Assembly (NCBI GenBank): GCA_963707505.1
Contig: CAVPQB010000004.1
Location: 640,001 to 704,000 of the forward strand
Direction of reading: 5' to 3'
Length of the DNA stretch: 64,000 bases
From: an uncultured Gemmatimonadales bacterium
GTDB taxonomy: Bacteria > Gemmatimonadota > Gemmatimonadetes > Gemmatimonadales > Gemmatimonadaceae
A program made the translations under genes and the position numbers. This document shows, piece by piece, positions 1-64,000 of this stretch. The notes beneath the pieces are model-generated. The model was not told the DNA's origin and made no database searches. It was given only the letters and a program-made list of their open reading frames with translations. Numbering within the stretch: position 1 is the stretch's first letter; each line of letters opens with the position of its first letter.

Positions 1-2
1 CG

Positions 3-86
3 CCGCATCGTGCGACGTTTTATGCACCGGCGCGGCCAGGTCATCGTCTTCCCTTCGCGAACGGTCCTCCCAATCCGATAGCCTAG
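3..86 (+). CDS. C-terminal end of a small leader ORF (DUF2946/RAPP-like arrest-peptide candidate), partial at window edge
   Basis: Own translation from nt 3: PHRATFYAPARPGHRLPFANGPPNPIA*, ending 78 nt before a TonB-dependent receptor. Confidence 0.5.
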   Translation, partial: PHRATFYAPARPGHRLPFANGPPNPIA

Positions 87-163
87 TCGTTCTCACCAGC
101 TATCGCCGAGATCGCCTCGTGCGGCGCCCGCCGTGTCCAGCGCTCGGATTTCCTCGCGAAACA

Positions 164-2236
164 ATGATTCATCAATTCACACGTTCGGTTCCGAACCGTC
201 TGTTCGGGCACGCGGGCATCGCTGCTGCGACGCTCTGTATCGCTATCGGTTCGGTCACAACCGCCGCGCAGGCGCAGGTGACCGATTCCACTCGGAAGGA
301 CTCCATCGCGCGGGCTGCTCAGCTGCATGCAGTCACGATCACCGCTGCACCAGCCGATCAGGGATCGCCTTCGACCTCGACGCACGTTTCGCAGCGCGTC
401 ATCGAGCTGACACCAGCCGCGACTCCGTGGGAGCTGCTGCGGCAAACCGCAGGCGTCGAGGTTCATCAACAAGGTCAGGGACCTGGCTTCGCCTCCGACG
501 CATCACTCCGCGGTTTCAGCTCGGATCATTCGACCGATCTCGCGCTCTGGGTTGACGGCGTGCCGATCAACGAGCCCGTTAACGGGCACGCGGAGGGTTA
601 CAATGACTGGAGCGTCCTCTTTCCGCTCGCAATCCAGGACATCGACGTCATCAAAGGCCCGGTGAGCCCACTGTACGGCAACTTCGCCGTCTCGGGCGTT
701 GTCAACGTTCGCACTCTCGAACGCATGACTGGAACGCAGCTAGTCGCGAGTGGCGGCTCCAATGGACTTGCGGATGCGACTGTACTGTCCGGATTCGATC
801 ACGGGTCCAGCGGTGGTGTTTTCGGTTTGCGCGCACGCCACGAAGACGGCTTTCGTCCAAATAGCCGCAGCGATCTTACGCAGGCGCACGGTCGCATCGT
901 GCGCGATATCGCGCCGAACGCCACGATCGACGGCGGGGTCGAGCTCTACGGTGCGCGCTGGCGTTCACCGGGCTACCTGAGTGAGAGCGAGTTCGCCGAT
1001 CATCAGTATGACATCGTGTCAAATCCGACGGACGGCGGATTCAAGCGACGCGCCCAGGAGCGCGTAAGTCTGCGCGTCACTGACGGCGATCTGCTCTGGC
1101 GAACGACCGCGTACGCCACGCAAGGCCGCTGGCAGCTATTCCTCACCATTCCGCCTGCTGGCGGGCAGTTCGAGGGCACGGGTAGCCAGACTGAAGAAGA
1201 GGATTCGCGGACAGGGTTTGGCCTTACAAGCGCCGTGACATATACCGGAAGCAGCACGGACGTCACTCTTGGTACGGAAGGCAGGTTCGATAACGCACGC
1301 TATGAGAACTATTTCACCACTGCGCGCAGCCGCGATTCGGTCAACGCGCTGTTCACTGGACGGCAGCTCTCCGGTGCGTTATTTGTTGCGTCAAACACCA
1401 TGATCGGCCGCTTGCGGCTCGATCTCGGCGCGCGCTACGACCTGCTCGACACGCGTTCGACTCCCGACATGGCTGGCGGTGTGACAAATTCGCGTGCGCA
1501 CGGGGTCTTCTCGCCCAAAGTGGGAGCACTTGCGCATCTCACACCTGAGATTGCCTTGTACGCCAATGCGTCGCGCGGATTCCGGTCGACGGATGGTGTG
1601 CTCACTGATCCCACCCTTGCCCCGATCACAGTGTGGGCTTACGAGAGCGGCGTGAAGCTCGATATCGAAAACGTCACAGCGTCCGCTGCACTGTTCCGGA
1701 TGGACGTCAGCAACGAACAGACCTTCAACCCGCTTGCAGCCGGTTCCATGAGCGGCGGTGCGAGCAAGCGACAAGGCATCGAGCTTGGCTTGCACGCGCC
1801 CGTGATTTCATTCGCTACGCTGAGCGGCGACTGGACGTTCAATGACGCACGATACACCAATCGAATTGCTCCGTCAGATGATCCGAACGGTCCGGTCGTT
1901 GTGCTGAGCGGGCTGCGGGTATACAACACTGCACAGTACGTCGGATCGGCTGCACTCGACATCTCACCGAGCACAAGCACAAACTCACCCTGGACCATAC
2001 GCGTGAGCGGGAACTGGGTTGGGCCTTACTCGCCGTTCGACGAGCCCGGTGTCGTTCTCGGGGCGTACGGGTTGCTACACGCAGCGGCAAGCGTGCGCCT
2101 CGGCCGTGCAGCTACTTTAGACATAGGAGCTCGCAACGTGTTCGACCGCGCGTATCCTGAGCTGGTTGCAGGTCATATCGTTGCACCAGGTGAGCCGCGG
2201 TCCGGCTATGTTGCCGTGAAATACACAATCTTGTAA
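164..2236 (+). CDS. TonB-dependent receptor
   Basis: Signal peptide, plug motifs (LRGFSSDH, VDGVPINEP, IDVIKGPVSPLYG), beta-barrel with C-terminal NVFDRAY...PGEPRSGYVAVKY. Confidence 0.92.
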   Translation: MIHQFTRSVPNRLFGHAGIAAATLCIAIGSVTTAAQAQVTDSTRKDSIARAAQLHAVTITAAPADQGSPSTSTHVSQRVIELTPAATPWELLRQTAGVEVHQQGQGPGFASDASLRGFSSDHSTDLALWVDGVPINEPVNGHAEGYNDWSVLFPLAIQDIDVIKGPVSPLYGNFAVSGVVNVRTLERMTGTQLVASGGSNGLADATVLSGFDHGSSGGVFGLRARHEDGFRPNSRSDLTQAHGRIVRDIAPNATIDGGVELYGARWRSPGYLSESEFADHQYDIVSNPTDGGFKRRAQERVSLRVTDGDLLWRTTAYATQGRWQLFLTIPPAGGQFEGTGSQTEEEDSRTGFGLTSAVTYTGSSTDVTLGTEGRFDNARYENYFTTARSRDSVNALFTGRQLSGALFVASNTMIGRLRLDLGARYDLLDTRSTPDMAGGVTNSRAHGVFSPKVGALAHLTPEIALYANASRGFRSTDGVLTDPTLAPITVWAYESGVKLDIENVTASAALFRMDVSNEQTFNPLAAGSMSGGASKRQGIELGLHAPVISFATLSGDWTFNDARYTNRIAPSDDPNGPVVVLSGLRVYNTAQYVGSAALDISPSTSTNSPWTIRVSGNWVGPYSPFDEPGVVLGAYGLLHAAASVRLGRAATLDIGARNVFDRAYPELVAGHIVAPGEPRSGYVAVKYTIL

Positions 2237-2408
2237 TCGTGAGCGGGAAGTGAACGCCGCCCCAATCTATCATCGTGTTCGGTGACCCGGTAACCGCGCC
2301 GGAATACGATTTTCATTATGCAATCTGGAGATACAGGCATATGATGCAGCATCAACGCGGCGTGCGCTGTGAGGCAGCGCGTAGCTGCTGGCCACGCTGA
2401 CAATTGGA

Positions 2409-3263
2409 TTGTGTGCAATCGTTCCGCAGCCCGGAAGCGCTCAGACGGCGACTGGAGATACTTCATCGACGGGAGCCGCTCGCTGGCTCGATACAGTCTC
2501 GTCAACCCCTGAGCAGCGCATTGCGTATCTGAGCGCTGCCATTCAGGATTCCGCGGATGAGCATCTCTCGCAGAGCGCCGACCTGTTCGCGCAATCGGTT
2601 GCGCAAAGTCTGCGATTGATGCTGGGGATAAAGGGCGACACGCTTCCACCCGCTGAACCGACGATGACCTGGCGAAATATTCAGCCTGGAGCGTCGACCA
2701 CCGTAACCGCCGACCGAAGTGGCGGCATCGCGGTGCAGCCGCTGGCAACGAACGTCGATCCGGTTGCAGGCGGACTGCTCACGCGAATTGCGCGAGCGGC
2801 CGAGGCGAGCGGTGGCTGGTTTTTCTGGCCGCCTGGCGAAAGGAGCGACTCGGTTTCGTTCGAGCTATCGATCGCGTTGGCGCCTCCGCATGACACTACG
2901 CTGAGCGGTAATGCCGGATATGCGTTTCCCATCTTTTCGATTGCGGATCCGACCGAGACTGCCGCCGTCCTGACAAGTACGACTCTGCCGCCGCATCCCG
3001 ACAAATCCTTTGGCGTCAGCGGTGACGGTACAGTTATGCTCGACTTTGTCGTCGGTTCAACAGGTCGTGTAGACACTGCAACCGTTCGCGATCCATTGCT
3101 GGACGGCCAGTAGCATCCAACCGGAAAGGAGGGAGAGATCTACGACGAGTTCATCAAGTCGTTACGAGAGTGGCTCCCGACGTCGACGTACGAGCCGGCC
3201 AGGATAGGTGGGTGTCCGGTGAGGCAGTTGGTGCAGCAGCCATTCGCGTTCACCGTGGAATAG
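2409..3263 (+). pseudogene. TonB C-terminal-domain protein interrupted by an in-frame TAG at 3111-3113
   Basis: GTVMLDFVVGSTGRVD before the stop; the same frame continues HPTGKEGEIYDEFIKSLREWLPTSTYEPARIGGCPVRQLVQQPFAFTVE*; the signal-peptide region upstream of 2409 is also disrupted. Confidence 0.7.
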
Positions 3264-3404
3264 CGGGTGTGTAGTGAATCAATCATGGTTTTGAATATCA
3301 TTATAGTCATATGTTCCTCTGCCTCGTTTGGGCTTGATTCCGTGTCGGGCTAAACTAGCGCCGCGATTTCGCAACGCTTTGCTTATCCATCGTTGTGTAA
3401 GCAA

Positions 3405-4220
3405 TTAACGGGGTGGACGAAGCCGATCGTTGTCGTGGCCGAAGCGATTTGATGAGGACGTCAACTTCTGGGCAGCCAACGACGCTGCTACACTCGGTAG
3501 TATAGGTGCCGATCGAAGATGCGAGCTTGTACAATTGAATAACGCGTACAATTGCCTGTTCAACGATCTCTGAGTGCTATATCCGAGCATTAAAGCGACC
3601 TGTCGAAACGGGACTGTCGAGCATGTAATTGCCGGCAGAGCGCGAAAGATATGCGCGGATGCAATTAGCAAGCGGCTGGATGCAAACCCGGCCTGTGCGA
3701 GTCGCCGATCCATGGTACGCCGTGACAGCGTGCTTTGGCGGGCCAGGGCATTTGGAGTCAGTGCGCCCGTTCCTGTTGTAAGCAGGGTGCTAACGCTATT
3801 CCTCAACGGCTGCGGCAGGAGTTTGACTTGAGAATGTAGTGCAGCCAACAAATAAACTCCAATTTCGCCGTCTGGAGGGAGCAGCGCTCGCGTCAGAGCT
3901 TGTCTCTCGTCGGGAGCGCCTGAAAATACGAACTGCGCGTTAGTCTTCCGCGCCAGTATGACTGATGCTTCCAGGGACCTCGCTGTAATCGAGGCATAAA
4001 GAACAAGGTGACAAGGGAATTGAGCGGTACGCTTCGCGACTTCTTCTGCCGCTACGGTCGAGAGAAGTGCCGGGTCAAGTATAACGCAGCTTTCCCGCGG
4101 CTCCTTCAACTTGCGGATTAGTTCTGACAGAGTTCGCACTGCACACATCGTCCCGACACCACCAAGCGTCGATTTGACCGTTGCTATCGAAGGAGGGCCT
4201 AATAGCGTAACGTATCTCAC
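3405..4220 (-). CDS. AraC-family transcriptional regulator (divergent)
   Basis: Two C-terminal HTH motifs (LARQSTLSRRTMDRRL; VALMLGYSTQRSLNRQL); GTG start at 4220 chosen, uncertain. Confidence 0.75.
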   Translation of the reverse strand: MRYVTLLGPPSIATVKSTLGGVGTMCAVRTLSELIRKLKEPRESCVILDPALLSTVAAEEVAKRTAQFPCHLVLYASITARSLEASVILARKTNAQFVFSGAPDERQALTRALLPPDGEIGVYLLAALHSQVKLLPQPLRNSVSTLLTTGTGALTPNALARQSTLSRRTMDRRLAQAGFASSRLLIASAHIFRALPAITCSTVPFRQVALMLGYSTQRSLNRQLYALFNCTSSHLRSAPILPSVAASLAAQKLTSSSNRFGHDNDRLRPPR

Positions 4221-4517
4221 CGTTCTTCCAAGATTCGAGCAGGGAGTGACAATGATTCGCTGTTTGAATCGCCTCGGAGAAAATAGCATTTTGCGGCATC
4301 GATGTTGTGCATTCGAGCGGTCGGCAACTTTCGGCGGTGGCGGATCGACGCGCAAGATGATCCGTGCGCTGTGTTAGGGCCGATTATTATTAAAACTTCA
4401 TTTATGAATGCGGTACCTCTGCGGTCACCTCAGTTCGCATTCGCCGGACAGGACATTCCGGTGATCGATCGCACTTCGGTCTCGTCCTGAATGGTTCTTC
4501 TTGCCCGGTTCTCAGCG

Positions 4518-6350
4518 TTAAGTTGTTGGCTGGGTTCGCGAGGGCTTTGAGTGAAGTGAATGAGCACTAGGTAAGACGAAATTCTCCATCCCGATGAGAC
4601 TTTTTTGAGTGCGAAATGTTGTCACCGTACCTCCTGTGGCAACATCCTTCGCGACGATCTTCAGGGGTTGATCCGTAGGTATTCCGCAGATCACGTATGT
4701 GCCCCGGTCGTCGGAAAATGCCGTGACGTTATGAGTCGCCGCCGCGAAGTGCTCTTGGCGCGAGTCAGCTATTGCGAACCAAGACACATCGATAATTGCG
4801 TCGGAAACTAGGGCGTTGGCGGTATTGCGAACCATCCCATGAAGTAGAGCTTCGCGAGGCCCGAGGCCGTTCCGACACATGTTATGTACTGCGTTCGCAG
4901 TTGTCGGGATGATTGTCACGAAGGATTGTTGAGTTGCCGGCTCAACATGTACTGCGCGTTCCGCAATGTCTATTCCCAATGTGTCCAGATGTGCTGATCC
5001 CATCTGGATGGAATAAATATCGGGTGTCACGCTGTCAATGGCGAAACTGCCCAAACTGTCGGTGGATGCTGAGTAAATTGTTGCGGAATCTGAAGGTGTG
5101 CGCCTCGGGCGTAACGTCACGCGGACGCCATTGACACCTTCCCGAGCGCCGGAAGGAGTCGTGTCAATAACGCTGCCGTGGATGGCTCCATAAGCGGAAA
5201 CGATTACGGAAGAATCTTGCGGCGATGCTACTGCCAATGCGTTCCGGACGTCCCCGCCGGCCTCCCATATACTCGTGACATGTTGCGCACGATTGCGTGA
5301 AAGGGTGATTCCCCCCGCTTCCGACGTAAGGCCACTTGGAGCTGTGACGGTTGTCGTCACTGTTACTACAGGCATGCGAATGAGCCAATGACTCACGATC
5401 CATGCGTCACTGGGTAACCGCTCATAATCGAGACGTCCGGTAGCCGCTAGGCCATCGTCAACCCCCCGCCCAGAGTTGCCATGGTACTCAAAATCGAGGG
5501 TTCGTAGAGCTAAGCTCCCGCGATCGAACCAAAGCGTACCGGATACGTCGCGAACGGATCGATCCTGGATGCGCTGTTCGGTTGGCGCAAATGCGAGTCC
5601 GACTAGATTTGGGTGAGACGTATCTTCGGTCGGGTGAAAACAATGTGTTCTCGCAAATGCGTCAGAGATCAACGTGCGTGCGTCTGGAGCATAGTACACC
5701 AGCATTTTCCCATCTGGCACAACAAACCCGTGCGCCGTCAGCGACTCAGCCGGTATACTTGCGTATGGTTCCGACGTTGTCGTTTTAGAGTCCCATGAAC
5801 GTGACTCCTCGACCTGACCTGTACGTGGATCTACCTGACGCTCAAACCGGTGTAGGAGAAAGGCAGTGCGTACGTCATGCGAAGTGGCAACCGTTGCAGT
5901 CAGTGCACTCTGGGCTTCCTGCCATAGCCTGAACACCGTGGCTCCCGCTTCTGGTGCGATTACGCAACGGCGGGCTTCCTCAATACCTACTCGAACGAGT
6001 TGAACGGGGAATGCATTTAGCGAAAGATTGATCCGTAACGCTTGTTGTCCGACGTTCAAGGTCAGGTAATTTGAAGAATCGGGAAGAAAGCCGATTCGAC
6101 GAGCGCGGATACGATATGTGCCGGCCATCGGAGCACGGAGTGTGAAGTCACCTTTGGTGTCGGTGATGGTGACAGCCGCAACTGCGCCCGTCGAGTCTAT
6201 GAGTGCGACGCTTGTTTCACCTTGTGGGGCAGCGACGTCGTTGACTTGTACGACCCCAGTGACGCGCTGGGCAGAAACCGAGCCAGCCCATACGGGCAGC
6301 ATCAAGAGTGCGACCGCCTTAAGCAAGTGGCATCTCCAGCAACTGTTCAT
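4518..6350 (-). CDS. Secreted protein with several carboxypeptidase-regulatory-like domains
   Basis: Signal peptide; repeated TDxxGxF/Y motifs (TDTKGDFTL, TDSLGSFAI, SDDRGTYVICG). Confidence 0.8.
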   Translation of the reverse strand: MNSCWRCHLLKAVALLMLPVWAGSVSAQRVTGVVQVNDVAAPQGETSVALIDSTGAVAAVTITDTKGDFTLRAPMAGTYRIRARRIGFLPDSSNYLTLNVGQQALRINLSLNAFPVQLVRVGIEEARRCVIAPEAGATVFRLWQEAQSALTATVATSHDVRTAFLLHRFERQVDPRTGQVEESRSWDSKTTTSEPYASIPAESLTAHGFVVPDGKMLVYYAPDARTLISDAFARTHCFHPTEDTSHPNLVGLAFAPTEQRIQDRSVRDVSGTLWFDRGSLALRTLDFEYHGNSGRGVDDGLAATGRLDYERLPSDAWIVSHWLIRMPVVTVTTTVTAPSGLTSEAGGITLSRNRAQHVTSIWEAGGDVRNALAVASPQDSSVIVSAYGAIHGSVIDTTPSGAREGVNGVRVTLRPRRTPSDSATIYSASTDSLGSFAIDSVTPDIYSIQMGSAHLDTLGIDIAERAVHVEPATQQSFVTIIPTTANAVHNMCRNGLGPREALLHGMVRNTANALVSDAIIDVSWFAIADSRQEHFAAATHNVTAFSDDRGTYVICGIPTDQPLKIVAKDVATGGTVTTFRTQKSLIGMENFVLPSAHSLHSKPSRTQPTT

Positions 6351-6589
6351 TAGTGAACACCACTCGGTCGAAGCCGCGAACGAAATGCACGACCAAGCTA
6401 CCGAGGAAAGTTAATGCTGATTCGGCGCCGTTCAATGGTTTTTTCGTAGGCCGCATAGGACCACACGCACGGTTTACCGACGCGGCGAGTGCGGCTGGCT
6501 CTACTCGGCGATGGCTTAATACAATCTTGAGAAGAGCCAGACGCAAACTCATGCCTTGCGCGTAGACCGCGATTGCGGTGTTATCCTCG

Positions 6590-6799
6590 TCACACCTTGT
6601 CGCAGGTATGGCCGTTGAAGCAAGTCTGGGAGCAGCAAATGGTCGCGCAAACGTCGGGATTGCCGGCTTCTCCGCCTCCGGCCATACAACGGAACTGCGA
6701 TGCTGTTGCGTGACTGTGCGATCGCATGGCATGTGCGGAGGACGCACTCGCAGCAAGAGTAAGGAGCGTCATGGCGTTGATCCAGAGCAGTCGCTTCAT
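6590..6799 (-). CDS. Small secreted cysteine-rich peptide (69 aa, 6 Cys)
   Basis: GAGG RBS; MKRLLWINAMTLLTLAASASSAHA signal peptide; core CMAGGGEAGNPDVCATICCSQTCFNGHTCDKV. Confidence 0.7.
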   Translation of the reverse strand: MKRLLWINAMTLLTLAASASSAHAMRSHSHATASQFRCMAGGGEAGNPDVCATICCSQTCFNGHTCDKV

Positions 6800-7339
6800 T
6801 CGGGTTGTCCTCAAGCTTAAGAATAAAGGTTGATGGAAATGCCAGTGATGTGGACGCACGCAGTCTTGACCAGCGATATCGCTGCAGGAGTACGTCGCTC
6901 TCTAAGACTGTAAACGTATCCATCACCCCGGCTTCGAAGGCTACGCGTTCCAAGGTCTTGCGGCAAGGAGGTGGCCGGAAGAGGCATTGTTTGGCGGATT
7001 TTGGCACTATGCTGGTGATGCGGAGATGTTGTACTGTTTCGTCATTATGTAATCGGATAACATGTGATTCCTCGACAGCAGGTGTTCATGCAGCGCGTGA
7101 TATCCGACGGCATAGCCACGAGCGCGCCAGGTCGGAACGCATTAGCTAGCGGGTGGGATCTTAACCACTCACCGTTCATTCTGGAGCCGCACGTGGGAGT
7201 GGCTGGACAGGCTGGGATGTGACCCCGCAGGGTTGGTTGACTGTATTCCTGTCGTCATGAGGGTCGTTGCGTCAGCTCACGTGGCGGTATCGTTCGTGAA
7301 ATGTGGCGAGGTGAAGAGCGTTGGCGCATGCTATGCTCA

Positions 7340-7868
7340 GGTCGTCGCAGCAGTAAAGACTGGCGTCAATATGCAGCTGGTGGCAGCAGGATAGGTGATG
7401 ATCGCTCGCCGATGGCAGCGTGTTCAGCGCTTTCACATGTCTTGCCGACTTCACAAAGCAATGACGAGGTCTGATAGCCTCGATCCGATCGAGCGAGTTG
7501 TGTACTGGCATTAACTCTGAGATGCACCCGCAGGCCTTCGAGGCATCTGTATGCGGCAGTATGCGCAGACAAACAGCCATGTTTTCTCCGAATACCACGA
7601 TCGTCGTTTCGCTCAGCAAGATTCGATCGGAGTCAAGCCATGGTCTAGTGTTCGCACGAGACGCTTCGGCGTATCGAACGTAGCGCAATCGATGCCTGTG
7701 TTAAGAATCCTGCGACGGCGAGCAATCGTAGCTGGCGATACGCTTGCTGCGGCGCAACTTGGTATTCGTGCTACGCCGGCCATACTCGTCGATGGTATAT
7801 TATTCAGTGGGAGTCCGGGTAAAGACACGCTCGCCGTGTATATAAAACGTGCGCTTGTCGAGAAGTGA
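7340..7868 (+). pseudogene. Decayed DsbA/thioredoxin-fold protein
   Basis: Fragments in several frames: KDWRQYAAGGSRIG, VVYWH, MHPQAFEA, EYHDRRFAQQDSIGVKPWS, AAQLGIRATPAILVDG; no intact CxxC; internal stops. Confidence 0.7.
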
Positions 7869-7963
7869 GTTGGTAGGCGACTCCTTTGTACAGTATTGTA
7901 CAGGAAATTATACGTATCGTGCTCGCAATTGCCACGGAGCGTAAATGATAACATTTGTGTCTC

Positions 7964-8428
7964 TCACGACACTCTCAGAACATCCTCAGCCGGTCCCGCA
8001 TCTCCACTCCCCAACAACTGTCTTATCTCTCCCAACGCCTGCGTCGCTCGCGGCCATATGAATCGTGCTGCCGCGTCCTCCATGCTCAGCCATGTGTACT
8101 CGACGTGCTCCTGTCCGAGCGTTACAACGGCTCCGCTGTCCACGAACGCGCAGAACACGATCGCAACTTCGACGCGCGCCGTCTGATGCAGATAGAACGA
8201 ATGCACGGTGATGTTGTACAGCCGTCGAATCGCAAGACCAGTCTCCTCCAATACTTCACGCACCGCCGCGTCCTCCGGCGTTTCCTCGGGTTCGATGCGG
8301 CCGTGCACCGCCTCCCAGGCGCCAGGACAGCGCGTCCCGGTTCCTCGCCGCAGCGCGAGTACTCGCCATGTCTCGGTCTGCGGGTCGATCAGGTAAACAT
8401 CCACCACACCAACTTCGATTCGCGTCAT
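7964..8428 (-). CDS. Nudix hydrolase (in frame with the upstream ATPase)
   Basis: Nudix box GRIEPEETPEDAAVREVLEETGL. Confidence 0.88.
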   Translation of the reverse strand: MTRIEVGVVDVYLIDPQTETWRVLALRRGTGTRCPGAWEAVHGRIEPEETPEDAAVREVLEETGLAIRRLYNITVHSFYLHQTARVEVAIVFCAFVDSGAVVTLGQEHVEYTWLSMEDAAARFIWPRATQALGEIRQLLGSGDAGPAEDVLRVS

Positions 8429-10256
8429 CGAGTCCGTCCCCACGCGCCGCTCGGGCATTCCGGGTTGTGTACCATGCTCGGAATATGGCGACCTCGCGGG
8501 CGAATCGGCGTTCCGCGAAGGCCAATCGTTTGTTTGCTCGCCATTGGCCTGGTCGCCGTCACCGGCCCTGTTCGCCTCCGAGTCCAGTACTCGTGACACT
8601 TCAGCAGCAGTCGTCTCACCGCTCAATACCCGTGCGACGCCGCTGGTCCAGAGCGAGCGCATTCCCTCGGCGCGCGCGGCGGCGGTGATGATGGGCGCTG
8701 GAGCGCTGGTCACTATGAGACGCGTGAGAGCGGGCGTCATCGTGAGCAATTCGACGGCGGCCATGCGACCTCTGAACCCCGTGCCCGCGCAGACGTCGCA
8801 ACCGGCACCGGCCTTGAGCCGCGCGCCGTTCGGAATGCAGTCCCACAGCGAGGGCGGAATCGGCTCGTCGCTGTCGCGCGCGCAGGCGGGACACATCCGG
8901 CGTAGCAGCCGCTGCGCGACCACCCCCTTGAGCGCTGTTCCGGTCTTGGCCGGGTCGACGCCCAGATCGCCGAGCCGGGTGATGGAGCTCGCGGCGTCAA
9001 TTGTATGAAGTGTCGCGAAGACCAGATGTCCCGTGAGCGCGGCCTGAATCGCTATCGCCGCCGTTTCCGCGTCGCGGATCTCGCCGACCAGAATCACATC
9101 CGGGTCCTGTCGCAGAATGGATCGCAGCGCGGCGGCGAAGGTGAGACCGGCCTTCTCGTTCACCTGAGACTGGACGATTCCCGGAATCCGATATTCGACC
9201 GGATCTTCGACCGTGATGACGTTCAATCCACGTGTCACGAGCGAGTGCAGAGCAGAGTACAATGTGGTCGTCTTGCCGGAGCCCGTCGGTCCGGTCACCA
9301 GAATCAATCCCTCACGGGTGTCGAGCAGGCGAGTCAATCTCGCGGCGTCCGTATCGTCGAAGCCGAGCGCGTCGAGTGAGCGAACGCCGCCGCGCGCATC
9401 GAGAATCCGGATCACCACTTTCTCGCCGTGCGCGGCTGGAAGCGTCGACACGCGGAGATCGATTCGCTCGCCTTCAACCATCACCAGCGCACGTCCGCCC
9501 TGCGGACGCAGCCGATCGGCGATGTCGAGGCGCGACATTATCTTGACGCGCGACACGAGCGGAAGGCCGATCGCGCGCGGAAGAGTCATCGCCGTTCGCA
9601 ATACGCCATCCACGCGGTACCGAACGGAAATGGCGTCTTCTTCCGATTCGAGATGAATGTCGCTGGCTCTCGCCGCGATCCCCTCTGCGACTATGTGATC
9701 GACGAGCTTTGATGATCGGCCGCTCGCGTGCGCCGTCGGCGAGCTGCGTCGCCGTCGCCGGATCCGTCTCCGGCTCGACCTGATGCACGGACACAGGTCC
9801 GACCGACGCGAGCAACCGCTCGACGACGGACGCGGGCCTATACACTTCCTCGAGGCGCTCGGTGATCCGTGCCGGAAGCGCGAGGGACATTCTTACGCGC
9901 CGGCCGGCAGCAAACGCGATCGCCTGCTCGCAGTGGAGATCGTAGGGGTTCGCGGTCGCGACGTCTATTGTATTTGCAGAGACCGACAGCGGCAGAATCG
10001 AATATCGCCGTGCAAGTCGCTCCGGAACACGAGCGACTGCCTGTGGCGATGACGTGAGCGCGCCAGCGACACGCATTCGCGTCCGCCGCGCGATGGCGCG
10101 TAGAATCGCGTCGTCAGTGGTGAATCCGTTAGAGACCGCGACGCACCACTTGCTCGCCGTCGTGTCCTTTGCGATCGCTGCAAGCTGCGCCGACGTCAGC
10201 ATCTCGCGCAATACGGGTAAAATCCATTCGTCGGTCGATTGTGCTGCGCGTTCCAT
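8429..10256 (-). CDS. GspE/PilB-family secretion/pilus ATPase, frameshift near 9710
   Basis: T2SSE N-terminal domain, Walker A GPTGSGKTT, TVEDPVEY, LRQDPDVILVGEIRD, tetracysteine zinc motif. Confidence 0.9.
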
Positions 10257-10361
10257 CGAGAGCCTCCGACCGACAAGCTACGCCGAACGGACTGGTCACG
10301 CGCAAGCGGGACGCGCCTTACATAAGCTTTCTACGTCGTCCTTCTAAATCATCCTTCTACA

Positions 10362-10860
10362 TCATCCGGTTGCCGCAGTGCGTGCGTCAAGCGCGCTCAT
10401 CACCATGTCGGCGATCTCGCGCAGCGGCGTCGCGCCGTGGTCGCGCGCGTACCACTGTCGCATGTAGTGGTACTCGCTCCGGCTTGGGCAGCAGGTCGCC
10501 CTCGGTCTTGACCCACTTCTGAAGCTCCGTTGGGCGCGGTCCCCACCAACCCAGCTCGCTCCAATCGGCGTCATAAGCAATCACTATTGGGATCGATCGC
10601 GTACCGCCCGTGAGATGCGCATTCATCAGATCCGGATTCGCATCGCGGCTGAAGCTCCGAAAGTCGACGAGCGGATTCTCCTGGGCGAGCTTCGAGACGT
10701 AGGGCACTACTCCAACGGCGTCGAGACACCAGTCTTCGTTGAGCGCGACGAGACGCACGGGCGTTCGCAGTGTGTCGAACCGCTCGATGACGTCGGCGGG
10801 AACCGTTGCGCGTTTCGCGCCGAGTGTCCATAACTCCTGATACTTCATCGCCGTCGTCAC
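10362..10860 (-). CDS. Thioredoxin-family protein (WCxD type), frameshift near 10470
   Basis: EDWCLDA, SRDANPDLM, TRSIP, WGPRP motifs. Confidence 0.8.
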
Positions 10861-10909
10861 GAACTGCTTCGAAAGTCTGACCGCTTCAGAAATCGGTCAG
10901 CGTCCATCA

Positions 10910-11747
10910 TCATGATTTTGGCGGCTTGATAGTCGTTAGGTGAAATACGTCGGCCGGCGCATTTGGCTTGACGCGAATACTCTTGGCGGGAATGCCGACG
11001 TGCACGTGGTACGGCCGAACGTCCTTGGTGGCGATCGCGCCCGCACCGACCATCCCGTTCTCTCCGACATGAACGCCGGCAAGAACCGTCGCGTGATACG
11101 TGATGCGCACGTCGTCGTCGATGCGCGTCACCGCGTCCGTCACGTCGCGCTGGTCGACGATGCTGTGCGTATGGCTGTAGATGTTCGCGTAATCGCTGAT
11201 CGATACACGGTCGCCGAGCACGATGCCGCCGCGATCGTCCAGCAGCACGTTGCGATGAACGACCACATTGTCGCCGACTTCGAGATTGTAGCCGAACGAC
11301 ACCTCGACGTTCTGAAACGCCTTGAAGTTCTCGCCGCACTTCCGGAAGATCCGCTGGGCCAGAATCCGCCGTAACCTGATACCGAGGTCGACGTTCTGTC
11401 CGCCGACGGGAGTGCGATCGAAGGAATACCACAGCCACAGCAGCGGCTTGGTCAGGCCGAACGCGCGCTCCGTCACACTCGGCGTAATATTCCGGCTCGA
11501 GCGTGATGTTGCGCGGATCGAGCGCGAGCAGCGCGAGCCGCGTCGCTGAGGCGAAGAGACTCGTCCTCGACCGCCGTTTCCCATCCGTCGGCGTACTCCG
11601 GATAGCTGCAGCGAGCAGAGCACCTTCCTGCACAGCTCGTTGCGATCTACGGATGAATCGAGTGCGTCTTCGATCTTCCTCGAGGAAGGCACGCTTCAGC
11701 GGTTCCGTGGGAGACTCGGCAAGCTTTCGTAGTGGAAGAATCGCCAT
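10910..11747 (-). CDS. Hexapeptide-repeat acyltransferase, frameshifted
   Basis: Left-handed beta-helix repeats (VGDNVVVH, IDDDVRITYHATVLAGVHVGENGMVGAGAIATKDV, GIPAK). Confidence 0.85.
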
Positions 11748-12426
11748 GTAGAATGGTAAGCTAATTCGGTTTTCCGGACGCGCGCACGCACCATCGCACG
11801 CTCGCGCTCAATCACCTGAAGCGTCTGGTCCCAGCTGTTATCGACTGAACCCTGATATGCGATGGACACGGGCTGGTTCACCTGCACGTCACCATCGTAT
11901 ACATACAATGCGCTCTGCGTCTCGCGCTGTCTCAGGCGGTTCTCGCCGAAGCCGACTGTCAGTGCGAGAATGTCGATATGGACGGAAGTCGCGCCCGCCG
12001 CTCGTCAATATGACGTCGCCAGGTGTGAACCGTGCATTCGGCTCCACGCCATAGAACGATATCGAGCCACACGGAGACCGGCCGACCGCCGTAACGGCGC
12101 GCGATCGCTTCGATCTGACTGCGGCTTCCTTCCTTGAGATCGTGCAGCGCACGGTAGGAGTCCGGTGTCAGCAACCGAATCAGCGCCTCGTCGAGTGGCA
12201 GCGCGCGCACCAGTACGGTGCCAGCGTCGATGTGCAACGACAGATCGTCCTGCCGCAACGATCCGTAACCTGGTGGAAACAGTGTGATGCCCGCCGTGTC
12301 GGCCTGCGGTACTCCCGACACCGGCACCGAAGCTTGAGGACCCGAGCCCGCGACAGGGGCGCAGGCGGTGAACGGACTGGCGCCAAGCACCATCAGCAGC
12401 GAGAAAACCCGCCGGCTGACCGTCAA
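11696..12426 (-). CDS. Hypothetical lipoprotein, frameshifted, 3' end uncertain
   Basis: Lipobox-like FTAC; coding pieces 11959-12426 and 11696-11908 in operon context. Confidence 0.55.
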
Positions 12427-13041
12427 GCAGTAGCCTCTGGAGCAAGCAAGCCGGAAATCGCCTCCGCGAGCTCATCACGTCCCACGCCTGTCTGTGCACT
12501 GAACGGGATGATGTGATCCTCATCCACCTGCAGCATGATTGCGAGCTCCTGCACACGCCGCGTCGCAGCCGCCTGCGACAATTTGTCGGTCTTGGTAGCC
12601 ACGAACATGACGGGGACGCTCACGTCGGCAAGAAAATCCAGCATCTGACGGTCGTCTTCCGTTGGATCATGACGCACGTCGAGCAACTGGACCACACCGC
12701 GGAGCTGTCTGGTGCTACGTAGATACGCACTCGATCAACGGCCCCCATTCAGCCGATCTCGTCTTGGACACTTTCGCGTACCCGTAGCCGGGGAGATCGG
12801 CGAGCAGAAACGTGCCATTCACTTTGAAAAAATTAATCTCGCGAGTGCGGCCCGGCGTCTTGCTGACGCGCGCGAAACTGCGACGCTTGAGCAGCTTGTT
12901 CAACAGCGATGATTTGCCGACGTTGGAGCGGCCCGCGAAGGCGATCTCCGGAAGATCGAGATCCGGTCTCCATCCACCTATGCTCGCCAGTCCCCCAACG
13001 AACTCGAGCGACCGGATTACCAGCGGGTCAGCGGATGCCAT
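12423..13041 (-). CDS. engB: Ribosome biogenesis GTPase YihA/EngB, frameshift near 12720
   Basis: [35 protein letters not shown]; follows lon. Confidence 0.92.
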
Positions 13042-13049
13042 TGCAGACA

Positions 13050-15536
13050 CTAATGCGCGCTCACGGTCGCAACTACCTGACTGCGTGGACGCTTCCGTGT
13101 GCGTTTGCGCGGTAACATCAGGCGACGCACCGCGGAGCGCGAGCTTGAGCACCTCATCCATCGTCTTTACCGGATGAAACCGAATCGCGTCGCGTACTTC
13201 CTGTGGCAGCTCTTCGAGATCACGCGCGTTGGCGTGCGGAATTATCACGTCCACGACGTGATTGCGATGCGCTGCAACCGACTTCTCCTTGAGACCACCG
13301 ATCGGAAGCACGCGCCCGCGGAGCGTGATCTCGCCCGTCATCGCAAGATCACCGCGCACTGGGATTCCGGTCAGCGCGCTCGCAACGGCGGTCGCGATGG
13401 CGATACCAGCGCTCGGTCCGTCCTTCGGCGTTGCGCCGTCCGGGATGTGAATGTGGATGTCGCGCGTGCGATAGAAATCCGCCGCCACACCAAGCTCGTC
13501 GGCACGACCACGCACGTAGCTCATCGCCGCCGATGCGGATTCCTTCATCACGTCGCCGAGCGTGCCCGTGAGCGAGATCTTGCCACGTCCGCGCACTACG
13601 CTCACCTCGATCTCGAGCGTCTCACCGCCGGCGGTAGTATATGCGAACCCACGAGCGACGCCGACCTTGTCTTCGAGACTCGCGAGATCCGCGTCGTATC
13701 GCTCCACGCCGAGCATGCCGTGGAGATCGGAGGCAGCAGACGTGCTGCGATGCAATCACGTCGTCGCTCGCTTCCGCCTGACGACGCGCGAGCTTGCGCG
13801 CGAGCTTCGCGATCTGCCTGTCCAGCTCGCGCACGCCAGCCTCGCGCGTGTACGACCGAAGAATCGCGGGCAACACGTCGGCGTCGAGTTTCACCTCACT
13901 CACATCGAGTCCGTTCGCCTCCAACTGGCGTGGAACGAGATACTTGCGTGCGATTGCGAGCTTTTCCTGATCGAGATAGCCCGGCACGCGAATGATCTCC
14001 ATTCTGTCGCGCAGCGCATCGGGAATCGTCGCGAGCGAATTGGCCGTGGTTACGAACAACAGCCTGCGAGAGATCGTAATCGACTTCGAGATAGTGATCG
14101 TTGAACGCCGAGTTCTGCTCCGGATCCAGCACCTCGAGAAGAGCAGCCGCAGGGTCGCCTCGGTAATCCAGTCCGAGCTTGTCGATCTCATCCAGCAGTA
14201 TCACTGGATTCACAACCTCGGCCTTCCGCATCGCCTGAACCACTCGGCCCGGCATCGACCCTATGTAGGTGCGCCGATGTCCACGGATCTCCGCCTCGTC
14301 ACGCACGCCGCCGAGCGACATGCGCACGAACTTGCGGCCAAGCGCACGCGCGATCGATCGGCCGAGTGATGTCTTGCCGACGCCCGGCGGCCCCACGAGG
14401 CAGAGGATGGGGCCGTCTATACGGCCGACGAGTGACAGTACCGCGATGAAATCGAGAATACGATCCTTGACGTCCTGCAGGCCGTAGTGGTCCTCGTCCA
14501 GCACGCGTCGCGCGTGTGCGAGGTCCAGAGTTTCGGTAGTGCGCTCATCCCAGGGCAGAGCACCGATCCAGTCCAGGAAGTTGCGCGACACCGTGTACTC
14601 GGGCGACGTCGGCGCCATGCGACGCAGCTTTCGCAATTCACGCTGCACGCGCATTCGCACCGGTTCCGGAAGCGCCTTGGCCTGCAGCGACGATTCCAGC
14701 TCGCTCACGTCGTCAGCGTCGTCCTGTCCGAGCTCGCGGTGGATGAGCTTGAGCTGTTCCTGCAGATAGAACTCGCGCTGCGTCTGATACATCGCGCCGC
14801 GCGTGTCGTCGTCCAGCTTGCGCTCGATGCGCAGCACTTCGATCTCACCGGCGAGCAGCACCGTGATCGCGCTGAACGCGTCCTCGAGTGTGGCGGATTC
14901 CAGAATGCGCTGGCGCACTTCCAGTGCGGCCGGAACGTGCGCGGCAATGCCGTACGCCTGGCGTTCCGGTGTGATCGCGCTCTGCACCAGAGCGATCACC
15001 TCGGACGGAATCCGGCGCTGCAGCTCGACGTATTCCTCGAACAGCGCGACTGCGCGCCGCGCCGTCGCGTCGGTGAGTCGCGCATCTTCGTGTCCGGACG
15101 CGACGAGAGGATCCAGGCGCACGTCGGCGTGGAGAATTCCGCGCCGTCTGCGGACGAATCTGGTCACGCGGGCGCGCTCGCGTCCTTCCAGGAGGACCTT
15201 GCTGCTCCCGTTCGGCAGTCTGCTCAGCTGAATCACGCGAGCGATCACGCCGGTGCGGAAGAGATCCGCCCCGCCTGGCTCCTCGTCCGACGCGTCCCGT
15301 TGTGCGACAAGCAGGACGTCACCCGAACCGAGTCCCGCCTCGTCCAGCGCACCGAGCGATGACCTCCGCCCGATGAGGAGCGGCATGATGACGTTCGGGA
15401 AGAAGACCACGTCGCGGAGCGCGAGCACGGGAAGCGTGCGAGCGTCGGGTGACGTCTCCACGGCTGGTTGGCTCGGCGCCGGCACAGCGACTCCGGTCCG
15501 GGGGGTGCCGCGGGCGCGGCTTTTGGTGGGTGGCAT
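13050..15536 (-). CDS. lon: ATP-dependent protease La, several frameshifts (about 14070, 13740, 13080)
   Basis: LON N-domain, [17 protein letters not shown] catalytic Ser, IGGLKEK; likely native end QVVATVSAH* at 13050. Confidence 0.95.
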
Positions 15537-15641
15537 TACAGGAAAGCTAGCAGCCGGAGGGGGAGCCGGTGATGACGGTACGCCATGGGCGCCATCGCAT
15601 CATCCCCCCTGCGCCGATCCTCCATGGATGACGAGGAGGCC

Positions 15642-15670
15642 GTAGGGGCAGGCACAGGGGCCTCCCCTAC
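15642..15670. repeat. REP-like palindrome (family 2)
   Basis: GTAGGGGCAGGCACAGGGGCCTCCCCTAC, GTAG...CTAC ends, just after the clpX stop. Confidence 0.65.
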
Positions 15671-15683
15671 ACGATCCACGTAC

Positions 15684-16922
<1,239 letters not shown>

Positions 16923-16982
16923 ATCTGTTTGAAAGCAAATACCCGGGCGTGGCGCGGTCAACCATTCTTAACGGGTATCGGG

Positions 16983-17002
16983 CTTGTGAATTAATTCACA
17001 AG
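16983..17002. promoter_or_regulatory. Perfect 20-bp palindrome matching the Rex (TTGTGAA-N4-TTCACAA) and CRP (TGTGA-N6-TCACA) consensus
   Basis: CTTGTGAATTAATTCACAAG, about 60 nt upstream of clpX. Confidence 0.65.
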
Positions 17003-17264
17003 GCACTGGCCGGCGGCGGGGGCAGCCCATACCTGAATTATCGGCGACCTTTCCAGTTGCGCGGGTTCGCGCAGATGTATTTCCGCACCCGCTGTAGCGA
17101 CGGGTAATCGCGGATGATGCGTTCGTAGTAATTCCGTTGCCAGACCACACCGTCCCGCGTTCCATGTAATCGATTGATGTGGCGGGACACCGCGGATTTG
17201 TACGCACCGATGATCGCGCCGATGGAATCGCGCGGCGGCCCGTGGGGATGGTACGGCGGGGACC

Positions 17265-17292
17265 GTAGGGGCGACGCATGCGTCGCCCGTAC
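17265..17292. repeat. REP palindrome (family 1) inside the RAYT coding sequence
   Basis: GTAGGGGCGACGCATGCGTCGCCCGTAC. Confidence 0.8.
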
Positions 17293-17294
17293 CA

Positions 17295-17388
17295 ATGCCG
17301 ATGCATCGCCGTGGCCCGATGCCGATGCATCGCCGTGGCCCGATGCCGATGCATCGCCGTGGCCCGATGCCGATGCATCGCCGTGGCC
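17295..17388. repeat. Four tandem copies of a 24-bp unit (encodes GHGDASAS)
   Basis: ATGCCGATGCATCGCCGTGGCCCG repeated, last copy slightly truncated. Confidence 0.95.
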
Positions 17389-17951
17389 CCCCGGTACATA
17401 TCCATCGGCGTCGCCCGATACCGATGCGTCCGCGTCGTCCGGCGCCGACATGGCGTCGTCCGTTTCCGGCATCGTGCCGACGATGACAATGACGCCGTGC
17501 ACGTGATTTGGCATCACGACGAACGCGTCCAATCGCACCCGCGGGAAATGGGCCGGAATCGCGGCCCACGCGGTTTGTGCCGCCATTCCGGCTGCGCTTA
17601 AATGCATGCGGCAACGCGCAATTTCGCCGAACAGGCAGGCGCGATCGTGTGTATCTATCGTAATGAAGTACGCCCCAGGCGCCGCGTAATTGTACCCGCG
17701 CAGGCGAATCGACTTGCGATGGTGACGTTCACGATCGAACCCGCACGTTAGCGCCCGCACGATCGGAATAGCGAATACAGGGAGACCATACACAATTGTT
17801 ACAGCATTCGCCGAGTCTGGTCGTATCACTCTCCCGCAGGAATCATCGCTGTAGTGCGTGGCCCGGCTCGGTGTGTGCTGTCCAGCCGTCTCGGCTGCAT
17901 GTCTCGGTTGCATGTCTCCGGCGCTGTCCGAGCGTTCAGGGCGACGCTACA

Positions 17952-17978
17952 AGGGGGCGGTCGACAACTCCGCCCCCT
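17952..17978. terminator. Hairpin downstream of clpP
   Basis: AGGGGGCGG-loop-CCGCCCCCT. Confidence 0.5.
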
Positions 17979-18011
17979 CGCTGCTACAACATCCGTGCCT
18001 GCTAACGCTAT

Positions 18012-18641
18012 TTACACAGTCACCTGTGGTTGGCTCGACGTCTCGATCATCTCGCCGCGGTGCGTTATCACGGCGTCGATCAGTCCGTAATCCTTTGCCT
18101 CTTCGGCGGACAGGAAACGATCGCGATCGGTATCGCGCTCGATGCGCTCCAGCGGCTGGCCTGTATGCTTCGCCATCAGCGAGTTCAGCTTCTCGCGCAG
18201 GAATAGAATCTCCTTCGCCTGAATCTCGATGTCGGATGCCGATCCGCCGCCGCCATTCTGCGACGGCTGATGGATCATGATGCGCGAGTGGGGAAGTGCA
18301 AAGCGCTTGCCCTTGCGTCCTGCCATGAGCAGAAACGCGCCCATGCTCGCCGCCATTCCCATGCACGTCGTGTTCACGGGACTCTTGAGGTACTGCATCG
18401 TGTCGTAGATCGCCATTCCGGCGGAAACGGAGCCGCCCGGCGAGTTGATGTACATGTGGATGTCGCGCTCCTGATTGTCCGATTCCAGGAACAACAGCTG
18501 CGCGATGATGACGTTGGCGACGTCGTCAGTGACCGGTGTTCCGAGGAACACGATGCGGTCCATGAGCAGACGCGAGAAGACGTCGTAGGTGCGCTCTCCG
18601 CGAGAAGAACGCTCGATTACATATGGTGCGTAAATCGGCAT
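18012..18641 (-). CDS. clpP: ATP-dependent Clp protease proteolytic subunit
   Basis: [25 protein letters not shown]. Confidence 0.98.
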
Positions 18642-18643
18642 GA

Positions 18644-19894
18644 CTAGGCCTCTGTCACAATGTCGTTTCGTTCAACCAACCACTTGAACACCTTGTCTTC
18701 CGTGATGGTCCGTTCGAGGTCCTTCAATCTCCCGCCCTTTTCCAGCGCTGCGTAAAGCTGGCCGGGCTCGACTCCACGCTCCGTGGCCTGCTCGGCGATT
18801 CTATCGTCGAGATCACGCTCGGAAGCGGTGAGCTTTTCCTGTTCCGCAATTGCATCGACGATCAGATCGCGTTTGATCTGTCGCTCGGCGACCTGCGCGA
18901 ATTCCGTATCGAATTGCGCACGCTGGTCCACCGGGACCTGGTAGGTCTCGGCGTAGTTATCGACCAGCTGTCCCACCCAACTGCGCGGAACGTCGAATGG
19001 ATTTGCTGCGATCACGTGGTCGATGAGGCCCTGGCGCACGTGCGCTTCGGATTCACGTTGCGCGAACTTCTCCATGTCCTGTCGAACCGCTGAACGGAGT
19101 GCATCGGCGGAATCGAAATCACCAACCTCGCGCGCAAATGCGTCATCCAGCGTCGGGAGCGACTTGCGCTTCACTTCGTGTACGGTCGCGCGAACGGTCT
19201 TGGTCTGCGCGCGCTGCGCTTCTTCGGGGAAATCCTCCGGCCAGCGAACCGGACGCTCGACTGTCTCACCCGGCCCCGCTTCCATTATCAACTCCTCGAT
19301 CCCGGCGATTGCCTTGCCGTCGCCAAGCACAAGCGATACGTCGCGCGGCTCGCCGAGCTTGCCTTCATCATCAGCGACGGAGAGCCCGACGCTCACCATG
19401 TCGCCCTCGATCGGCTTGCCTTCTACGGGAGCCCATGCGGCCCGCTCGTCACGCAGCCGGTCGAGTTGTTCCTGAAGCTGTTCGTCCGTCACGGTCACGG
19501 GCTCGCGGCGCACCTTGAATCCGTTGGTTCGCCCGAGCTCGACCGTGGGCCGGACCTCGTAATGGAATTCGAAAGTGAGGGGCGAGCCGTCCTCGAACTT
19601 GAGATCGTGGATGTGTGGCTGCGACGCCACCTGGATGTTGTCCTTTTCGACGATCTCCTTGTAGGCCTCGCGCACGACTGATTCGATGGTCTCGTTTCGG
19701 ATCGCTTCAGCGAACTTCTTGCGCACGACGGCGGCTGGGGCCTTTCCTGGCCTGAAGCCGGGAAGACGCGCCTGAGACGCGTATCGTTTGGTGGTACGCT
19801 CTTCAGCGGCCGCCACTTCGGCGGCCGGAACGGTTACTTCTACGGCGCGCTCGACGCCGGTGGTGGTCTTGGGATTTAGTTGGATCTCCATCAC
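18644..19894 (-). CDS. tig: Trigger factor
   Basis: PGFRPGKAP ribosome-binding motif; upstream of clpP. Confidence 0.95.
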
Positions 19895-19955
19895 GGCAAT
19901 TTAACCAGGCTACCTACGGATTATGCGCGTCAGGCGTCAGGTATTGCCGGTGCGC

Positions 19956-20606
19956 TCATGCCACTGCGCGATCGCTCTCCCCGGAGTCCAGCATGATCTC
20001 GAACTTGCAGCGCGAGGGCGTGCCGTGCTCACAGCACGCCAAGACCGGCGCCTGCACGATCTCGGCGATCATGCTTTCGGCGGCATTGCAGGTGATGGGA
20101 TGCGCGCTTACGGCGTCGCCCAGTGGGCAGTACAGGCCGCGGAGGATGATCTTGCCGTTGGCTTCCTCTATATCCACCACGCCGCCAAGATCGCGCAATG
20201 CGTCCGCCGCGGCCTCGGCGCGGGCACGGATCGATCCGGTTGTCCGGCCTCGAACTTCGGCAAGCCGCCGACCCACTTCCGAGAGGACGCTCTCCAGTTC
20301 GTTCTGTGGCAAACGTTCGCCCAGAACGCCCAGCAGGCCACTGAGCACCGGGCGAGATGCGTCCGAAAGGCCACGGAGTGCATCCGGTGTAAGCTCATAC
20401 GCGTAGGCAGGCCTGGTCCCTGTTGGACGTGAGCCGCGCCGAGTGACGAGACCGTCGCGCTCGAGCGACATGATGTGGGCGCGGACCGCGTTGTCGGTGA
20501 TCTGGAGCGCTGTGGCGATCTCGTCCACCGTGCGCGGCTCACGCTGGAGTAGCGCGAGGACCTTACCTCTGGTGGTTTCGAAAAACTTGCGATTCAAGGG
20601 AGCCAT
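19956..20606 (-). CDS. wHTH transcriptional regulator with Cys-rich C-terminus (SufR-like)
   Basis: TVDEIATALQITDNAVRAHIMSLERDGLV, GTRPAYAYEL, then CP...C...CC...C. Confidence 0.8.
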   Translation of the reverse strand: MAPLNRKFFETTRGKVLALLQREPRTVDEIATALQITDNAVRAHIMSLERDGLVTRRGSRPTGTRPAYAYELTPDALRGLSDASRPVLSGLLGVLGERLPQNELESVLSEVGRRLAEVRGRTTGSIRARAEAAADALRDLGGVVDIEEANGKIILRGLYCPLGDAVSAHPITCNAAESMIAEIVQAPVLACCEHGTPSRCKFEIMLDSGESDRAVA

Positions 20607-20678
20607 GCGGCCACCGTGGAATGAGAAACGTGCGCAACGCCTGAACTGAAAGGTATGGTAATCCACCCATTAGTCAAT

Positions 20679-20723
20679 ATTGTCAAATAGATTCTTGACA
20701 ATCTAGCACCATGCCTCTAGAAT
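20679..20723 (+). promoter_or_regulatory. Inverted-repeat operator overlapping a consensus sigma70 promoter
   Basis: ATTGTCAA-N8-TTGACAAT (20679-20702); TTGACA (20695)-17 bp-TAGAAT (20718). Confidence 0.8.
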
Positions 20724-20797
20724 CTCACTGATGGACGGTGTACGCAGCCAGACCCCCCTTATACGAGCCCGAGAGTTCGACCTATGCGCCAGCCAGC

Positions 20798-22408
20798 ATG
20801 AGTGATCAAGACGTGGTACTGAGCGGCCCGGACTTCACCAAGGGTGTTTCCATGTACAGCCTCGGCGAGGGGCAGGCGGTTCAGGGGCACGCGGATGGCA
20901 AGCCGGCGATGTTGATTCGCCGCGGAGAGGCCGTCTTCGCCGTTGGAGCGGTTTGCAGCCATTATGGCGGTCCGCTCGCCGAGGGGATCGTGGTTGGCGA
21001 TACGGTGCGCTGCCCGTGGCATCACGCCTGCTTCAGCCTGAAAACCGGCGAAGCTCTCCGCGCACCGGCATTGCATTCGCTTCCGTGCTGGGCAGTGGAG
21101 CAGCGCGACGGCAAGGTCTATGTCACGCACGAAATTGAGACGCCGTCGGCAGTGGTACCCACCGGCAGCGAAGCGCAGAAAGCGCGGTCGGTTGTGATCA
21201 TCGGTGGAGGGGCTGCTGGCAGCGCTGCCGCAGAAACATTACGGCGCGAGGGATTCGCAGGCAGCATCACCATGGTCAGCGCGGATGATGACGCGCCATA
21301 CGACCGCCCCAATATCTCAAAGGATTATCTGGCTGGCACCGCGCCAGAGGAGTGGATCCCACTCCGGCCGCTCGCCGTGTATGAGGAACAGGGGATAAGC
21401 CTGCGGCTCGGGATCCGCGCGACGGATATCGATGTCGCAAAGCGCGTCGTGCAGTTGAGTGATGGCAGCTCGGTCGCTTATGACGCGCTGTTGCTCGCGA
21501 CTGGTGCGACGCCGGTGCGGCTGCCACCGCGCATGGATCCATTGCAGCGGGTCATGTATCTGCGGACGCTGACGGACTCGCGCGCGATAGTTGCGGCCTG
21601 TGAGCACGCTGGGCACGCCGTCGTGATTGGCGCGAGTTTCATCGGTCTCGAGGTCTCTGCCGCGCTGCGTACGCGCGGCCTCCATGTTGACATCGTTGCA
21701 CCGGAACATCGCCCGCTCGAACGCATTCTTGGCACTGAGCTGGGTCATATAATTCAGCGGATCCACGAGGACCACGGCGCGACATTCCATCTGGGCAATG
21801 CACTGGCGTCGGTCGGCGATGATCACGTACTGCTCGCGAGTGGCGAGCGACTGCAGGCGGATCTTGTAATCGCCGGGATCGGTGTGCGCCCCGATCTTAC
21901 GCTCGCACGTGAGGCGGGACTGTCGGTGGATCGCGGCGTAGTTGTCGACGAATTCCTCGAAACGAGTACGACGGGAGTGTACGCGGCGGGTGACATCGCG
22001 CAATGGACTGACACGGTGAGCGGCCACAGTCGCAGAATAGAGCACTGGGTTGTCGCAGAGCGTCAGGGAGCGGCGGTCGCGCACAACATTGTCGCGCGCT
22101 TTGAAGGCACGCCACGCGAGCCGTTCATCGCAGTGCCATTCTTCTGGAGCGCGCATTACGACACTACCATCTCATACGTTGGTCACGCGGATAGCTGGGA
22201 CGAGACGGAAGTGCTCGGCGACTTCCATGACGGAAAGATCGCGGTGACGTATCGTAGCGGCGGCCAGGACCAGGCAGTTGCCACGATCGGGCACGACATG
22301 CTCAGCCTCGATACCGAAGTGATAATGGAGCGCGCCGCCGATACAGCGCTGCAACTTGGAATCGAGAGCGATTCCACGCTCGGACGCCGCAAACATCTAC
22401 CCGCGTGA
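20798..22408 (+). CDS. Rieske 2Fe-2S / FAD-dependent oxidoreductase fusion (AIF/ferredoxin-reductase-like)
   Basis: CSHYG...CPWHH Rieske motif; [24 protein letters not shown]. Confidence 0.92.
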
Positions 22409-23064
22409 GCGGCCTGGTACAACCAATGACGAATGCAATGCAGCGCCGTGCGATTCATCTCGAAACATCTCCGACTGACAACAAGCTGGAGATGGAGCTT
22501 CTGGTACATCGTCAACTCGAATTGCTAGGCGAGGACCCAGATCGTGACGGATTGCTCAAGACACCCGAGCGCATTGCCAAGTCGCTCGCGTGGCTGACGC
22601 GCGGTTACGACATGAACCTCGCCGATATCGTTGGCGATGCGGTGTTCGAGGAGCGCCAGGAGAACATGGTGATGGTTCGTGACATCGAGCTGTATTCTTT
22701 GTGCGAGCACCACATGCTTCCGTTCTTTGGGAGAGCGCACATTGCCTACATCCCCGATGGCAGGATTATCGGACTGTCCAAGCTCGCGCGAATCGTCGAT
22801 ATGTTTGCGCGCCGGCTGCAGGTGCAGGAGCGGCTCACGGAAGAAATCGCCGAAGCGATCTGCGACATATTAAAGCCGCGTGGTGTTGGTGTGGTGATCG
22901 AGGCTTCCCACCTCTGCATGATGATGCGCGGAGTGCAGAAGCAGAACTCCACGACGATCACGAGCGCTCTGCGGGGGAATTTCCGTGACGATCCAAAGAC
23001 GCGTGACGAATTCCTGCGGTTGGCGCAGGGCCGTGGCAGTGGATCGTTCCACGGCGGCATCTGA
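22405..23064 (+). CDS. folE: GTP cyclohydrolase I
   Basis: [34 protein letters not shown]. Confidence 0.97.
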
Positions 23065-23087
23065 ATACACCGACATCATCCCAACCG

Positions 23088-23975
23088 TTATCTGGCTGGC
23101 ACGGAGAATGGCAGGGATAGTCCAACCAACACGCCACCTTCCGGACTCGGCTGGACCATCGCGCACCGCGCGACACGGGCGAGCACGCCGCGCTTGCTGT
23201 TGCGGTGCACATGGCTTTCCACCGAGATCCCGCTCCATGTGCCAATCGCGGCGGCCAGTGGCAGATCGCTCACCCAATGCACGTGTTGATAAAGGCGTGC
23301 GAATCCAATTGCTGATGCCGTGGCGTACGCGAATGGGCCTACGTAGCGCGCGAGCCCAGGACGCCACGCTGCGGCCTCGCCAGTCAGCGCCGAGGCCATC
23401 GCGAATGCAGCGGCGGTGTGACCGGAAGGGAACGACACGAATGGTCCGTTCCCTTTGTGGAACCCACGGGCCCATTCGAAATTTTCTGCTGTCTTTACTC
23501 CTGGAAGGGCGCGTCCGGCTATCCCTTTCCCCAAAGCCGTCACTCCAGCCGCAAGCAATACGGCCTCGGTGACGTGCGCACCCGCGCTATTGAGCCCCGG
23601 ACTTCCAGACAGGCGGCCCGCCGCCATGAATCCCACGCCGAGCAGGAACGGGCCCGGGCCACCAGCGAAGGCGAGCACCTGACTGGCGCTGTGCAACGGC
23701 TCGTCCTTTTGCCAGCCGGCTTCCTGGAACTCGGCCGCGACCGGCTTGTCCAGAGGCGCGACGGCAATGGTGGCAAGGAGGGATATTCCGCCGCCAAGCA
23801 GCTCGCGCTTCGTGATCCAGGGCGGCGTGGAATCAGTCGGCGCGCTGGTTGTGGGTACGGACGAATTCGAAGAAGTCGCGGGTATGCTGTCGCTGGTCGC
23901 CGACTGTGCCTGCGTGCGGGTCAGAGGGAGTACAAGCAGGCTGATCGCAATAAGGACGCGCACGGGCCATTTCAC
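23088..23975 (-). CDS. PAP2-family phosphatase
   Basis: KGIAGRALP, SFPSGH, ARLYQHVHWVSD. Confidence 0.88.
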   Translation of the reverse strand: MKWPVRVLIAISLLVLPLTRTQAQSATSDSIPATSSNSSVPTTSAPTDSTPPWITKRELLGGGISLLATIAVAPLDKPVAAEFQEAGWQKDEPLHSASQVLAFAGGPGPFLLGVGFMAAGRLSGSPGLNSAGAHVTEAVLLAAGVTALGKGIAGRALPGVKTAENFEWARGFHKGNGPFVSFPSGHTAAAFAMASALTGEAAAWRPGLARYVGPFAYATASAIGFARLYQHVHWVSDLPLAAAIGTWSGISVESHVHRNSKRGVLARVARCAMVQPSPEGGVLVGLSLPFSVPAR

Positions 23976-24123
23976 GTCGCGTCGGCGTGCTGGCGATGAT
24001 GCGCGCACAGAATTGTGCGTTTTCTGGTTTGGTCGATCAGGAACGGGCACACAGAACAACACTACGAGTCGCGTTAGGCGGGTGCAACTAAAGTTGACGC
24101 GAAATCCGCAGAGGAGCGACCAG

Positions 24124-24205
24124 TGCGAGGAGGGGGACTCGAACCCCCATGGTGTTAACCGCCAGCTCCTAAGGCTGGTGCGTCTACCAATTTCGCCATC
24201 CTCGC
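24124..24205 (-). tRNA. tRNA-Leu (anticodon TAG)
   Basis: GCGAGGATGGCGAAATTGGTAGACGCACCAGCCTTAGGAGCTGGCGG...GGTTCGAGTCCCCCTCCTCGCA; long variable arm. Confidence 0.96.
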
Positions 24206-24217
24206 GTGATGCAATAC

Positions 24218-24259
24218 GAAAAATAAGCGGCCGGGATACGATTACGTATCCCGGCCGCT
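24218..24259 (-). terminator. Intrinsic terminator after degP
   Basis: AGCGGCCGGGATACG-ATTA-CGTATCCCGGCCGCT stem followed by a T-rich run on the minus strand. Confidence 0.8.
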
Positions 24260-24279
24260 CGTCAATGGTAACGGCCGAT

Positions 24280-25839
24280 CTACTGGCCGAGGCGGATGTT
24301 CACCACGCTGTTTATCACGCCACCGCGGCCATCGGGCTGCGCGACGTTTAGGCTGATGTAGTCGCCGGCTTTCATCGAGTTCAGAACTCCCTGCAGATCC
24401 GCGACCGAGTTGATAGTCTTGCGCGGCGTCGGATACAACACCTCAGTGATCACTGTACCTGGCTGCAGCTTGCTATATGACGGGCCGAGGCTCACCACGT
24501 CTGTGACGAGCACGCCGTGATCCGGGAAACCAGCCGGGCGCTGATCCGGGGGCGGCAGCGGCGCGATCGTCGCACCGAGCTTGGTGCCCGCTACGCCCCT
24601 GGTCGAAGTCGGATTGGCGCTTGCCTGCGTCGCAGCTGTCGAGTCAGCCGGACGCGGTGCAAGCTTGACGTCTACCGCCATCTTCTTGCCGTAACGGACA
24701 TACTCCAGATGCACGGTTTCGCCTGGCGCGTGGTTGCGTATTACGCGCTGCAGCGAACTCACGCGATCCGCAGGCTGGCCGTCGGCGCTGACGATCACGT
24801 CGCCTTCCTGCAATCCTGCCTTGCGTGCTGGATTGTCTGGCGTGTCAGGATTGAATCCCTGAACGAGCACACCGTACACGTGATCCAGTTTCGCGACCGC
24901 GGCTGCATCTGCATCCACCTCGCTTATCTGGACGCCGAGGATTCCGAAGCGGACGTGGCCGTGCGCTATGAGGTCGTCCATGACCTTCTTCGCGAGTGTG
25001 ATCGGGACCGCGAATCCGTAGCCTGCGTAGTATCCCGTTTCACTCGCGATCGCGTTGTTGATTCCGATCACTTCGCCGCGCGTGTTGATGAGCGGGCCAC
25101 CCGAGTTACCGGGATTGATCGCCGCGTCTGTCTGGATGAGATCCGAAATCGCGTAACGGTCGCTGCCGAGCAGTCCCGGAAGCGAGCGATTCTTGGCACT
25201 CACGATGCCGGCGGTGACGGTGAAGTCGAGAACGCCAAGCGGGTTTCCGATCGCGACGACCCACTCGCCGACCTTGGCCTTGGTGTCGTCACCGAGCGGG
25301 ATGGTCGGGAAGTTGTTGCCGTCGATCTTGAGGACCGCAACGTCGGTGGATGGATCGTGTCCGATCACCTTCGCTGCGAAGACGCGTCCATCCATGAGCT
25401 TTACGTGAATCTGATCGGCGACCGTCGTGTGATCGGCGCCAGTGATCACGTGGTTGTTTGTAAGGATGTAGCCGTCCTTCGTCACGATGAAGCCCGAGCC
25501 GCTGGCTTCCTCGACCGACGGCCGGGCCTGCGGCTGACCGAAGTCGAAGAACTGTTCCATTCCAGGCGGAAGCATTCCGCGCGGGACCTGTTGCCGGATG
25601 CGCGTCGGCGCGCGGTTCTTGGTGTCAACCTGAATTGAGACGACGGCCGGCGTGGCGTGGTCTGCGATCGAGGAGAAGCCCGCTGCCGGTGCTCCGCCCG
25701 GGGCGATGGCGGTGGCCGTTGCGCCGTCCTGGGCAAAGCCGAGTCGCGTCCATCCCTTGCCGGACGCCAGAAGGACGCCGCCAATGAATGCTGCCGCGAC
25801 CGCGGTTCCCCAGCGGACACGTGATGATATGGGAGGCAT
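24280..25839 (-). CDS. degP: DegP/HtrA serine protease with PDZ domains
   Basis: SGSGFIV, LTNNHV, QTDAAINPGNSGGPL, two PDZ domains. Confidence 0.93.
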   Translation of the reverse strand: MPPISSRVRWGTAVAAAFIGGVLLASGKGWTRLGFAQDGATATAIAPGGAPAAGFSSIADHATPAVVSIQVDTKNRAPTRIRQQVPRGMLPPGMEQFFDFGQPQARPSVEEASGSGFIVTKDGYILTNNHVITGADHTTVADQIHVKLMDGRVFAAKVIGHDPSTDVAVLKIDGNNFPTIPLGDDTKAKVGEWVVAIGNPLGVLDFTVTAGIVSAKNRSLPGLLGSDRYAISDLIQTDAAINPGNSGGPLINTRGEVIGINNAIASETGYYAGYGFAVPITLAKKVMDDLIAHGHVRFGILGVQISEVDADAAAVAKLDHVYGVLVQGFNPDTPDNPARKAGLQEGDVIVSADGQPADRVSSLQRVIRNHAPGETVHLEYVRYGKKMAVDVKLAPRPADSTAATQASANPTSTRGVAGTKLGATIAPLPPPDQRPAGFPDHGVLVTDVVSLGPSYSKLQPGTVITEVLYPTPRKTINSVADLQGVLNSMKAGDYISLNVAQPDGRGGVINSVVNIRLGQ

Positions 25840-25976
25840 GAAGGTGAAGGGTAAAGAGGAATCTGGAAGGACGGGGCTTGCCCCATCCTTCCATTTAAAA
25901 CACCGCAAACCGCGTTCGGTTCGTATCGAACATAGCGTGCCACGTTCTCGGCGCGCTCCGTGGTACTCCGCACCGC

Positions 25977-26016
25977 GACGAAAAGGGGCAGGCACGGAGG
26001 CCTGCCCCTTTTCGTC
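25977..26016. terminator. Bidirectional terminator after dnaK, related to the family-2 REP
   Basis: GACGAAAAGGGGCAGGC-ACGGAG-GCCTGCCCCTTTTCGTC. Confidence 0.8.
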
Positions 26017-26026
26017 CACGTAACGG

Positions 26027-27949
26027 TTACTTCTTGTCTTCGTCGACGATCTCGTAGTCGGCTTCGACCACGTTATCGTCGGCCGGCTTCTCGGCCTCTG
26101 GGGCCGCTGCCGGCTCGCCCGGCTGCGCGGTCTGGTTCTGGGCCTGGTAGAAGGCCTGCCCAGCCTCGCTGTACAGCTTGCTCAGCTCCTCCGCGGCGGC
26201 ATTTATGGCCGCTACGTCGTCGCCCCGCAGAGCGGTACGTGCCTTCTCGACACCCTCTTCAAGACGCTTCCGCATGTCGTCGCCGAGCTTGTCGCCCCAC
26301 TCCTTGGAGTTCTTCTCGACTTCGTAGGCGAGCGAGTCCAGACGGTTGCGAGCGTCGATCTGCTCGCGGCGCGTCTTGTCTTCGGTCGCGTTCTTCTCCG
26401 CGTCCTTGACCATGCGATCGATCTCGGCGTCGCTCAATCCGCTGGATGCTTCGATGCGGATCTTCTGCTCCTTGTTCGTCGCCTTGTCCTTCGCGGTGAC
26501 GTTCAGGATTCCGTTCGCGTCGATGTCGAACGTGACCTCGACCTGAGGCACGCCGCGCGGTGCGGGCGGAATTCCGGTGAGCTGGAATTTGCCGATCGTC
26601 TTGTTGTACGTGGCGAGCTCGCGCTCACCCTGCAACACGTGAATCTCTACTGTCGACTGATTGTCGTCAGCAGTCGAGAACGTTTCCGACTTCTTGGTCG
26701 GAATGGTTGTATTGCGCGGGATGAGAACCGTCATCACGCCACCGAGCGTCTCGATTCCAAGCGACAGCGGTGTCACGTCGAGCAGCAACACATCCTTCTG
26801 CTCGCCGGTGAGAACCGCGCCCTGAACCGCTGCGCCGATCGCGACTACCTCGTCAGGATTCACGCCCTTGTTGGGCTCCTTGCCGAAGAACTTCTTGACC
26901 TCGTCCTGAATCTTCGGAATACGCGTCGAGCCACCGACGAGGAGAACCTCGTCGATCTCGTTCGGCTGGATGCCGGCGTCCTTCAAGGCCTGCTGCATCG
27001 GCGGAATTACGCGCTTGATGAGATCGTCGACGAGCTGCTCGAACTTGGCGCGCGTCAACGAATAGTTGAGGTGCTTGGGTCCGGTCTGGTCTGCCGTGAT
27101 GAACGGAAGATTGATGTCGGTCGACTGTGTCGTCGACAGCTCCATCTTGGCCTTCTCGGCTGCTTCCTTCAGACGCTGCAGCGCCATCGGATCCTTGGAG
27201 AGATCGATGCCCTGATCGCGCTTGAATTCGGTGACGAGCCAGTCGATCACGCGTTGATCGAAGTCGTCGCCGCCGAGGTGGGTGTCACCATTGGTGGACT
27301 TGACCTCGAACTGGCGCGAGCCTTCGACGTCGTAGAGCTCGAGCACGGAGATGTCGTACGTACCACCGCCCAGGTCGAATACCGCGACCTTCTCATCCTT
27401 CTTCTTATCGAGACCGTAGGCGAGCGCTGCCGCGGTGGGCTCGTTGATGATGCGGAGCACGTCGAGGCCGGCGATCTTGCCTGCATCCTTGGTGGCCTGG
27501 CGCTGCGAATCGTTGAAGTAGGCGGGAACGGTAATGACGGCCTTGGTGACCTTGGTTCCGAGGTAGTCCTCAGCGGTCTGCTTCATCTTCTGAAGAATCA
27601 TCGCGGAGATCTCGGGCGGGGAGAACTTCTTGCCCTGCACCTCGACGACAACCATTTCGTTCGCGCCTGCTTCGACCTTGTAGGGAACGCGGGTCTTTTC
27701 CTCGCTGATTTCGTTCAGCTTGCGACCCATGAACCGCTTGATCGAGAAGACTGTATTAGCTGGGTTGGTGACTGCCTGACGCTTGGCGATCTGGCCTACG
27801 AGGCGCTCGCCATCTTTCGCGAATGCAACGACCGACGGCGTTGTCCGTCCGCCTTCCGCATTCGGGATGACGACCGGATCTCCGCCTTCCATCACGGAAA
27901 CGACGGAGTTGGTGGTGCCGAGGTCGATGCCGATGACTTTTTCTGCCAT
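26027..27949 (-). CDS. dnaK: Molecular chaperone DnaK
   Basis: [35 protein letters not shown] tail. Confidence 0.99.
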
Positions 27950-28061
27950 GACTGTATTATCTGGTTCGGGTGAAAACGACGCCGGAGAGCAGTACTACGA
28001 GCCCCGAGCAACTGGGCGCCGTCGCTGACTTCCGCACGGTGCTATCTGCGATCACTTCTAG

Positions 28062-28077
28062 AGCAACGCAAATGCCG
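28062..28077 (-). promoter_or_regulatory. Putative sigma54 promoter of dnaK
   Basis: Minus strand CGGCAT-TTGCG-TTGCT, GG-N10-GC spacing. Confidence 0.5.
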
Positions 28078-28115
28078 AACTTTCCTGCCAGAATGGCGCA
28101 GTCGCGGGCAAACGC

Positions 28116-28853
28116 ATGATTCCAGTCGGAACCAGCCTGCCGACTCGGCGCATCGCGTGGATGAACTACCTCATCATCCTGGTCACGATAGCGGTCTGGA
28201 TTCAGATCGAAGGGGCCGGCGTGGATCCGATGAGGCTCGCCGCGACGATCTGCAACTACGGAATGGTTCCGGGCGAGATAACGCACGTCGCGCCGATCGG
28301 CCTGGCGGTTCCGCTCGGGCGCGGGCTGGCGTGCGTCGTGGACAACGATCCGATCAACATCCTGACGCCGCTATTCTCGATCTTCCTGCACGGGAGCTGG
28401 GCCCATCTGCTTGGCAACATGCTCTTTTTGTGGGTGTTCGGCCGCGGGATCGAGGACACGATGGGGCCTGGCCGATACCTGGCTTTCTACCTCATCTGCG
28501 GAATCGTCGCGTGTCTGGCGCAGATCGCTTCGAGCCCGGGCTCGCCGGTCCCGACGGTGGGCGCATCCGGCGCGATTTCCGGGGTGATGGGCGCCTTCCT
28601 GCTGCTCTATCCAAATGTTCGCGTGAAGATGTTCTTCTTCATCATTCTGGCGGATGTGCGAGCGTGGATCGTACTGATCTACTGGTTTCTGTTGCAGTTG
28701 TTCGAAGGGATCGCAACGTCGGGTCAGATGGGCTCGGAGTTCTCGAGCGGGGTGGCCGTATGGGCCCACGTTGGTGGATTTGTGACCGGTCTGCTGCTGA
28801 TCAAGTTCTTCACTTCACGCGGGGCGGTGGCTGCGCCGTTACGGAGAGGCTAA
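28116..28853 (+). CDS. Rhomboid intramembrane serine protease
   Basis: FLHGSWAHLLGNM, GASGAISG, AHVGG. Confidence 0.93.
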   Translation: MIPVGTSLPTRRIAWMNYLIILVTIAVWIQIEGAGVDPMRLAATICNYGMVPGEITHVAPIGLAVPLGRGLACVVDNDPINILTPLFSIFLHGSWAHLLGNMLFLWVFGRGIEDTMGPGRYLAFYLICGIVACLAQIASSPGSPVPTVGASGAISGVMGAFLLLYPNVRVKMFFFIILADVRAWIVLIYWFLLQLFEGIATSGQMGSEFSSGVAVWAHVGGFVTGLLLIKFFTSRGAVAAPLRRG

Positions 28854-28857
28854 CTTC

Positions 28858-28926
28858 GTACGGGCGGCGCATGCGGTACGGGCGAGGCATGCGATACGTA
28901 CGGGCGAGGCATGCCTCGCCCGTACG
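28858..28926. repeat. REP cluster (family 1): two half copies plus a perfect 30-bp palindrome
   Basis: GTACGGGCGGCGCATGCG, GTACGGGCGAGGCATGCG, then CGTACGGGCGAGGCATGCCTCGCCCGTACG. Confidence 0.85.
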
Positions 28927-28949
28927 CTTTATTTGATCTGGAGAGAAGT

Positions 28950-29561
28950 GTGCGGCTGATACCCCGCGACGAGCAGTTTTACGACCTATTCACGCAGCTC
29001 GCCGAACGTCTTTCGCTTGCAGCGCGGCTGCTGAACCAGCTTTTCCGGGAGCCGGAGCGGCGGGCGGAGCACGTTCAGGCCATCAAGTCGGCCGAGCATG
29101 AAGCGGACGAGATCACGCGCGAGATAATCGACCGGCTGGACAGGACTTTCATCACCCCGTTCGACCGCGAGGACATCCATCAGCTCGCGTCGGCGCTGGA
29201 TGAAGTGGTCGATCTGCTGGACGGAGCCGCGCGACGGGTCGAGATATTCAGGATCACGACCGTTCATCAGGCTGCCGTCACGCTATCTGACGTGATGGTG
29301 CGCGCAGCCGTGCAGGTCGAGGCCGCTGTCCGTGGGATGAAGGACCCGAAAGTCGTGGGCCTCAAGGCGCAGGAGCTCAAGAAGCTGGAGGAGGAGGGCG
29401 ACGCCATCTACCACGAATCGATGGGCGCGCTGTTCGACGGCGCCCTCGACGCGATCGAAGTGATCAAGTGGAAGGAGCTGTACGACAAGGTCGAGGATGC
29501 ACTGGACCAGGCGGAAGATGTCGCGAACGTCCTGCAGTCGATCGCACTCAAGAACGGATAA
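28950..29561 (+). CDS. DUF47 phosphate transport regulator
   Basis: EHEADEI, TFITPFDREDI, LEEEGD; precedes pit. Confidence 0.9.
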   Translation: MRLIPRDEQFYDLFTQLAERLSLAARLLNQLFREPERRAEHVQAIKSAEHEADEITREIIDRLDRTFITPFDREDIHQLASALDEVVDLLDGAARRVEIFRITTVHQAAVTLSDVMVRAAVQVEAAVRGMKDPKVVGLKAQELKKLEEEGDAIYHESMGALFDGALDAIEVIKWKELYDKVEDALDQAEDVANVLQSIALKNG

Positions 29562-29564
29562 CGT

Positions 29565-30602
29565 GTGATCGGTTATGTCGTCGCGATAATCATCGTCGCG
29601 TTCGTCTTCGACTTCAGTAACGGCTTTCACGATTCTGCAAACTCGATAGCGACAATAGTCGGTACACGAGTGCTGAGTCCGGTTGCTGCAGTGGTGTGGG
29701 CGGCGTCGTTCAATTTCCTCGCGCTATTTACTGTCGGCACGGCGGTCGCCAAGACAGTCGGGAGCGGAATGATAGACGTCGCGATCGTCAATCCGAACGT
29801 CGTGCTGGCGGCGTTGCTCGGTGCCATCGCGTGGAACATCATCACGTGGAGCTACGGGATTCCATCCAGCTCGTCGCACGCGCTGATCGGCGGGTACGCG
29901 GGCGCAGCAATTGCGAAGTCTGGCTGGGCGGCGATCGTGTGGGGCGCCAAGTGGATCGAGACGTTGTCGTTCATCGTGATCTCGCCCGTAGTCGGTCTCG
30001 TAGTCGGATTGCTGTTGATGACAGCGATCTACTGGATATTCCGGCGCGCCAATCCTGGCAAGACAGATCGGCTATTTCGCACCCTGCAGCTGGGCAGCTC
30101 CGCGCTGTTGTCGCTGGCGCACGGCGGCAACGATGCACAGAAGACGATGGGAATCATTGTCGGCCTGCTTGTCTCGGTTCGGTCGCTTACCGCACATCAG
30201 ACCGGGCTGCTGGGACACCTGTACGTGGAGAACGCGAATGGAGTCCCGTTCTGGGTCGAGGTCACGGCGTACACCGCGATCTCGCTCGGCACGCTGTTCG
30301 GCGGGTGGCGGATTGTCGCAACTATGGGTCGGCGCATCACGAAGCTGCGCCCGGTAGGCGGATTCGCAGCCGAGACTGCGGGCGCGCTCGCGATTCTCGG
30401 TGCGACGTCGCTCGGCATTCCGGTGAGTACGACGCACACAATTACAGGCTCGATCGTCGGAGTCGGGGCGACAACGAGGCTGTCGGCTGTGCGCTGGGGG
30501 TTGGCGCGGCGGATAGTCTGGGCCTGGATCGTTACAATTCCGGCTGCTGGCATCATGGCTGCAATCGCTTACTGGATACTGGCGTCGATCGTCAAACTCT
30601 AG
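29565..30602 (+). CDS. pit: Inorganic phosphate transporter (PiT family)
   Basis: NGFHDSANSIAT, PSSSSHAL, HGGNDAQKTMG, PVSTTH. Confidence 0.95.
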   Translation: MIGYVVAIIIVAFVFDFSNGFHDSANSIATIVGTRVLSPVAAVVWAASFNFLALFTVGTAVAKTVGSGMIDVAIVNPNVVLAALLGAIAWNIITWSYGIPSSSSHALIGGYAGAAIAKSGWAAIVWGAKWIETLSFIVISPVVGLVVGLLLMTAIYWIFRRANPGKTDRLFRTLQLGSSALLSLAHGGNDAQKTMGIIVGLLVSVRSLTAHQTGLLGHLYVENANGVPFWVEVTAYTAISLGTLFGGWRIVATMGRRITKLRPVGGFAAETAGALAILGATSLGIPVSTTHTITGSIVGVGATTRLSAVRWGLARRIVWAWIVTIPAAGIMAAIAYWILASIVKL

Positions 30603-32795
30603 ATGGCAATCAATCCCGAGCTGTACATCAACCGAGAGCTGAGCTGGCTCGCGTTCAACGCTCGTGTGCTCAACGAGGCGTTCGACGCGCGCAACCCCTT
30701 GCTCGAGCGGCTCAAATTTCTCTCGATCTTCAGCACGAACCTCGACGAGTTCTACATGGTTCGCGTTGCGGGCTTGCGGCGCCAGCTTCTCGCCGGCGTG
30801 ACAGCGCCGAGCGGACCCGATGGCATGGTGCCGGCAGAGCTGGTGAGCGCCATTCGCGCGCGCATTCTCGAGCTGGTGGGAATGCAACAGCACTGCCTCC
30901 ACGATATTCTGCTTCCGACGCTCGAAACGCACGGCGTGCGGCTCGTGACGATGAGCGAGCTCAGTGCCGGCGAGTGGCAGACGGTGGATGACTTCTTCGA
31001 GTCCGATATCTTCCCGGTTCTGACGCCGCTTGCTGTCGATCCGACGCATCCGTTTCCGTACATCTCGAACCTCTCGTTGTCGCTCGCGGTACAGCTGTAT
31101 GATCCTGACAACAAGGTCGAGCGCTTTGCGCGCGTCAAGATTCCGAAGAGTCTGCCGCGTTGGGTAGGCATCGGGCGCGCAAGTCATTTCGTCCCGGTGG
31201 AGCAGGTGATAAGCGCGAACCTCGGCGCGCTGTTCCCGGGCATGGAGATTCTCGGAAGCTGGGCGTTCCGCGTAACGCGCTACTCCGATCTCGAAGTGAA
31301 GGCGTCGGACGAGACCGAGGATTTGCTGACGGCGATCGAGGAGCAGGTATTTCAGCGCAGATTCACCGAAGTCGTGCGCGTCGAAGTGCAGACGGGTGTG
31401 CCGGATGAGATCCGCGCCATTCTCGTGGACGAGCTGCGCGAGGAGCAGACCCTGGAGTTCGCGCTCACGCCGGAAGACGTCGTGGATGGCGGCGCGTTAC
31501 TCGAATTGGGCGACCTGATGGCGCTCGCGACGCTGGACATTCCCGAGCTGCGTGATCCGCCGTTCGCTCCGGTGACACCGGTGCGCCTGCGCGATACCAC
31601 GCGCTCGATCTTCGACGTGATCAAGGAGCGCGACCTGCTGGTGCATCATCCGTACGAGTCGTTCACCGCCAGCGTGGAACAGTTTGTCCAGGCCGCAGCG
31701 GTCGATCCCGACGTGCTCGCGATCAAGATGACGCTGTACCGAACCTCAGGTGACACGCCGATCGTACGTGCATTGACGGATGCCGCCGAGCGGGGGAAGC
31801 AGGTAGCGGTCCTGGTCGAGCTTCAGGCACGGTTTGACGAAGCGAACAACATCACCTGGGCGCGCACGCTGGAAGATTATGGGGTGCATGTCGCTTACGG
31901 ATTGCCGGGACTCAAGACTCACGCCAAGACCACGCTCGTCGTGCGCCGTGAGCCTGACGGCATTCGTAGATACGTGCACGTCGGAACGGGCAACTACAAT
32001 TCGAAGACCGCGCGGTTGTACACTGATCTGGGACTGTTCACGGTAAGCCGATCGATCGGCGCCGACATCACGGATCTGTTCAATGCACTGACCGGATTTT
32101 CCAGACAGCGGTTGTATCGCAAGATCCTGGTCGCACCCGCGAACATGCGCGACCGGCTGTTGGAGATGATCCGCCGAGAGACGGCACTTGCGAGTGCGGG
32201 GAAAACGGGACGGATAATCGCGAAGATGAACTCGATCGTAGACGAGCAGATCATCGAGGCGCTGTACGACGCATCGCGCGCCGGCGTCGAGATCGATCTC
32301 ATCGTCCGCGGCATCTGCTGCCTGCGGCCCGGCATTCCCGGCGCCAGCGACAACATTCGCGTAATGAGCGTGATCGGGCGATTCCTGGAACATTCACGAC
32401 TGTTCTATTTCGCGAACGACAGCGAGCCGGAGTATTACATCGGGTCAGCGGACTGGATGACGCGGAACTTCGATCGCCGCGTCGAGGCGATTGTTCCGGT
32501 CGACGACGTGCTGTTGCACGAAAAGCTGCACTCTCTTCTCACGACTTCGCTGACCGACAACAGGGAGGCGTGGGATCTTGCGCCGGACGGAACGCTACGC
32601 GCAGCGAAATCCCGGAGATGCTCCGGTGCGTGCGACGCAGGAGATATTCCTGCGCGATCCGTGGGGCGGAGCCCCGCCGGACGCTCGGCTGGAAGACTCG
32701 CGTATGGCGCACGCGTCGCGCAGGAGCTGATCCTCGCTTACGCTCCTATCGGGTGCCAGACTGTCTTGAATTCTACGAAGTTCCGGATCTCGTAA
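30603..32795 (+). CDS. ppk1: Polyphosphate kinase 1; C-terminus probably frameshifted near 32590
   Basis: YINRELSWLAFN, HHPYESF, LKTHAK, GSADWMTRN. Confidence 0.96.
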   Translation: MAINPELYINRELSWLAFNARVLNEAFDARNPLLERLKFLSIFSTNLDEFYMVRVAGLRRQLLAGVTAPSGPDGMVPAELVSAIRARILELVGMQQHCLHDILLPTLETHGVRLVTMSELSAGEWQTVDDFFESDIFPVLTPLAVDPTHPFPYISNLSLSLAVQLYDPDNKVERFARVKIPKSLPRWVGIGRASHFVPVEQVISANLGALFPGMEILGSWAFRVTRYSDLEVKASDETEDLLTAIEEQVFQRRFTEVVRVEVQTGVPDEIRAILVDELREEQTLEFALTPEDVVDGGALLELGDLMALATLDIPELRDPPFAPVTPVRLRDTTRSIFDVIKERDLLVHHPYESFTASVEQFVQAAAVDPDVLAIKMTLYRTSGDTPIVRALTDAAERGKQVAVLVELQARFDEANNITWARTLEDYGVHVAYGLPGLKTHAKTTLVVRREPDGIRRYVHVGTGNYNSKTARLYTDLGLFTVSRSIGADITDLFNALTGFSRQRLYRKILVAPANMRDRLLEMIRRETALASAGKTGRIIAKMNSIVDEQIIEALYDASRAGVEIDLIVRGICCLRPGIPGASDNIRVMSVIGRFLEHSRLFYFANDSEPEYYIGSADWMTRNFDRRVEAIVPVDDVLLHEKLHSLLTTSLTDNREAWDLAPDGTLRAAKSRRCSGACDAGDIPARSVGRSPAGRSAGRLAYGARVAQELILAYAPIGCQTVLNSTKFRIS

Positions 32796-33605
32796 ACACC
32801 TTCCGTACGATCGGATGACCAGTCGATGTCGGGCTGGCGAACCTTCACACGCTTGACACTGTCTGCCGCGCCGCGGCGCAACGATGTCGCATCATCACCG
32901 GTTGCTACTGCGTCGATTCCACGGATGTGCGTGTGCGTGGCGAAGGTCGGAATCAATTCCTTTTTGTAGCCGGTGATGATGTTGACCACGCCGCCGGGTA
33001 GATCCGACGTCGCCAGCATCTCGCCGAGTGTGATCGCAGGGTAGGGCGTCGATTCGGAGGCGAGCGCCACGATGGTGTTGCCGCTCACGATAGTCGCTGC
33101 GACCTGCGTCACGAGGCCCAACAGCGGCGATGCGTCCGACGCGATGATGCCGATCACGCCGACAGGCTCGGTGATGGTGAAATTGAAGAACGGTGCGGCG
33201 ACCGGATTGGCGCTGCCGAGCACCTGCTCGTACTTGTCGGCCCAGCCGGCGTAGTGCACCAGCCGATCGATGGATTCGGAGACCTCGCGCTCGGCGGCCG
33301 TCGTCCATTCGCGGTGAGAACTGGCGTAGCACGCTCGTCATCTCGTCTGCTCTGGCTTCCAGCATCTCTGCGAGACGGTAGATGATCTGACCGCGATTGT
33401 ACGGCGTGCGGGCAGACCATCCAGGCCCCGCCTTCGCTGCTGCCTCGACGGCGTTGCGCAGATCCTTGCGAGTGCATTGCGGAACATTCGCGACGAACTG
33501 TCCGCCACTATCGTACACTGGAAATGTGCGCCCGCTCTCCGACCGGATGAACGCCCCACCAACGTACACTTTCGGCGTCTTCACTACAGGGATGCGCGCG
33601 GTCAT
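32738..33605 (-). CDS. Short aldehyde dehydrogenase-like subunit (no catalytic domain), frameshift near 33290
   Basis: [42 protein letters not shown]. Confidence 0.85.
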
Positions 33606-35132
33606 GACAGCTCCACGTAGTCGAGCAGGCCCTGACGGCCGCCCTTCGCGTCCGAAACCGGATTCCTTGTAGCCGCCGAACGGCGACGAGGGATCGAACT
33701 TGTTGAACGTGTTGGCCCACACGACGCCCGCCTTGAGTTCCGCAGCCATCTTGAAGAATGCGCGAGCCCTTGTCGGTCCAGACGCCGGCGGAGAGTCCGT
33801 ACATCGTGTTGTTGGCCTTCTCGATCGCTTCGTCGATCGTGCGGAACGTGAGAATGCTGAGCACCGGCCCGAAGATCTCCTCGCGCGCGATGCGATGGCT
33901 CTGGGTGACTTCGGTGAACAGCGTCGGGCGGAAGAAGAATCCGCTCGCCGGAAGCGAGCACGCGGGTTGGTACATCTCCGCACCTTCGGTCACGCCGCTT
34001 TCCACCAGCTCGCAGATTCTGTCGAGCTGCTCGCGCGAGTTGATCGCACCGATGTCGGTGTTCTTGTCGAGCGGATCGCCGACGCGCAGACTGGCCATCC
34101 GCTGTTGCAGCTTGTGCACGAACGAATCCGCGATCGATTCCTGAACGAGCAGGCGACTGCCTGCGCAGCACACGTGGCCCTGATTGAAGAAGATTCCGTT
34201 GACGACGCCCTCGACCGCCTGATCGATCGGCGAATCGTCGAAGACGATGTTCGCTGCCTTGCCGCCCAGCTCCATCGTCATGCGCGTGCCGCGCCGGCGA
34301 GCTGGCGCATGATGATCTTGCCGACTTCGGTCGATCCGGTGAACGCGATCTTCGCCGCGGCAGGATGCCCGTGACCGCGGCGCCGGTTTCGCCCGCACCG
34401 GTGACGATGTTCACGACGCCAGCCGGCAGCTCCGCCTCCTGCAACAGCTCCGCGAACTTCATCGCCGTGACCGACGTCGTCTCTGCCGGCTTGAGCACGA
34501 CGCAGTTTCCCAGCCAGCGCCGGCGCGATCTTCCACGCGAGCATGAGCAGCGGGAAATTCCACGGGATCACCTGGCCGACGACGCCGAGCGGCGCGACCG
34601 TACGACCGGGCGCGACATACTCGAGCTTGTCGGCCCAGCCCGCGTGATAGAAGAAGTGCGCGGCGGCCATCGGCACGTCGAAGTCGCGCGACTCCTTGAT
34701 CGGCTTGCCGCCATCGATCGATTCGGCGACGGCAAATTCGCGCGCGCGATCCTGCAGCAGGCGCGCGATGCGATAGAGATACTTCCCGCGCTCGCGACCC
34801 GGCATCTTGCGCCACGACTGTCTGGTACGCGAGCTGTGCAGCCATGTACGCGGCATCGACGTCGCCGGAGTTGGCGAGCGCGATCTCGGCGAGAGCTGCT
34901 CGGTCGCCGGATTGATCGAGTCGAAGTACTTGCCCGATTTCGGCGCGATGAAACTTCCGCCGATGAAGAGATCGTAACGCGACTTGAGCTGCGGATCCGC
35001 GGTCTCCGGCGCCGGATCGTATTCCCACAGGTCACCGAAGATCAGCTCGGGCATTCCCTGCTTGCGTCCGTGTTTCTTCTTCGAATCCTTCGATGCGGAT
35101 TCGTGCTCGGACGGGTCCAGTGTGATCGCCAT
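33602..35132 (-). CDS. Aldehyde dehydrogenase, several frameshifts
   Basis: [50 protein letters not shown]. Confidence 0.93.
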
Positions 35133-35134
35133 TT

Positions 35135-36060
35135 TCAGTAGCTCTCAGCGGCTTCGGTGAAGTAGTACGGCGCCTGGTACGCGCCGTGCTTCTCCTTTTC
35201 GATCTGGCGGAGCAGATCGTTGAGCAGCGAGCTTGCTCCGAAACGGTAGCGCGACGAGTTGAGCCACGCGTCGCCGAGCGTCTCCTTGACCGCGACGAGA
35301 TAGTGCAGCGCCTGCTTCGCGGTGCGGATTCCGCCGGCGGGCTTCATGCCGATCGCGAATGCCGGTCTCGAGATAGAAATCGCGGATCGCTTCGATCATC
35401 ACCTGCGTGTTGGCGAGCGTCGCGCTGCCGGACGCCTTGCCCGTGCTGGTCTTGATGAAGTCGCCAGCGCGAATCACCTGCATCGCGAGGAACGAGGCGG
35501 CGCGGATGTTGTCGTAGGTCTCGAGCTCGCTGACTTCGAGGATCACCTTGAGCTGTCGCGTCGCCGCAGGCCTCGACGACTGCGGCGATCTCGTCCTGCA
35601 CCGCGTCGAACTCGCCCGAGAGAAAGAGTCCGCGGTTGATCACCATGTCGATCTCGTCGGCGCCAGCAGGTCACGGCCGTACTTCACTTCCTGCAGGCGC
35701 ATCTTGAGCGAGCTCTGGCCGGACGGAAACGCCGTCGCGACCGACGCGATCTTGATCGGCGGAATCGGCGAGGTGCTTGCGCGCTTCCTTGACCAGCGAT
35801 GGATAGATGCAGACCGCCGCGACGGGCGGAATGGTGGCGTCGTCGCTTGGCTGGCGAGCCTTCTGACACAGCGACGCGACCTTGCCCGGGGTGTCCTTGC
35901 CTTCGAGGGTCGTGAGATCGACCATCGAGACGGCGGTCTTGAGGCCCCAGAGCTTGGATGCCTTCTTGATGCTGCGCGTGGTGAACTTGGCCACGCGCTC
36001 CTCGATCCCGACCTGGTCCACGGTGCCGAAATCGTCGACAATTGAATGCTTGGTCACCAT
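35135..36060 (-). CDS. deoC: Deoxyribose-phosphate aldolase, several frameshifts
   Basis: [47 protein letters not shown]. Confidence 0.92.
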
Positions 36061-36188
36061 TGAAATATAGGACACTGACGATGAGCGGGGACCGCTCGGG
36101 GCGGTGGTCTCGCCGTGGGAAGGACCAGTCGTCCACGCCGAGCGAAACTTCCCGGAAGTGATATACTTCTGCTGCAACGGAGGTGCGA

Positions 36189-36668
36189 ATGTCGACGACC
36201 CCACTCTTGAATCCCGGCGTGCGCTTTCCTCCGCCGTTCATCTTCCTCATCGGCCTTATTGCTGGATGGGCGCTGGACCGGTACATAATTGCGGTTCCAC
36301 TCACATACCCCAATGCGACGGCCCTGCTGGCCGTCGGCACGTCGCTCGTGGCAATCGGTGTGGTCCTTGCTGCGTGTGGAATCATCACGTTCCGAATTGC
36401 ACGCACGAGCGTGATTCCGCATCACAGCGCGAGTCGGCTCGTGACCGCCGGCCCGTACCGGTTCACGCGGAATCCAATGTATACCGGGCTGGTTATCTCG
36501 TACATCGGTGCCACGGCGTTGCTTCACACCCTCTGGCCACTGGTGCTGTTGCCGCTCGTGATCGCCATCATGATTCGGTTCGTGATCCTCCGGGAGGAGC
36601 GCTACCTGTCCGACGCGTTCGGCGCCGATTATTCCGCCTACCGCAGCCGCGTGCGCCGCTGGGTGTGA
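36189..36668 (+). CDS. Isoprenylcysteine carboxylmethyltransferase family membrane protein
   Basis: LVTAGPYRFTRNPMY, EERYL..FG..Y..Y. Confidence 0.88.
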   Translation: MSTTPLLNPGVRFPPPFIFLIGLIAGWALDRYIIAVPLTYPNATALLAVGTSLVAIGVVLAACGIITFRIARTSVIPHHSASRLVTAGPYRFTRNPMYTGLVISYIGATALLHTLWPLVLLPLVIAIMIRFVILREERYLSDAFGADYSAYRSRVRRWV

Positions 36669-36677
36669 GCGCCGTAG

Positions 36678-38270
36678 CTAGGCAGCCTCGATCCGCACCG
36701 GAACGCCGAGCACATCCTCCAGGAGATCGCTTTTCCGTGCGGCACCCCAGAGCTCGAGCCGTAGATCGTAGGAATTCGACGCCGGAGTCGCGCGGATAAG
36801 GAATTCAGTTCGCGTGAGCTCGGCGTCCAGGTCCTTCACCGCGCTTGCGTGCCCGCGATCCAGTCCGTCCGCTACCCGCAGGATTGCGGCGAGTCGTTTG
36901 ATGCGGCGTCTTAGCTGGCGATCGAGGCCGGCGTACGCACGATGCTGGGCCTTTGGCGCCGCGCCCCGATGGTATCGTGCGACGTTCGCGACCATCACGC
37001 GCTCTGCCGGCGTCATGCCAAGCAATTCGGCGTGCAGGATCAGGTGATACGAATGCTTGTGATGCGCTTCGAAGTTTATGTGATAGCCGATATCATGCAA
37101 CAGCGCGGCGTCCGCGAGAACCGCCCGATCACTCGGCCCGAGCTCGAGCTTTGCGGCCACCGCGTCAAAGATCTGCAGCGCCAGGCGTCGGACCTGTTGT
37201 GCATGCGGTGCCTCGTAGCGCGAGCGTTCGGCGAGCTGAAGCACCGAGCGACTGCGTGCTTCTCCGGGATCCGCAACGACCGGAGCAATGCTCGCGGCTT
37301 CGAGCAACAAACCCTCGCGAATCCCATACGCAGACACGACCATCTCTCTCGCCTCGATGCGCGCCATCACCTCCGCGGCAACAGCGAGCCCCGCCACGAT
37401 GATGTCGGCGCGAGCGGGGGACAGTCCCGGCACCGTCTGTCGTTCCGACGGCGACATTCCCTGCAACAGATCGAGCACGTGCTCCAGCTCGGCGCGTGTA
37501 ACAATCGTTCCATGAACGCCAGATGCGCGTCCCATCCCTTGACGCGACAGAATCATCCCAGCGAGATTCGTGAACGTGCCTCCGGAGCCGATCAGCCGCG
37601 CTCCGTGCCAGTCACGACGGGATACAGAGGCCCGCAGCTCCTTGCGGACGAACCGGCGTAGCTCCGCCAGTTCCTTGCGCCCACGATTCTTGCCGAAGAA
37701 CTGCTCCGTCATCGTGATGGCGCCCATCGGGAACGACATCAACCCGTCCAGCAGGCCGTCCGCACTCAGTGCCAGCTCCAGCGATCCACCACCGATGTCC
37801 ATCACCACCGCCCTGCCGGTCGCAAGGTCGAAGTGCGCCAGGGCGCTTCGGTACGACAGCAGCGCTTCCTCGTCGCCCTCCAGGATGCGGACCGTGAGCC
37901 CTGTGGTGTCGCGAACGGCGGCGATGAATTCGGCACCGTTCTCAGCGTCGCGCACGGCGCTGGTGGCGACGGCTTCGGTGCGCACAGCACCCATCTGACG
38001 CGTGAGCGTGGCCATGCGGAGCAGCGCGTCGAGCGCGTTACGAATTGCAGCCTCGCCAATGCGCCCGGTTTCGCCTACACCCTCGCCGAGTCGCGGAGCT
38101 GCCTTCATCTCATCAATGACGCGGATCTCGCCGTCGGGAGATACGTCAGCGACTATCTGCCGAATGGAATTCGAGCCGATGCCGATCGCGGCAATGCGTA
38201 CGTCGTCCGCACGCGGTGCCGGACGGCGCGATTGCGCCGAAGGTGGCGTCTGATCAGCTTCGTTCGGCAT
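36678..38270 (-). CDS. ppx: Ppx/GppA exopolyphosphatase
   Basis: IGIGSNSIR, ATSAVRDA, DIGGGSLE, HD domain LLHDIG. Confidence 0.93.
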   Translation of the reverse strand: MPNEADQTPPSAQSRRPAPRADDVRIAAIGIGSNSIRQIVADVSPDGEIRVIDEMKAAPRLGEGVGETGRIGEAAIRNALDALLRMATLTRQMGAVRTEAVATSAVRDAENGAEFIAAVRDTTGLTVRILEGDEEALLSYRSALAHFDLATGRAVVMDIGGGSLELALSADGLLDGLMSFPMGAITMTEQFFGKNRGRKELAELRRFVRKELRASVSRRDWHGARLIGSGGTFTNLAGMILSRQGMGRASGVHGTIVTRAELEHVLDLLQGMSPSERQTVPGLSPARADIIVAGLAVAAEVMARIEAREMVVSAYGIREGLLLEAASIAPVVADPGEARSRSVLQLAERSRYEAPHAQQVRRLALQIFDAVAAKLELGPSDRAVLADAALLHDIGYHINFEAHHKHSYHLILHAELLGMTPAERVMVANVARYHRGAAPKAQHRAYAGLDRQLRRRIKRLAAILRVADGLDRGHASAVKDLDAELTRTEFLIRATPASNSYDLRLELWGAARKSDLLEDVLGVPVRIEAA

Positions 38271-38320
38271 TCACATCTCCGGCCCAGATCATAACCGGAA
38301 ATGTAACGCCGTCCGCGTGA

Positions 38321-38368
38321 TCAGTTCTCGCGATCAGTTCTCGCGATTAGTTCTCGCGATCAGTCCTC
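38321..38368. repeat. 13-bp tandem repeat at the phoU 3' end
   Basis: TCAGTTCTCGCGA x2, TTAGTTCTCGCGA, then TCAGTCCTC (phoU stop). Confidence 0.8.
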
Positions 38369-39049
38369 GAAGTGATGCTTGATCTGTTTTCCTTCTGCGA
38401 GATATACTGCGTCCTCGCTGATGTTGGTGGCGAGATCCGCAACGCGCTCGAGGTTTCGGCTTACCAGAAGCAGCTCCAGCGACGGCGTGATGGTGCGGGC
38501 GTCACCCATCATATGTGTGAGCAGGATGCGGAAGATGGAATCGTGCAGGGCGTCGACTGCATCATCAGCCTGACAGACTTTTCTACCGAGCGCACCGTCG
38601 CTCCGAAGAAACGCATCCAGCGAATCGCTCAACATGAGTCGCGCGCGCCGCGCCATGTCCTCGATCTCAGGATCCGGAACGAGCGTTGCACGCTGCTCGA
38701 TCAGGCGCTGCGATGACTGCGCAATGTTCACCGCGTGATCACCGATTCGCTCGAGGTCACTGGACACCCGGATCGCACCGACAATGAAACGAAGGTCGCG
38801 CGCCATGGGCTGCTGCAATGCCAGGAGTGCCACCGCGCGCTGCTCGATCTCCACCTCCAGCGCGTTGAGCTCGGCGTCGCTGGTAATGACCATCTCGGCG
38901 ATCGCATGATCGTTATGGAGCAGAGCGTCGACTGCCTGCTCGATCATCTCCTCCGCGCGTGTGGACATGGCGAGCAGGCGCGCCTTGAGCTCGTCCATCT
39001 GATCGTGAAAGTGACGGAAGCCGTTCGGCGCGTCCTGAAGGCCGGTCAT
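38360..39049 (-). CDS. phoU: Phosphate signalling protein PhoU
   Basis: [33 protein letters not shown]. Confidence 0.96.
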
Positions 39050-39840
39050 CCGAATCTCCCGGTTATGTATGCTTCGGTGCGGTCCTCGCGCGGTCGCGTG
39101 AACATTCTATCCGTGCTATCCGCCTCGACGAGCTCGCCAAGGAAGAAGAACGCGGTGCGCGTCGAGATGCGTGCCGCTTGTTGCAGGTTGTGGGTAACGA
39201 TGACGATCGTAAGCTCCGACTTGAGCTCGTGAAGCAGCTGCTCGATCTTGCGCGTGGCGATCGGATCGAGCGCGCTTGCAGGCTCATCCAACAGAAGGAC
39301 CTCCGGTCGATTTGCGAGTGCGCGCGCGATGCAGAGCCGCTGTTGCTGTCCACCGGATAGTCCAAGCGCGCTTTTGCGCAGGCGATCCTTCACCTCGTCC
39401 CAGAGTGCAGCGCGACGCAGAGCATCTTCTGCGAACTCGTCAAGCTGCGATCGCGATGTTACGCCGTTGATGCGTGGGCCGTACGTAACGTTGTCATAAA
39501 TCGATGCCGGGAACGGATTCCAGCGTTGAAAAACCATGCCAACGCGCTGCCGTAGGGCGACGACATCCGTGCCACGCGCATATACATCTGTTCCGTCCAG
39601 GAGTATCGAGCCTTCCTGCCGCGTCCCGGGAATCGTGTCGTTCATCCGGTTGATCGATCGGAGGAATGTCGATTTACCGCAGCCTGACGGACCGATGAGC
39701 GCGGTGACGCTGTGTGGCTCGATCGCAAGCGACACATTGAACAATGCCTGCTTCTTTCCATAGAAGAAGGAGAAGTCGACAGCCTCGATCGTCCCTGTTG
39801 CGACGGGACTGTGATCGAGCTGGGCGGCCAGTGCACTCAT
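39046..39840 (-). CDS. pstB: Phosphate ABC transporter ATPase
   Basis: [30 protein letters not shown]. Confidence 0.96.
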
Positions 39841-40757
39841 CCGAACCTCCCTGTGATGTATGCTTCGGTGCGCGGATCGCTTGGCGCGGTGAACAGCGTA
39901 TTTGTTGGCGCTGCTTCGATCAATTCGCCATCGAGCATGAACGCGGTGCGATCCGAGACACGCGCTGCCTGCTGCATGTTGTGCGTAACGATTCCAACCG
40001 TGACAGTGGAGCGAAGCTCGTAAACGAGCTCCTCGATCTTCTGGGTACTGGAAGGATCGAGTGACGCCGTCGGCTCATCCAGTAACAGCACACGCGGCTT
40101 GGTAGCGAGCGCACGCGCGATGCAGAGTCGTTGTTGCTGCCCGCCGGACAGTGCGATGGCACCAGTGCCAAGGCGATCCTTGACTTCGTGCCAGAGAGCG
40201 GCGCGACGGAGTGCGTCCTCGACTACTTCGTCGACGCGCGAGCGCGACGGTACACTGCCGTGAATTCTCAGCCCAGCCGCTACGTTGTCGCGGATCGACA
40301 TCGTTGGAAACGGCGTGGGCCGCTGAAACACCATGCCTACATGTCGGCGCACCGCGATGGCGCTCGTTCCGTCGCCGTACAGCTGCTCGCCATCGAGTGT
40401 CACGCTGCCGCTCGTACGGGCGCCAGGGACAGTCTCATGCATGCGGTTCAGGCAGCGTAACAGCGTGGACTTGCCACAGCCGGACGGGCCTATTATCGCG
40501 GTGACGCTGCGCGGATCGAGCGTTAGCGTTACCTCCTTCACGGCGTGCTGTTGTCCGAAGTATGCGTTCAGCCCTGTTGCTTCGAGACGGGCGACGGCCG
40601 CGTCCGTGCCGGAGGTTGTGATCCGACGGTCCGCATTGGGGAACACGTGCCTGGCGACCGGTATCTCCAGACGACTGGCGGCGTCTGGCGCAGTCGCCAA
40701 CAATCGATCATCGAATGCGGCGTCGGCGGGCACTGCGATAATTCCGGGTTCAGTCAA
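39837..40757 (-). CDS. pstB: Phosphate ABC transporter ATPase (second copy)
   Basis: Same motifs, N-terminal extension. Confidence 0.95.
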
Positions 40758-41655
40758 CGGCGGCTCCGAATCGCGACCGCGTGGCGAACCGCGCGGCGAT
40801 GCTTATGATCAGGACGATCCCGATCAGGACGAGCGCTCCCGCCCAGGCGAGAGAATGCCACTCGTCGTACGGGCTGATTGCGTACGTGAAGATCTGCAAC
40901 GGCAGCGCCGCGATCGGCTGCCGCAGCGACGTCGACCAGAACTGATTGCCGAATGCGGTGAACAGCAGCGGAGCCGTCTCGCCGGCGATTCTTGCGATCG
41001 CTACAAGCGCCCCCGTAACGATGCCGGGCATCGCCGTGCGCAGGATCACGCTGAGCGATGTGCGCCAGCGCTGATACCCAAGCGCGAGCGCCGCTTCGCG
41101 GAGCGAATTGGGGACGATGCGGATCATCTCCTCCGTAGTCCGCGTCACCAGCGGAATGATCATCGCGCCGAGCGCGATCCCGCCGGAGAGAGCTGAGAAG
41201 TGGCCGACGGGTCGGACGAGTAGTTGCCATGCGAAGATGCCCATCACTATTGACGGGATTCCGTTCAACACGTCGGAGAGAAACCGAACGGTATTTGCAA
41301 GCGGCGTTCGCTTGTGCTCGGCCAAATACATCCCCGCGCCGATTCCAACCGGCACGCCAACCGCGGCGGCGATGCCGATCAGTATCAGTGTGCCCGAGAT
41401 CGCATTCGCCATTCCGCCGCCTGCTTCGCCGACAGGCTGGGGCATTTTCGTAAATAGATCGACGCTGATGGCTCCAGCCCCGAGCTTGACGATATGTACG
41501 ATAATGAAGAGTAGCGGCAGCGTTGCGAGCGCCGCCGCGACATATGTCAGCGCGACCATTATGCCGCTCACACCGCGGCGCTTCGCTCGATTCACGCGCG
41601 TCGAGCGCGGAATTACGGCGGTGGTCAAGTTTCGTTCCTCACCGATACGCTCCAC
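40750..41655 (-). CDS. pstA: Phosphate ABC transporter permease
   Basis: [24 protein letters not shown]. Confidence 0.95.
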
Positions 41656-42614
41656 ACCAGCCAGCGCGCTATCGCGTTGACGACGATGGTGATGACGAAC
41701 AGCACCGCTCCGACGGCCATGAGCGCCGAGAGATGCAGGTCGCTGGTCGCTTCACTGAACTCGTTGGCAATGAGCGATGCCATGGTGTAGCCGGGCGCCA
41801 GCAGCGACGACGATATCTCTGCCCGATTTCCGATCACCATGGTGACCGCCATGGTCTCACCGAGTGCGCGGCCCAAGCCGAGTATGACGCCGCCGATTAT
41901 GCCCGAGCGTGCGTTTGGGATTACGGCATCTCGTATTACTTCCCAGCGTGTTGCACCGAGTGCGAGAGCCGCCTCGCGCTGCGACCGCGGAACGGCGCGG
42001 AGAACCTCGCGCGATACTGCCGAGATGTATGGGAGCGCCATGATGGCGAGAATGATTCCCGCCGCAAGCATGCTCGGACCGTACGCCGGTCCCGCAAAGA
42101 ATGGCGTCGCGCCGAGATGGAGGGTGTCGCGCAGGAATGGCACGACGTCTTCGCGCAGCAATGGAATCATGACGAAGATTCCCCACAGCCCGTAAACCAC
42201 GCTGGGAATGGCGGCGAGCAGATCCACGAGGAATGCGACCGGTTGTTGCAGCCAGCGGGGAGCGAACTCGGATAGGAAGATCGCGACACCGAGCGCGAGC
42301 GGAGTCGCGATGAGCAGCGCGATGAACGAGGAGACGATCGTGCCGAAAATTGCGGGCGCAGCACCATACTTGCCTGCCGGAACGTCCCATTCGCTCGACG
42401 TCAGGAAGCCGAATCCGAACTGATGCAGGGCAGGCCACGCTGCGCGCCCGATCTCGATCGCGATGGCGATCAACAACAGCGGTATGCAGACCGCAAACGC
42501 AGTCGTTATGACAGAGTAAGCGCGGTCGCCCAGATCGGAGCCGACGATCGACACGCTCCCGGTAGTCTCACCTCCGAGGCCGCTCATTCCGCGAATTCTG
42601 TCGATGCTGTCCAT
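41625..42614 (-). CDS. pstC: Phosphate ABC transporter permease (start uncertain)
   Basis: LLAAIPSVVYGLWG, GRALGETMAV. Confidence 0.95.
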   Translation of the reverse strand: MDSIDRIRGMSGLGGETTGSVSIVGSDLGDRAYSVITTAFAVCIPLLLIAIAIEIGRAAWPALHQFGFGFLTSSEWDVPAGKYGAAPAIFGTIVSSFIALLIATPLALGVAIFLSEFAPRWLQQPVAFLVDLLAAIPSVVYGLWGIFVMIPLLREDVVPFLRDTLHLGATPFFAGPAYGPSMLAAGIILAIMALPYISAVSREVLRAVPRSQREAALALGATRWEVIRDAVIPNARSGIIGGVILGLGRALGETMAVTMVIGNRAEISSSLLAPGYTMASLIANEFSEATSDLHLSALMAVGAVLFVITIVVNAIARWLVWSVSVRNET

Positions 42615-42663
42615 GTGGATACAGAAAGCTAGAACGACCGGCACTATAGAGTGACGAATGCCG

Positions 42664-42680
42664 TGTAACGGCATTGTCAC
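42664..42680. promoter_or_regulatory. Putative Pho box upstream of pstC
   Basis: TGTAAC-GGCAT-TGTCAC, 11-bp period. Confidence 0.6.
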
Positions 42681-42750
42681 AAGCGGTGCCGGTCGTTCTG
42701 TCCGCGCTACCTGGACTCAGCGCCTCGAATCCGATCGCAACCCCAGCCGG

Positions 42751-43143
42751 TCATGAGTTCGGCATTCCAGTGATTCGATGTCGCCGCTGCGATTGGCGCA
42801 GGATGAGGGCGTACGCCACGATATTGAGCAATAGTGCAAGAGTGCCGAGCGTCCAGCGAATTTGTGGCGTGAGGCCGGAGGGGTAGAGCCGTCGGAGGAT
42901 GTAATGGTCGATGAACCCACCGGAATATCCGGCAACACCGGCCCGCGCCCGCAGCATGATCTCCAGCGGCGTCAGTGGGCAGATCCAGCCACCGTATTCG
43001 ATCAGCACGCCCCACGCGGCGGCTGGCAGGTGCAGCCATACAAGCCGGTGCCATCGAAGCGCCATGAATCCGCCGACGATTACGAAGACGACGAAGGCCG
43101 CATGGAACAGCACGACAGCGCCGGCAAGCCAGTGATAGATCAT
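42751..43143 (-). CDS. DUF2784 family membrane protein
   Basis: HAAFVVFV, LHLPAAAWG, CPLTPLE, GFIDHYI. Confidence 0.85.
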   Translation of the reverse strand: MIYHWLAGAVVLFHAAFVVFVIVGGFMALRWHRLVWLHLPAAAWGVLIEYGGWICPLTPLEIMLRARAGVAGYSGGFIDHYILRRLYPSGLTPQIRWTLGTLALLLNIVAYALILRQSQRRHRITGMPNS

Positions 43144-43199
43144 TCGGATCGACGGGATCAATTGCGAGTGCGTGCGTCGCCGCCCCGTCACGGGCCAAC

Positions 43200-43229
43200 G
43201 GGAGAGCATGCCGGTCGGCATGCTCTCCC
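43200..43229. terminator. Hairpin after the 634-aa lipoprotein gene
   Basis: GGGAGAGCATGCCG-GT-CGGCATGCTCTCCC. Confidence 0.6.
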
Positions 43230-43237
43230 GCTCTGAA

Positions 43238-45142
43238 TTACGGAGTGACGCGAATCCTAGTGTCTACGTAGGCGGCTGTGCCACGATCACGCGCTCTGAT
43301 GGCCAGAACATGCGACCCGCCAAGCGACGGGATCGGGAATGTGTAACTGTCTCGTGCTGCACAGTTGTCGTGCATCACGAACCCGCTGCCGGGATCGTAT
43401 CCGGCGGCGCCAGTCGGTGTGACGTTCACACCGTCGACGTACGCCTTGAAGTCGTTATCGATGGCGATGCCGACTGTGAGTCCGGCGGTCCACCATGCGG
43501 GGAGCGTGAAAGTCTTGCGCAGCAACATGTCGGTCAGTCCGGACGGATTATTCGGCCAGGTCGTTCCGACACTCGCCGACAACGCCGAGCACGCTGTCGC
43601 AAGGTTGGCGCTTGCGAAGGCGCCGCCACCCGTGTTCCAGCCGTTTTGCGGTGTCGCAGCGAAGTTCGGCTGCTCGAAGCCCGGCGCGATGCCATCGGCG
43701 CCGGAGAGGTACATGTAACCGGTGCCCTCATAGGGAATTACGTCGGTGCTGGTTGCGGTGAACGTCAGCGGGTTACCAGAGACGATCACCGCGGCGCCGG
43801 CGCCCACACCAGAGGTTGGGAATCCCGAGATGCTGGTTGGCAGCGTGAAGCTTGCGTTCGCGGTAACGGAGTTGGCAGGTCCAACACCGAGCGTCCAGTT
43901 CGGAACGGTTGCGAGTCCGTTGGCGTCGGTGGTGAGCGTAACGGTGGTGGTCCGTGTCGAGCTCGATTCTGGTCCGACGCTTCCCCCCCCAGACGCAACA
44001 TTGAACGTTACCGACGCACCGCTGAGCGGAGTATGTCCGTTGGTCGTCTGCACCAACGCGGACGGTGCGGAGGCAACCGACGAGCCCGCAGGTGCGGTTT
44101 GGGGTTGAGCGGGGAAGTTTGCGGGCAACTTCACCACGACGGCGGTATCGACGCCGCCGAACGGGCTGAATGAGGTAGTTTTTCCGCCCACGCCGCTCGA
44201 TACGAGTGCGTACGCCGGCGTGGGGGAAAAGAGGCCGAGGGCGACCGAGCCGAGTCGTTTCGCAGCGCGCCCGTACTCTCCATTGCGGGCCAGATCGAAC
44301 ACGCTTGGCTGCGGCGCGAGTGCAGTTGCGCCGCAAACCAGAAATGGCACGGGTACCCGCGGGAGGATCTGGATGCCCGTACCCACGTTGTGCGCGAGAT
44401 CGACGCTCGACGGCGGTTGATCGCCGGCTGGCGTCTGGAGACATGCTGCGGCAACAACCGGTGCGGAGAACGTTTGCTGCGGAACGACCTTGAATTCAAA
44501 GAATGGGCCGTACTGATCCAGTTTGGTATTGAGCGGACCCGCGGGGAAAGTAAATGTCGCAGGGATAATCGAGATGGAAATCGTGACTGGTTGCGACAGT
44601 GTGCCGCCGGGGATCATCAATCCCGCGTGTTTCGAGCCGGTGACGATCGTCTGATCTGTCGATGAAGGCAGCACGACAGCGACGACATTATCCGCGTCGA
44701 GCGGAGTGGAACCTAGTGTCAGGGCAGACCCATCGAGGCCGACGAGGCAATAGAGCGCGCTTCCGAATGCGAGAGTCTTTTGTTGCGTCTGTAGGGACAT
44801 GCCACCGCGCAGATCGCCGGCGTAGTAATTGTCGAGCGTGAATTTCCACTCCGCGTACATGTCGCCTATTGCATCGCTATTGCGGCGGTGCAGCAGATCG
44901 TTGTCGATTTTGACGAAGCCGACGATCGCCTTCCCGAGGTCCCTGGGCTTGAAGAGCTCGAATATCTGCCACTGTGCAGCCACCTGACATCTTTGGGCGG
45001 GGGACTGTACGCCGCGGCTTGCACTTATCGATGGATCGACACTTGTCGGCGCTGTCTGGCGGTCAGTCGAACAAGCCGTCAGCCAGATCACGGCAGGAAT
45101 GCAGACGCCAAGGAGCGTGGAAAGCCGAGAGCTGCGACGCAT
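43238..45142 (-). CDS. Secreted lipoprotein with Ig-like and C-terminal beta-sandwich domains
   Basis: Lipobox LTAC; VTFNVASGGGSV...TTDANGLA..WTLG Ig-like motif; IDNDFKAYVDG. Confidence 0.7.
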   Translation of the reverse strand: MRRSSRLSTLLGVCIPAVIWLTACSTDRQTAPTSVDPSISASRGVQSPAQRCQVAAQWQIFELFKPRDLGKAIVGFVKIDNDLLHRRNSDAIGDMYAEWKFTLDNYYAGDLRGGMSLQTQQKTLAFGSALYCLVGLDGSALTLGSTPLDADNVVAVVLPSSTDQTIVTGSKHAGLMIPGGTLSQPVTISISIIPATFTFPAGPLNTKLDQYGPFFEFKVVPQQTFSAPVVAAACLQTPAGDQPPSSVDLAHNVGTGIQILPRVPVPFLVCGATALAPQPSVFDLARNGEYGRAAKRLGSVALGLFSPTPAYALVSSGVGGKTTSFSPFGGVDTAVVVKLPANFPAQPQTAPAGSSVASAPSALVQTTNGHTPLSGASVTFNVASGGGSVGPESSSTRTTTVTLTTDANGLATVPNWTLGVGPANSVTANASFTLPTSISGFPTSGVGAGAAVIVSGNPLTFTATSTDVIPYEGTGYMYLSGADGIAPGFEQPNFAATPQNGWNTGGGAFASANLATACSALSASVGTTWPNNPSGLTDMLLRKTFTLPAWWTAGLTVGIAIDNDFKAYVDGVNVTPTGAAGYDPGSGFVMHDNCAARDSYTFPIPSLGGSHVLAIRARDRGTAAYVDTRIRVTP

Positions 45143-45193
45143 TGGATACTCCGCGTGAATCGTTCGGTTGTCCGGACTTCCGAGAAGAGAAGG

Positions 45194-47696
45194 TTACTTC
45201 GTGGGCTTCACGACAAGCGCCTGAAAGCGCGGATCGTCATGGATACTTCGCCACTGCCAGTTGTGCTCGTCGTCAAACCCGATCGCGCGCGCAGGATTGG
45301 CGCTAAGGTACAGTGCAAGAGCGCTGATTGCCTTGTCCTTCTTACCGAGCAGCGTCCACACGAACGCTTCGGTTTCCGTAACGTCCTTGGTTGGATCAAT
45401 GTCGGAAGGATCTTGCAGTTTCGCAAGGACGTGCTCCGCGCTGTCCGCGCGTCCAGCACGAGCGAGCGCCGCGGCCACGAGCGCCTGACCATTGAGTTTG
45501 GCGAGAGGCCGGTCGGAGGCCTGCGACACCATGACGAGAGAGTCAGCGAGGCGCCAGGCGCGCGGAATGTCCGGCTTGACCGCGTTTGTCCCCATCATGA
45601 GGAGGTTGCACTGTGCGAGAAGGGCATTTGTCGGGAAGCGGACGGTTCCCACGTCGCACCAGTGAATTGCGTCGGGGAATTGCTCCAGATCGAACGAGGA
45701 AATGAAGAGCCTCCACACGATGCGGTCAGCGTCACTGAGGTACGCATCCTCTTCGTACGCGCGGCGGGCGGCAAGCTTTGCATTCACCACGTCGTTGTAC
45801 TGGTAATACAGGTGGCTGAGCACCGACCACGCGGTAGGCCGGTTGGGAGAGATTTCGGTGGCGCTCTCGAGATCCTTGCGTGAATCATCGAGGAGCGCTC
45901 GTGCCTTTACGGGATCTGGCTCGATTGCGAGGAGCCATCGCCAGTAGTGCAGGGTACCGCGTAGTTCGAGCGCGTCAGGATCCTTCGGGTGCGATCTGGA
46001 TCGCTTGCGCCACATGCATGAGCCCCTTGTCGATCCATTGATTTGCACGCAGCTGATCTCTGCCGAAAAAGCGTGAGGCGCGATAATCGATTCGCCCGCG
46101 CAGTGTGGGAAGCTGCGCCCAGTCCGGATCGATGGATACCGCTCGCATCAGCGTCGAGTCCGCCCGTGCATAGTCACGCAGTATGCTAGCCGTGTCGTTC
46201 GACGTCGCAGCACTGTCGCCGCTTCGCATCTCGAGCTTTGCCTGCTGCAACAACGACCACGCTTGCGGATTGGTGGTGCCCGCGCGCTCATCTCTCAGGC
46301 TTATCTCCTGGCCCAGGCGCTGGCGCAGGAACCTCGTAACGCGTTCCGCAAGCGTATCGCGGAGTGCCAGAGGATCGGATGCCGCGGCTTCGAACGTCGC
46401 GCGTTGAAAGTCAGTCCCCGTCGCGTCCTTGAGTCTCACGCTGACACTGATCTTGTCGCCGTGTTGCTCGACACTGCCGTCGACGAGCGTTCCGACGGTC
46501 AGTGCGCGCGCGATGCTGTCGCGCGGGACGTCCTTGTTCGCGAATAACGCGGAGCCGTTCTTCGACGTGACCTGGAGCTCGGGAATCGCGGAGAGCCGGT
46601 CGATCAGCCCCTCTGTCAGACCACTCGCGAGATAACCCAGCTTGTGTCCGTCGCTCTCATCACCGAAATAAAGAACGGCGATTCGTCGTGGATCGGGGCC
46701 GCTAACGGCGCCCACGCCACCCGTACTGTGGTTGCTTCGCCACACACCGTAGCCGCCGGCGGCTACAACCGCAACCGTGGCAACTCCGATCGCGACACGT
46801 TTCCAGAGCGGTATCCCGCGCGACTCGACGTGCGCCGGTTGCACGGCGCGAAATGTCTGTGTCTCCGGATGCCGCAATGCGCTGATGAACTCTCCCGACG
46901 TCAGGTACCGATCGGCCGGGACCTTCGACAGCGCCTTCAACAGGATCCGTTCTATCTGCGGCGGTACCGTGCTTCGTATGATCGTCAGCGATGGCACGGA
47001 CTCCAGCATGTGCCGCGCGATCACTGCCTGCGCAGTAGGCCCGGTGAACGGTGGCTGACCACCGATCATCTCGTACGCAACGCATGCAAGACTGTACAGG
47101 TCGCTCCGGCCATCCAGCGCACGTTCCGCGGACGCCTGCTCGGGGCTCATGTATGTCGGTGTGCCGAGCGAGATGCCGGTCTGCGTCAGACGTTGCTCGC
47201 CAACCTGCGCCATTGCGTGCGCGATTCCGAAATCGGCGAGCACCGCGCGATCGCCGTCGAGCAGAATGTTCTCCGGCTTGATGTCGCGATGCACGATCCC
47301 GTGTTGGTGCGCGTACTCGAGCGCGTCACCGATCTCACATGTGATACGGATCGCGTCGTCGATCGACAGACTGCGCTCACGGTCGAGACGTGCGCGCAGC
47401 GATTCTCCCTCCACGTATGGCATCACATAGTAGAGAGAATTGCCGGCCTGGCCCGAGTCGAGTATCGGGAGAATGTGCGGATGCACCAGCGCGGTCGTAA
47501 CCTCGATCTCGCGTCTGAAGCGTTCGGCGCCGAGGACGATTGACACGTCAGTACTGAGCACCTTTACCGCTACCTGACGGTCGTGCTCCATGTCGTGGGC
47601 GAGATATACGGTGGCCATGCCTCCCTGGCCAATCTCTCGCTCGACAACGTACCGGTCGCTAATCGAGGACCGAACTCTTTCTATCAACGCTGACAC
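45194..47696 (-). CDS. Ser/Thr protein kinase with TM, TolB-like and TPR regions, frameshift near 45985
   Basis: IGQGGMATVY, HRDIKPEN, DFGIA, GTPTYMSPEQ. Confidence 0.93.
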
Positions 47697-47984
47697 GGGC
47701 CCGTATTTCTCGCGGGGGGAATCCTCCAACATGCCGCAAAACGCAAGGATGCGCTAGAAGCGGATTGGCTAAGTTCCGCCACAAACGCACCATCAGAATT
47801 GCGCTTGGGTGACGCAATCGCCCGCGCCACTCGTGCGCTGCAAGGCTCCGCGGTCCGCGGGAGCGTTCGGTCGAAGAACGCGGGGTTCGGCAGGATCGGC
47901 ATTTCAGTGTTCCTGGCGCCCGTACGGGCGCGGAGGCAGGGTGCCGAGCCAGGATGCCGGTATTCACGGCGTGAGCCCGCGAGG

Positions 47985-48776
47985 TCAGCCGGGTTGCGTC
48001 TCCGTGGAGTACGCCGTTGGGTCCTGACGATAAAACTCGCGAAGCTCCCGGAACAGCTCCGGATGCCGGGCCTGCAGTGCCAGCGGCCGCTCGAAGAACG
48101 CTTCGGTCGCGACAGCGAAGAATTCGGCTGGATTCGTTGCGCCGTAGGTGTCCAGCACGGTCGGAAGGCCGGCGTCGTCCGCATGGCGTAACGCCCGGAG
48201 CTCAGCGCTCATCACGCGCGCCCACGCGACGTACGCCCCTTTCGTTTGGAGCTCCGGAGTTCCATCGGCGACGAGATTCTCGAAATCCAGCTGATGCGCG
48301 AATTCGTGGAGAACGAGGTTTCTTCCGTCGCTCGGATCAGCCGCGCCCTGCTTCGCGGCGTCCCATGCGAGCACCATCGCGCGGAGCTCCCGCGCCGTGT
48401 GCCCAAGGCGGTCCTGGCCGCCTTCCTCCCAGATCCAACCGCCGATGGGATTTTGCTCGTATGCGGTGTATCCCGACGGATACACGATTATCGAAGTGAG
48501 CTCGGGATAGTAGTCGGTCTCACGGTGCAGCAGCAGCATGCACGCCTGCGCGGCGATCGTTACGCGGATCTCGTCGGTCATCTCGAGTCCGCCGCTCCCT
48601 TCGAAGTGCTTCTCGACGAGAAAGACCTGCACGTGGCCGAGCAGCTCGGTCTGATCCGCAGCCGTAAGACGCCGGAATACCGGGAGATTTCGCTCTACGA
48701 TGGCGCGCCATGCTTCCGGGAACGGCTGCGTGCGAAGACGCTCCCGCCGCCGCTTCGTGCCAAGGCCAAAGACCAT
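47985..48776 (-). CDS. MtfA/peptidase M90 zinc metallopeptidase
   Basis: IAAQAC, HEFAHQLD, YGATNPAEFFAVATEAFFE. Confidence 0.92.
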   Translation of the reverse strand: MVFGLGTKRRRERLRTQPFPEAWRAIVERNLPVFRRLTAADQTELLGHVQVFLVEKHFEGSGGLEMTDEIRVTIAAQACMLLLHRETDYYPELTSIIVYPSGYTAYEQNPIGGWIWEEGGQDRLGHTARELRAMVLAWDAAKQGAADPSDGRNLVLHEFAHQLDFENLVADGTPELQTKGAYVAWARVMSAELRALRHADDAGLPTVLDTYGATNPAEFFAVATEAFFERPLALQARHPELFRELREFYRQDPTAYSTETQPG

Positions 48777-48805
48777 ACGCAAAGTTAACCGCGGCGCGGC
48801 GAGTG

Positions 48806-49990
48806 CTATCTCTTTCCGACGCTGTATTTCGCCAGTATCTCACGCACGCGATCCAGTGGTATCGCCTCGACCGTTCTGCCTTCGCTCGTCACCGATGTCG
48901 CCATGAACATCGAGTTGTAAACTGCTTCTTCCGTCGATTCTATCACCGCCTCGAACAGTGGCGACATGTCGTCGTTCGATACGTCTTCGGTGCTTCTTGG
49001 CACGGGCTTCCGATCCTGCGGCCTTCCACTCGACTGGACTATGCGGCGACGCACTCCTTCCGCAGTGGAGAAGGCGATCACGTAGTCTCCTGATCCGTTC
49101 GACGCGCTCGAGCCCGTGCGCGCAATGCCCATCATCGCGCGCGCAGCGAGCCGCTCCAGGTTGCGATCCGAAAGTGGTGCATCGGTTGCGACGACGATCA
49201 TCACCGATCCGTCGCCACGCTCCTGCTCGACGTAGTCCTTATACGCGTATTTCCCGAGCTCTCGGCCAACCGGCGCGCCCATCACCTGAAGCACGCCGCC
49301 GAAGTTGGTCTGAACGAGCACGCCGACGGTCCAGCCGCCGAGCGTGGTAGGCAACACGCGTGACGACGTGCCGATGCCACCCTTCCACTGGAATACGATC
49401 GTTCCTGCACCCGCACCGACGCTCCCTTCGGCAACCGGTCCGCTATTCGCGGACGCCAGCGCGTGGTGAACGTCTTCCGGAGAGATCGGGCGCGAGCGGA
49501 TCGCGTTCAACGTTCCATCGTTCGTCTCGCCGACGACAGGATTGATCGATCTCACGTTCTCCATGCCGGGCATGCTCAGCAGTTCCGCCGTGAGCGCATC
49601 TGCCGCGCGCCACACACAGAGCGTGCATGTCAGCAGGATCGGCGTCTCCAGCTCGCCCAACTCCCTGAGCTGCGTCGCGCCGACCAGCTTGCCGAATGCG
49701 TTCCCGACGAATACGGCTGCCGGAACTCGATCGAAAAACATGTTGCCGCCATGCGGAAGAATCGCGGTCACGCCGGTGTGCACCGAATCGCCAGCGATCA
49801 CTGTCGACTGTCCAACAAGGACACCTCTGACGTCGGTAATCGCGTTCTGCTTTCCCGGCGTGAAGATGCCCGGCGCGACGCCGAGCGCTCGTGCGCGCAC
49901 GCGGGGTTGCTGTGCGTCGAGGATGCCGGTAACTGTCAGGGCTGCCACGCAGATGGCGAGCACTCTGCTGTTTGAACTGATTGGGTGCAT
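48806..49990 (-). CDS. DmpA-like (P1/S58) aminopeptidase
   Basis: NAITDV, PVVGETNDG, NGSGD autoprocessing site. Confidence 0.92.
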   Translation of the reverse strand: MHPISSNSRVLAICVAALTVTGILDAQQPRVRARALGVAPGIFTPGKQNAITDVRGVLVGQSTVIAGDSVHTGVTAILPHGGNMFFDRVPAAVFVGNAFGKLVGATQLRELGELETPILLTCTLCVWRAADALTAELLSMPGMENVRSINPVVGETNDGTLNAIRSRPISPEDVHHALASANSGPVAEGSVGAGAGTIVFQWKGGIGTSSRVLPTTLGGWTVGVLVQTNFGGVLQVMGAPVGRELGKYAYKDYVEQERGDGSVMIVVATDAPLSDRNLERLAARAMMGIARTGSSASNGSGDYVIAFSTAEGVRRRIVQSSGRPQDRKPVPRSTEDVSNDDMSPLFEAVIESTEEAVYNSMFMATSVTSEGRTVEAIPLDRVREILAKYSVGKR

Positions 49991-50109
49991 GCGTGTGGGA
50001 GGTTGGAGTGACCAATCATACTACGGACGGAGCGAGACCGACATCGGACAGGTGTGTTGGGCATACCCAACGCGGTTGCGCCCGCGCGGATCGGGGCTCA
50101 GATTTCATT

Positions 50110-50236
50110 GCGTAACCCAGGTTGCACCCCGTCCGCGGAAAGGGATTATCCCACCTGAGCGCTTGTCGCACCACTGAGCGTCGACCTCACTTCTGCCCGT
50201 TGCTGGCGGACCTCGGGCGTTGCAGAAGGAGGAGTG
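50110..50236 (+). ncRNA. Candidate structured cis-regulatory leader RNA
   Basis: Several complementary segments including CCTC-A-CTTCTGC/GCAGAAG-GAGG covering the SD and GTCCGC/GCGGAC long-range pairing. Confidence 0.55.
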
Positions 50237-51673
50237 ATGTCTCGTGCGCTGCCATCCCGTCCCAATCTGGAGCACCTCAAAAAACAGGCGAAAGCTCTGC
50301 TTCGCCACTATCTCGCGGGAGATACGGACGCACTTCGATCGTTCGGTGCGCGCAAGCCTGGCGCACCCTCACCCAAGCTCGCCGACGCGCAGCACGCACT
50401 TGCGCGGGAGTACGGTTTCCCGAGCTGGGCCCGGCTCAAGCACAACGTGGAATCGCTGACCGGTACCGACGCGGCCCGCGCACTCGAGGCCGCAGTCCGG
50501 CTTAACGACGCGCAGCGTGTTCGCGATGTCATCGCGCGTTTCCCGGGCATCGCGAGCGAGCTCGACAGTGCCATGCCGAATGGCGACTTCGGCGCGACGC
50601 CATTGCTCGCCGCCGTGCATCTCTGCAACCGCGAAATGATCGACGTGCTGCTCGCAGCGGGCGCCAACGTTAATCAGCGCAGCCACTGGTGGGCCGGCAG
50701 CTTCGGAGTATTGGGCAGCGATGCGGATCTCAACGCCTTCCTCATCGCTCGTGGCGCAGTTGTGGACGCACACGATGCTGCGCAGGCGGGAATGCTGGAA
50801 CGGTTGAAGGAGCTCGTGGCAATGGATCCGGAAGTCGTGCGCGCACGGTTCGGCGATGGGCAGACGCCGCTGCACGTTGCATCTTCAGTCGAGATCGCGG
50901 AGCTGTTGCTCGATACCGGCGCGGATATCGACGCGCTGGACGTGGATCACGAATCCACGCCCGCTCAGTATCTCGTTCGTGATCATCAGGACGTGGTGCG
51001 TTATCTCATCTCGCGCGGCTGCAGGACCGACATCCTCATGGCGTGCGCGATCGGTGACGTAGAGCTTGTCCGCCGCCACCTGACGGACGATCCGCACTCG
51101 GTCTGGACGACCGTTTCGCCAAAATATTTCCCGATGAAGGACTCACGCGCTGGTGGTTCGATCTACATCTGGACGCTGGGAAACTTGCTGAGCGCACACT
51201 CCGTCGCTCGTCAATTCGGACATGAGGACGTTCTGGCGCTGTTGATGGACCATACGCCTGATTCACTCGCGCTCGCCCTGGCATACGAAGCTGGCGACGA
51301 GGCCGCGGTAGATGGCATCAAGGCTCGCAATCCGAATATGGACCACCAGCTCACCGACGAGCTTCTCGCAAAACTTCCGGCAGCGGCGCGGTCGAACAAC
51401 TCTGTCGGCATTCACCTCATGCTTCTCGCTGGATGGCCAGCTTCTGCCCTGAACGACCGGGGTGAGACTGCGCTGCACTGGGCTGCATTTCATGGCAACG
51501 GGGACTCCGTCGCCGAACTCATCCGCCACGGTGCAGATGTAACGCTCAAGGACGTCGCCTTCGAGGGCACGCCACTCGGCTGGGGCCAATACGGCGCCGA
51601 CAATAGCTGGCTTCGCGACGGCGGCGATTATCCATCAGTCATTCGCGCGCTAGAAGCCGCTGGCGCAAGGTGA
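50237..51673 (+). CDS. Ankyrin-repeat protein with N-terminal LPxRPNLEHLKKQAK...AREYGFxSW domain
   Basis: TPLLAA, GQTPLHVA, GETALHWAAFHG, GTPLGW; SD AAGGAGG. Confidence 0.9.
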   Translation: MSRALPSRPNLEHLKKQAKALLRHYLAGDTDALRSFGARKPGAPSPKLADAQHALAREYGFPSWARLKHNVESLTGTDAARALEAAVRLNDAQRVRDVIARFPGIASELDSAMPNGDFGATPLLAAVHLCNREMIDVLLAAGANVNQRSHWWAGSFGVLGSDADLNAFLIARGAVVDAHDAAQAGMLERLKELVAMDPEVVRARFGDGQTPLHVASSVEIAELLLDTGADIDALDVDHESTPAQYLVRDHQDVVRYLISRGCRTDILMACAIGDVELVRRHLTDDPHSVWTTVSPKYFPMKDSRAGGSIYIWTLGNLLSAHSVARQFGHEDVLALLMDHTPDSLALALAYEAGDEAAVDGIKARNPNMDHQLTDELLAKLPAAARSNNSVGIHLMLLAGWPASALNDRGETALHWAAFHGNGDSVAELIRHGADVTLKDVAFEGTPLGWGQYGADNSWLRDGGDYPSVIRALEAAGAR

Positions 51674-51674
51674 C

Positions 51675-51718
51675 AAAAAACCATACCGGGAGCGCGACGG
51701 TGCGCTGCCGGTATGGTT
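51675..51718. terminator. Terminator hairpin between the convergent ankyrin and porin genes
   Basis: AAAAAACCATACCGG...CCGGTATGGTT. Confidence 0.7.
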
Positions 51719-51774
51719 CAGTTTGTCAATTCATCACAAGGAGCATAAGGAACGGTGCGTCATAAGGTGCGTCG

Positions 51775-52941
51775 CTAGAAATTCGCAACCCAGTGCATGT
51801 AGTAAGTCTTTGTAGGTGCGACGGGGGCGCCATTCGCTGGCGTTGCTTCCTGGTAGTCGAGTGATATCGACGTTCTGGACGTCAGATCCCAGCTGAGTCC
51901 ACCGATGAACGTGTTGATTTTCGGACTGGTGGACGTGTTGGGGGTCAGCTGATCGTATCTCAGCACGACACCGAGCGGAATCGTCGATTTTGAGTCGACC
52001 ATCTTGAACGGCCTGGCGACGACGTAGCCTGCAACCAGGCGTCCGGTGCTATCCGCTATTCCGGCGGGAGAGGCAGCCGTGTTCGCACCCGTGTCCATTC
52101 CGTCCTGACGTTGCGCGTAGTCGATACCAACTACGAGACGCGGATCACGGATTCCGACGAAACCGCCGTACCGGTTGCGTTCCAGGCCGGTACCTATCGG
52201 ACCAAGCTGTCCACTCCCTCCATTCACGAACTTGCTGGCGAGATCGCCGCGATACACCCATCCGTCGATCGCGAGTGTGCGGAGATACGACAGATCGCTG
52301 TTGCCGAGAGGTGTGATGGTGAGTCGCCCCTGATAATCCTTGAACCTGTCAGTCTCGCGCGATGCGTATCCGGATCCGTTCGTCACGGCGACATATGCTT
52401 CGCCCAATTTGTTCGGCAGCGTAACGATGCCGGCGATTCCCGCGTCTGCTGAGGAGAAAAAGCCAGCGCGCTCGACCGGAGTCTGTGACAACCAGCGCGG
52501 CCAGAAGTTTTCCTCGTGGTCGATGAACATCGTGTGTATGAGACCGATCCGGCTGGTGAATCCCCAGTCACCGCTCTTCTTTGCCTTGAGAAAATCATAC
52601 TGCAGGTACGCGTACTTCGCGCGCAGCACCCAGCCCTTGTAGTACGAATCGCTTCCGGATGCCGTCTGCTGATACAGATCCCCAGTTACGCGGATGCTCG
52701 CTCGATCGCCGGCCGGCATCTTGAAGGTGAGATAAGCGCGCTCGACGTCGAACTTGTTCTGGTCCTTGTTTGCGCCGGCAGCAGCCTGATACTGGTAATT
52801 CCCGAATACGACGCCGGAGAAGTCGATCGGAATTGTTACCTTCGTAACGGTTTTGGTGGTATCGGTCCGAGTCGTGTCCTGAGCCATCAGCGTCGGCGGA
52901 AGCAACACGGCGACTGCGAGAAGTGAGGCGGATATTCGCAT
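51775..52941 (-). CDS. Outer-membrane beta-barrel protein, probable phosphate porin
   Basis: Signal peptide, FDVERAYL, KYAYLQY, C-terminal Phe; directly after pstS. Confidence 0.7.
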   Translation of the reverse strand: MRISASLLAVAVLLPPTLMAQDTTRTDTTKTVTKVTIPIDFSGVVFGNYQYQAAAGANKDQNKFDVERAYLTFKMPAGDRASIRVTGDLYQQTASGSDSYYKGWVLRAKYAYLQYDFLKAKKSGDWGFTSRIGLIHTMFIDHEENFWPRWLSQTPVERAGFFSSADAGIAGIVTLPNKLGEAYVAVTNGSGYASRETDRFKDYQGRLTITPLGNSDLSYLRTLAIDGWVYRGDLASKFVNGGSGQLGPIGTGLERNRYGGFVGIRDPRLVVGIDYAQRQDGMDTGANTAASPAGIADSTGRLVAGYVVARPFKMVDSKSTIPLGVVLRYDQLTPNTSTSPKINTFIGGLSWDLTSRTSISLDYQEATPANGAPVAPTKTYYMHWVANF

Positions 52942-52943
52942 TG

Positions 52944-53984
52944 TTACTTGCTCGCTCCGAGCGCGGTGAGACGTGCGTCAAGCCGACTAACCATTGTTGC
53001 CGGAAGTGGTGCGTAGTCGAGCGATCCTGCAACCGACTCACCATTCTTATATACCCAACGCAGGAAGTTGGCGAGCGCCTTTCCCTTCACAGCATCCTTG
53101 GGATGCTCGTAAACGAGTATCCAGGTGAACGATGAGATCGGATACGCAGCCTTGCCTGGCGCGTTCACGATCGAGATGCGGTAATCGGTATTCGCGGGAA
53201 TCTTTGCCGCCGCTCCAGCCGCCGCTGCGGTAACCGATTCCAGCGTCGGTGCGACCCACTCGCCAGCCGCATTCTTGATCAGCGCAACCGGAAGCTTGTT
53301 CTGCTTCGCGTACGACAGCTCGACGTAGCCGACCGCGCCTGGAAGCTGTTTCACCTGGCCCGTAACACCTTCGCTGCCCTTGCCACCGAGTCCCACTGGC
53401 CAGTTGAGGCTCTGTCCTCTACCTACCTTGCCCGCCCATGACGTGCTGATGGTTGCGAGGTAATCGCTGAAGATGAACGTCGTGCCGCTGCCATCAGCGC
53501 GGTGTACCACTATCACGTCGGTCGATGGGAGCTTCACGCCCGGGTTGAGCGCCGCGACGCGCGAGTCGTTCCACTTCGTGATGCCGCCCATGAAGATGTC
53601 GGCGAGAACGGGACCGGTGAGCTTGAGCGGCTGCGTCACGCCCGGAAGGTTGTACGTTACGGCGACACCACCCAGAACCGTCGGGAAGTGCAGGATCGCG
53701 CCACCCTTCGCTTTGGCGAGCTGCTCGTCCGTCATAGGCCCGTCGGTCGCGCCAAAATCGACGATTCCGTCGGATAGCTGACGAATTCCACCGCTCGATC
53801 CGATCGATTGGTAGTTGATCTTCACTCCGGTTTTCTGCGCGTACATCGCGGCCCATTTGGAGTAGATCGGATACGCGAAACTCGATCCGGCGCCAGTGAG
53901 GTTGGTTGCTTGCGCGCACGCTATCGAGATGAATGCGCCTGACATCACTGCAGTCAGTGCCGCAATACGAACAGGTCGAATCAC
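52944..53984 (-). CDS. pstS: Phosphate ABC transporter substrate-binding protein
   Basis: GAGSSF, NYQSIGSSGG, DFGATD, RADGSGTT, YPISSFTW. Confidence 0.97.
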   Translation of the reverse strand: MIRPVRIAALTAVMSGAFISIACAQATNLTGAGSSFAYPIYSKWAAMYAQKTGVKINYQSIGSSGGIRQLSDGIVDFGATDGPMTDEQLAKAKGGAILHFPTVLGGVAVTYNLPGVTQPLKLTGPVLADIFMGGITKWNDSRVAALNPGVKLPSTDVIVVHRADGSGTTFIFSDYLATISTSWAGKVGRGQSLNWPVGLGGKGSEGVTGQVKQLPGAVGYVELSYAKQNKLPVALIKNAAGEWVAPTLESVTAAAAGAAAKIPANTDYRISIVNAPGKAAYPISSFTWILVYEHPKDAVKGKALANFLRWVYKNGESVAGSLDYAPLPATMVSRLDARLTALGASK

Positions 53985-54057
53985 AGGGTACTCCGTGAGA
54001 GGGTTTGAACCAGCACCCAATGATCGCTAACACACATCACGGAATTCACCGCGATTC

Positions 54058-54074
54058 GGTAACGGCTATGTCAC
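54058..54074. promoter_or_regulatory. Putative Pho box upstream of pstS
   Basis: GGTAAC-GGCTA-TGTCAC, nearly identical to the pstC site. Confidence 0.6.
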
Positions 54075-54084
54075 GGCTGATCCA

Positions 54085-55809
54085 TCACGTCTCGCGCGGC
54101 GCCGACACGGCGGCCGGAAACGAGGCGCTCACGGTCGTGCCGCGTCCGAGCACACTCTCGGCCCGCACCGTTCCTCCGTGCGCCTCCACCAGATGCTTCA
54201 CGATCGCGAGCCCGAGCCCGGTCCCGCCCTTGTCGCGCGAGCGCGCGGAGTCGGCGCGATAAAAACGCTCGAAGATGCGCGGCAGATGCGCGGGCGCAAT
54301 CCCGACCCCGGAGTCTCTCACACCAACCACGGTGTATCCGGCCGCGTCGCGGTGAGCGAATACCGTGACCGTTCCGTGTGAAGTGTGGCGGACGGCATTC
54401 TCGACGAGATTCGAGATTACCTGACGCAACGCGGTGCGATCCGCGTACACCCAGCGTGCATCGTTGGATACCTGCGCTTCCGTTATGACGTCGTTGGCCG
54501 TAGCAACTTCGGCACTGGACGCGATCGCTTCGGCTGCGACAGCAGCGACGTCCACATTCACCGGCCGCGGAACCCAACCGCCCGACTCGATGCGCGATAG
54601 GTCCAGCAGCTCGTCCACGATGCGTTGCATGCGGGCAGTGTTGGATTGTATCAATGCTGCGAATCTGATGCGATCGCCCTCCTCGACGCCGGGCTCGCGG
54701 AGTGTCTCGGCGAATCCACCGATCACGGTGAGCGGAGTGCGCAGCTCGTGCGACACATTTGCGACGAAATCCCGCCGCATCGCTTCCAGTCTGCGTGTTC
54801 TGGTGAGGTCGGTGAGCGCGAGTACCGCGCCACCATGCGGCAACGGCCGTGCCGCTACGGCCAGCATCCGTCCCGAGATCTCCATGGGGTCGCCGTCAGA
54901 CGGTACGCCGCTCAGTGCACTCTCGAGTACGGTGTGCAGCTCGCGCTCACGTGGTATGTGATCGGCGGAGAACGGTACCTGCTCATGGATGCCCAGCATG
55001 CCGCGTGCGGCAGTATTGATGCGCAGCACGGAACGGCGAGCGCTGATTGCGAGTACGCCTTCACCGAGCGACTCCACAACGGCCGACACCAGCGCCTCGT
55101 CATCCTGCAACGCCTTGAGGCGCGCGCCGAGCTGCTCGGACAGACTGTACAGTGCGCGCGCCAGATCGCCGACCTCGCCGGGCGCCGACATCGATGGCCG
55201 GCGCGACAGGTCGCCGTCCGCGATCGCGCGCGCAACGTCGCGCAATTCGACTACCGGACGCGACACGGTGCGGGCGAAAACAATTGCGAGTAACAGCGCG
55301 ATGGCCGCGGCGGCCACACCGGCGAAGGCGACGTCGCCCAGTGCAGTATTGAATATCGTGTCGAACGACGCAGTGCTCTGCGATACGCGAGCAGCGCCCA
55401 ATTGGGCGGGTACCGCGACGTACACCTCGTCGTCGCCTTCCGATGGACTGAGCCGGCGCGACGTGCCAACCCGGCCGGCGAACGCGGCGATCACCTCCGG
55501 TCGTCCCGAGTGATTCTGCAAGCCGGCGACGCCCGCCGAGTCGAACTGCGAGTCTCCGAGCACGACTCCGTCGCGACGGATCAGCGTTACCCTGTGCCCC
55601 AGTGTTCTTCCCGCAGCGTGCGCCAGTTGCGGCGCGCTGACAGCTGGCGTCCATTGCGAGGCTACGAACTGAGCCTCGCGCGCGAGCTCGTCAGTGCGCT
55701 CGGTAGTGAGACGCCCGTGCAGCTGCCGATCCAGAATGAACGCGACCGTCAACGTCAGCGCGATGATTATTGCGAGTGACGAAAGCAGCAATCGATTGGC
55801 GAGCCTCAC
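54085..55809 (-). CDS. phoR: Phosphate sensor histidine kinase
   Basis: HAMP, PAS, DFVANVSHELRTPL, GGTGLGLAIVKH; context. Confidence 0.9.
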   Translation of the reverse strand: MRLANRLLLSSLAIIIALTLTVAFILDRQLHGRLTTERTDELAREAQFVASQWTPAVSAPQLAHAAGRTLGHRVTLIRRDGVVLGDSQFDSAGVAGLQNHSGRPEVIAAFAGRVGTSRRLSPSEGDDEVYVAVPAQLGAARVSQSTASFDTIFNTALGDVAFAGVAAAAIALLLAIVFARTVSRPVVELRDVARAIADGDLSRRPSMSAPGEVGDLARALYSLSEQLGARLKALQDDEALVSAVVESLGEGVLAISARRSVLRINTAARGMLGIHEQVPFSADHIPRERELHTVLESALSGVPSDGDPMEISGRMLAVAARPLPHGGAVLALTDLTRTRRLEAMRRDFVANVSHELRTPLTVIGGFAETLREPGVEEGDRIRFAALIQSNTARMQRIVDELLDLSRIESGGWVPRPVNVDVAAVAAEAIASSAEVATANDVITEAQVSNDARWVYADRTALRQVISNLVENAVRHTSHGTVTVFAHRDAAGYTVVGVRDSGVGIAPAHLPRIFERFYRADSARSRDKGGTGLGLAIVKHLVEAHGGTVRAESVLGRGTTVSASFPAAVSAPRET

Positions 55810-56537
55810 ATACTCCTCGGCGGCGCCGCGTTGATTCGATAGCCAAACCCGCGCACCGTTTCGATCATGTCACCGGATGCGCCGAGCTTGGTCCGAAGTC
55901 GCTGCACGTGCATGTCCACGGTGCGTGTCTGGATGTCGGGCGCAGCCTCCCACACTGTCTCCAGCAGCAACGTGCGCGCAAGCACGCGGCCACGGCGCTC
56001 CGCCAGTGTCAGCAGCAGCTTGTATTCGGTGGGAGTGAGATCGATCAAATCGCCATCGACTCGCACTTCGTGAGCAGCGCGATCGATCCGCACTGCCCCC
56101 ACCTTTATCACGTCGCTCTGTACCGTGGCCGGTGCGCGAACCCGCCTGAGGATCGCGCCCACGCGAAGCGTCAGCTCCTGCGGCGAGAATGGCTTGGTCA
56201 GATAGTCGTCGGCGCCGAGGACCAGACCGCGCACGCGATCGGGCTCCTCTCGTCGTGCGGTGAGCATCAGAACCGCGATGTTCGCAGTAGCCGGCTCGGC
56301 GCGCAGTTTCTCGATGACGTCGAATCCCGACATTCCGGGCAGCATGAGATCGAGCACAATGAGCGCCGGCGACTCGGCGTTGGCTTTTGCCAGGGCCTCC
56401 GGCCCCGTGCTGGCCGTCGACACACCATAGCCCGCGCGAGCGAGATGGTAAGCGACAAGAGCGACTATATCCGGCTCGTCGTCGACGACCAGTATTCGCT
56501 CCGTGACTGCGCCGTTGTCGTCGTTTCCAGATATCAT
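55806..56537 (-). CDS. phoB: OmpR-family response regulator PhoB
   Basis: ILVVDDE, LDLMLP, GADDYLTKPF, TRTVDMHVQRLR. Confidence 0.9.
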   Translation of the reverse strand: MISGNDDNGAVTERILVVDDEPDIVALVAYHLARAGYGVSTASTGPEALAKANAESPALIVLDLMLPGMSGFDVIEKLRAEPATANIAVLMLTARREEPDRVRGLVLGADDYLTKPFSPQELTLRVGAILRRVRAPATVQSDVIKVGAVRIDRAAHEVRVDGDLIDLTPTEYKLLLTLAERRGRVLARTLLLETVWEAAPDIQTRTVDMHVQRLRTKLGASGDMIETVRGFGYRINAAPPRSM

Positions 56538-56654
56538 GATCGTCACCAAAGTTCGCTGCCCGGAGCCATCGACGGGAGCGCGGATCTGTCACGAAGGTGT
56601 ATCAACCCGGGTCGACCCGCGGTTTCGGGCCATCGCCGCCCCCAATAACTTATT

Positions 56655-58334
56655 GTGATGTTGGGACTTACCTGTCGCGGCCTGCCGCTTTGGGCTACCG
56701 CCGCACTTCTGGCGCCAGTCGCCCTCCGGGGCATCCGTCCGGCTCAGGCCGGATGCCGTCCCGGTACGGACGTCAGTCTGCGCATCGCGGCGACGACGGA
56801 TGTGCATGGGCACATTCGTGGCTGGGACTACTATGAGAACCGTGCAGATCCCGACCGGGGACTCACCCGGGCAGCGACTATCGTCGATTCCGTCCGCCGC
56901 GCCAACCAGGGCAGGGTTATTCTCGTCGATGCCGGAGACATGCTTCAGGGCACGCCGCTCGCATACGTCGCTGCAAGGATCTCCACGACGCGACACAATC
57001 CGATCGTCGCTGCAATGAACTCGATGCGCTACGACGCCGCGGCTATCGGCAATCATGAGTTCAACTACGGCGTCTCCTATCTCGACAGCGCGGTTGCCCA
57101 GGCGCAGTTTCCGTTGCTTGCGGCGAACGTGAGTCGCGCCGGACAGCCGCATGCGTACAAATCGTTCACCATCGTTGAGCGCGCGGGTGTGCGTGTCGGA
57201 ATCGTCGGTGCGACGACGCCGGGCTCCAATCTGTGGGATTCGAGCAATCTTGCAGGAGTGAAGCTGCACGTTGGCGACATAGTGCCCGCAGTTCACGCTG
57301 CAGTCACGCAAGCACGCAACGCGGGCGCAGACGTCATCGTCGTCGTGCTGCATTCCGGACTCGACGAGCCGTCGAGTTACGACACCGTAAGCACCGGTGT
57401 CGCGAGCGAGAACGTCGCGGCGCGCGTTGCCGCCGAGATCCCGGGAATTGCCGCGGTAGTCTACGGGCACTCGCATCGTGAGAATCCTGGTCGGATGATC
57501 GGGAATACCCTCGTGATTCAGCCGAAGAACTGGGCCGGCAGCGTCGCGGTCGTGACTCTGCCGATCGCGTGCAGCGCGGGTCGCACGTGGACGAGCGCTT
57601 CGGCAACTGGCGTCCTGATCCAGAGCAAAAAGCATCCGGAGGACGCGCGCGTCGTCGCCGCGGTACGACAGGCCCATCGGGCAACAGTGCGGTATGTGAA
57701 CTCCGCAATCGGCTCGACGCCCGATGCCTGGCGCGCTGATTCCGCCCGCGTAGCCCCGACCGGAACAACGGGCTTCATTCTGGACGTGCAGCGGCGCGCC
57801 GCCAATGCCGACATCGCATCTACCGCGGCGTTCGACCTTCGCTCGAGGCTCGGCCCGGGCCGCATCACCGTCGCGCAGCTGGCGCAGTTGTATCCATATG
57901 ACAACACACTCCGCGCCATCCGCGTAAGTGGTGCGCAGTTGAAACAGTACATCGAGTTCAGCAGCCGCTACTACCGGACCCAAGCGAACCGGGCACTCGT
58001 TGTCGACACGTCGGTCGCAGGTTACAACTTCGACGTCGTAAGTGGCGTGAATTACACGATCGACGTGAGTCGGCCGGTCGGGGAGCGCGTTACAACGCTC
58101 ACCTTTCGCGGCAAGCCAGTCGCCGCGACCGACTCGTTCACCCTGGCACTGAACAACTATCGCCAGACGGGCGGCGGTGGCTACTCTATGCTTCGAGGTG
58201 CACCGGTCGTTTATGACAGACAGCAGGACATCCGCCAGCTCCTGATCGATGAGGTGCGACGCAAGCACACGCTTCATGAGTCAGATTACAACGAGCACAA
58301 CTGGTCATTCGTGAAACCTGGAACGACACATTGA
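56655..58334 (+). CDS. cpdB: 2',3'-cyclic-nucleotide 2'-phosphodiesterase / 5'-nucleotidase
   Basis: TTDVHG, DAGDMLQG, GNHEFNYG, GHSH, NNYR..GGG. Confidence 0.88.
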   Translation: MMLGLTCRGLPLWATAALLAPVALRGIRPAQAGCRPGTDVSLRIAATTDVHGHIRGWDYYENRADPDRGLTRAATIVDSVRRANQGRVILVDAGDMLQGTPLAYVAARISTTRHNPIVAAMNSMRYDAAAIGNHEFNYGVSYLDSAVAQAQFPLLAANVSRAGQPHAYKSFTIVERAGVRVGIVGATTPGSNLWDSSNLAGVKLHVGDIVPAVHAAVTQARNAGADVIVVVLHSGLDEPSSYDTVSTGVASENVAARVAAEIPGIAAVVYGHSHRENPGRMIGNTLVIQPKNWAGSVAVVTLPIACSAGRTWTSASATGVLIQSKKHPEDARVVAAVRQAHRATVRYVNSAIGSTPDAWRADSARVAPTGTTGFILDVQRRAANADIASTAAFDLRSRLGPGRITVAQLAQLYPYDNTLRAIRVSGAQLKQYIEFSSRYYRTQANRALVVDTSVAGYNFDVVSGVNYTIDVSRPVGERVTTLTFRGKPVAATDSFTLALNNYRQTGGGGYSMLRGAPVVYDRQQDIRQLLIDEVRRKHTLHESDYNEHNWSFVKPGTTH

Positions 58335-58573
58335 TTTCTCCGTTCTTTATCTTCGTCGACGGCGCACCAGTCTCCGCCACCTCGGGCCAGACAACGCTCG
58401 ACGCGATTGCGGCATGGAAGCCGGAGTTGGCAACGTTGCTCGGAGATACGCGCAATCTTGCCGATAGCCGCGGCCTTCCGATCGATCCCGAGCTGCCCGC
58501 CTATGCCGGCGCAATCTTTCGCGTCGTAAGCGCTCGGCGGCCTGCCATCTCGGATGAGGCCTCGCCAGAGTGA
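58331..58573 (+). CDS. Small hypothetical protein, possible beta-grasp fold
   Basis: Overlaps both neighbours by 4 nt; IFVDG...TLDA...DSRGLP...AGAIFRV. Confidence 0.7.
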   Translation: MISPFFIFVDGAPVSATSGQTTLDAIAAWKPELATLLGDTRNLADSRGLPIDPELPAYAGAIFRVVSARRPAISDEASPE

Positions 58574-59643
58574 CGGCGTTCAACACCAACCAACATTTCG
58601 TGGACACAGTTACTGTAGACGACCTCCGAGGCATGCCCAAAGCCGAGCTCCACTGTCACCTCGACGGCTCGCTTCGGCCCGAAACGATGCTGGACCTGGC
58701 GCGTGAGCACGGCATCACGCTCCCCCGAGAAGACGCGGGAGCGTTGCGCAAGTACATGTGCGCGGACAACGTCACTGACCTGGGCGACTACCTCCATCGC
58801 TTCGATACTACGATCTCGATTCTACAGACTGCGTGTGCGCTCGAGCGCGTTGCATACGAGCTGGTGGAAGATGCAAGCAAGGATGGTCTGCGCTACGTCG
58901 AGGTCCGCAATGCACCGCATCTCAACATTCGCGCCGGTCTCACGGTCGATGAAGTAATCGAAGCGACTCTGCGCGGACTGCAACGCGGTGAGCGTGATTT
59001 CGGAACCGTGGCGCGTTTCATCACCTGTTCGCTACGTCACTGGGATCCGGCTCGGTCACTCGAAGCCGCACAGGCCGCCGTGCGACACATGAAGTCGGGC
59101 GTCGTTGGATTCGATCTCGCAGGCGCGGAAGCCGAGTTCTCAGCAGCCGATCATGCAGAGGCATTTGCCTACGCGCGCAGGCACTTCCTCCAGGTAACGT
59201 GCCATGCTGGCGAGGCGGCCGGTCCGACGTCTATCGAAAGCGCGCTCTTCGACTGCAACGTCTCCCGCCTCGGCCACGGCGTTCGCGCAGGGGAAGACCC
59301 AGCGTTGCTCGACTATATCCGGGACCGCGGCATCACGCTTGAGATGTGTCCCACGAGCAATGAGCAGACGCATGCAGTGCCGAGCTACAGGCAGCATCCG
59401 CTCAAGCGCTATCTCGATTCCGGCGTGCGAGTCACGATCAACACCGACAGCCGTCTCATAAGCGGCGTCACCCTCACGGAGGAATACGCCAGAGCTGTGA
59501 AGGAGCTCGGCATGACGATTGCGGACCTGTGTCGCTGTGTTCTCAACGCATGCGAGGCGTCGTTTCTGCCGTTCGCCGAGCGTACACTACTCATCACGTC
59601 GGTGCGCGCAGAGCTCGCGCGCGACTGGGGATACCAATCGTGA
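58570..59643 (+). CDS. add: Adenosine deaminase
   Basis: ELHCHLDGS, HAGE, RLGHG, CPTSN, NTD. Confidence 0.95.
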   Translation: MTAFNTNQHFVDTVTVDDLRGMPKAELHCHLDGSLRPETMLDLAREHGITLPREDAGALRKYMCADNVTDLGDYLHRFDTTISILQTACALERVAYELVEDASKDGLRYVEVRNAPHLNIRAGLTVDEVIEATLRGLQRGERDFGTVARFITCSLRHWDPARSLEAAQAAVRHMKSGVVGFDLAGAEAEFSAADHAEAFAYARRHFLQVTCHAGEAAGPTSIESALFDCNVSRLGHGVRAGEDPALLDYIRDRGITLEMCPTSNEQTHAVPSYRQHPLKRYLDSGVRVTINTDSRLISGVTLTEEYARAVKELGMTIADLCRCVLNACEASFLPFAERTLLITSVRAELARDWGYQS

Positions 59644-60464
59644 GACCATACGGCGGCGACGCCGCGCGTGAGGCGGCAACGAGCATCAGGCCGCTCATTG
59701 GAGACACCACGCCGTCGGTTGCGATAATACTTGGCTCCGGGCTGGGCGGTCTCGTCGACGATGTTCGCGATCACGTGACTGTACCGTACGGCGAGATCCC
59801 GGGACTTCCTGGCGTGAGCGTGGCCGGCCACGCCGGCAAGCTTGTGATTGGCGACATCGAAGGCAGAAAGGTAGCGGTGTTCGCGGGACGCTTTCATGCC
59901 TACGAGGGCCATCCGCCACAGCTCACGGCCTTTCCAGTTCGTATCGCTCACGCGCTCGGCGCGCGTACGCTATTTGTGTCGAACGCGGCCGGTGGTGTCA
60001 ACACGAGCCTGGCGGCAGGAGATCTGATGGTCATCGAAGACCATCTCAACCTTACCTTCACGTCACCACTTACAGGTTCTGCAGAGCCGGGTGAGATCCG
60101 ATTCCCCGACATGTCGGATGCGTATGATCCGGTGCTGCGTGCGCAATTGCATTCTGCCGGATCGCATCTCGGGATCGAGCTGCGCGACGGTGTTTATGCG
60201 ATGCTGCCGGGCCCTGCATACGAAACGCCGGCGGAAGTACGAATGCTTCGCACGCTCGGTGCCGATGCAGTGGGCATGTCCACAGTTCCAGAAGTCACGA
60301 TGGCGCGTATGCTGGGCCTGCGTGTGGCAGGCGTGAGCTGCATCACGAATGCTGCAGCTGGCATCGCGCACGCTCCGCTCGCTCACGCCGAAGTCCTCGA
60401 GACGACCGCACGCGTTGCCGCGCGATTTCAGGCGCTCGTGCGCGCGTTCGTGCATACGCTCTGA
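59640..60464 (+). CDS. punA: Purine nucleoside phosphorylase (trimeric type)
   Basis: ILGSGLGG, GRFHAYEG, GPAYETPAE, VGMSTVPE. Confidence 0.95.
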   Translation: MRPYGGDAAREAATSIRPLIGDTTPSVAIILGSGLGGLVDDVRDHVTVPYGEIPGLPGVSVAGHAGKLVIGDIEGRKVAVFAGRFHAYEGHPPQLTAFPVRIAHALGARTLFVSNAAGGVNTSLAAGDLMVIEDHLNLTFTSPLTGSAEPGEIRFPDMSDAYDPVLRAQLHSAGSHLGIELRDGVYAMLPGPAYETPAEVRMLRTLGADAVGMSTVPEVTMARMLGLRVAGVSCITNAAAGIAHAPLAHAEVLETTARVAARFQALVRAFVHTL

Positions 60465-60509
60465 CGTCGCGCGGACGCTGAGCGCCCGCGTTTTCGTGCA
60501 CGATCTTCG

Positions 60510-61304
60510 CTACTTGGAGATCGGTGCAGCGGGAAGCGTCGCCAGGCGGTCCTTGAATGTGTGAAAGTTCTTCGAGTCCTTGGTTAGCGACGCCAGTTGC
60601 TGGGGCGTGAGCGTGTTGATCAGTTTCTGGACGTCGGCGATGCGATCTTCTTCCAGCGGATGTGTCGCAAACCATGCGTCAACCGAGCCCGGACTCCTCT
60701 GCCGCTCATCGATCAGCGTCTGGAACATCGTCACGAGGCCTTCCGGTGATATGCCTGCCCGAACCACGTTCCTGAACCCTTCCTCGTCGGCTTCCGCCTC
60801 GTCGCCGCGGCTGAATTTCGCGAACAGCGCAGTTGCGCCAACATTGATCGCCGTGCCCGTCGCCTGGTTGTTGCACACACCGGTGAGCACGCACGCGAGC
60901 GTGATGCCGATGTTCGCGCCCTGCTCTTGTTGCATCTGCTTCACCGTATGACGCTTCACCACGTGCCCGATCTCGTGGCCCAGCACGCCAGCCAGCTCAT
61001 CCATGGTTTTCGCGCGCTCGATCAGGCCACGGTTGACGTACACGTACCCCCCCGGCACGGCGAACGCATTGACTTCCGAGCTGTTGACGACAAAGAAGTG
61101 CCAGTCGAGATCGCGGCGACTCGTCACGTGCGCGATCGAATCACCCAACACGTTGATGTAGCGTACGATCTCGGGATCGTTGACGAGCGGCAGTTGCTGC
61201 GCGATCTGCGCGGAGTACTGCTGGCCCATCTGGACTTCCTGCTGTTGACTGACTGCACAGCCGCATAGCATCACGGCCGCGATCAAAATCACTATTCGTT
61301 TCAT
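60510..61304 (-). CDS. M48 family metallopeptidase (lipoprotein)
   Basis: NAFAVPGG, HEIGH, EAEAD, THP. Confidence 0.92.
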   Translation of the reverse strand: MKRIVILIAAVMLCGCAVSQQQEVQMGQQYSAQIAQQLPLVNDPEIVRYINVLGDSIAHVTSRRDLDWHFFVVNSSEVNAFAVPGGYVYVNRGLIERAKTMDELAGVLGHEIGHVVKRHTVKQMQQEQGANIGITLACVLTGVCNNQATGTAINVGATALFAKFSRGDEAEADEEGFRNVVRAGISPEGLVTMFQTLIDERQRSPGSVDAWFATHPLEEDRIADVQKLINTLTPQQLASLTKDSKNFHTFKDRLATLPAAPISK

Positions 61305-61337
61305 TCAGGATCTCACTGTAGATTTCCGCTGCCACCG

Positions 61338-61352
61338 GCAAAAGCTATTCCA
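61338..61352 (-). promoter_or_regulatory. Putative sigma54 promoter of the M48 peptidase gene
   Basis: Minus strand TGGAAT-AGCTT-TTGC. Confidence 0.45.
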
Positions 61353-61386
61353 TGCAGATACACCAACAACCCCCAAGCCGACACTC

Positions 61387-62164
61387 GTGAAGTCACTCAC
61401 CGTCGCCCGCGATCTGCAACGCCGGCGCGCGCGTGAGCGCACGAGCCTGTTCACCGCCGAGGGCGTTCGTTGCGTCGAGGAGTTGCTGGCGTCCCCGCTG
61501 CGTATCCGCTCGGCCGTGGTCGCCCCGGGCCTCCGCGAAACCGATCGCGGCGCTGCGCTCGAAGCCGCCCTTCGCTCGGCCGCCGCCGGTCGCGGATTCG
61601 ACGTCGACGAAACGACTGACGCCGAGCTCGCCGCTGCCTCGGCAACAGATACACCGCAGGGTATCATCGTGATCGCCGAACAGCCCGAACGATCGTTCGA
61701 AAGCATCGGAAAGCCGGATTTGCTGCTTCTTCTGGATGGAATCCAGGATCCGGGGAATGTGGGGACGATTCTCCGGACCGCCCAGGCTTTCGGCGTGGCG
61801 GCGACGGTCGCGTTGCCGGGAACGGTCGACCTGTTCAACCCGAAAGTTGTGCGCGCTGCGATGGGAGCGCTGTTCTCGCACGTCGCCTTTCACGCAACCG
61901 TCGAGGGTACATTGGAGTTCCTCAGGGAGAGGGCAGTGCCGATCTGGGCCACGAGCGTCACCGGCGAGCCGGTCGATGCGCCGGTCGCATGTGCCGGGTG
62001 GCGACAGTGGTGTGGCGATCGTCGTTGGAAACGAAGGAAACGGCGTGTCGAGCGAGCTCGTCGGCGCTGCGAGTCGCACCGTCGCGATCCCGATTCGCGG
62101 CGTCGAATCACTCAACGTTGCAGTCGCGACAGGGATTCTCCTCTATGCCGTTACAAGAGTATGA
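61387..62164 (+). CDS. TrmH/SpoU RNA methyltransferase, frameshift near 62000
   Basis: QDPGNVGTILRTA; second frame VGNEGNG...VESLNVAVA. Confidence 0.9.
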
Positions 62165-63015
62165 GTGACGTGGTGATCGGCGCGGTCTTCGCATTTCTGA
62201 TCGGCGCGTGCATCGGCTCGTTTCTCAACGTCTGCATTGCGCGCTGGCCCGCGGGAATGTCGATAGTAAGGCCGCCCTCGCGTTGCCCGACGTGCGAGCG
62301 GCCGATTCGTGCGTACGAGAATGTTCCGATCTTCGGATGGATCGCGCTGCGTGGCCGCTGCGCTGGTTGCAAGTCGGAGATCTCAGCGCAGTACCCGCTG
62401 GTCGAGCTGCTGATTGCGCTCGTCTGGCTCGGTGCCGTTCTGTTGTTCGGTCCAACTCTGCTCGCGTTGCGCGTCGCCGTTTTCGCAACGCTCATGACCG
62501 GCATCGCGATCACCGACGCGAAGCACTACGTAATTCCCGACGGCTTCACGATCTTCGGCTTGATATGGGTGCTCGTCACCTCGTTTGCGGCCGTGTTCAT
62601 GCGCTCGCAATCGGCGTTCGCCACGCCCTACGATGCAATGATGGGCGCGCTCGCCGGTGCCGGTGCGATCGCAATCGCCGGCTGGCTGGGCGAGGCCGCG
62701 CTCAAGCGCGAGGCGATGGGCTTTGGTGACGTCACTCTGATGGCGGTCGTTGGTGCGGCGCTCGGTCCCCAACGGGCACTGCTCACGATCTTTATCGGCG
62801 CGGCAATCGGAGTCATCGTCTTTGTTGGTGTGGTGCTTCCGGTTACGCGATTTTTTGCGCGCTCGGAGAACACCGGCACCGACGGTGACGGCACGGAAGT
62901 CGCGACGCTTCCACTCGTTCCATTTGGCGTGTTTCTCGCGCCTGCTGCCATTGTCGCACTTTTCTATGGCAATGCGCTGATCCAGTGGTACTTCACTCAT
63001 TTCATCGGTCAATGA
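62161..63015 (+). CDS. pilD: Prepilin peptidase
   Basis: GSFLNVCI, CPTC...GRCAGC, MGFGDV, PFGVFLA. Confidence 0.93.
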   Translation: MSDVVIGAVFAFLIGACIGSFLNVCIARWPAGMSIVRPPSRCPTCERPIRAYENVPIFGWIALRGRCAGCKSEISAQYPLVELLIALVWLGAVLLFGPTLLALRVAVFATLMTGIAITDAKHYVIPDGFTIFGLIWVLVTSFAAVFMRSQSAFATPYDAMMGALAGAGAIAIAGWLGEAALKREAMGFGDVTLMAVVGAALGPQRALLTIFIGAAIGVIVFVGVVLPVTRFFARSENTGTDGDGTEVATLPLVPFGVFLAPAAIVALFYGNALIQWYFTHFIGQ

Positions 63016-64000
63016 TGCAGCGCATATCGGGCGCCGGCGGGCGTGCAGCGCAGGCAGTCGCAGTGTTACTTCTCGTCGTCGCGAGTGCGTCGTGCCGCAG
63101 CCGTCCCGAGAGCGCGGGCGGACCTTACGGCGACATCGTCGCGCAGGCGGTTCCTGCAGTCGAGCAAGCAGTCGGTCTCAAGTTCAAGACGCCGCCCAGG
63201 ATCGAGGTGCGTAGCAAGGAGCAGGTGCGCGACTACGTGCTCAAGCAGCTTGCGGATACGGGAACCATGCGCGCGATTGCGGGCCAGTCCGCTGCCTACA
63301 AGCTGCTCGGCATGATCCCCGACACGCTCGATCTGCCGAAGCTGATGACGCGCCTGCTCGAAGAGCAGATCGTTGGATTCTATGATCCCGAGACGAAGGT
63401 GCTTTACATCGTGAAGGGGGCACCGAAGGAATCGGCTCAGCTCATCGTGACGCATGAGCTGGTTCACGCGCTGCAGGATCAGTACGTGAATCTCGATTCG
63501 ATCCAGAAGCTCACGAGCGACAACGATCGTCAAGCAGCGCAACAGGCTGTGTTCGAGGGCGAAGCGGTGTACGAGCAGATACACGCAATGCTCGGACCCG
63601 GTAACATCGCCGTAGCGATGCCCGGTGGATGGGACCGCGTGCGGCAGACCATTCGTAACAATCAGGCGGCGATGCCGGTCTACGCGAGCGCACCGATGGT
63701 GATTCAGGAAACGCTGGTGTTTCCATATCTGAGTGGCGCGGAATTCGTAAAGAACTTCCGCGCGCGGGAGCCCGGCAAGGTGCCGTTCATGGATCTGCCG
63801 GTATCGACGTCGCAGGTGCTGCATCAGAACGAGTTCTTCGACAAGCGCGTTGCACCAACTCCAGTCTCGTTCGCACGGGTTTCAGCTGTTGCTCCGACCT
63901 ACGAAAACGATCTCGGCGAGTTCGAAACGCGATTGTATCTCTATCAGCACCTGAACGACGTCGACGAAGCCGCGCGCGGCGCGTCAGGATGGAACGGCGA
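63012..64000 (+). CDS. Putative zinc-metallopeptidase lipoprotein, partial (absent from the ORF track)
   Basis: Own translation: lipobox-like SASC, GFYDPETK, THELVHALQDQY, EGEA, FPYLSG; runs off the window. Confidence 0.75.
   Translation, partial: MMQRISGAGGRAAQAVAVLLLVVASASCRSRPESAGGPYGDIVAQAVPAVEQAVGLKFKTPPRIEVRSKEQVRDYVLKQLADTGTMRAIAGQSAAYKLLGMIPDTLDLPKLMTRLLEEQIVGFYDPETKVLYIVKGAPKESAQLIVTHELVHALQDQYVNLDSIQKLTSDNDRQAAQQAVFEGEAVYEQIHAMLGPGNIAVAMPGGWDRVRQTIRNNQAAMPVYASAPMVIQETLVFPYLSGAEFVKNFRAREPGKVPFMDLPVSTSQVLHQNEFFDKRVAPTPVSFARVSAVAPTYENDLGEFETRLYLYQHLNDVDEAARGASGWNG

Follow-up and report, generated by a model that had tools for sequence, protein, structure and literature searches.

A structured leader RNA with a predicted buried ribosome-binding site accompanies genes for a basic N-terminal helical domain in at least nine bacterial phyla

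Here we describe a leader of ~125 bases that lies directly 5' of an ankyrin-repeat protein gene in a 64,000-nucleotide stretch of DNA from an uncultured Gemmatimonadales bacterium (hereafter, the window). Comparison of sequences from many genomes confirmed that the leader is a widespread structured RNA, with a pairing pattern that at least nine bacterial phyla have in common. This RNA tracks the 75-residue N-terminal domain of the downstream protein, and not its ankyrin cargo, in a near one-to-one coupling. The leader is an uncatalogued RNA of a known kind, a cis-regulatory leader, and folding calculations predict that it hides the ribosome-binding site. A preliminary description made from the letters of the window had proposed a structured, SD-sequestering leader, and all pairings that it named are present in the sequence where it placed them.

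Overall, the leader (Table 1) is predicted to fold as an H-type pseudoknot, formed by P1 and pseudoknot 1, that encloses two hairpins. One of these, with a stem of only two pairs, exposes GTCCGC for pairing with the 3' hairpin's apical loop. The comparison also refined the preliminary description. Its GTAAC/GTTGC hairpin corresponds to a real P1, which has four pairs and a loop, CAGG, engaged in a second pseudoknot that had been missed. Its pairing of GTCCGC with GCGGAC was borne out and is really a loop-loop kiss, the two-pair stem that closes the 5' loop having been overlooked. The CTTCTGC/GCAGAAG register rightly buried the SD, but G50195 and C50196 belong to the upper stem GCCCG/CGGGC instead. 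Finally, CGCTT(50160) and GAGCG(50176) can pair, but they lie in the unconserved linker, where the predicted energy is -1.95 kcal versus -2.14 kcal for shuffled sequence (n = 250). The linker tolerates ~40 extra bases, as in one locus (L322:290-500) where imperfect ATCAATG-type repeats lengthen it and both leader ends are intact. Besides invariant G-C pairs, only two unpaired bases are near-invariant, namely, the adenines flanking P3 (A50141 in 81/81 rows and A50153 in 78/81). As a separate observation, the leader core CC-N-GTCCGCGG-NAA (50128-50141) resembles a segment of the genome's own 16S rRNA, CCAGCAGCCGCGGTAA, over 9 bases (CCAG-T-CCGCGG-AAA in the core and CCAG-CAG-CCGCGG-TAA in the 16S rRNA); the DNA is GC rich, and the likeness may be chance.

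Table 1. Coordinates of the leader, its parts, and the flanking genes (window positions)
Feature	Position	Strand	Remarks
Peptidase S58 gene, divergent, 5' neighbor of leader	48806-49990	minus	
Promoter-like element: -35 TTGCGC (50076-81), 17-base spacer, -10 CAGATT (50099-104)	50076..50104	+	Regex match in window
P1 hairpin, GTAA(50112-15)/TTGC(50122-25), 6-base loop	50112..50125	+	83.8% paired; 3/4 pairs changed on both sides
Pseudoknot 1, P1 loop CAGG(50118-21) with CCTG(50154-57)	50118..50157	+	93.1% paired; AU/GC/CG swaps
Two-pair stem, CC(50128-29)/GG(50137-38)	50128..50138	+	Closes 7-base loop holding kissing strand
Loop-loop kiss (pseudoknot 2), GTCCGC(50131-36)/GCGGAC(50206-11)	50131..50211	+	99.4% paired; 5/6 pairs compensated
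P3 hairpin, GGGA(50142-45)/TCCC(50149-52)	50141..50153	+	Alignment A4
Variable linker	50158..50184	+	No conserved column; folds like shuffled sequence
3' hairpin: anti-SD arm (50185-94), upper stem P4, apical loop with GCGGAC, SD	50185..50232	+	
P4 upper stem, GCCCG/CGGGC	50195-99/50214-18	+	95.3% paired
SD, GAAGGAGG	50225-32	+	Pairs with anti-SD arm (predicted)
N-terminal helical domain, ~75 aa	50237..50461	+	Net charge +7; likely RNA binder
Ankyrin-repeat protein gene, 478 aa	50237..51673	+	Gene under the leader

Because the folding energy of the single sequence is ordinary (MFE -60.4, z -0.65 against 200 shuffles), thermodynamic stability was dropped as evidence for structure, and support for the leader must be comparative. 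Alignment A4 holds 83 rows from 98 sources; 11 were chosen for a variant kissing strand, two rows are chance matches, and neither the short stem nor either pseudoknot formed part of the covariance model used. Over six helices (P1, pseudoknot 1, the short stem, the kiss, P3, and P4), 93.1% of cells are paired, 20 of the 26 helix pairs have changed on both sides, and all six helices show compensatory changes. None of 500 shuffles reached the observed pairing, and slid partners paired in 39 to 46% of cases. The leader is both conserved and covarying. The outer pair of the two-pair stem is CG in 69 rows, AU in 7, GC in 1, UA in 1, and something else in 4.

The kiss was further examined with a metagenome pattern that leaves the six bases of the kissing strand free, which gave at least 120 matches; of the 120 listed, 112 were evaluable. 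Among the metagenome matches listed, 95/112 have the consensus on both sides of the kiss, and 13 differ in the 5' strand, with 10 compensated, 2 mismatched, and 1 degenerate. Additional compensated forms were found at loci L326, L353, and L354; the kiss partner at loci L188 and L200 was assigned by eye. GTCCGC itself is present in 237/250 leaders across nine phyla, a uniformity partly fixed by the search patterns. Compensatory events were also counted on a protein tree of 231 loci, a set selected for an intact kiss and P3. The kiss shows 12 such events over its six pairs (the absence of breaks is meaningless here, as an intact kiss was preselected), and the outer pair of the short stem shows 4, with 2 breaks. 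Two positions of pseudoknot 1 show 34 and 38 events, against 4 and 28 breaks, and two pairs of the likewise preselected P3 show 10 and 19.

The SD is predicted to pair with a pyrimidine arm at a probability above 0.5 in 75% of the leaders (n = 250). The basal duplex is computed at -14.3 kcal for cognate strands versus -10.6 kcal for non-cognate (swapped) strands (n = 242), and opening the SD stem would cost 12.2 kcal in the window, with a median of 10.8 for leaders versus 7.2 for control genes (n = 31) from the window's genome. No second conserved conformation or open state was found, in a test to which switches of tertiary docking are invisible. Pairing of the anti-SD arm with GGAAAGGG was considered as an open state and rejected, as this duplex is not cognate specific (-8.5 versus -8.8 kcal). 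The leader may act as a switch.

An element similar to the promoter-like sequence of the window is found in 110/245 leaders, ending 24 to 30 bases 5' of the kissing strand in 107, and was found 0 times in a coding-region control; a stricter promoter scanner reported no promoter at the leader. Since the element ends a few bases 5' of P1 in these 110 leaders, the leader likely forms the very 5' end of the transcript, which in the window would start at ~50111-50112, the first base of P1. A leader-peptide attenuator is not indicated, as alignment A4 has no conserved start-codon column 5' of the gene's own start. The ankyrin gene is a one-gene unit between a divergent and a convergent neighbor, and the effector names that NCBIfam gives for its ankyrin portion reflect generic matches to repeats, with scores well under the cut-offs. 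The convergent genes (51775-56549, minus strand) form what appears to be a phosphate uptake cluster, unrelated to the ankyrin gene, with a PstS-like binding protein (PF12849), a 388-aa protein, possibly a porin, that has no Pfam match, and a PhoB/PhoR-like pair recognized by eye. Elsewhere, a tRNA gene (24124-24205, minus strand) is the only Rfam match across the whole window.

The leader scored below every gathering threshold of Rfam 15, with a chance lncRNA match (E 3.2) as the only hit; this agrees with the preliminary description, which could assign it to no known riboswitch class. Two sets of related loci (16 and 10) likewise had no Rfam match in their leaders, and curated models of self-cleaving ribozymes did not match. 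The motif was not found by title or abstract start in a literature search that covered papers outside subscription, and an unnamed listing in the supplements of RNA discovery studies is possible.

When residues 1 to 76 of the protein were used to search 61 related genomes, 25 loci were obtained; 23 carry the leader directly upstream, and the other two sit closely behind another gene. The link to the LPxRPxLExLKKQAK domain in other phyla, which the preliminary description had suggested, holds. A pattern scan of GTDB gave at least 121 matches, with taxon titles for 80. The titles name Actinomycetota, Acidobacteriota, Gemmatimonadota, Verrucomicrobiota, Planctomycetota, Pseudomonadota, Methylomirabilota, Armatimonadota, Latescibacterota, and a delta proteobacterium. 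The domain lies downstream in 111/121 GTDB matches listed; it follows at once in 105 of the 120 with a called start, and in 6 more it is in another frame or partial. The 10 remaining matches listed comprise 4 cut by the locus end and 6 without the flanking helices, and of the latter, the 4 tested against the RNA model R1 did not score. Similarly, 103 of 110 evaluable metagenome matches listed precede the domain.

Genome samples were searched independently with the RNA model and the protein profile; kin within them are not independent. The numbers with both, RNA only, and domain only were 37, 2, and 2 for 141 Gemmatimonadota genomes (37/39 of the RNA-bearing ones), 11, 1, and 0 for 146 actinomycete genomes, and 10, 3, and 4 for 121 Acidobacteriota genomes. 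The RNA-only cases read comprise relic 5' halves fused to unrelated broken genes, a pseudogene from which the domain has been deleted, a contig end, and weak scores due to chance. In Acidobacteriota, the leader is diverged or interrupted in three of the four domain-only cases, and two of these retain a compensated kiss; diverged domain subfamilies have diverged yet compensated leaders (L353 and L354). Truly leaderless domain copies exist, inside operons or after deletions. Among 49 proteins scanned (of 65), 42 carry ankyrin repeats (2 with TPRs), 1 carries a Lon substrate-binding domain, and 6 have no Pfam match in their cargo.

Several further loci are worth recording. In a set of deletion relics (L321, L323, L320, L330, and L349), 5' leader halves are fused to unrelated or broken genes; the set also includes one internally deleted leader and one leader 5' of a domain-deleted pseudogene, and the unit is often lost or broken. 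On one short contig, two leaders stand back to back (L259:83-218, minus strand, and 282-418, plus strand), tandem loci at L328 hold two leader copies 3 kb apart, and up to five copies occur in one genome (G262). A look-up of sequencing runs listed no RNA holder.

The N-terminal domain was modeled (AlphaFold2) as four helices with a pLDDT of 86; helix two is missing in some members. No Pfam family was assigned to the window's domain, which stays short of the PF20066 cut-off, and 6/21 relatives match weakly. Solved folds gave no clear match to either of two domain models (best Z, 3.9 and 5.1), the closest being 3fyb (DUF1244; rmsd 3.0 to 3.5 over 54 to 57 residues). Foldseek returned none at E ≤ 0.001, a PDB sequence search returned only hits of E 0.78 and 1.2, and the ESM Atlas returned only hypothetical clusters under 0.9. 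The domain is present in 10,414 clusters (50% identity, E up to 0.001). In leader-bearing copies, conservation (profile numbering) is 93% for K/R15, 85% for K/R16, 100% for K/R19, 96% for Q54, 84% for R59, and 100% for W66. Internal repeats of the domain keep its core (A58, 99%; W66, 99%; G62, 88%) and lose the basic face, with K/R15 falling from 95 to 24%, K/R19 from 99 to 34%, K/R23 from 74 to 21%, and Q54 from 96 to 25%; this comparison, which covers 118 internal repeats within the 150 best representatives, is biased, as the profile was built from first copies and matches were ranked by it. Seven leaderless copies were read, of which three have lost the basic residues of helix 1 (L318, L329, and L331) and four keep them (L319, L330, L350, and L352); at 3/7, such loss is not decisive and was set aside as support. 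Phage proteins of 47 to 73 residues (including those of Pseudomonas phages Lana and PMBT3) have predicted folds in BFVD like a stand-alone domain (TM 0.61 to 0.75, E 0.01 to 0.18).

Two related families have leaders of their own. The window's domain is homologous to the N terminus of PF20066 (hhalign probability 96.7%, E 3.6e-10, profile to profile). In a set of 121 Alphaproteobacteria, 11/11 PF20066 loci carry a different conserved leader ~150 bases upstream, the helices of which covary and are 91.3% paired. A model trained on these 11 loci found the leader in 18/21 further loci, the misses being the three weakest protein matches, which gives 29/32 loci overall (in the range L277-L287, L359-L374, L380, and L381). 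Its plan is that of the window's leader (class I), with a promoter, a 5' domain, a linker, and an SD hairpin with a loop pairing back. The kiss, GYYYGC/GCRRRC, is paired in 29/29 rows and is the identical GTCCGC/GCGGAC in two loci; a covarying P1 and conserved GGTGAA and GGCAA are also present. The cargos of this family are glyoxalase-like, Lon substrate-binding, and, by eye, ClpX-type zinc finger domains. In this leader, a GCYG segment has two potential partners, one local and one in the 3' loop, with T-A compensation in 4 rows, and the alternative pairing is possibly a real switch. The second family, the PRK05973 ATPases, was found through a weak NCBIfam match and has an N terminus homologous to the window's domain (95.1%). 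A third leader precedes its genes in 8/8 loci (L459-L466), 145 bases upstream, with complementary CCCTCC/GGAGGG and ATGC/GCAT segments and an SD hairpin; the eight are too closely related for covariation to show. Homologous domains each have their own SD-hairpin leader whose loop pairs with a 5' part; however, leader sequences and P1 closure differ, and the window's domain is below Pfam detection.

Rfam matched neither of these additional leaders, look-ups for either retrieved nothing, and models R1 and R2 did not detect each other's leaders. The model for the PF20066 leader (class II) found nothing in the window's own genome, which is 83% complete. From the shared plan and core, common descent of the class I and PF20066 leader RNAs appears plausible. 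Separately, weak homologues of the domain have other structured-looking leaders (L274:1240-1500 and, in L376, upstream of the PF20066-like gene), which may be additional classes; the former has the complementarities GTCCAC...GTGGAC and GCCTA...TAGGC.

In light of these data, we favor, with modest confidence, an account in which the ankyrin protein represses its own translation, its N-terminal domain binding the leader fold and locking the SD stem. The 5' leader of the message would fold into a compact double pseudoknot with the ribosome-binding site held in a stem. The domain would then bind this RNA via the basic face of helix 1 (K/R15, 16, 19, and 23), together with Q54 and R59, to which the loss of this face in internal repeats is an indirect pointer, and would stabilize the kiss, the 3' strand of which begins a median of 32 bases 5' of the start codon, so that the SD stem stays shut. 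Occupation of the cargo by a partner or ligand, or degradation of the protein, would leave less free protein and restore synthesis, which is the weakest step of the proposal. Self-repression is the simplest account because an SD-burying RNA follows a basic domain through cargo swaps and three domain families. However, the coupling is no proof of binding, because physical linkage alone keeps the leader and the adjacent N terminus together during cargo swaps. Furthermore, self-repression leaves the start of translation unexplained, as the RNA is predicted to be shut even when naked and the comparison revealed no conserved open state.

Autogenous translational operators are known for rpsO/S15 and thrS. 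As in such operators and in ribosomal-protein leaders (r-leaders), the structure immediately precedes the gene for its presumed binder, and the ribosome-binding site is computed to be blocked. For r-leaders (PMC7247131), several distinct leader classes are described for one protein family, e.g., S15, S4, and L31, as we see across one domain family, and mimicry of an rRNA site is not required of all r-leaders. Unlike in r-leaders, the window gene is not ribosomal and the proteins downstream are ankyrin, Lon-domain, or unknown proteins; the presumed binder is a three-to-four-helix domain fused to changing cargos, and the leader has two pseudoknots, including a loop-loop kiss. Its 16S likeness spans 9 bases. 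As a more tentative extension, we can imagine an ancient, portable RNA-protein module, a small helical RNA-binding domain plus kissing-loop leader, in at least three codiverged classes. It would have been joined to various cargos for sensing (ankyrin repeats, glyoxalase/bleomycin-binding, Lon substrate-binding, ClpX-type zinc finger, and ATPase) to give one-component regulators with the cargo as sensor and their own messages as target, and stand-alone phage copies could hijack or titrate it.

The best-surviving alternative, which we regard as unlikely, is a new riboswitch class in which the 5' domain and kissing loop form a metabolite, ion, or drug pocket that closes or opens the SD stem, the domain being the activity for which the ligand calls. 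Pseudoknot riboswitches include ZTP (pfl), preQ1-II/III, SAM-II/V, and the cobalamin kissing loop, and the plan of the leader, typical of translational riboswitches, appears to resemble the ZTP and preQ1 classes in its 5' domain, variable linker, and 3' hairpin loop pairing back to control the SD. The core, in which G-C pairs are invariant and two adenines occupy helix junctions, is strongly uniform across phyla, more so than many protein-bound operators, and thus a small-molecule ligand fits as well. In addition, the PF20066 cargos weakly resemble bleomycin-binding proteins (E 2.8e-8, far under the cut-off). However, the SD lies in the basal stem and not in a pseudoknot, and homologous domains use leaders of different sequence. 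Moreover, riboswitches usually serve several gene families, whereas intact leaders never preceded a gene without the domain in the loci examined, and two near-invariant unpaired bases are few for a metabolite pocket. The evidence therefore leans to a protein-bound operator over a metabolite riboswitch.

It is also conceivable, though quite improbable in our view, that the RNA is a working partner of the domain in a ribonucleoprotein, as a scaffold, neutralizer, or mimic, e.g., of rRNA, with SD burial keeping the two in proportion. The elaborate tertiary fold for a one-gene unit, the fusion of the domain to many unrelated cargos across its clusters, the small phage proteins predicted to fold in a like manner (TM 0.63 to 0.75), and the resemblance of the leader core to the 16S segment would suit this. 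Against it, no terminator or processing signal was seen between leader and message, the leader is rare on viral contigs, where only 1/57 pattern matches is a true one, and the short 16S likeness, in GC-rich DNA, is absent from the other two leader classes. Type III toxin-antitoxin RNAs (ToxI and AbiQ) are likewise pseudoknotted RNAs upstream of the gene of a binder protein; unlike these, the window leader is single copy, neither a repeat array nor a terminator precedes the gene, no nuclease toxin is encoded, and the RNA includes the SD. Opening or closing of the leader by an outside factor (a host RNA-binding protein, a helicase, the ribosome state, or a physical stress), with another job for the domain, seems very improbable. 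A naked RNA that is predicted shut would suit an activator, and four leaderless genes retain the basic residues, but the same factor would be needed in nine phyla while serving only these genes, no neighbor gene is conserved in 20 loci (29 neighbors scanned), and two pseudoknots exceed the needs of a thermometer. A passive structure that stabilizes the message or dampens translation without switching would agree with the lack of a conserved alternative fold and of a cognate-specific GGAAAGGG:anti-SD duplex, but it is hardly credible, as constant dampening needs no long-range kiss or invariant bases across phyla and three domain families.

In summary, a widespread, uncatalogued structured RNA accompanies a domain family that spans thousands of clusters and has no assigned function, and among the GTDB matches listed, the leader occurs in genomes of culturable Streptomyces, Nonomuraea, Amycolatopsis, and Burkholderia. 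If the domain does not bind the RNA, the leader would be a strong orphan riboswitch candidate. If it does, it would represent a new RNA-binding fold, the PF20066 and PRK05973 annotations would need revising, and a large family of self-regulating genes would gain a function.
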